A DNA stretch of 24,765 nucleotides from the NCBI GenBank assembly GCA_021202205.1, contig JAJQDJ010000170.1, positions 1 to 24,765 of the forward strand, given 5' to 3'. Positions within the stretch are counted from its first letter, which is position 1; each line of letters opens with the position of its first letter. The notes under the pieces were generated by a model, which was not told the DNA's origin, searched no databases, and saw nothing but the letters and a program-made list of their open reading frames with translations. The DNA comes from Erysipelotrichaceae bacterium (GTDB taxonomy: Bacteria > Bacillota_I > Bacilli_A > Erysipelotrichales > Coprobacillaceae). This document shows positions 1 to 24,765 of the stretch, piece by piece. The position numbers and the translations under genes were made by a program.

Positions 1-100
1 TGATACTAAAATAGGCCTGTAAAATGGACAGTTAAATAAAAAAGACCCCTTCTCGTTTTTGAGAAGGGGAATGTCACCAAATCTTAACTTAATGACATTG
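1..100. mobile_element. Probable terminal segment of an IS element (IS4-family-like); transposase lies outside the window
   Basis: The reverse complement of 83-100 is CAATGTCATTAAGTTAAG, 13/18 identical to the IS4 terminal IR as I recall it (TAATGCCGATCAGTTAAG). There is an internal IR AATGTCA(70-76)/TGACATT(93-99) and a subterminal terminator. FKBP similarity begins abruptly at about 100, with an in-frame TAA at 85-87. Family call is from memory; no second end or transposase is visible. Confidence 0.55.
38..69 (-). terminator. Intrinsic terminator inside the putative IS end, oriented on the minus strand
   Basis: 9-bp stem CCCCTTCTC(46-54)/GAGAAGGGG(61-69), 6-nt loop; A6 at 38-43 gives a U-tract on the minus strand. 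Confidence 0.7.
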
Positions 101-318
101 GTGCCAATGGATATTTATTAGAAATGGGTTCTGATACGTTCATTGATGGCTTTGAAGATCAGATTATCGGAATGAAAGCAGGAGAAACACAAACTATTAC
201 AGTTACATTTCCGTCAACCTATGGCTCTACTACCGTCAATGGTGAAACTGTATCACTTGCCAATCAAGAAGTAGAATTTGAGGTATCTGTCAATCATATT
301 TTTAGAGAGGTTCAATAA
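101..318 (+). pseudogene. 3' remnant of an FKBP-type peptidyl-prolyl isomerase (trigger-factor-like FKBP domain at the C-terminus)
   Basis: The frame reads ANGYLLEMGSDTFIDGFEDQIIGMKAGETQTITVTFPSTYG...LANQEVEFEVSV, matching the trigger-factor FKBP pattern (LELGSxxFIxGFEDQLIGMKAGE...VTFPxxY). Similarity extends upstream of ATG 124, which lacks an RBS, and the frame is closed by TAA 85-87. It ends right after the FKBP domain, so it is not full tig. Confidence 0.75.
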
Positions 319-342
319 TCCAGAAATTTTTCTGGATTTTTT
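317..342 (+). terminator. Intrinsic terminator after the FKBP gene
   Basis: AATCCAGA-aatttt-TCTGGATT followed by a T-run, overlapping the stop codon. Confidence 0.75.
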
Positions 343-411
343 AATTGTGCTAATTGGCATGATATATGATCATAGAGAAAAGGATAAACTACTATCTCTT
401 TCATAAAATAG

Positions 412-443
412 AAAGCAAGTTTTTTACAAACTTGCTTTTTTTT
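412..443 (+). terminator. Terminator-like inverted repeat upstream of the truB promoter
   Basis: AAAGCAAGTTT(412-422)-N5-AAACTTGCTTT(428-438) with a T8 run at 436-443; no gene visible directly upstream of it. Confidence 0.6.
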
Positions 444-454
444 ATTTTGATTTA

Positions 455-463
455 TGGTATACT
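455..463 (+). promoter_or_regulatory. Extended -10 sigma-A promoter for truB-ribF
   Basis: TGgTATACT; no consensus -35 at 17 bp. Confidence 0.55.
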
Positions 464-480
464 ATGCCTTGGTGATAAAA

Positions 481-1317
481 ATGGATGGAATATTGCTAAT
501 TAATAAACCAATACATATGACAAGTCATGATGTTGTGAATGTTGTTCGTTATACTTTTCATACAAAGAAAGTAGGACATTGTGGAACGTTGGATCCTGAT
601 GCCAGTGGTGTTCTTGTTTTATGTATTGGTAAAGCAACAAAAGCTTTACAATTTTTACAAAGTGATGATAAAGAATATATAACGACACTTTCGTTGGGGA
701 GTTCTACAGATACATATGATGCTTCTGGTAAGGTTGTGGATACCAAAAGATTTGATGGTATTAATAATCTTGAAGAAGTAATCAATTCTTATATAGGTGC
801 ACAAAAACAAGTTCCACCAATGTATTCAGCTATTAAGGTTCAAGGTAAAAAACTTTATGAATATGCTAGAAAAAATGAAACGGTAGAAGTCAAACCAAGA
901 GATATTACGATTTACGATATAGAATTATTAAATGTGTTGGATAATGAAATAACAATGAAAGTATTATGTTCTAAAGGAACATATATTAGATCATTATGTC
1001 GTGATATGGCTTTATCTTTAGGTTATCCTGGACATATGAAGTCATTGATTCGAAGTAAGTCTGGAAAATTTCAATTAGAAGATTGTTTTACTTTAGATGA
1101 TATACAAAATGGAGATTATGAATTGTTAAGTTTAGAGGATGCTTTTAAGTGCTATGAACATTATGTGGTTGATGATGAAAATATTGTTTATCATGGTAAA
1201 CTTATAAAAAGTGATATTGATCATAATGTTGTTGTCGTGAATAAGGATCATAAGGTATTAGCTGTTTATGGACCTAATGGACAAGGCTATTTAAAGAGTA
1301 TAAGGGGATTATTTTAA
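481..1317 (+). CDS. truB: tRNA pseudouridine(55) synthase TruB
   Basis: MDGILLINKP..TSHDVV, GHCGTLDP with the catalytic Asp, PPMYSAIK, CSKGTYIRSL. Start moved from 454 to ATG 481: GGTGA RBS at 471-475, and 454 overlaps the -10 box. Confidence 0.97.
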   Translation: MDGILLINKPIHMTSHDVVNVVRYTFHTKKVGHCGTLDPDASGVLVLCIGKATKALQFLQSDDKEYITTLSLGSSTDTYDASGKVVDTKRFDGINNLEEVINSYIGAQKQVPPMYSAIKVQGKKLYEYARKNETVEVKPRDITIYDIELLNVLDNEITMKVLCSKGTYIRSLCRDMALSLGYPGHMKSLIRSKSGKFQLEDCFTLDDIQNGDYELLSLEDAFKCYEHYVVDDENIVYHGKLIKSDIDHNVVVVNKDHKVLAVYGPNGQGYLKSIRGLF

Positions 1318-2228
1318 TGAAAGTTATACATTTAGATGGACATAGGATTCCTATTAAAGAGCATGTTGTAAGTGCAATAGGATACTTTGATGGACTTCAT
1401 CTAGGTCATATGGCGCTTGTTAAGGAGGCTCTAAACGTTTCTCAAACAAAAGGGTATAAGAGTGCCCTTATGACCTTTGATCATCAACCAGGCTATATTC
1501 TAGGCTATTTGAAAGAAGAAAAATACTTATCATCCATGTTAGATCGAAAAGAAATATTAGAAAAACTTGGTGTCGATTATTTATTCATTATAGATTTTTC
1601 TAAAGATGTTGCCAAGTTGTCACCTGACACATTTATTCAAAAGTATATTGCTAATGCTTCTATTGAGCATCTTGTCTGTGGTTTCGATTTTCGTTTTGGT
1701 TATCAAAACCAAGGTGATGCCTCTTATTTATTAGATTATCCAAATCTTGATATAAGCATAATTGATGAAGTTATTTATAACAATGAAAAAATATCTTCTT
1801 CTAGAATCAGACAATGTCTCGATCAAGGTCATATTGAAGAAGCCAATATCTTACTAGGTAGAAACTATACCATTACTGGTAAAATCATCAAAGGTAGACA
1901 AATTGGTAGAACTATTGGTTTTGCTACAGCTAATATAGAATATAAAAACTACTATTTACCAAAACGTGGTGTTTATGTTGTGAAAGCCTATATTCATAAT
2001 CAAGAATATATGGGTATGTGTAATATTGGCTTAAATCCTACTTTTAGTGAATTATCACATTATTCTTTAGAAGTGAATATTTTAGATTTTGATGATGACA
2101 TTTATGGAGAATATCTTAAGGTTGAATTCTATGATATGATTCGAGGTGAAAAAACCTTTGATAACCGCCAAGGACTCATACAACAACTGATGCATGATCA
2201 ACAATATATTCGCGATTACTTTCAATAA
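1317..2228 (+). CDS. ribF: Bifunctional riboflavin kinase / FAD synthetase
   Basis: GYFDGLHLGH, GFDFRFG, ISSSRIR, GRQIGRTIGFATANI, LEVNILDF; TAATG overlap with the truB stop. Confidence 0.96.
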   Translation: MKVIHLDGHRIPIKEHVVSAIGYFDGLHLGHMALVKEALNVSQTKGYKSALMTFDHQPGYILGYLKEEKYLSSMLDRKEILEKLGVDYLFIIDFSKDVAKLSPDTFIQKYIANASIEHLVCGFDFRFGYQNQGDASYLLDYPNLDISIIDEVIYNNEKISSSRIRQCLDQGHIEEANILLGRNYTITGKIIKGRQIGRTIGFATANIEYKNYYLPKRGVYVVKAYIHNQEYMGMCNIGLNPTFSELSHYSLEVNILDFDDDIYGEYLKVEFYDMIRGEKTFDNRQGLIQQLMHDQQYIRDYFQ

Positions 2229-2254
2229 CATTGAATCATTCAATGTTATTTTTT
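2224..2254 (+). terminator. Intrinsic terminator after ribF
   Basis: 12-bp stem AATAACATTGAA(2224-2235)-tca-TTCAATGTTATT(2239-2250) plus T-run. Confidence 0.8.
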
Positions 2255-2263
2255 ATAAAAGAC

Positions 2264-2272
2264 TGTTATAAT
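2264..2272 (+). promoter_or_regulatory. Candidate extended -10 promoter for malQ-patatin
   Basis: TGtTATAAT just downstream of the ribF terminator; a second TATAAT at 2359-2364 lacks a -35; very AT-rich context. Confidence 0.4.
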
Positions 2273-2392
2273 TATAAAATGTTGTATTAGATTTTTTATG
2301 TTGAATCTTTAATTTAATGTTTTTCATTTTTATGATACAAATCATTGAAGAATTCATGTATAATAAATATATCGAAATTTGAGGAGATTTGT

Positions 2393-4696
2393 ATGAGAAA
2401 AGATGCTGGTTTATTGTTTCCAATTTCATGTTTACCTAATGCTTATGGAATTGGTGATTTTGGGAAAAATGCATATGAGCTTGTTGATAAGATGGCTGAT
2501 GCTCATATTCATGTTTGGCAGATCTTGCCTTTAAATCCATTAGGTTATGGAAATTCACCTTATCAGCCATTATCATCTCAGGCAGGAGATGAGATTTATT
2601 TAAGTTTGGATCAATTTGTAGATGAGGGACTATTAGATCATATTGATTCATATAATGAAGATGCCACTGCTGTAGCTTATCAAGAAATCAGAAAAATTAA
2701 ATTTGCTTTATATCAGAAAGCTTTTGAGAATTTTAGGCCTGATGATAGTTATTATCAATTTTTAGAGGATAATTCTTGGGTTAAAGATTATGCGATATAC
2801 AAAGTATTTAAAACTATTAATAATGAATTACCTTGGACAGAGTGGAAAAAGGAATATAAGAATTATGTTAATGATAAGAGTTTTTCTTTAACATCTTTAA
2901 CGAAAGAAATAGAATTATATATATTTTTACAATATGAATTTTTTAAACAATGGGATGGTTTAAAAAAATATGCTAATGAACATGATATTATTATTATTGG
3001 TGATATGCCTATTTATGTCGGATTGGATTCAGTTGATGTATGGACAAACCAGGAAAGGTTCTTACTAGAAGAAGATGGTACACCATCTTTTGTTGCAGGG
3101 GTACCACCTGATTATTTTAGTGCCTATGGTCAAAGATGGGGAAATCCTATTTATGATTGGGATTATTTAAAGGAAAATGGATTTAAGTTTTGGGTAGATC
3201 GTCTCAAGGCAGCACTCAATATGTATGATACGGTTAGGATTGATCACTTTCGTGCATTTGATACTTATTGGAAAATACCAGCTAGTGAACCTACTGCTAT
3301 TATAGGAGAGTGGGTAGAAGCTCCTGGATATGCTTTATTTGATACTTTAATAGATGAATTAGATAATTTTTCTGTTTTAGCTGAAGATTTGGGTGATTTA
3401 AGAGCAGAAGTTTATGATTTAAGAGATCATTATCATTTAAAAGGTATGTATATTTTCCAGTTCCATCATTCTGATGATTTTGATATGAATAAGGTTGTTG
3501 TTTATACAGGTACACATGATAATGATACGATTGTAGCTTGGTATGATGAGTTGGATGATCATTATAAGAAAAAAATTCAGCATGTTTTAAAAGATTACGA
3601 CGAAGCTGAAATTCATCAAAAAATTCTTCATTATTGTTTAGATTTAGAAGCAGAAACCATTATTATACCTGTTTGGGATATAATGGGATGTGGAAAAGGA
3701 TGCCGTTTTAATGTACCTAGTACCATTGGTTCACCTAACTGGGAATGGCGTATTTCTTCATTTGTTGAATTTGATAAAGCTTTGGCAGTATATAAAGATT
3801 TGATTCATCAAAGTTTAAGAGATTCATCTTATCCTCATTATACTTATAGTGATTATGTTTATGAAATTGTTGATGATAAAATTCAATTATTAAAATATTG
3901 TGGACATAGGGAAGAGCTCGTTGTTCCTAAAAAGATTCATGATCATACCATAACAATCATAGGAAATGGCTGTTTTGAAGATAATATGTTTATTAAGAAC
4001 GTTAAGTTACCTTCGACAGTTGAAGTGATAGAAGAAAATGCTTTTAAAAATTGTCATACTTTAGAAAGTATTGATTTATCGTCTTGTTCATTAACACATA
4101 TATTGAAAGACACATTTGGTCATTGTACAAATTTAACGAGTCTGTTATTACCAAAGAGTTTAATAAGTATAGACAATGCATTAGGATATTGTGAAAGTCT
4201 TAGGACTCTAACAATACCTGCACATGTTATATCTTTGAATATAGAAAATGTTTCTGATGATTTTGAAATTTATATTTATCAAGGTTCAAAAGGAGAACAA
4301 TTGGCTAATAAGAATTGTATTCGTTTTAGTTATATAGATGAACCAGTCTTTGAATTTGAAATATTAGATAATGAATATGCTGAGATAAAAGTCTATCATG
4401 GTCATAAAAAAATGATTGAGATACCAACTTATTACCAATCATATAAAGTCATATCCGTAGGAGAAAAACTATTTTATCATAATGATGACATCAAAATCAT
4501 TTATATTTCTGATACAATTACAACTATCAAATCACAAGCCTTTAAAAATTGCCCGGAATTGTTGGTTGTACAAATACCTGAAAGCGTTATGAATATAGCA
4601 GATGATGTTTTTGATGAACGTGTCTATATTGAAACGAAAAAAGATTCTTATGCTTATCAATATGCTTTAAATCATCATCTTAAAATTATTGAATAG
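2393..4696 (+). CDS. malQ: 4-alpha-glucanotransferase (amylomaltase, GH77) fused to two C-terminal BspA/LRR_5-type modules
   Basis: GH77 motifs: GIGDFG, WQILPLNP, SPYQ, GDMPIYV, GVPPDYFS..GQRWGNP, RIDHFR (nucleophile), AEDLG (acid/base), YTGTHDNDT. After about 3850 come LPSTVEVIEENAFKNC-type repeats. Start moved from TTG 2345 to ATG 2393 (GAGGAG at 2381-2386). Confidence 0.93.
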   Translation: MRKDAGLLFPISCLPNAYGIGDFGKNAYELVDKMADAHIHVWQILPLNPLGYGNSPYQPLSSQAGDEIYLSLDQFVDEGLLDHIDSYNEDATAVAYQEIRKIKFALYQKAFENFRPDDSYYQFLEDNSWVKDYAIYKVFKTINNELPWTEWKKEYKNYVNDKSFSLTSLTKEIELYIFLQYEFFKQWDGLKKYANEHDIIIIGDMPIYVGLDSVDVWTNQERFLLEEDGTPSFVAGVPPDYFSAYGQRWGNPIYDWDYLKENGFKFWVDRLKAALNMYDTVRIDHFRAFDTYWKIPASEPTAIIGEWVEAPGYALFDTLIDELDNFSVLAEDLGDLRAEVYDLRDHYHLKGMYIFQFHHSDDFDMNKVVVYTGTHDNDTIVAWYDELDDHYKKKIQHVLKDYDEAEIHQKILHYCLDLEAETIIIPVWDIMGCGKGCRFNVPSTIGSPNWEWRISSFVEFDKALAVYKDLIHQSLRDSSYPHYTYSDYVYEIVDDKIQLLKYCGHREELVVPKKIHDHTITIIGNGCFEDNMFIKNVKLPSTVEVIEENAFKNCHTLESIDLSSCSLTHILKDTFGHCTNLTSLLLPKSLISIDNALGYCESLRTLTIPAHVISLNIENVSDDFEIYIYQGSKGEQLANKNCIRFSYIDEPVFEFEILDNEYAEIKVYHGHKKMIEIPTYYQSYKVISVGEKLFYHNDDIKIIYISDTITTIKSQAFKNCPELLVVQIPESVMNIADDVFDERVYIETKKDSYAYQYALNHHLKIIE

Positions 4697-4705
4697 GAGG
4701 ATGTT

Positions 4706-5767
4706 ATGAAACGTGCATTGGTTTTAGCTGGTGGTGGATCCAAAGGTGCTTATGAAGTTGGTTTTGTGAAAGCTTTAATTGAGTTGGGAATAGCTTATCA
4801 GATTGTAAGTGGAACATCTATTGGTGCGTTGAATGGATGTTTATTGGCTCAACAGGATTTTGAGGCAATGGAGAGCTTATGGGCACAATTGGATATTACA
4901 AAGGTTTTTACCAATGGTTTTTATCCGAAGTTTTCAAGTGATATCGAGGATATGCTTGATCAATCCAACCTTGCTGTTTCATTTTTTAAGAGTTTTTTGA
5001 AGGAAAAAGGTGCTGATATTACACCTTTGAAAAATATTATTAGAAGTTTGTTAAACGAAGAAAAATTATTGCAATCTCCTATTGATTTTGGCTTATGTAC
5101 TGTCTTTTATCCAACATTAAAACCATTAATGATTAGTAAATCAGAGATGCAAAGAGAATATATTTTTGATTATCTTATTGCCAGTGCATCATGTTTCCCA
5201 GTTTTTCCTATTCATACTTTTAATCATCAATCCTATATTGATGGTGGATATTATGATAATGTTCCGATTGATTTGGCTTTTGATATGGGCGCTGATGAAG
5301 TTTTGGTTATTGATATGCACAACGTTGCGACTCATCCTCATTATGTTAATCGTCCTCATGTTATTTATACCACACCATATGTGGATTTAGGAAAATTTAT
5401 GGACTTTAATCGTAAAAGTATTGAACGTAACGAGCGTATTGGCTATCAAACAGCAATGAAAACCTTTGATCATTTATTTGGTGCCAAATACACATTTTAT
5501 CCATTTGAAAGTACACTGTTTCATGAATTTTATAGTCAGGTTCTTTCTCTTGAAAGAAAAATGCGTGTGATTTTAGAAAATGATAATGATTCTGTTTATA
5601 ACGATTATTTAAAATCTCATAAAAATCAACCTTTAAAGGAAGAAGATTATTTATACATTACTTTAGATTGGATAGGAGAACTTTTAGAAATAGATCCTAC
5701 TTATATTTATGAATATTCTAAATTTGTAGATGACATATTAAAAGAATTTGATGAATATATTCAATAA
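4706..5767 (+). CDS. Patatin-like phospholipase, apparently truncated by a premature TAA
   Basis: GGGSKG oxyanion motif, GTSIG nucleophile elbow, DGGYYDN catalytic Asp; RBS AGGAGG overlaps the malQ stop. Confidence 0.92.
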   Translation: MKRALVLAGGGSKGAYEVGFVKALIELGIAYQIVSGTSIGALNGCLLAQQDFEAMESLWAQLDITKVFTNGFYPKFSSDIEDMLDQSNLAVSFFKSFLKEKGADITPLKNIIRSLLNEEKLLQSPIDFGLCTVFYPTLKPLMISKSEMQREYIFDYLIASASCFPVFPIHTFNHQSYIDGGYYDNVPIDLAFDMGADEVLVIDMHNVATHPHYVNRPHVIYTTPYVDLGKFMDFNRKSIERNERIGYQTAMKTFDHLFGAKYTFYPFESTLFHEFYSQVLSLERKMRVILENDNDSVYNDYLKSHKNQPLKEEDYLYITLDWIGELLEIDPTYIYEYSKFVDDILKEFDEYIQ

Positions 5768-5980
5768 GATTATCATATTTTACCTTTTGAATCTATAGAT
5801 AATTTTTTAAACAATCTTAATACTATTAATCGTAAAGGGCTTGTTGGTCGATTATTGCATATGACATTCTATCCTGAAAGCAATAAAATGGATATTCATA
5901 AGTTTTTTAGCTTATTTACAAAAGAAATACTCATGTCACGATTACTTTATTTGTTATATTATGAAAAAGGAGCTCTTTAG
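5768..5980 (+). pseudogene. In-frame 70-codon continuation of the patatin ORF beyond TAA 5765-5767
   Basis: Same frame reads DYHILPFESIDNFLNNLNTINRKGLVGRLLHMTFYPESNKMDIHKFFSLFTKEILMSRLLYLLYYEKGAL to TAG 5978-5980, which lies in the terminator hairpin. Confidence 0.7.
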
Positions 5981-5993
5981 TGAGCTCTTTAAA
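5964..5993. terminator. Probable bidirectional terminator between convergent patatin and coaX
   Basis: AAAAAGGAGCTC-tttagt-GAGCTCTTT; A-run on the left, short T-run on the right. Confidence 0.65.
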
Positions 5994-6768
5994 TATACAA
6001 ATATTTTTTTGTTTTTTCATAAATAATTTTTAAGCCTTTGAAAGTTAAATGAACATCATATATATCTATCATATCAGTTTCTTTAGAAAGAATACGTCCT
6101 AAACCACCTGTAGAAATAACTTTCATATTTTCACCATATTCTTCCTTAATTGTTTTAATAATATATTCTGTTTGTCCGATATAACCAAATACGACGCCTG
6201 CCTGCATGCTTTTAATGGTATTTTTAGCAATAATTTTATCAGGCTTTTGGATTTCTATTTCAGGTAATTTGGCCGTTTGACTAGACAAAGCCTGAGCTGA
6301 AATACCAATACCTGGAGCAGTTGCACCGCCAAGAAATTCACCTTTGGCACTCACGACATCATATGTCGTCGCTGTTCCAAAATCAATGACGATACAAGGA
6401 CCACCATATGTATAATAGGCTCCTGCTGCATCAACCAATCTATCTGCCCCTAAAGCAGCTGGATTATCGATACGAATATCAATTCCGGTTTTCACTCCAG
6501 GACCTACAAAGATAGGATTTTTATGGAAATATTTACGAATACAATTGGTAAAAGAATAATTAATTTTTGGAACAACACTGGATATAATCACATCTTCAAT
6601 TTGATTAACATCAATAGATTGGGCATTTAAAAATGACAATAACATAAATCCATATTCATCAGATGTTCTATGAAGACCTGTGGTTAAACGATAAGTACCC
6701 ATGAGTTTATCATTATCATAGACGCCTATTGTAATATTTGTATTACCAATATCAATCACTACTAACAT
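5989..6768 (-). CDS. coaX: Type III pantothenate kinase
   Basis: IDIGNTN, ISSVVP, LGADRL, VIDFGTATT, GGATAPGI, STGG; overlaps the coaBC stop. Confidence 0.96.
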   Translation of the reverse strand: MLVVIDIGNTNITIGVYDNDKLMGTYRLTTGLHRTSDEYGFMLLSFLNAQSIDVNQIEDVIISSVVPKINYSFTNCIRKYFHKNPIFVGPGVKTGIDIRIDNPAALGADRLVDAAGAYYTYGGPCIVIDFGTATTYDVVSAKGEFLGGATAPGIGISAQALSSQTAKLPEIEIQKPDKIIAKNTIKSMQAGVVFGYIGQTEYIIKTIKEEYGENMKVISTGGLGRILSKETDMIDIYDVHLTFKGLKIIYEKTKKYLYI

Positions 6769-7955
6769 TTTTTATCCTCTTCTTTCATTAATCTTTCTAG
6801 TATTTCATAAGCTAAATCTTTTTTAGACATGATATCCAGATTTTCTATACTATCTTTCGTTATCAAAGTCACAACATTGGTGTTGGTTTCAAAACCCGCA
6901 CCTTCAACTTTTAGATTATTCGCAACGATCATATCACAATTTTTCTTTTCTAATTTCGTTTTGGCATTTTCTATTAAGTGATTTGTTTCCATAGCGAAAC
7001 CACATAGTATTTGATGATCTTTTTTGTGTTGACCTAAATAATAAAGAATATCCTTATTTTTTTCTAAATCCAATATCATATGATCATCATTTTTCTTGAT
7101 TTTTTCATTACTTATATTTTTAGGACGATAATCACCAACAGCAGCAGCAAGTATCAAATAATCTTGCTTATCTGAAATAGATGTAATTGTTTCAAACATT
7201 TGTAATGCACTCATAACATTGATTATCTTGATATTAAATGGTTTTTCTATATATGTAGGTCCACTGACTAAAGTGACATCTGCACCTAAATTATAAGCTG
7301 CTTTCGCTACAGCATAACCCATCTTTCCACTGGAATGATTGGTAATATATCTTACGGGATCCATCGCTTCCTGTGTTGGTCCAGCTGACACGAGTACTTT
7401 TTTGCCTAATAATGGTTTTGGAGCCAAAACATATTCTAATGCATCAATCAATTTACTTTCACTTGCCAGTTTACCTTGTCCAACATCACCACAAGCTAGT
7501 AATCCTTCATCTGGTTCAACAAAATAAACTCCAGTATCTTTGAGTATTTGGATATTTCTTTGAGTTATGGGATTTTGATACATATGTATATTCATAGCTG
7601 GTGCGATAATCTTTGGACAAGTGGATGCTAAAAATGCACATGTGAGCATATTATCTGCCATTCCATAAGCAACTTTAGCAATTGTATTGGCACTTGCTGG
7701 GACAATCATAAAAGCCTCAGCTTTAGCTGCAATATCAACGTGGGTAATAGTAGCAGGCTCTTCTTCGTCAAAGGTATCGACATAGACTTTACTTTTGGTT
7801 AGTGATTGGATGCATAGTGGGGTTATAAACTTTGTAGCACTTTCACTCATTAAAACATCAATTGTATAATTCATTTTGACTAAATCACTAATCAGTTGTA
7901 TAGCTTTAAAAGCTGCAATGCTTCCAGTTATTCCAATAATAATTCTTTTTGACAT
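6762..7955 (-). CDS. coaBC: Bifunctional phosphopantothenoylcysteine decarboxylase / phosphopantothenate-cysteine ligase
   Basis: GITGSIAAFKA, PASANTIAK, PAMNIHMY, LACGDVGQGKL, SAGPTQEAMDPVRYITNHSSGKMG, AAAVGDY, GFAMET. Start moved from 7982 to ATG 7955 (AGAAAGGA RBS at 7970-7963). Confidence 0.96.
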   Translation of the reverse strand: MSKRIIIGITGSIAAFKAIQLISDLVKMNYTIDVLMSESATKFITPLCIQSLTKSKVYVDTFDEEEPATITHVDIAAKAEAFMIVPASANTIAKVAYGMADNMLTCAFLASTCPKIIAPAMNIHMYQNPITQRNIQILKDTGVYFVEPDEGLLACGDVGQGKLASESKLIDALEYVLAPKPLLGKKVLVSAGPTQEAMDPVRYITNHSSGKMGYAVAKAAYNLGADVTLVSGPTYIEKPFNIKIINVMSALQMFETITSISDKQDYLILAAAVGDYRPKNISNEKIKKNDDHMILDLEKNKDILYYLGQHKKDHQILCGFAMETNHLIENAKTKLEKKNCDMIVANNLKVEGAGFETNTNVVTLITKDSIENLDIMSKKDLAYEILERLMKEEDKKC

Positions 7956-7970
7956 TGTTTTTTCCTTTCT

Positions 7971-7997
7971 AAAAATAGCCATTTCAAAAGAAATGGC
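7971..7997 (-). terminator. Intrinsic terminator within the coaBC-coaX 5' leader (attenuator)
   Basis: Minus strand GCCAUUUC-UUUU-GAAAUGGC-UAUUUUU ending immediately before the coaBC RBS; no minus-strand gene lies upstream for it to terminate. Confidence 0.85.
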
Positions 7998-8020
7998 ATC
8001 ATAAAAAGTTTTTTTAATTC

Positions 8021-8111
8021 AACTGTCATTTCTTAAGAATATAACGTTTCTTTTTATTTTTTATAAGAATTGTTAATGCTATAAAAGTCACTACAAAAAT
8101 ATTCTTATAAA
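8021..8111 (-). ncRNA. Tandem double-bulged-A hairpins in the coaBC leader; candidate pan-motif-like cis-regulatory RNA
   Basis: Hand-folded. Hairpin 1 (8095-8071) and hairpin 2 (8048-8021) each have a 5-bp helix with a central wobble, flanked by a 5'-strand bulged A (8088; 8040) and a 3'-strand bulged A (8073; 8024). Hairpin 1 is enclosed by an 11-bp stem (8111-8101/8070-8060). Resemblance to the pan RNA motif is from memory; no covariance model was run. Confidence 0.65.
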
Positions 8112-8119
8112 TATCCTTA

Positions 8120-8148
8120 ATTATACCCTCCAAAAATAATGAATGCAA
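8120..8148 (-). promoter_or_regulatory. Sigma-A promoter for coaBC-coaX
   Basis: Minus strand TTGCAT(8148-8143)-17 bp-TATAAT(8125-8120); predicted TSS near 8113, giving a leader of about 158 nt. Confidence 0.7.
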
Positions 8149-8191
8149 CATTCTTTTTTTGTAACTTATTTTTAACAATAATAACTTTGAC

Positions 8192-8220
8192 TTGAAAAAA
8201 ATTTGTTAGAGTGCAATAAT
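8192..8220 (+). promoter_or_regulatory. Possible sigma-A promoter for the SRPBCC gene
   Basis: TTGAAA(8192-8197)-17 bp-TGcAATAAT; the first -10 position is non-consensus. Confidence 0.3.
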
Positions 8221-8242
8221 GGTTTCGTGGGGGTTTTGATAT

Positions 8243-8638
8243 ATGATTATAATCAATAATGAAGAGAAACTTAACGGAAAAGTCGAAGATGTATGGAAAC
8301 TTGTCAGTGATTTAAGTGATCAATCTTGGCGTAATCATCTTAAAAGTAGTCAAGTCATTGATAGTAAGCATTATCAAGAAATAAATGATCAAGGATTGAA
8401 AACAACGATTATTTTATTAAATAAGATTGTTTATGATGTTTTTGAGTTTAACTTTACTAATGAAGAATATGATGGTCATTGGCTTGCTAAATTTGAGGTT
8501 ATTGATGATCATACAACACTATTACATATTACTGCTGCTTTTGAAATGAAGAAAAAAACGATGTTTGCAAAAAATAGTTTCAACAAAATTGTTAAACAAT
8601 ATTTTAATGATTTGCAACAAGCTTTAAAGAAAGAATAA
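8243..8638 (+). CDS. SRPBCC / polyketide-cyclase-like (START-fold) protein
   Basis: VEDVWKLVSDLSDQSWR..L, FEF..N..YDGHW...F, C-terminal helix KQYFNDLQQAL; pattern recognised from Firmicute SRPBCC proteins. Confidence 0.7.
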   Translation: MIIINNEEKLNGKVEDVWKLVSDLSDQSWRNHLKSSQVIDSKHYQEINDQGLKTTIILLNKIVYDVFEFNFTNEEYDGHWLAKFEVIDDHTTLLHITAAFEMKKKTMFAKNSFNKIVKQYFNDLQQALKKE

Positions 8639-8651
8639 TTCTTTCTTTTTT
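8626..8651 (+). terminator. Terminator after the SRPBCC gene
   Basis: AAAGAAAGAA-taa-TTCTTTCTTT plus T-run; weak AU-rich stem. Confidence 0.55.
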
Positions 8652-8654
8652 AAT

Positions 8655-8683
8655 TTGATACATGTTGTGGTTTATCGTATAAT
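8655..8683 (+). promoter_or_regulatory. Sigma-A promoter for the nrnA-membrane protein-Sel1 operon
   Basis: TTGATA(8655-8660)-17 bp-TATAAT(8678-8683). Confidence 0.8.
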
Positions 8684-8699
8684 GAGTAGGGTGATAAAA

Positions 8700-9623
8700 A
8701 TGTTAGATAAAATTTTTAATATAAAAGATATTTATGATCAAATTATTATATATCGTCATGTTAATCCTGATTTAGATGCTTTTGGAAGTCAATTAGGGCT
8801 TTATTATGCATTGAAAGATATGTGTCATCAAAATATTATTTTATTGGGTGATATGACAAGCGATTTATTAGATTATTTCAGTCCTTTTGAGATAGGATCG
8901 ATAAATGCGGGAAAGACGTTAGGAATTGTTTGCGATACGGCTAACAGAGATCGTATTGATGGTGATATAACACTATGTGATCAAGTTATAAAAATTGACC
9001 ATCATTTGATTGTTGATAGTTATGGGGATATCAATATCGAAGTAGAAAATGCTGCATCTTGTAGTGAAATCATTGCTTTGATGTTTCAGCATGCACATTT
9101 AGATATACCAATAGAGGCAGCCAATGCTTTGTATTTAGGGATAGTTGGTGAGAGCAATCGATTTTTGTATAGCGCTACGTCAGCTCATACTTTTCATGCA
9201 GCAGCTTATTTGCTTGAACAAGGGGTTAAAATCACTGAACTCTATGAACCTTTATATATGAAAAATGAAATAGATTTAAATGTTACAAAATATATTTATA
9301 ATCATTATCATCAAGTTGATAAGATTGCTTATTATTATTTAAGTGATGATGATTTGAAGTCATTGAATATTTCAAGAGAAAAAGGATCAAGTTATGTCAA
9401 TACTTTGGCTGATTTTGAGCAGTTTGATGTATGGATGGCGATTACTGAATATAAAGAAAAAGGAATTTATCGTGTGAGTTTAAGAAGCAGACATATTCCT
9501 GTTAATGAGGTTGCTAGTCAGTTTCATGGTGGGGGGCATGCTTTTGCTAGTGGAGCGACTTTGAATTCATTGGCTGAATTGGATAATTTATTGAATTGTT
9601 TAAAGGAGATTTGCCATGTTTAA
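8700..9623 (+). CDS. nrnA: DHH/DHHA1 phosphoesterase (NrnA-like oligoribonuclease / PAP phosphatase)
   Basis: RHVNPDLDAFGS, CDTAN, IDHH, GIVGESNRF, RVSLRS, GGGHAFASG. Start moved from TTG 8655 (the -35 box) to ATG 8700 with an AGGGTGA RBS. Confidence 0.88.
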   Translation: MLDKIFNIKDIYDQIIIYRHVNPDLDAFGSQLGLYYALKDMCHQNIILLGDMTSDLLDYFSPFEIGSINAGKTLGIVCDTANRDRIDGDITLCDQVIKIDHHLIVDSYGDINIEVENAASCSEIIALMFQHAHLDIPIEAANALYLGIVGESNRFLYSATSAHTFHAAAYLLEQGVKITELYEPLYMKNEIDLNVTKYIYNHYHQVDKIAYYYLSDDDLKSLNISREKGSSYVNTLADFEQFDVWMAITEYKEKGIYRVSLRSRHIPVNEVASQFHGGGHAFASGATLNSLAELDNLLNCLKEICHV

Positions 9624-11274
9624 TTTGCGAGAGAAAATTTTGGAAGTGTGGTATGATTTTTGGGATAATTTGAATGCTAAAGGGCCAGTTAATAATAAAG
9701 GTACAATAATTTCGTTGGTTATAACATTGGTATTTTTTATTATTGTAGAGTATTTTTTATTGTTACCTATTAATTTGCGTTCTTTTAGCTTTACATTATT
9801 TTTATGTATATGTTTGATTATATTTATTGTTTTAAAGAGTTTTATTTGCCTGGCTTTTGATAATATTTCGAAAGCTTGTTGTATTTTAACATTGATATTA
9901 GGTGTTTATCTTGGTGTTGGTTATCTTATCAGTTCACCTGTTATCAATGCATCTCAATATCAATCACAATTGGATATGAACAGCGAAGCTGATTTTTATA
10001 GTGATTTTGAGAATATTAGTTATTCTTCGATACCTGTTGTTGATAGAGATAGTGCTCAACGTCTTGGAGATCGTAAGATGGGAGAAATTGTAGATTATGT
10101 TTCCCAGTTCGAAGTGGATGAAGAGTATGCTCAAATCAATTATGATGATACGCCTTATCGTGTCACAACGATTAGTTATAGTGATTTAATAAAATGGTTT
10201 ACCAATCAAAGCGATGGTTTGCCTGCTTATATTCGTGTGAATATGGTATCCCAGGAAAGTGAAGTTGTAAGATTGGATAATGGCATGAAATATTCCCGTA
10301 GTGATTTGTTTTTTCGAAATATTAATCGTTATTTAAGAGTGAAATATCCAACTTTGATGTTTGAAGATCCAACTTTTGAAATAGATGATGATGGTAATCC
10401 ATATTGGATTGCACCAGTTTATAATTATAAGATAGGCTTATTTGGTGGTGAAGATATTACAGGAGCTGTTTTGGTTGATGCATGCAGTGGTGAAAGTCAA
10501 TATTATGATATTGATGATGTACCAAGCTGGGTGGATCGTGTTTATCCTGCTGAATTATTATTAACTCAGCTTACCAATTGGGGTCAATATGGTAATGGTT
10601 TCATTAATAGTCTTATTTCGCAAAAAGGTGTTCTAACTACCACAGATGGTTATAATTATTTGGCTTTAAATGATGATGTTTATCTTTATACAGGTCTTAC
10701 ATCTGTGTCAAGTGATGAATCAAATGTTGGTTTTGTACTCATTAACATGCGTACCAAGGAATCCAATTATTATGCAATTAGTGGTGCAGAAGAATATTCC
10801 GCCATGTCTTCTGCAGAAGGTAAGGTCCAAAATTTGGGTTATGAAGCGACTTTCCCAATTTTAATCAATTCAGGTGGTCAACCAACATATTTCCTTTCTT
10901 TAAAAGATAGTGCTGGTTTGGTTAAACAATATGCTTTTGTGAATGTGCAAAATTATCAAATTGTAGCTGTAGGTGAAAGTGTTGCTGAAGCTGAATCGAA
11001 TTATTATCAGCTATTGGTTGATAATGGCATAGAAGATGTGACTTATGATACAGCAACCTTATCAGGAACGATTAGTGATATTCAACAAGCTGTTGTAGAT
11101 GGAACTTCTTATTATTATTTTAAGTTAGAAGGTTATGATGATATATTTATAGCATCTGTATCTTTAAATGATGCTTTACCTTTGATACAAGCAGGTGATC
11201 AAGTGTCTATTGATTATTCAGATAGTGGTACAAACTCTCAAAACGTCTTAACATTGGAGGTTTTAAATGAATAA
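9616..11274 (+). CDS. Conserved uncharacterised membrane protein: three N-terminal TM helices, large acidic extracytoplasmic domain
   Basis: Hydrophobic segments at about aa 31-53, 58-80 and 85-105; SQFEV..YAQINY, KYPTLMFE.P.FEIDD.G.PYW, TTTDGYNY, SDESNVGF, ATFPILIN motifs that I recall from clostridial hypothetical proteins; 8-nt overlap with nrnA. Confidence 0.75.
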   Translation: MFNLREKILEVWYDFWDNLNAKGPVNNKGTIISLVITLVFFIIVEYFLLLPINLRSFSFTLFLCICLIIFIVLKSFICLAFDNISKACCILTLILGVYLGVGYLISSPVINASQYQSQLDMNSEADFYSDFENISYSSIPVVDRDSAQRLGDRKMGEIVDYVSQFEVDEEYAQINYDDTPYRVTTISYSDLIKWFTNQSDGLPAYIRVNMVSQESEVVRLDNGMKYSRSDLFFRNINRYLRVKYPTLMFEDPTFEIDDDGNPYWIAPVYNYKIGLFGGEDITGAVLVDACSGESQYYDIDDVPSWVDRVYPAELLLTQLTNWGQYGNGFINSLISQKGVLTTTDGYNYLALNDDVYLYTGLTSVSSDESNVGFVLINMRTKESNYYAISGAEEYSAMSSAEGKVQNLGYEATFPILINSGGQPTYFLSLKDSAGLVKQYAFVNVQNYQIVAVGESVAEAESNYYQLLVDNGIEDVTYDTATLSGTISDIQQAVVDGTSYYYFKLEGYDDIFIASVSLNDALPLIQAGDQVSIDYSDSGTNSQNVLTLEVLNE

Positions 11275-13840
11275 ATTATTGAAACGTTTAAAATTATATG
11301 AACCTTTATTTGATTCTATGAAAATAGAAGATATTGCAATCAAATATGATGATATGGCTTGGGTTTATTTGCATGATGGTGATCGCATTGCATTGATGAA
11401 AGTCAAAACACTACAATGCCAGGAAGATGAAGTAGAATCTGAAATTTATCATTTAATGCGCCAATATGATATTGATACTTATCCTGATTTATCTTCATCA
11501 CCTTATCTTGCAGAAGAACATTATTATATAGAAGAAAATAATACGTTTATTGGTGTAGATGTTTGCTTGCTTAGCGAAGTAAACCAATTATTGAATGAAG
11601 ATATACCATTATTATCTGATGATCAATTTAGAATTGGTCTGGCTTATTTAAATGGTGAAGACGGCTATATACAAGATGAATATCAAGCTTTTGATCTCAT
11701 AGAAAAAGCAGCTTACAACCATCACTATCGTGCTATGTGCACGCTAGGTTATATGTATGAGATTGGACTAGGCATAAAGGAAGATAAAGTTAAAGCTGTT
11801 GAATTATATAAGGAAGCTGCTGATCAGGGCTTTTTACAGGCTAAATATAGTGTGGCTTATTGTTATGAAATGGGTATTGGTGTAACAAAAGATTTGAATC
11901 AGGCTTTTTTATGGTATCAAGAAGCAGCCGATGAAGGTCTGGATATAGCGCAGCTTCAATTAGGTTATTATTATGAAGCAGGAATAGGTGTCGATAAGAA
12001 CGAAGAAATGGCTGTCTATTATTATCAGGAGGCATCTTCTCAAAATTATTCTGCTGCTCATTGCTATTTAGCCTATTGTTATGAAATGGGAATTGGTGTA
12101 GAGCCGGACATCGAAAAAGCTAAGGAACTCTATTTATTAGCAGCAAAGCAAGGGCATCCTAGAGGACAAATGGCTTATAGTACCATGATTGAAGATGATA
12201 ATATGGATTTGGCATTAGAATATTTAAAATGCAGCGTTGATCAACAATATCCTCCAGCTATGTTTAAGTATGCTTATTTATTAGAAAATGGTATTGGTGT
12301 AGAAGAAAATCCTTCATTGGCTTTTCATTATGTTTCTTTAGCAGCGACTAAAAACGATCCTACTGCAATATGCCAATTAGGAAATTACTATGTTGATGGT
12401 ATTGGGATAGAAAAAGATGAAAAGAAAGCCTTTGAGTGTTATAAAAAAGCTGCTTTAAACGAATATGATGTCGCACAATGTAATGTTGGCTATTGTTATG
12501 AGCTAGGTGTGGGTGTTGATATTGATTTGGATAAAGCTCGATATTATTACCAGTTATCAAGTGATCAATGGAATTTAAGAGCTATGTGTAATCTAGCTTC
12601 ACTTTATGAAGAACAGGATGAGCCAGACTTTAAAGAAGCTTTTCATTTATTTGAAAAGGCAGCACAATTTCAATATCCCCGTGCTTTGTGTAATTTAGGA
12701 CTTTATTATGAAAATGGTTTGGGTGTAGAAAAAGATGAAAAGAAAGCTGTCTACTACTATCAACAATCAGCTGATTTAGGTTATGAAGCTGGAGAATGTA
12801 ATCTAGCTTATTGTCTAGAACTAGGTATCGGAGTAGAAGTGAACGAATCATTAGCAAGAGAATATTATCAAAGAAGTGCCAATCAAGGGTATCCTCGAGC
12901 TATGAATAATCTTGGGATGATGCTTGAATCTGGCCGTGGTGGAGAAATGAATGCGAAAAAAGCATTTGGATTATATCAACAATCTGCACAATATGATTAT
13001 CCACCTGCTTTGTGTAATTTGGCATTGTGTTATGAAGATGGCATTGTGGTAGAATGTGATGTACAAAAAGCTTTTACTTATTTTAAACGTGCTGCTAATA
13101 TGCATTCATCAAGAGGTTTATATCATGTGGGTCGATTTTATAATTATGGAATCAATGGCGAATGTAATTATAATAAAGCTATGCATTATTATCTTTTAGC
13201 CAATGATTTAGATAATCTTGATGCTGCCATTGCGATAGGAACGATGTATGAAGTAGGAAAAGGTGTTCAAATCAACTATAAAAAAGCTGTTAAATATTAT
13301 ATGATTGCCAAAAATGAAGGCTATTCAAGAGGTTACTATGCCTTGGCTAATCTATATAAAAGTGGTAAAGGTGTCAGAAAGAATACCCCAAAAGCTATGA
13401 AATATTTCACTATTGCTAGTAATAAAGGTCATGTTTCAGCAACTTATAATTTAGCAGTCTTATATGATTTTGAAGCCGATGAAAAATATCAGGATATGAG
13501 CAAAGCTATTCATTATTATAAATTAGCTGCGCAAAGAGGACATGCTGGTGCCATGAATAATTTGGGTGTCTGTTATCAACATGGTGAAGGGGTTAAAAAG
13601 AGTTATAAAAAAGCTTTTCAATTGTTTTATGATGCTGCCCAAGGAGAAGATGAACATGCTTATTTGAATTTGGCGCGTTTTTATTATCGTGGCTATGGCT
13701 GTGAAATGGATTTAAATAAAGCCAAGTATTGGGCTATAAAGGCTCAGAAAAGCCATTTAAAAGATGCTGATCAATTATTAGCATTGATTGAAAAAAAGAA
13801 GCAAATGAAAAAACGTCGACGTAAGAAAAAAGATCAATAA
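11267..13840 (+). CDS. Sel1-like repeat (SLR) protein: about 20 repeats, ~115-aa unknown N-terminal domain, basic tail
   Basis: About 36-aa repeats A..NLG..YE.G.GV.KD..KA..YY..AA..G from about 11618 to 13758 (20 by hand count, two shortened); no signal peptide; tail KKKQMKKRRRKKKDQ; 8-nt overlap with the upstream gene. Confidence 0.93.
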   Translation: MNKLLKRLKLYEPLFDSMKIEDIAIKYDDMAWVYLHDGDRIALMKVKTLQCQEDEVESEIYHLMRQYDIDTYPDLSSSPYLAEEHYYIEENNTFIGVDVCLLSEVNQLLNEDIPLLSDDQFRIGLAYLNGEDGYIQDEYQAFDLIEKAAYNHHYRAMCTLGYMYEIGLGIKEDKVKAVELYKEAADQGFLQAKYSVAYCYEMGIGVTKDLNQAFLWYQEAADEGLDIAQLQLGYYYEAGIGVDKNEEMAVYYYQEASSQNYSAAHCYLAYCYEMGIGVEPDIEKAKELYLLAAKQGHPRGQMAYSTMIEDDNMDLALEYLKCSVDQQYPPAMFKYAYLLENGIGVEENPSLAFHYVSLAATKNDPTAICQLGNYYVDGIGIEKDEKKAFECYKKAALNEYDVAQCNVGYCYELGVGVDIDLDKARYYYQLSSDQWNLRAMCNLASLYEEQDEPDFKEAFHLFEKAAQFQYPRALCNLGLYYENGLGVEKDEKKAVYYYQQSADLGYEAGECNLAYCLELGIGVEVNESLAREYYQRSANQGYPRAMNNLGMMLESGRGGEMNAKKAFGLYQQSAQYDYPPALCNLALCYEDGIVVECDVQKAFTYFKRAANMHSSRGLYHVGRFYNYGINGECNYNKAMHYYLLANDLDNLDAAIAIGTMYEVGKGVQINYKKAVKYYMIAKNEGYSRGYYALANLYKSGKGVRKNTPKAMKYFTIASNKGHVSATYNLAVLYDFEADEKYQDMSKAIHYYKLAAQRGHAGAMNNLGVCYQHGEGVKKSYKKAFQLFYDAAQGEDEHAYLNLARFYYRGYGCEMDLNKAKYWAIKAQKSHLKDADQLLALIEKKKQMKKRRRKKKDQ
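12408..12747 (+). repeat. 22-bp exact direct repeat inside the Sel1 gene
   Basis: TAGAAAAAGATGAAAAGAAAGC at 12408-12429 and 12726-12747, 318 nt apart (106 aa = three repeats). Confidence 0.85.
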
Positions 13841-13841
13841 T

Positions 13842-14005
13842 ATGAATGGATTATTAGTACATTTAAAACTGTATGAATCATTCTTTGATTTATATGGTAA
13901 AGGTGTTGGTTAAAATAAAGATAGTGAAAGATCAAAATATTGGAATTAATAGCTTATAAATATGGTGACGAAATGGCTGATAACCTTTTAAATATCATGA
14001 AATAG
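13842..14005 (+). pseudogene. Decayed paralogous copy of the Sel1 gene 5' end
   Basis: 13842-13889 encodes MNGLLVHLKLYESFFD versus MNKLLKRLKLYEPLFD at 11267 (11/16 aa, 37/48 nt by hand). TAA follows at 13911-13913; another frame then gives KILELIAYKYGDEMA, resembling KIEDIAIKYDDMA, ending at TAG 14003-14005. Confidence 0.6.
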
Positions 14006-14031
14006 GGAATCATTGAAGATTCGCTATTTTT
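14001..14031 (+). terminator. Terminator closing the nrnA-Sel1 operon
   Basis: AATAGGGAATC-attgaa-GATTCGCTATT (10/11 pairs) plus T-run. Confidence 0.65.
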
Positions 14032-14046
14032 ATTTTAGATATTTTA

Positions 14047-14055
14047 TGATATAAT
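14047..14055 (+). promoter_or_regulatory. Extended -10 promoter for the two-component system (and possibly smc)
   Basis: TGaTATAAT, 28 nt upstream of ATG 14084. Confidence 0.65.
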
Positions 14056-14083
14056 CTCTCATAATGAATTGAGGTGTATGATT

Positions 14084-14755
14084 ATGAAATCTAAAATTTT
14101 AGTTGTGGATGATGAAGAACATATTAGAGAATTGATACGTTTTTATCTTGATAAAGAAGGTTTTTCTGTTGTTGAAGCAGAAAATGGAGAAGAAGCTTTA
14201 GAAGTGGTAGAAAATGAATATATTGATTTGGCTATTGTTGATATTATGATGCCTGTAATGGATGGTTTTGAATTTGTGGAAGAAATGAAGGAGTTTAAGG
14301 ATATTCCTGTTATTATGTTAACTGCCAAATCTCAATCATCTGATAAATTACGAGGTTTTTCTATCGGTATTGATGATTATGTTACAAAACCTTTTGATCC
14401 TGATGAATTATTGGCAAGAGTAAGAACAATATTAAAGCGTTATAGTATTAATAGTCAAAATATTGTTCAGATTCATGATGTTGTTTTTGATGGTGATAAG
14501 TATGAAATTAGATATAAGGATGAAACAATTCATTTGCCATTAAAACAATTCGAATTGGTTTTTGAACTGGCTAAAAATCCTAATCAAATATTTACTCGTG
14601 AACAATTAATAGAAAAAATATGGGGTATGGATTATGACGGATTTGATCGTACAGTAGATGTTCATATCAAACGTATTCGTGAGAATTTAGGGCATTTACT
14701 AGGTTTTAAGGTTGTAACAGTTAGAGGTTTGGGGTATAAGATAGAGGTAGATTAA
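14084..14755 (+). CDS. OmpR/PhoB-family response regulator, HssR-like
   Basis: ILVVDDE, AIVDIMMP (phospho-Asp), TKPF, QIFTREQLIEKIWG, RTVDVHIKR, VRGLGYK. Start moved to ATG 14084 (GAGGTG at 14071-14076). HssR likeness is from memory. Confidence 0.93.
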   Translation: MKSKILVVDDEEHIRELIRFYLDKEGFSVVEAENGEEALEVVENEYIDLAIVDIMMPVMDGFEFVEEMKEFKDIPVIMLTAKSQSSDKLRGFSIGIDDYVTKPFDPDELLARVRTILKRYSINSQNIVQIHDVVFDGDKYEIRYKDETIHLPLKQFELVFELAKNPNQIFTREQLIEKIWGMDYDGFDRTVDVHIKRIRENLGHLLGFKVVTVRGLGYKIEVD

Positions 14756-16131
14756 TGAAATCTATTTATGGAAAATTAATTATAGGATTTTTGGTAAGTA
14801 TACTATTAAGTTTTTCGATAGCTGGTTATTTTTCTCTAAGAAAAAATAACAGTGCATTAGGACAATTAGCTGTAGATGATTTAAATAATGCGACACAATT
14901 AATTAGTGATTTTATTGATGATATTGATAGTGATAAATTGGATCAGGTATTAAATGATTATGAAGTGTCTTCTGATTTAACTTTTGCAATTATTAGTCAA
15001 GATAATACAAAAAGTTATGGCAATGTTGATGATTTTTTGGATGATGAATCATTGCAGTATCTTTACAATAATGTTGGTGAAGTGATCACATCTAACGATT
15101 CAACCATAAAACAATATGCCAAATCGTATGAAATAGATGGTACTATCTATATTATTAAGGCGCAAAAGGATATTGTAGAAAGTGAAAAGATTTTTATTTC
15201 TTCTGGTATTATTGCTATATTTTGTATATTAATCGCAGGTAATGTTATCTTTTTGGTAATAGCTGATATTATTGTGAAACCTATATCACGTCTTACAAAG
15301 GCTACCAATGAATTATCGAAAGGGAATTATCGTGTTCGTGTTAATTATACGGGTAATGATGAAATTGCGCGCTTGAATCGTAGTTTTAATCAGATGGCAC
15401 AGCAATTAGCCAAACAGGAAGAAACGCGTCAGCAGTTCATTTCTGACGTATCTCATGAGTTTCAAACGCCATTAACTGCCATTAGTGGATTTGCGACAAT
15501 TTTAAAAAATGAAAAAATTAGTGATGAACAAAGACAAAAATATGCTGATATTATATTGTTCCATAGTCGTCGTTTATCAACATTATCCAAAAATATGTTA
15601 CAATTAACTTTACTAGATAGTGAAGATGTACAATTGGATATAGCTGAATATTCTTTGATAGAGCAATTGGATCGTGTGATTGATACGCAGCTTCATTTAG
15701 CCAATAGCAAGAATATAGAAATAGAATTTGATAAACCAAAAAATGATGTACGTATTGAAGCAGATGAAGCAAGATTGGAACAAGTTTGGATCAATCTTAT
15801 TAATAATGCGATTAAATATACAAATGATAATGGAATTGTTACTATAAAAGTAAAGAAGACAGTATTAGGTGTGGAAGTAAGTGTTCAGGATACGGGAATA
15901 GGTATGAGTAAAGAGGCTATATCGCATATTTTTGAACGATTCTATCGTTCAGATAAATCTCGAAAGATAGAAGGTAATGGCTTAGGATTGTCTATTGTTA
16001 AACGTATTGTCGATTTGCATCAAGGTACAATAGATGTCGTATCTAGAGAAGATGGTGGTAGTGAATTTACAGTAAAATTACCAGAAAATCGTACTTTTTT
16101 CATTGGAGAAAGATTAAGAAAGGATAAATAA
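14755..16131 (+). CDS. Two-TM HAMP sensor histidine kinase, HssS-like
   Basis: Two TM segments, HAMP (KPISRL..A...L..G.Y..DEIARL..SFNQM), H-box SHEFQTP, N-box NLINNAIKY, G1 DTGIG, F IFERFYR, G2 GNGLGL; TAATG coupling to the regulator. Confidence 0.93.
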   Translation: MKSIYGKLIIGFLVSILLSFSIAGYFSLRKNNSALGQLAVDDLNNATQLISDFIDDIDSDKLDQVLNDYEVSSDLTFAIISQDNTKSYGNVDDFLDDESLQYLYNNVGEVITSNDSTIKQYAKSYEIDGTIYIIKAQKDIVESEKIFISSGIIAIFCILIAGNVIFLVIADIIVKPISRLTKATNELSKGNYRVRVNYTGNDEIARLNRSFNQMAQQLAKQEETRQQFISDVSHEFQTPLTAISGFATILKNEKISDEQRQKYADIILFHSRRLSTLSKNMLQLTLLDSEDVQLDIAEYSLIEQLDRVIDTQLHLANSKNIEIEFDKPKNDVRIEADEARLEQVWINLINNAIKYTNDNGIVTIKVKKTVLGVEVSVQDTGIGMSKEAISHIFERFYRSDKSRKIEGNGLGLSIVKRIVDLHQGTIDVVSREDGGSEFTVKLPENRTFFIGERLRKDK

Positions 16132-16132
16132 G

Positions 16133-19078
16133 ATGTATTTAAAAAGAATAGAACTTCATGGTTTTAAGTCTTTTGCAGATAAATCAGTGATAGAATTTCA
16201 ACCAGGTATTACTGGTGTAGTAGGACCCAATGGTTGTGGAAAATCGAATATAGCTGACGCTGTTCGTTGGGTTTTAGGTGAACAATCAGTGAAATCTCTA
16301 AGAGGATCAAATATGTCCGATGTTATCTTTAATGGTAGTGAAGATCGTAAGGCTCAAAATGTGGCAGAGGTGACTTTGGTATTTGATAATGAAGATCGTA
16401 CCATGCATTTGGATTATAATGAAATAGAGATTACGAGAAGGCTTTATCGTCAAAATAATGAAGCTGAATATTTGATTAATCAGCAGATATGTCGTTTAAA
16501 GGATATTGTTGATTTAATTATGGATACAGGTTTGGGAAGAGATTCTCTTTCTATTATCTCACAAGGTAATATTTCTTCTTTTGCGGATAGTAAGCCAGAA
16601 GATAGAAGAGGCATGTTTGAGGAAGCTGCTGGTGTAGCCAAATATAAAAAAAGAAAGAATGAATCGATTCGTAAATTAGAACGTACACGTGATAATTTGG
16701 ATCGTGTTGAAGATATTTGCTTGGAACTGGAAAAACAGATTGGCCCTTTAAAACGTCAAAAAGAAAAAGCTGAAACCTATTTAGAGTTAAAGGATCAATT
16801 ACAATCTATTGAAGTAAGTGTGCTGGTATCAGAAATTAGTCAGTTATCTCAGGCATTAAAAGAGCTTAATCATGATTTGGATACACTCAAGAAAGATGAA
16901 ACCGAGATTGATGGACAAATATTATTGAGTGAACAACAAAATGAAATCTATAAGAAAAAGATGTTTGAACTTGATAGTGAAATTAATGATTTACAAGGTC
17001 AATTTTTAGGGACTATGAATCGTGTCAATGAACTAGAAACACAAAAAATAGAAATAGATTCTTCACGTAAACATCTTTTAGAAACAACATCTAAAGAAGA
17101 TATTGAAGCTAAAATTGCTTCGTTAAAGCTTATATTACAAGATGCTATTAGTGAATATAATGATCGTGTCAATCGTTATAATGAGACTAAAGATGAAAAA
17201 CAAACGCTAGAAGCTATGCAGGAAAGTAACCGTGCAAAAATGGCACAAATAAGACAGGAGATAGAACAATTGAATTTATCTCTTCACAATAATCGTGAAA
17301 AACATACTCAGCTTGTTGATGCTATAGAAAACAAATCTGGTTATAGTTATGGTGTTCGTTCCATTTTACAGGCTAAGCAGTCATTACATGGCATTATTGG
17401 AACATTGGGTGATATTATACAATGTGATGAAAAATACGAAACTGCCCTGTCTGTTGCTCTTGGTGGCGCTATTCAGTTTATCGTATGTGTGAGTGATCAA
17501 GATGCGAGAAATGCAATCAGTTTTTTAAAAAATAATAAGTCAGGAAGAGCAACTTTTTTACCACTAGATGTTATGAAGCAAAGAGGATTGCGTCAGGAAC
17601 ATCTCATTGTTTGTCAAAATATGAAAGGGTATTTAGGAGTGATGTGTGACTTTGTGAATTATCCGTCACGCATAGATAATGTTGTTAAGAATCAATTGGG
17701 TCATATTATCTTATCTGATAATTTGGAACATGCCTCAGCAATATCTCAAGCAACATTTAATCGTTATAAAGTTGTGACACTTAGTGGTGATGTTATCAAT
17801 GTTGGAGGATCTTTAACTGGTGGTAGCTATAAAAATCAAAATTCACCTTATGAGAGCAAACGTGAAATGCAACGTTTAGAAAAATTAATTAAAGAACAAG
17901 AAAGAAATCTTAATGATAAAAAAGCAATGCTGAATGATTCCGATAATCAAGCTCGAGAAATTGCCCATAATTTATTACAAAAACAAATGTCTTTTGCCAA
18001 ATTAGAAGTTGTTGTAACAAATAAACGTAGTGAATTAAATGTCGCTAAAAGTGAATATGAAAGCTTAACGCATCAAAGCATTGAACTGTCAGCATTAGAG
18101 AGCGGTTCACAAAATAATGAATTAATCAATGAACTCAATGCTGTTAAAAAGAAAAGAGATCGTTTGACAGAATCTATTCAAGCCAAACGTGAGTTACGAA
18201 TGAGTTTTGTTAATGATAATGATAAAACTGAAAATACGCTTAAGCATATGCGTAAGCAATTGCGTGAAGTACAAGCAGATATAACGCAAAAACAAGTTAT
18301 CAAAGCAAAAAATGAGACAGAATTATCAAATTACTTGAAAAGATTGAATGATGAATATAAGATGACCTATGATCATGCATTAGAAGAATATACATTATCT
18401 TTAGATATGGATAAAGCTAAAGAAGAGGTTAAAACACTACGTCATGAAATAGAATTATTAGGTAATGTCAATATTCAATCTATTGAAGATTATCAAGAAG
18501 TATCTACTCGCTATGAAACATTAAATAAACAACGTCTCGACTTATTGCATGCTCAAGATAGTATATTAAAAGCTATAGATGAAATGGATGAAATTATGAC
18601 AAGTCGTTTTAGTGACACTTTTGAAAAGATTAATAAAGAATTTAATGTGGTTTTTAGGAGTTTATTTGGAGGTGGCAAAGCACAACTTAAATATAGTGAT
18701 CCTGATAACATTCTAGAAACTGGCATTGATATTGATGTACAGCCACCAGGTAAAGCTGTGCAAAATATTACATTATTTTCAGGTGGAGAAAAAGCATTGA
18801 TTGCTATTTCTTGCTTATTTGCGATATTGCGTGTAAGACCTTTGCCAATGTGTATTTTGGATGAGGTTGAAGCAGCGTTAGATGTTGCTAATGTTGAAAG
18901 ATTCGCCAAATATTTACGTTCTTTTTCAACTCAGACACAATTTATTGTTGTAACCCATCGTGAAGGCACAATGGAGGAATGTGATCTTCTTTATGGTGCG
19001 ACTATGAAACAAAAAGGTGTTACAAAACTTGTCAGTGTCAAATTAAAAGATGCTATAGATTTGGCTAATCCTGCTTAG
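16133..19078 (+). CDS. smc: Chromosome segregation protein SMC (short-arm type, 981 aa)
   Basis: MYLKRIELHGFKSFA, Walker A GPNGCGKS, Q-loop ISQG, hinge GDVINVGGSLTGG, signature FSGGE, Walker B/D-loop ILDEVEAALD, VVTH. Confidence 0.97.
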   Translation: MYLKRIELHGFKSFADKSVIEFQPGITGVVGPNGCGKSNIADAVRWVLGEQSVKSLRGSNMSDVIFNGSEDRKAQNVAEVTLVFDNEDRTMHLDYNEIEITRRLYRQNNEAEYLINQQICRLKDIVDLIMDTGLGRDSLSIISQGNISSFADSKPEDRRGMFEEAAGVAKYKKRKNESIRKLERTRDNLDRVEDICLELEKQIGPLKRQKEKAETYLELKDQLQSIEVSVLVSEISQLSQALKELNHDLDTLKKDETEIDGQILLSEQQNEIYKKKMFELDSEINDLQGQFLGTMNRVNELETQKIEIDSSRKHLLETTSKEDIEAKIASLKLILQDAISEYNDRVNRYNETKDEKQTLEAMQESNRAKMAQIRQEIEQLNLSLHNNREKHTQLVDAIENKSGYSYGVRSILQAKQSLHGIIGTLGDIIQCDEKYETALSVALGGAIQFIVCVSDQDARNAISFLKNNKSGRATFLPLDVMKQRGLRQEHLIVCQNMKGYLGVMCDFVNYPSRIDNVVKNQLGHIILSDNLEHASAISQATFNRYKVVTLSGDVINVGGSLTGGSYKNQNSPYESKREMQRLEKLIKEQERNLNDKKAMLNDSDNQAREIAHNLLQKQMSFAKLEVVVTNKRSELNVAKSEYESLTHQSIELSALESGSQNNELINELNAVKKKRDRLTESIQAKRELRMSFVNDNDKTENTLKHMRKQLREVQADITQKQVIKAKNETELSNYLKRLNDEYKMTYDHALEEYTLSLDMDKAKEEVKTLRHEIELLGNVNIQSIEDYQEVSTRYETLNKQRLDLLHAQDSILKAIDEMDEIMTSRFSDTFEKINKEFNVVFRSLFGGGKAQLKYSDPDNILETGIDIDVQPPGKAVQNITLFSGGEKALIAISCLFAILRVRPLPMCILDEVEAALDVANVERFAKYLRSFSTQTQFIVVTHREGTMEECDLLYGATMKQKGVTKLVSVKLKDAIDLANPA

Positions 19079-19090
19079 GAGGTATATGAA

Positions 19091-20068
19091 ATGGGATTTT
19101 TTAGTAAAATAAAAGATGCCTTGGTTGGTAATTCTGCCAAGCAAAATGAAAAATATGTTGCTGGTTTAGACAAATCAAGTTCTACTTTGTCTTCTAAAAT
19201 CAATGAATTGGCAGCGCGTTATCGTGAAATTGATGATGCTTATTTTGAAGAACTTGAAAATATCTTGATTATGAGCGATGTTGGTGTTTCCATGGTTATG
19301 ACAATTGTGGATGAAATCAAAAAAGAAGTGAGACTTCAAAATATTAAAGATCCTGCTAAAATCAATGAAATCATTGTTGATAAAATGTTTGTTATATATG
19401 CCAATGAAGGCTATATGACAACCAAAATTAATTATGATGAAAATGATTTAACAGTGATTTTAATGGTGGGAGTGAATGGTGCAGGAAAAACAACAACGAT
19501 TGCCAAGCTGGCTCATATGATGTTGAGTGAAGGTAAAACTGTTATGTTGGCAGCTGGTGATACATTTAGAGCTGGAGCTATTGATCAATTGGCTGTATGG
19601 GCTGATAGATTACAAGTTGAATGTATTAAAGGTAAAGAAGGCGGAGACCCTTCAGCAGTTGTTTTTGATGCATTAAAACAAGCTAAAGATAAAAATGTTG
19701 ATGTTTTAATATGCGATACAGCAGGACGATTACAAAATAAAGTTAATTTAATGAATGAATTAGAAAAGATGAATCGTATTATTAAACGTGTTGTACCAAA
19801 TGGTCCTCAAGAAACATTATTGGTTATAGATGCAACGACAGGTCAAAACGGTGTTTCTCAAGCTTCTGAGTTTGCTAAGATTACTGATATTACAGGTATT
19901 GTTTTAACTAAGATGGATGGAACAGCCAAAGGTGGTATTGTTTTATCAATAAAGGATAAACTTAATATACCTGTGAAATTTATTGGTTTAGGCGAACAAA
20001 TGGATGATTTACAAGAATTTGATTTGGAACAATATATTTATGGCTTATGTAAGAATATGATGGAGTAA
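19091..20068 (+). CDS. ftsY: SRP receptor FtsY (NG domain, no long acidic extension)
   Basis: GVNGAGKTTT, DTFRAGA, DTAGRLQNK, TKMDGTAKGG. Confidence 0.97.
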   Translation: MGFFSKIKDALVGNSAKQNEKYVAGLDKSSSTLSSKINELAARYREIDDAYFEELENILIMSDVGVSMVMTIVDEIKKEVRLQNIKDPAKINEIIVDKMFVIYANEGYMTTKINYDENDLTVILMVGVNGAGKTTTIAKLAHMMLSEGKTVMLAAGDTFRAGAIDQLAVWADRLQVECIKGKEGGDPSAVVFDALKQAKDKNVDVLICDTAGRLQNKVNLMNELEKMNRIIKRVVPNGPQETLLVIDATTGQNGVSQASEFAKITDITGIVLTKMDGTAKGGIVLSIKDKLNIPVKFIGLGEQMDDLQEFDLEQYIYGLCKNMME

Positions 20069-20071
20069 GCA

Positions 20072-20401
20072 ATGGAAGATAGTTTAGAAAAAAAACAGCA
20101 TGTCAATCTTTTAATGGATTGTTATGAAGAATTATTAACGGATAAGCAGCGTCAATATTTATCGCTTTATTATCAGGAAGATTTATCTTTAAGTGAAATT
20201 GCAGAGGAACTTAATGTTTCACGCAATGCTGTTTTTGATAATTTAAAACGAGCTGTTCATACATTAGAAACTTATGAAAACAAATTACATTTGCTTAGTA
20301 AACATCAACAAAGACTTGAACTCATTCAACGTATTGAAAATAAGCAAAACGAACAGAATGAAGAACTTAAAGATTATTTGGAAATGTTAAGAAGGATATA
20401 G
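20072..20401 (+). CDS. ylxM: YlxM-family HTH protein
   Basis: Y..LLTDKQRQY.SLYY.EDLSLSEIAEEL.VSRNAVFD.LKR, conserved position upstream of ffh. Confidence 0.92.
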   Translation: MEDSLEKKQHVNLLMDCYEELLTDKQRQYLSLYYQEDLSLSEIAEELNVSRNAVFDNLKRAVHTLETYENKLHLLSKHQQRLELIQRIENKQNEQNEELKDYLEMLRRI

Positions 20402-20413
20402 GAGGTAGAATTT

Positions 20414-21802
20414 ATGGCTTTTGAATCACTTTCCGAAAGATTACAGGAGAGCCTAAAGAAAGTAAGAGGGCAAGCAACCTTAACTGAAGAAAACATGGAT
20501 GAAATGCTTCGTGAAATACGTTTGGCATTGTTAGAAGCCGATGTTAACTATGAGGTTGTACGAGAGTTTATCGCACATACAAAAGAAAAAGCATTGGGGC
20601 AGGATGTTTTAGGATCGCTTAAACCTGGACAAGTTGTAGTTAAGATTGTTCATGATGAATTGGTTGAATTATTAGGAACAAAAGAAAGTGAATTAGATTT
20701 ATCAAAAACACCAACAATTATTATGATGGTTGGTTTACAGGGTTCTGGTAAAACAACTTCTGCAGCTAAAATTGCTAAATATTTGGTGGAAAAGAAAAGT
20801 AAGAAACCTTTACTTGTTGCAGCCGATATTTACCGTCCAGCGGCTATTGATCAGTTGGTTACTTTAGGAAATCAATTAAATATTCCAGTATTTGAAAAAG
20901 GAACGGATGTATCTGCTCAAGATATTGTCCGTGAGGCTTTAGCATATGGACAAAGTCAAAATCATGATGTCATTTTAATTGATACAGCTGGTCGTTTGCA
21001 TATTGATGAACCTTTAATGCAAGAACTAGCTGATATTAAGAGTATTGCACATCCAAGTGATATTTTATTGGTTGTTGATGCTTTAACTGGTCAGGATATT
21101 GTCAATGTTGCGTCTTCATTTAATGAACAACTTGGTATTACGGGTGCTGTTCTTACAAAATTAGATGGCGATTCACGTGGTGGTGGAGCTATTTCTATTC
21201 GTCATGTAACACATGTACCTATTAAATTTATTGGTACAGGTGAAAAACTAGATGAAATTGATTTATTTTATCCAGAGCGCATGGCAGATAGAATACTTGG
21301 CATGGGAGATGTTGTATCACTTGTTGAAAAAGTTCAGGATGTTTATGATGAAAAAGAAGCTGTTAAAACTGTCGAACGTATGCAACAAGGTATCTTTGGC
21401 TTTGATGATTTGCTTGAACAAATGCATAACATGCAAAAGCTTGGACCTATTTCTGGTATTATGAAAATGATTCCTGGAATGCCAAAAGTTGATATCAATG
21501 ATGAAGAAACCAATCAACGATTTAAAGTCATGGAATCTATTATTTATTCAATGACACCACAAGAACGTAAAAATCCCGATTTATTGAATGCTAAAAGAAA
21601 AATAAGAATTGCTAATGGTTCAGGTCATACGGTTGCTGAAGTCAACCGTCTTGTTAAACAACTAGAAAATACAAAACAAATGATGAAACAAATGGGCAAT
21701 ATTGATCCAGTAACTGGTATGCCTACACAACGAAAAAAACAAAATAACACATATAATCCTTATCGTAAGAAAGTTAGACATAAAAAGAAGAAAAAAAGAT
21801 AA
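20414..21802 (+). CDS. ffh: Signal recognition particle protein Ffh
   Basis: MAFESLSERL, LLEADVN, GLQGSGKTT, DIYRPAA, DTAGRL, TKLDGDSRGG, M domain KMIPGM..SMT.QER. Confidence 0.98.
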   Translation: MAFESLSERLQESLKKVRGQATLTEENMDEMLREIRLALLEADVNYEVVREFIAHTKEKALGQDVLGSLKPGQVVVKIVHDELVELLGTKESELDLSKTPTIIMMVGLQGSGKTTSAAKIAKYLVEKKSKKPLLVAADIYRPAAIDQLVTLGNQLNIPVFEKGTDVSAQDIVREALAYGQSQNHDVILIDTAGRLHIDEPLMQELADIKSIAHPSDILLVVDALTGQDIVNVASSFNEQLGITGAVLTKLDGDSRGGGAISIRHVTHVPIKFIGTGEKLDEIDLFYPERMADRILGMGDVVSLVEKVQDVYDEKEAVKTVERMQQGIFGFDDLLEQMHNMQKLGPISGIMKMIPGMPKVDINDEETNQRFKVMESIIYSMTPQERKNPDLLNAKRKIRIANGSGHTVAEVNRLVKQLENTKQMMKQMGNIDPVTGMPTQRKKQNNTYNPYRKKVRHKKKKKR

Positions 21803-21820
21803 TATGTTAAGTAAAAATAC

Positions 21821-21848
21821 TTGACAGATACTTTATTTGTGTTATGAT
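21821..21848 (+). promoter_or_regulatory. Sigma-A promoter for rpsP-khpA(-rimM-trmD)
   Basis: TTGACA(21821-21826)-16 bp-TATGAT(21843-21848) with TG extension at 21840-21841. Confidence 0.8.
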
Positions 21849-21878
21849 ATACAAGCAATTAATAAATGGAGGTAAATT

Positions 21879-22154
21879 ATGGCAGTCAAAATTAGATTAA
21901 AAAGAATGGGTGCAAAAAAAGCACCATTTTATAGAATTGTTGTAGCAGATTCAAGAGCAAAAAGAGATGGACGTTTTATCGAACAAGTAGGAACATATGA
22001 TCCAACTAAAAATCCTGCTGTTATAACAGTTAAAGAAGAAGCAATTTTATCATGGTTAGAAAAAGGTGCTCAACCTTCTGATACAGTTAGAAGTATTTTA
22101 AGAAGTGAAGGCATTATGAAAAAATTTGCTGAACAAAAAAATGCAAAGAAATAG
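21879..22154 (+). CDS. rpsP: 30S ribosomal protein S16
   Basis: [37 protein letters not shown]; GGAGG RBS. Confidence 0.99.
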
Positions 22155-22166
22155 TGGTGAGTATTG

Positions 22167-22418
22167 ATGGATTATGTTAAGACATTACATGATATCGCAG
22201 TTGAACTTGTTAAGGATAAGGAACATCTAGAAGTAAGACAGATGCCTTCTTTAGAAGAAGATACAGTTGTTTTATATGTATATGCTTCACATGATGATAT
22301 TGCGAAACTCATTGGCAGAAAAGGTATGATGGCTAATTCTATTCGACAGCTTATGTCTGTTTCGGGGCGTTTGAACAACAAGCGATTAGACATCAAATTT
22401 GAATCGTATGGAGAATAG
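22167..22418 (+). CDS. khpA: KH-domain RNA-binding protein KhpA (YlqC family)
   Basis: DIAKLIGRKG (GxxG loop), about 83 aa, conserved position after rpsP; ATG 22167 preferred (GGTGA at 22156-22160). Confidence 0.88.
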   Translation: MDYVKTLHDIAVELVKDKEHLEVRQMPSLEEDTVVLYVYASHDDIAKLIGRKGMMANSIRQLMSVSGRLNNKRLDIKFESYGE

Positions 22419-22438
22419 ATGTTTGCATCTATTTTTTT
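22414..22438 (+). terminator. Intra-operon terminator between khpA and rimM
   Basis: AATAGATG-tttg-CATCTATT followed by a T7 run. Confidence 0.7.
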
Positions 22439-22455
22439 CATTATAAGGAGATTTT

Positions 22456-22959
22456 ATGGAAAAAGTAAAGATTGGTAAAATTGTCAATACTCATGGTATC
22501 AAAGGTGAATTGAAAGTGAAGTCATTGACGGATTTTCCTGAAGAAAGATTTGAAAAAGGAAATAAGGTGACAATCCGTTATCAAAATCATGATATAGACA
22601 TGGAAGTATTAAAACATCGTTATCATAAAGGTCATATTTTAGTTACTTTTAAAGATTATGAAGATATCAATCTTGTAGAAAAATACAAGGGATGTGATCT
22701 TTATAGTGAAAAGGATCCTTCTTTACTCGATGAAGGTGAATATTATGTTGATGATTTGATAGGCTGTCAAGTATATAATTATAATAATTATATCGGTGAT
22801 GTCAGTGATGTACAACTTTATGACCATCATGATATTTTGGTTGTTCAAGGAAAACAAAAAATCATGATTCCTTATGTTGAAGCATTTGTTAAAGAAGAAG
22901 ATATTGATCATAAACGTATAGATGTTGAATTGATAGAAGGTTTTATTAATGAAGATTGA
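22456..22959 (+). CDS. rimM: Ribosome maturation factor RimM
   Basis: IGKIVNTHGIKGELKV, TDFPEERF, EYYVDDLIG, MIPYV..FV..D; AAGGAG RBS. Confidence 0.96.
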   Translation: MEKVKIGKIVNTHGIKGELKVKSLTDFPEERFEKGNKVTIRYQNHDIDMEVLKHRYHKGHILVTFKDYEDINLVEKYKGCDLYSEKDPSLLDEGEYYVDDLIGCQVYNYNNYIGDVSDVQLYDHHDILVVQGKQKIMIPYVEAFVKEEDIDHKRIDVELIEGFINED

Positions 22960-23668
22960 TATATTATCTTTATTTCCTGAAATGTTTGAAGGTTTTTTAC
23001 ATACATCGATCATTAAACGATCTATTGATAGTAAAATCGTTGAGGTTAAGATTCATGATTTTCGTGAGTTTGCGGATAATAAACATAAAAAAGTTGATGA
23101 TTATCCCTATGGTGGCGGTCAAGGTATGGTTTTAATGTGTCAACCAATTATCGATTGTTTAAAAACTCTTGTAACACCTCAGTCTTTAATTATTCTTATG
23201 TCTCCACAAGGGCAGACATTACAACAAAGCACAAGTGTACAATTGTCACATTATGAGCATCTTATTTTCATATGTGGTCATTATGAGGGGTTTGATGAGC
23301 GTATTAGAGATTATGTCGATATAGAATTATCTATTGGTGATTATATTTTAACTGGTGGTGAATTAGCCAGTATGGTTGTATGTGATTCCATTATTCGCTT
23401 GCTAGATGGAGCGATTCGCGAAACAAGTCATGAAGATGATAGTTTTAGTGAGGGATTACTAGAATATCCACAATATACCAGACCTTATGAATATGATGGT
23501 CATAGTGTTCCTGATATTTTATTAAGTGGTCATCATGAAAATATTCGAAAGTGGAGACTGAAACAATCATTACTCAAAACTTATCATAAAAGACCTGATC
23601 TATTAGAAAAGAAAGAATTTAGTCAGGAAGAAATAAAAATTTTACAGGAAATGAAAGAAAATGATTGA
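22949..23668 (+). CDS. trmD: tRNA (guanine-N1)-methyltransferase TrmD
   Basis: LSLFPEMF, VDDYPYGGGQGM, SPQG, CGHYEGFDER, SIGDYILTGGE, LEYPQYTRP, LSGHH. Confidence 0.98.
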   Translation: MKIDILSLFPEMFEGFLHTSIIKRSIDSKIVEVKIHDFREFADNKHKKVDDYPYGGGQGMVLMCQPIIDCLKTLVTPQSLIILMSPQGQTLQQSTSVQLSHYEHLIFICGHYEGFDERIRDYVDIELSIGDYILTGGELASMVVCDSIIRLLDGAIRETSHEDDSFSEGLLEYPQYTRPYEYDGHSVPDILLSGHHENIRKWRLKQSLLKTYHKRPDLLEKKEFSQEEIKILQEMKEND

Positions 23669-23693
23669 TTTTTTCATATCTAAATGATATTAT
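23665..23693 (+). promoter_or_regulatory. Sigma-A promoter for rplS overlapping the trmD stop
   Basis: TTGATT(23665-23670)-17 bp-TATTAT(23688-23693) with TG at 23685-23686. Confidence 0.7.
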
Positions 23694-23710
23694 TAACTAG
23701 TCGTTTGACA

Positions 23711-23746
23711 CAGAAGTTCCGCTGGTAATAATACGTATGAACTTTG
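23711..23746 (+). ncRNA. L19 leader (putative ribosomal protein autoregulatory RNA)
   Basis: GAAGTTC-CGCTG...AT-GAACTTT: 7-bp stem (23713-23719/23739-23745) with the GUUCCGCUG..GAAC core I recall from Firmicute L19 leaders, between promoter and rplS RBS. Confidence 0.7.
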
Positions 23747-23779
23747 AAGACAAAATTTGATAAAGGAGGAAGTCATATT

Positions 23780-24130
23780 ATGAATATGCAATTAGTTGAT
23801 CAAATCACTAAGAAACAACTAAGAAATGATATTCCAGATTTTAAGCCTGGGGACACATTAAAAGTTTATGTCCGTATTCAAGAAGGTAACAAGACACGTT
23901 TACAATTATTTGAAGGTGTTTGTATTTCTAGAAAAGGTGGAGGAATTTCTGAATCATTTACTGTTAGAAAGATTTCTTACCAGGTTGGTGTAGAAAGAAC
24001 TTTCCCACTTCATTCACCAATTATTGATAGAATCGAAGTCGCTAAAATTGGTAAAGTTCGTAGAGCTAAATTACATTACTTACGTGGTTTATCTGGAAAA
24101 GCTGCAAGAATTAAAGAAATTCGTAAATAA
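23780..24130 (+). CDS. rplS: 50S ribosomal protein L19
   Basis: [54 protein letters not shown]. Start moved from TTG 23744 to ATG 23780 (AAGGAGGA RBS). Confidence 0.99.
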
Positions 24131-24155
24131 AGTATGGGGAAACTCATACTTTTTT
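24129..24155 (+). terminator. Terminator after rplS
   Basis: AAAGTATGGG-GAAA-CTCATACTTT (GNRA loop, one wobble) plus T-run. Confidence 0.8.
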
Positions 24156-24173
24156 ATTTAAAAGGAGGACTTT

Positions 24174-24716
24174 ATGAAATTTAAACAAACATTTTTTTCG
24201 TTGCTTGAATTGGTCATCATTGTAGCAATAACGATTTGCGTATTTAAATTTGTGGCTATACCTATTAAAATAGATGGTTCTTCCATGGGAAATACCTTAC
24301 ATGATGGCGATATAGCTCTTATAAATGCTGTTGGTGTGAATGAAAATAATATTGAACGTTTTGATGTTGTTGTAGCTTATAGCGATGAATTGGACGAAAA
24401 GATTATTAAAAGGGTTATAGGTTTACCTGGTGAGACGATTGCTTTTAAAAATGATGTATTATATGTCAATGGTGAAATAGTAGTACAAGATTTTTTAGAC
24501 CAGGATTTTGTGGAAGAGTCAAAGATAACTTATAATGTAGATAATTTTACTGAAGATTTTGAAGTGACATTAGGAGACGATGAATATTTCTTAATGGGGG
24601 ATAATCGTTTACGATCTACTGACTCAAGAGTTTTAGAACCTTTTTTTATAGATGATATTATTGGTTACAAGGGATTGGTTATTTATCCTTTTAATCATAT
24701 TCAATGGTTGGATTAG
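24174..24716 (+). CDS. lepB: Signal peptidase I
   Basis: One N-terminal TM, GSSM (Ser nucleophile), IIKRVIGLPGE (Lys), MGDNRLRSTDSR; AAAGGAGG RBS. Confidence 0.95.
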   Translation: MKFKQTFFSLLELVIIVAITICVFKFVAIPIKIDGSSMGNTLHDGDIALINAVGVNENNIERFDVVVAYSDELDEKIIKRVIGLPGETIAFKNDVLYVNGEIVVQDFLDQDFVEESKITYNVDNFTEDFEVTLGDDEYFLMGDNRLRSTDSRVLEPFFIDDIIGYKGLVIYPFNHIQWLD

Positions 24717-24765
24717 TCGTCTGGTAAAATGTCAAGAAGAAATTTAAAAGATTTTTAAATAAATT

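Follow-up and report, generated by a model that had tools for sequence, protein, structure and literature searches.

A probable diverged tandem pan-type RNA on a terminator/antiterminator platform upstream of coaBC-coaX in an Erysipelotrichaceae bacterium

The window analysed here, a stretch of 24,765 nucleotides from an Erysipelotrichaceae bacterium, contains a coaBC-coaX leader that is probably a diverged, AT-rich, tandem pan-type RNA joined to a terminator/antiterminator platform, with the factor-bound form corresponding to OFF. The leader is a well-supported variant of a known orphan RNA on an instructive platform, and no new kind of system. The pan motif itself (RF01749) is an orphan RNA found in the leaders of vitamin B5 pathway genes and has a wide phylogenetic spread (Weinberg et al., 2010, Genome Biol 11:R31; PMC2864571).

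Both genes lie on the minus strand. The first, coaBC (6762-7955), encodes phosphopantothenoylcysteine synthetase/decarboxylase (Pfam DFP and Flavoprotein; TIGR00521, 453.8 bits) and the second, coaX (5989-6768), a type III pantothenate kinase (Pfam Pan_kinase; NCBIfam type III PanK). The coaX start overlaps the coaBC stop, and a terminator scan placed a terminator-like site 3' of coaX at 5987-5970. Judged by sequence, the true coaBC start is ATG 7955 (7955-7953), preceded by the ribosome-binding site (RBS) AGAAAGGA (7970-7963); the N-termini of coaBC homologues read MSKK or MSKR. The longest open reading frame call places the start upstream at ATG 7982, within the 3' arm of the terminator described below, but neither this start nor a leader peptide was accepted, as the start is not conserved and the congener L004 carries a stop in the equivalent frame.

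The leader is predicted to be transcribed from near 8113 on the minus strand, downstream of a promoter-like site read directly from the sequence (TTGCAT, 8148-8143; 17-nt spacer; TATAAT, 8125-8120) whose hexamers and spacing are identical in the congeners L003 and L004. This site is missing from the promoter scan list because its -35 hexamer matches the consensus at only three of six positions. The full leader would be about 158 nt long and its predicted terminated form about 140 nt. Its 5' part (8060-8111, minus strand) comprises, in the minimum free energy (MFE) fold, an 11-bp outer stem, P1 (8111-8101 with 8070-8060), and pan-type hairpin 1 (8095-8071; bulged A 8088 and A 8074/8073), which fold together at -11.0 kcal/mol; in L004 an A-U pair of P1 is replaced by G-C, a compensatory change. 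Pan-type hairpin 2 follows at 8021-8048 (minus strand), reading AAC-GUUAU-A-UUC-UUAA-GAA-AUGAC-A-GUU with bulged A 8040 and A 8024. The two hairpins share one geometry: a base of 2-3 bp, a bulged A on the 3' side, a 5-bp helix, a bulged A on the 5' side, a 3-bp top stem and a variable loop. As 50 nt separate hairpin 2 from the RBS, it cannot act by ribosome blocking in the window.

An earlier note on this DNA had also considered that UAAGAAUAU (8107-8099) might pair with AUAUUCUUA (8042-8034), the 5' arm of hairpin 2. The two strands are indeed perfectly complementary over 9 bp, but a role for them as a switch is not supported: the 5' strand is instead taken up by P1, for which L004 provides covariation, folding puts the combined alternative state at a cost of about 10 kcal/mol, and other genera show no evident counterpart of the pairing.

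The main result on the hairpins comes from comparison across the family. The coaBC upstream regions of 29 relatives were collected and a covariance model (A1, R1) was built from 11 sequences. With model R1, tandem hairpins were found in 68 of the 80 other family genomes and nine of 75 from a sister family, usually once per genome; a strict pattern scan recovered the element in Massilimicrobiota, Coprobacillus, Longibaculum, Kandleria, Eggerthia, Thomasclavelia and Stoquefichus. When 63 hits were aligned to the model, paired cells made up 96.7%, compared with 28-57% in slid controls, and compensatory double changes occur at all 19 pairs. These comprise the nine pairs of hairpin 1 (94.5% of cells paired across 62 sequences) and the ten of hairpin 2 (98.5% paired), every one of them with double changes. 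Hairpin 2 has both of its bulged A residues, and the C-G pair adjoining the 3' bulge, in every one of 58 copies, while in hairpin 1 the 5'-side A is present in 52 of 53 and the other A in 40-49 of 51-52. Nearly all of the 58 copies have the hairpins in tandem with about 30 nt between them, and a few sister-family copies have hairpin 2 only. The many G.U pairs, which occur on the sense strand only, identify the structure as RNA and, together with the helix-wide covariation, rule out a DNA operator.

The resemblance to the pan motif is one of architecture. In both, each hairpin stem is broken by two invariant bulged A residues with a 5-bp helix between them and a U-Y-C/G-R-A top stem, the order of elements along the 5' strand (3 bp, 5 bp, A, 3 bp) and its mirror image along the 3' strand agree with the Rfam consensus in helix length and bulge side, an A/U-rich linker of about 30 nt joins the tandem hairpins, and a Shine-Dalgarno sequence comes right after the second hairpin (here in the panT copies). 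The consensus of the family element is AAC-GUYRY-A-UUC-loop-GAA-RYRAC-A-GU-GGAGG, and that of RF01749 is CuG-CCUgG-A-UCc-loop-gGA-CcGGG-A-CaG-AaGG. The 5-bp helices are therefore unlike, GUYRY/RYRAC in the family and CCUGG/CCGGG in RF01749, and the present element further differs in the long outer stem that carries hairpin 1, in the terminator platform of the coaBC copy and in the genes served, which are panT, coaBC and coaX rather than the panB, panC and aspartate decarboxylase operons of the pan motif: the same pathway, but another branch. Rfam searches of the window and of the relatives' leaders, at the gathering threshold (36.2 bits for RF01749) and at E <= 10, returned no meaningful family. 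RF01749 matched no leader in the window's own genome, in five relatives or in a sample of 150 genomes, nor the window's leader at E <= 10; weak hits in G000:C90 and G016:C152 fall elsewhere, the latter inside a membrane-protein open reading frame. Given the different helix sequences and genes and the lack of an Rfam match, the element is filed as a diverged pan variant that falls short of Rfam's own definition of a member.

Within the family, the element is used in two gene contexts. Most other genera of the family and order have a gene for an ECF transporter S component of about 200 aa (PF12822) ahead of coaBC and then coaX, with the tandem hairpins directly upstream of it; from this context, the S component is taken as a PanT-like vitamin B5 importer. 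The arrangement holds almost without exception across the 68 family genomes. In these panT leaders hairpin 2 touches the Shine-Dalgarno sequence, and a terminator is absent from nearly all of them. Among the 29 relatives, the leader before coaBC is kept only in the two congeners with a complete locus, L003 and L004. The genus of the window has two copies, a terminator-type leader before coaBC-coaX and a Shine-Dalgarno-type leader before panT. The latter lies in the window's genome at G000:C13:10311-10424, before a stand-alone panT (L064-L067 for own genome and congeners), and has one base between hairpin 2 and the Shine-Dalgarno sequence AGGAGG, which is GGAGG in most relatives. Hairpin 1 of the coaBC copy has the mainstream sequence of the panT-coaBC-coaX operons of other genera, so the coaBC leader looks like the ancestral operon leader after loss of panT, with the terminator apparently standing where the Shine-Dalgarno sequence once was. 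G221, a species of another genus, shows the same split, with pan-type hairpins and a 9-bp terminator before coaBC-coaX (L068:501-700, G221:C100). Terminator-type copies were found in the family-wide search in genus g1 and G221 only.

The stand-alone panT of the window's genome (G000:C13:10421-11043; L064:611-1233) is broken in frame, while its congeners' genes are intact at 205-207 aa. One base is short in an A-run at codons 8-9, which leads to TGA, and a stop and local frame slip occur near residues 150-165. Neither panB nor panC was found in this genome, which is 96% complete; the organism should therefore need an importer, which makes homopolymer assembly errors likelier than a pseudogene.

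Immediately upstream of the coaBC RBS, a consensus scan places an intrinsic terminator at 7971-7998 (minus strand), with an 8-bp stem, four pairs of which are G-C, formed by GCCAUUUC (7997-7990) and GAAAUGGC (7985-7978), a UUUU loop and a UAUUUUU tail (7977-7971); the same scan found four terminator-like sites in the region where 0.9 are expected. The sequence from 7997 to 7971 is as the earlier note described it, with the RBS directly after. The promoter scan found no promoter-like site between the hairpins and the coaBC start. As the terminator abuts the RBS and no promoter intervenes, coaBC-coaX can be expressed only by readthrough, in agreement with the same note. A plus-strand reading, as the terminator of a convergent gene, was rejected for want of an upstream plus-strand gene and because the T-run lies far off.

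The proposed antiterminator strand, AAGAAAUGACA (8024-8034, minus strand), pairs with UGCCAUUUCUU (7998-7988), so that the 5' arm of the terminator doubles as the antiterminator partner. As claimed earlier, ten of 11 positions pair, the exception being a single A.C mismatch, and the duplex is worth -8.2 kcal/mol; the strand does share its bases with hairpin 2, taking in the 3' arm with the bulged A and two bases of the loop. Hairpin 2 alone folds at -2.9, the antiterminator helix with its loop at -7.1 and the terminator at -11.8 kcal/mol. Which of the two folds wins depends on the length of the transcript. The MFE fold of transcripts ending at 7988 or 7986, before the terminator 3' arm, contains the antiterminator (-19.4 versus -14.7 kcal/mol), whereas that of the complete leader contains hairpin 2 and the terminator (-31.7 kcal/mol, against -25.4 with the antiterminator enforced). 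At equilibrium, the probability of the antiterminator in the full leader is approximately zero, and the readthrough model consequently rests on co-transcriptional kinetics. The switch of the MFE fold from hairpin 2 to the antiterminator once the terminator 5' arm has been transcribed is seen in the window, L003 and L004. Hairpin 2 of the window's genus is the weakest among the 58 copies (family mean, -6.3 kcal/mol), which fits what a competing antiterminator would require.

In the full-length MFE fold, a lower helix (8008-8002 with 7971-7965, minus strand) extends the terminator stem and covers the RBS bases AGAAAGG. If readthrough transcripts refold, this helix, which is absent from the L003 fold, would impose an additional block at translation.

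The preferred mechanism follows this folding order. A factor reporting vitamin B5/CoA sufficiency would bind the hairpins and lock the weak hairpin 2, leaving the terminator 5' arm free, so that the terminator would form and transcription would stop at about 7971 (OFF). Without the factor, the emerging 5' arm would capture the 3' half of hairpin 2 to give the antiterminator, which is predicted to be more stable than hairpin 2, and polymerase would read into coaBC-coaX (ON). In the Shine-Dalgarno-type copies, that is, the genome's own panT and those of most relatives, the same binding event would repress translation. Hairpin 2 is therefore proposed as both the factor-binding element and the anti-antiterminator. 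In support of the latter role, which the earlier note put forward, the helix covaries across the family and is mutually exclusive with the antiterminator; the note's prediction that a stabilised hairpin 2 means OFF would fit both the truncated-transcript folds and the Shine-Dalgarno-adjacent copies elsewhere.

Besides the pan motif, two known kinds of system come closest. The targets of ANTAR proteins, with their dual hairpins, and attenuation by PyrR or TRAP are cases in which an oligomeric protein on small leader hairpins decides between terminator and antiterminator, and the logic proposed here is alike in that a factor on leader hairpins would select one or the other. In ANTAR targets, however, binding leads to readthrough and the recognised feature is a hexaloop, whereas here binding is predicted to lead to termination and the hairpins carry bulged A residues. 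In the guanidine-II (mini-ykkC) riboswitch, two tiny tandem hairpins form the whole sensor, and Shine-Dalgarno or terminator platforms are used. The present element likewise has two very small tandem hairpins and either platform, but the guanidine-II loops are conserved (ACGR), while here the loops vary and the bulged A residues and flanking pairs are invariant. Our estimate gives a protein, preferably a dimeric one, close to an even chance of being the effector and a pathway metabolite a smaller though substantial one, with the remainder going to another effector or to none. The pseudo-symmetry and small size of the hairpins, their variable loops, the tandem layout and the lack of anti-Shine-Dalgarno pairing all favour a protein.

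It is possible, though we consider it doubtful, that the leader is instead a true riboswitch, in which a CoA-pathway metabolite would bind to the bulged-A hairpins without the help of a protein and, by stabilising hairpin 2, select the terminator; pantothenate, 4'-phosphopantothenate, 4'-phosphopantetheine and CoA would be tentative ligand candidates. One sensor with two expression platforms (a terminator here, Shine-Dalgarno sequences elsewhere) is in keeping with such a device, as are a hairpin 2 that is weak and needs stabilising and open reading frame maps in which no conserved regulator gene was seen beside the loci. The history of the tandem mini-ykkC hairpins, which were first taken as protein sites and later proved to bind guanidine, counts in the same direction. 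So do the breadth of the pan motif's distribution (PMC2864571) and the fact that a CoA riboswitch has been expected while none is known (PMC9971707). Against direct metabolite binding stand the great simplicity, the pseudo-symmetry and the variable loops of the hairpins; in addition, the Shine-Dalgarno sequence is unpaired in the copies that have one, where the hairpin merely abuts it in a manner suited to steric block by a protein, and no binding has been reported since 2010 in the searchable literature. The broader claim, that the pan family including the panT/coaBC/coaX variant is the missing vitamin B5/CoA riboswitch class, with hairpins that sense a CoA-pathway metabolite, is slightly more doubtful still.

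The link between hairpin 2 and the terminator could also be challenged. It is unlikely, but worth weighing, that the terminator is fixed and leaky and matches hairpin 2 by chance, in which case the hairpins would regulate otherwise or be a relic of the panT leader that outlived the loss of panT from this operon, and control might run through mRNA decay, Rho or translation by way of the extended RBS-covering stem. The complementarity is not significant when the strand is left free (p 0.13-0.18): if any strand in the 115 nt upstream is allowed, an equally good duplex arises at a rate of 17.6% among the genome's own terminators and 12.6% among shuffled leaders. It is notable only because the match falls on the conserved hairpin, and terminator 5' arms pairing this well with the 3' half of hairpin 2 number only four others among 397 terminator-like sites of the genome, or about 1%. 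The leaky-terminator reading is also helped by an equilibrium fold that always has the terminator, by the lower stem over the RBS in the full-length MFE fold and by L068, the one independent terminator-type copy, which lacks a clean antiterminator: its alternative helix takes the 3' arm of hairpin 2 and stops three bases before the terminator, with no overlap. Conservation of the antiterminator in relatives, on which the earlier note had staked its model, thus held in L003 and L004 but not in L068, and a mutually exclusive antiterminator overlapping both the sensor helix and the terminator 5' arm was found in the window and those two congeners. In L003 and L004 the terminator arms are conserved while loop and spacer drift, which speaks against chance; the antiterminator shows no compensatory change, the congeners being too alike for a covariation test, with leaders 87% identical. 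The hairpins of the window retain every family-invariant base and are hence not decaying, which argues against a relic, and a terminator abutting the RBS leaves readthrough as the sole route to coaBC-coaX. It is very improbable that the chief role of the terminated leader of about 140 nt is that of a free-standing small RNA acting in trans, since, for all its promoter, structured body and strong terminator, nearly all copies in relatives lack a terminator and run into the panT Shine-Dalgarno sequence, and no second target was seen.

A pan-type RNA of this kind precedes vitamin B5 uptake (panT) and the first steps of CoA synthesis (coaX, coaBC), beyond B5 synthesis, and is used with both Shine-Dalgarno-adjacent and terminator platforms. 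With one RNA over uptake and CoA steps, the likely signal is a downstream metabolite common to both, or a protein reporting such a metabolite. To our knowledge, CoA exerts no feedback inhibition on type III pantothenate kinase, so control at the gene level would fill a regulatory gap in these gut bacteria. We also know of no riboswitch or other RNA-level sensor of coenzyme A that has been established. Beyond Weinberg et al. (2010), the searchable literature offered no account of the pan motif's function or of an RNA element upstream of panT or coaBC. The terminator platform makes the proposed logic explicit, with hairpin 2 stabilised as the OFF state, and the weak, short hairpin 2 combined with a clean terminator offers a convenient assay substrate for finding the effector. 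If the metabolite-sensor reading were true, the terminator-type copy would be a natural construct for single-round transcription assays.

Two further observations concern the neighbouring genes. There are apparently two PanT subtypes (L069, L071-L075, L081-L083 and L064-L067), and some genomes have both. The operon subtype, from panT-coaBC-coaX, has the N-terminus MNKQKTKNLAF..., and the stand-alone subtype begins MKSKKTQYM... or MNKTKT... and has a different hairpin 1 in its leader (AAGAG-A-UC...GA-CUYUU-A). In the window, the divergent neighbour of the leader (8243-8638, plus strand) encodes 131 aa with a sub-threshold SRPBCC/Polyketide_cyc2 match (E 8e-4), and open reading frames of 131 and 132 aa are present in the upstream regions of the congeners L003 and L004.

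Follow-up and report, generated by a model that had tools for sequence, protein, structure and literature searches.

A pan-like two-hairpin leader that most likely shuts off the vitamin B5-to-coenzyme A genes through a terminator in an Erysipelotrichaceae bacterium

The coaBC-coaX locus and its leader

The window analysed here is a stretch of 24,765 nucleotides from an Erysipelotrichaceae bacterium. Its minus strand carries coaBC and coaX, preceded by a leader with a candidate promoter, two hairpins of similar shape, an intrinsic terminator and a Shine-Dalgarno (SD) sequence. A mechanical open reading frame call had placed the coaBC start at ATG 7982. This start was rejected, as it lies within the terminator stem, whereas the ATG at 7955 is preceded by the SD and aligns with the homologues. 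The leader and the genes are composed as follows.

8148-8120, minus strand: candidate promoter, with -35 TTGCAT (8148-8143), a 17-nt spacer and -10 TATAAT (8125-8120)
8111-8060, minus strand: P1, an 11-bp stem (8111-8101 with 8070-8060) that carries hairpin 1 at its tip
8095-8071, minus strand: hairpin 1, with 2 bp, a 3' bulged A8073 (or A8074), 5 bp, a 5' bulged A8088, 2 bp and loop 8085-8081
8059-8049, minus strand: A-rich linker without a strongly conserved base
8048-8021, minus strand: hairpin 2, with 3 bp, a 3' bulged A8024, 5 bp, a 5' bulged A8040, 3 bp and loop UUAA
8034-7988, minus strand: putative alternative (antiterminator) pairing of 8034-8024 with 7998-7988, 10 bp with one mismatch
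7997-7971, minus strand: intrinsic terminator, with an 8-bp stem (7997-7978), loop UUUU, and then UAUUUUU
7968-7963, minus strand: SD AAAGGA, preceding the coaBC start
7955-6762, minus strand: coaBC (Pfam DFP and Flavoprotein; NCBIfam coaBC_dfp, 454 bits)
6768-5989, minus strand: coaX (Pfam Pan_kinase; NCBIfam type III pantothenate kinase)

Sequence comparison showed that both promoter hexamers, TTGCAT and TATAAT, are kept in two leaders of the same genus. The -35 hexamer has only 3/6 matches to the consensus, which explains why the promoter was missed by a consensus scan. Transcription of coaBC-coaX is predicted to start near position 8113.

Direct reading of the minus strand confirmed that every pair listed for the two hairpins and the 11-bp stem in a preliminary description of this DNA is present. 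In hairpin 1, the pairs are U8095-A8071, G8094-C8072, 8093-8089 with 8074-8078 (one of them G.U), C8087-G8079 and U8086-A8080. The register of this hairpin is ambiguous at the AA run 8074/8073: the bulges can be 4 or 5 bp apart, and the family agrees with either reading equally well (53/59 each). Folding with RNAfold recovers the 11-bp P1 stem and both hairpins, with slightly different registers. The whole leader is more stable than shuffled sequences (z -3.55). P1 together with hairpin 1 has a folding energy of -10.5 kcal/mol (z -3.4), hairpin 2 by itself has little stability (-2.9 kcal/mol, z -0.85), and the terminator folds with -11.8 kcal/mol (z -5.0). A terminator scan found one, against 0.1 expected in shuffled sequences. 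Hairpins with two bulged A residues and 2+5+2 bp occur ten times in the window, against 8.1 +/- 3.4 expected from dinucleotide shuffles; in one sequence the double-bulged-A geometry is no rarer than chance, and its significance comes from comparison.

Conservation, distribution and regulated genes

A covariance model, R1, was built from the two-hairpin element and used for genome searches, and an alignment of 63 distinct sequences was fitted to it. The preliminary description had named conservation of the paired positions and of the bulged A residues in orthologous leaders as decisive, and this conservation was found: 95.8% of the cells are paired, against 27-57% when the partners are slid, and 18 of the 19 pairs show double, compensatory changes. 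Hairpin 1 contributes 9/9 compensatory pairs with 94.8% of the cells paired, and hairpin 2 contributes 9/10 with 96.7%. A structure-blind MAFFT alignment of 24 leaders, followed by RNAalifold, also recovers both hairpins with 14 of 17 pairs compensatory, and 97.8% of the cells of this alignment are paired when our structure is imposed on it.

Conservation is highest in hairpin 2. Its two bulged A residues, and the C-G pair that adjoins the 3' bulge, are the same in 64/64 sequences, whereas the bulges of hairpin 1 are A in 58/59 sequences on the 5' side and in 55/60 on the 3' side. The loops and the linker are not conserved, with 43 distinct loop-2 sequences among 64 leaders, and the spacing from bulge to bulge between the hairpins varies from 30 to 46 nt (median 37). 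A central wobble pair, earlier regarded as a feature shared by the two hairpins, is not a property of the family: this pair is AU in 24, GU in 17 and GC in 13 sequences for hairpin 1, and CG in 36 and UG in 25 for hairpin 2.

The pairing also tells which strand and which molecule are concerned. G.U pairs fill 80 of 1164 cells (6.9%), and pairing drops from 95.9% to 89.0% if the opposite strand is read, which argues that the structure is that of the sense RNA and not of DNA or of the other strand. The sequences flanking hairpin 1 pair in 58 homologues (mean 12 bp; median z -2.9 against shuffled flanks). Since they do so in nearly all homologues despite very different, unrelated sequences, P1 is part of the element; a compensatory change in P1 from A-U to G-C is seen in leader L005. 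A -10-like hexamer directly precedes the element in 56/64 homologues, which suggests that the element forms the start of the mRNA.

The R1 element occurs in 64/74 sampled genomes of the family to which the window belongs and, for a sister family, in 11/75. Two more families of the class have it, one of them represented by Turicibacter. It is thus concentrated in Erysipelotrichales and Turicibacter. According to the named records, the groups with the element include Stoquefichus, Coprobacillus, Longibaculum, Massilimicrobiota and Catenibacterium, and further Sharpea, Kandleria, Eggerthia, Breznakia and Turicibacter; the named relatives within the family of the window are genera of the Coprobacillaceae type. 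CoaBC homologues were found in 46/61 related genomes. A pattern scan of the species genomes gave 72 loci, 32 of which were not confirmed by R1.

Two deviating forms were observed. Two R1 matches, L095 (6864-6983) and L150, with 51 and 40 bits, lie in metagenome-assembled genomes of Acutalibacteraceae; they have a canonical hairpin 2 with SD and a different first domain, and no long open reading frame was found downstream of them with the standard code. In the one further family of the class, L071, L084 and L085 have a single-hairpin form, consisting of hairpin 2 and the SD only, which directly follows the end of the upstream gene and stands before a gene for an ECF S component.

In the two genomes of the same genus, as in the window, the leader lies directly 5' of coaBC. 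Most of the family has a gene for an ECF S component (Pfam PF12822) 5' of coaBC, and the two-hairpin element is found 5' of that gene. The encoded protein has a relative in the S chain of PDB 4rfs (E 2e-21; substrate-binding protein S according to the PDB title), which we take to be the ECF pantothenate transporter of Levilactobacillus brevis; because of this relationship we call the gene panT. The downstream genes at every inspected locus are panT, coaBC and/or coaX.

In the genome of the window, a second copy of the element (47 bits) stands ahead of a panT-like gene on contig C13. In the two genomes of the same genus and in G255, too, panT and coaBC are each preceded by a copy. Two copies were likewise detected in G229, where the copy 5' of coaBC (L090) was confirmed. 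Neither panB nor panC was found in the genome of the window, which is 96% complete; import of pantothenate followed by CoaX and CoaBC is therefore its route to CoA.

Several features of these surroundings were observed in passing. The panT-like gene of the second copy (L035 1600-2235; C13 about 10410-11045) has three interruptions at homopolymer runs when compared with an intact orthologue from the same genus, including an A-run after codon 8 and a compensating pair of frameshifts that encloses an in-frame TAA; either the gene is decaying or the draft assembly is in error here. In G255 (L164 150-620), the motif and SD are followed by an 11-codon open reading frame in place of panT, with coaBC-coaX about 150 nt later. 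This short frame may encode a leader peptide or be what is left of panT. At L091 1617-1735, two genes 3' of a copy of the motif, there is an L20 ribosomal-protein leader (54.8 bits against the Rfam cut-off of 58.7), an ordinary feature.

A conserved neighbour gene was sought as a candidate for a binding protein, and nothing convincing was found. Only a small rubredoxin-like open reading frame (Cys-X2-Cys ... Cys-P-X-Cys, recognised by eye) recurs, probably by synteny. It is divergent from the leader in many relatives (L004, L005, L007, L009, L011, L013-L017 and L032), on the opposite strand and upstream of the leader. Its place in the window is taken by an open reading frame of 131 amino acids (8243-8638) with a weak, sub-threshold match to Pfam Polyketide_cyc2.

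Relation to the pan motif

The pan motif (Rfam RF01749) was described by Weinberg et al. (2010, Genome Biol 11:R31, PMC2864571), with the remark that 'most occur in tandem'; the account of this work in the preliminary description proved accurate. Bacillus subtilis is among the organisms with a native pan motif. The structure of the Rfam model is <<<<<<<<-<<...>>>>>>>->>>. Its outer helix has 3 bp. Each hairpin of the element described here follows the same plan: above the outer pairs comes a bulged A on the 3' side, 5 bp separate it from a bulged A on the 5' side, and two or three apical pairs close a variable loop. A U-A pair follows the 5' bulge in both motifs. The hairpin with two bulged A residues and 5 bp between them is found as hairpin 2 in 64/64 sequences. 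As in pan, the window and most homologues have the hairpins in tandem, separated by roughly 30 nt rich in A and U, and the second hairpin ends at the SD (in 60/64 homologues; the window and three other leaders have a terminator). A terminator is also present 3' of a canonical pan example, L033. Further, both motifs belong to the vitamin B5/CoA pathway and both are orphans.

There are also clear differences. Hairpin 1 is placed on the long extra stem P1, and the conserved bases are GU-R-R-U-G[A]C ... G-C-A-Y-U-A[A]C in hairpin 1 and C-G-U ... G-A-Y[A]G-U in hairpin 2. The element occurs in Erysipelotrichales and Turicibacter, and it precedes panT, coaBC and coaX, whereas pan is found at operons of panB, panC and panD (aspartate decarboxylase). 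The pathway assumed in the preliminary description was thus the right one, with the qualification that the genes concerned serve uptake and utilisation (panT, coaBC, coaX) and not the steps of panB/C/D.

The search of the leader with the Rfam pan model that had been proposed as a check gave no match. With the gathering threshold of 36.2 bits the model has no match in the window, nor does it have one at E<=10 on positions 7900-8250, where the Rfam matches were noise such as miRNA and snoRNA models and were discarded. When the model was run on the whole genome of the window, the site was not among the matches, and the two weak matches that did appear were rejected since they lie inside coding sequence. 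Among relatives, no match was found at the gathering threshold in 20 loci, or at E<=1 in six loci. Across 150 genomes of the class the model detected one canonical pan, L033, and none in the order of the window; in a sample of the phylum it found none. L033 precedes a dehydrogenase-like open reading frame and then a gene that resembles panB by eye. R1 in turn does not match L033.

The two motifs are linked indirectly, through some leaders that lie closer to pan. Sub-threshold pan matches coincide exactly with the homologous leaders L072 (28.1 bits) and L076 (23.2 bits), which R1 detects with 46 and 42 bits, and in each locus that leader is the best pan match. In the alignment of L072 with the pan model, hairpin 1 matches at every pair. 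The panT leader of the genome of the window has a second type of hairpin 1, AAGAG[A]UC...GACUUUU[A], with the A-UC...GA signature of pan.

Taking the sequences together, we read the element as a divergent variant of pan; it is pan-like but falls outside the family as Rfam defines it, because the pan model fails at the gathering score. Common descent with pan can only be presumed, since the pan model misses the window and R1 misses canonical pan. The control of the pantothenate-to-CoA steps by a pan-type RNA, as put forward in the preliminary description, is consequently borne out as far as a conserved cis-acting RNA is concerned, with pan architecture, in tandem, and abutting the SD in relatives; the part that did not hold is recognition of the window by the pan model.

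Proposed switch, effector and meaning

In 60/64 leaders the end of hairpin 2 (...AGU) directly abuts GGAGG. A terminator platform replaces this SD-adjacent form in L003-L005, which represent the genus of the window, and independently in L090; the case for a terminator with alternative pairing thus comes from three closely related sequences and one independent lineage. As in attenuators with an intrinsic terminator, the window has a terminator between promoter and start codon and a predicted, mutually exclusive upstream pairing. The antiterminator fold (8037-7986) has an energy of -7.1 kcal/mol, compared with -2.9 for hairpin 2 and -11.8 for the terminator. Its pairing is kept in L004 and L005 (sister species), with a change from G-C to G.U in L005. 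We infer the antiterminator from these sequences, three close ones in the genus of the window. Hairpin 2 with the terminator is already the minimum-energy fold (-15.5 kcal/mol), and the ON state would therefore need kinetic control. Full-length minimum-energy folds of the leaders were noisy and were left out of the switch model. A look for RNA sequencing runs found none listed.

The following mechanism is proposed. The transcript would begin in P1, capped by hairpin 1, and continue through the A-rich linker into hairpin 2. An effector that signals sufficient CoA or pantothenate would bind both hairpins and stabilise the weak hairpin 2. In the bound state, the 3' arm of hairpin 2 would be kept from the 5' arm of the terminator, the terminator would form, and transcription would stop before coaBC (OFF). 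When the effector is absent, the 3' arm of hairpin 2 could pair with the 5' arm of the terminator, giving read-through (ON). In the SD-type relatives, where the element precedes panT-coaBC-coaX, the bound hairpin 2 abutting GGAGG would block entry of the ribosome. The two-hairpin leader thus most likely shuts off the genes leading from vitamin B5 to coenzyme A by means of the terminator; the OFF logic, the start site and the effector are all deduced. That the element is a divergent, lineage-specific form of the pan motif which attenuates coaBC-coaX in an effector-dependent OFF manner is, in our judgement, probable.

The arrangement resembles established regulatory systems to different degrees. 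By analogy with PyrR-type attenuation, where the anti-antiterminator hairpin is stabilised by a protein, a bound upstream hairpin would withhold the antiterminator strand and leave the terminator to form, but the binding loop of PyrR resembles the element in neither sequence nor structure. In the E. coli thrS operator and in the dual-hairpin targets of ANTAR proteins, a dimeric protein recognises a pair of like hairpins that adjoin an SD or terminator. There the loops carry the recognition bases, whereas here the bulged A residues and flanking pairs are conserved and the loops vary.

As effector, we lean towards a dimeric protein, which seems somewhat better than an even bet, over a small molecule, which seems less likely. 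A protein, probably a dimer, is favoured because conservation is confined to the bulged A residues and their flanking pairs, because the loops and linker are variable, because the SD adjoins hairpin 2 instead of being paired within it, and because the original authors of the pan motif judged the same.

A true riboswitch would differ in that the bulged-A hairpins themselves, alone or docked, bind CoA, dephospho-CoA, 4'-phosphopantetheine or pantothenate and so stabilise hairpin 2. We consider this rather unlikely for the element, although a conserved structured domain joined to interchangeable platforms (terminator or SD) and a regulon confined to one cofactor pathway are what it would lead one to expect. 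Tandem small hairpins can make a ligand-binding riboswitch, as in guanidine-II (mini-ykkC), where small similar hairpins also stand in tandem upstream of an SD, so that a simple RNA can sense a metabolite; the ACGR loops of mini-ykkC are conserved and dimerise, however, whereas the loops are not conserved here. With two unpaired conserved bases per hairpin and variable loops and linker, there is little from which a selective pocket could be made, and the SD is not sequestered by pairing. Also in favour of direct binding, no CoA riboswitch or other RNA sensor of CoA is known, and the field regards this gap as conspicuous and expects one to exist (Breaker 2022, PMC9971707). The statement in the preliminary description that no natural CoA riboswitch is established agrees with that review, and we found no paper that reports one. 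Our literature search likewise retrieved no paper after 2010, when the pan motif was described, that names its effector, and no report of a CoA riboswitch or of an RNA element of panT/coaBC; two recent papers on CoA mention no RNA regulator. The wider proposal, that the element and the whole pan family are riboswitches in which the double-bulged-A hairpins directly bind coenzyme A or 4'-phosphopantetheine, is slightly more doubtful still.

It is very improbable that the structure is constitutive, for example a 5' stem-loop acting against a 5' exonuclease, with the terminator as an unregulated partial stop and no sensing. Such 5'-terminal stems stabilise mRNAs in Firmicutes, and in most homologues the predicted transcript begins with P1, but a stabiliser would need neither invariant bulged A residues nor a second hairpin of the same geometry exactly at the SD, nor would it be restricted to leaders of panT/coaBC/coaX or occur as two copies in one genome precisely before both halves of a split pathway. 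That a dimeric repressor binds the inverted repeats as DNA operators just 3' of the promoter can practically be dismissed: the repeats are imperfect palindromes immediately 3' of the -10 box, but their stem sequence changes freely while complementarity is kept, the frequent G.U pairs (80/1164 cells) would be A-C mismatches on the other strand, and the asymmetric single-base bulges are invariant, whereas protein operators conserve the sequence of half-sites and not pairing.

An RNA element that responds to an effector remains the preferred reading. The type III pantothenate kinase used by these organisms is not known to be feedback-inhibited by CoA, which suggests that what is sensed lies downstream of pantothenate. 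The whole branch goes undetected by Rfam 15, and annotation pipelines therefore leave the leaders unmarked in common gut Erysipelotrichales. The variant offers over 60 natural sequences, which are short, diverse and AT-rich, have two kinds of platform and present clear bases to mutate. If it were true that the pan family binds CoA or 4'-phosphopantetheine, the Erysipelotrichales form would control exactly those genes, panT, coaX and coaBC, whose product level is sensed, and direct binding of CoA, if proved, would make it the long-missing coenzyme A riboswitch. Through this variant the pan architecture is connected with vitamin B5 uptake and with the first committed steps towards CoA.
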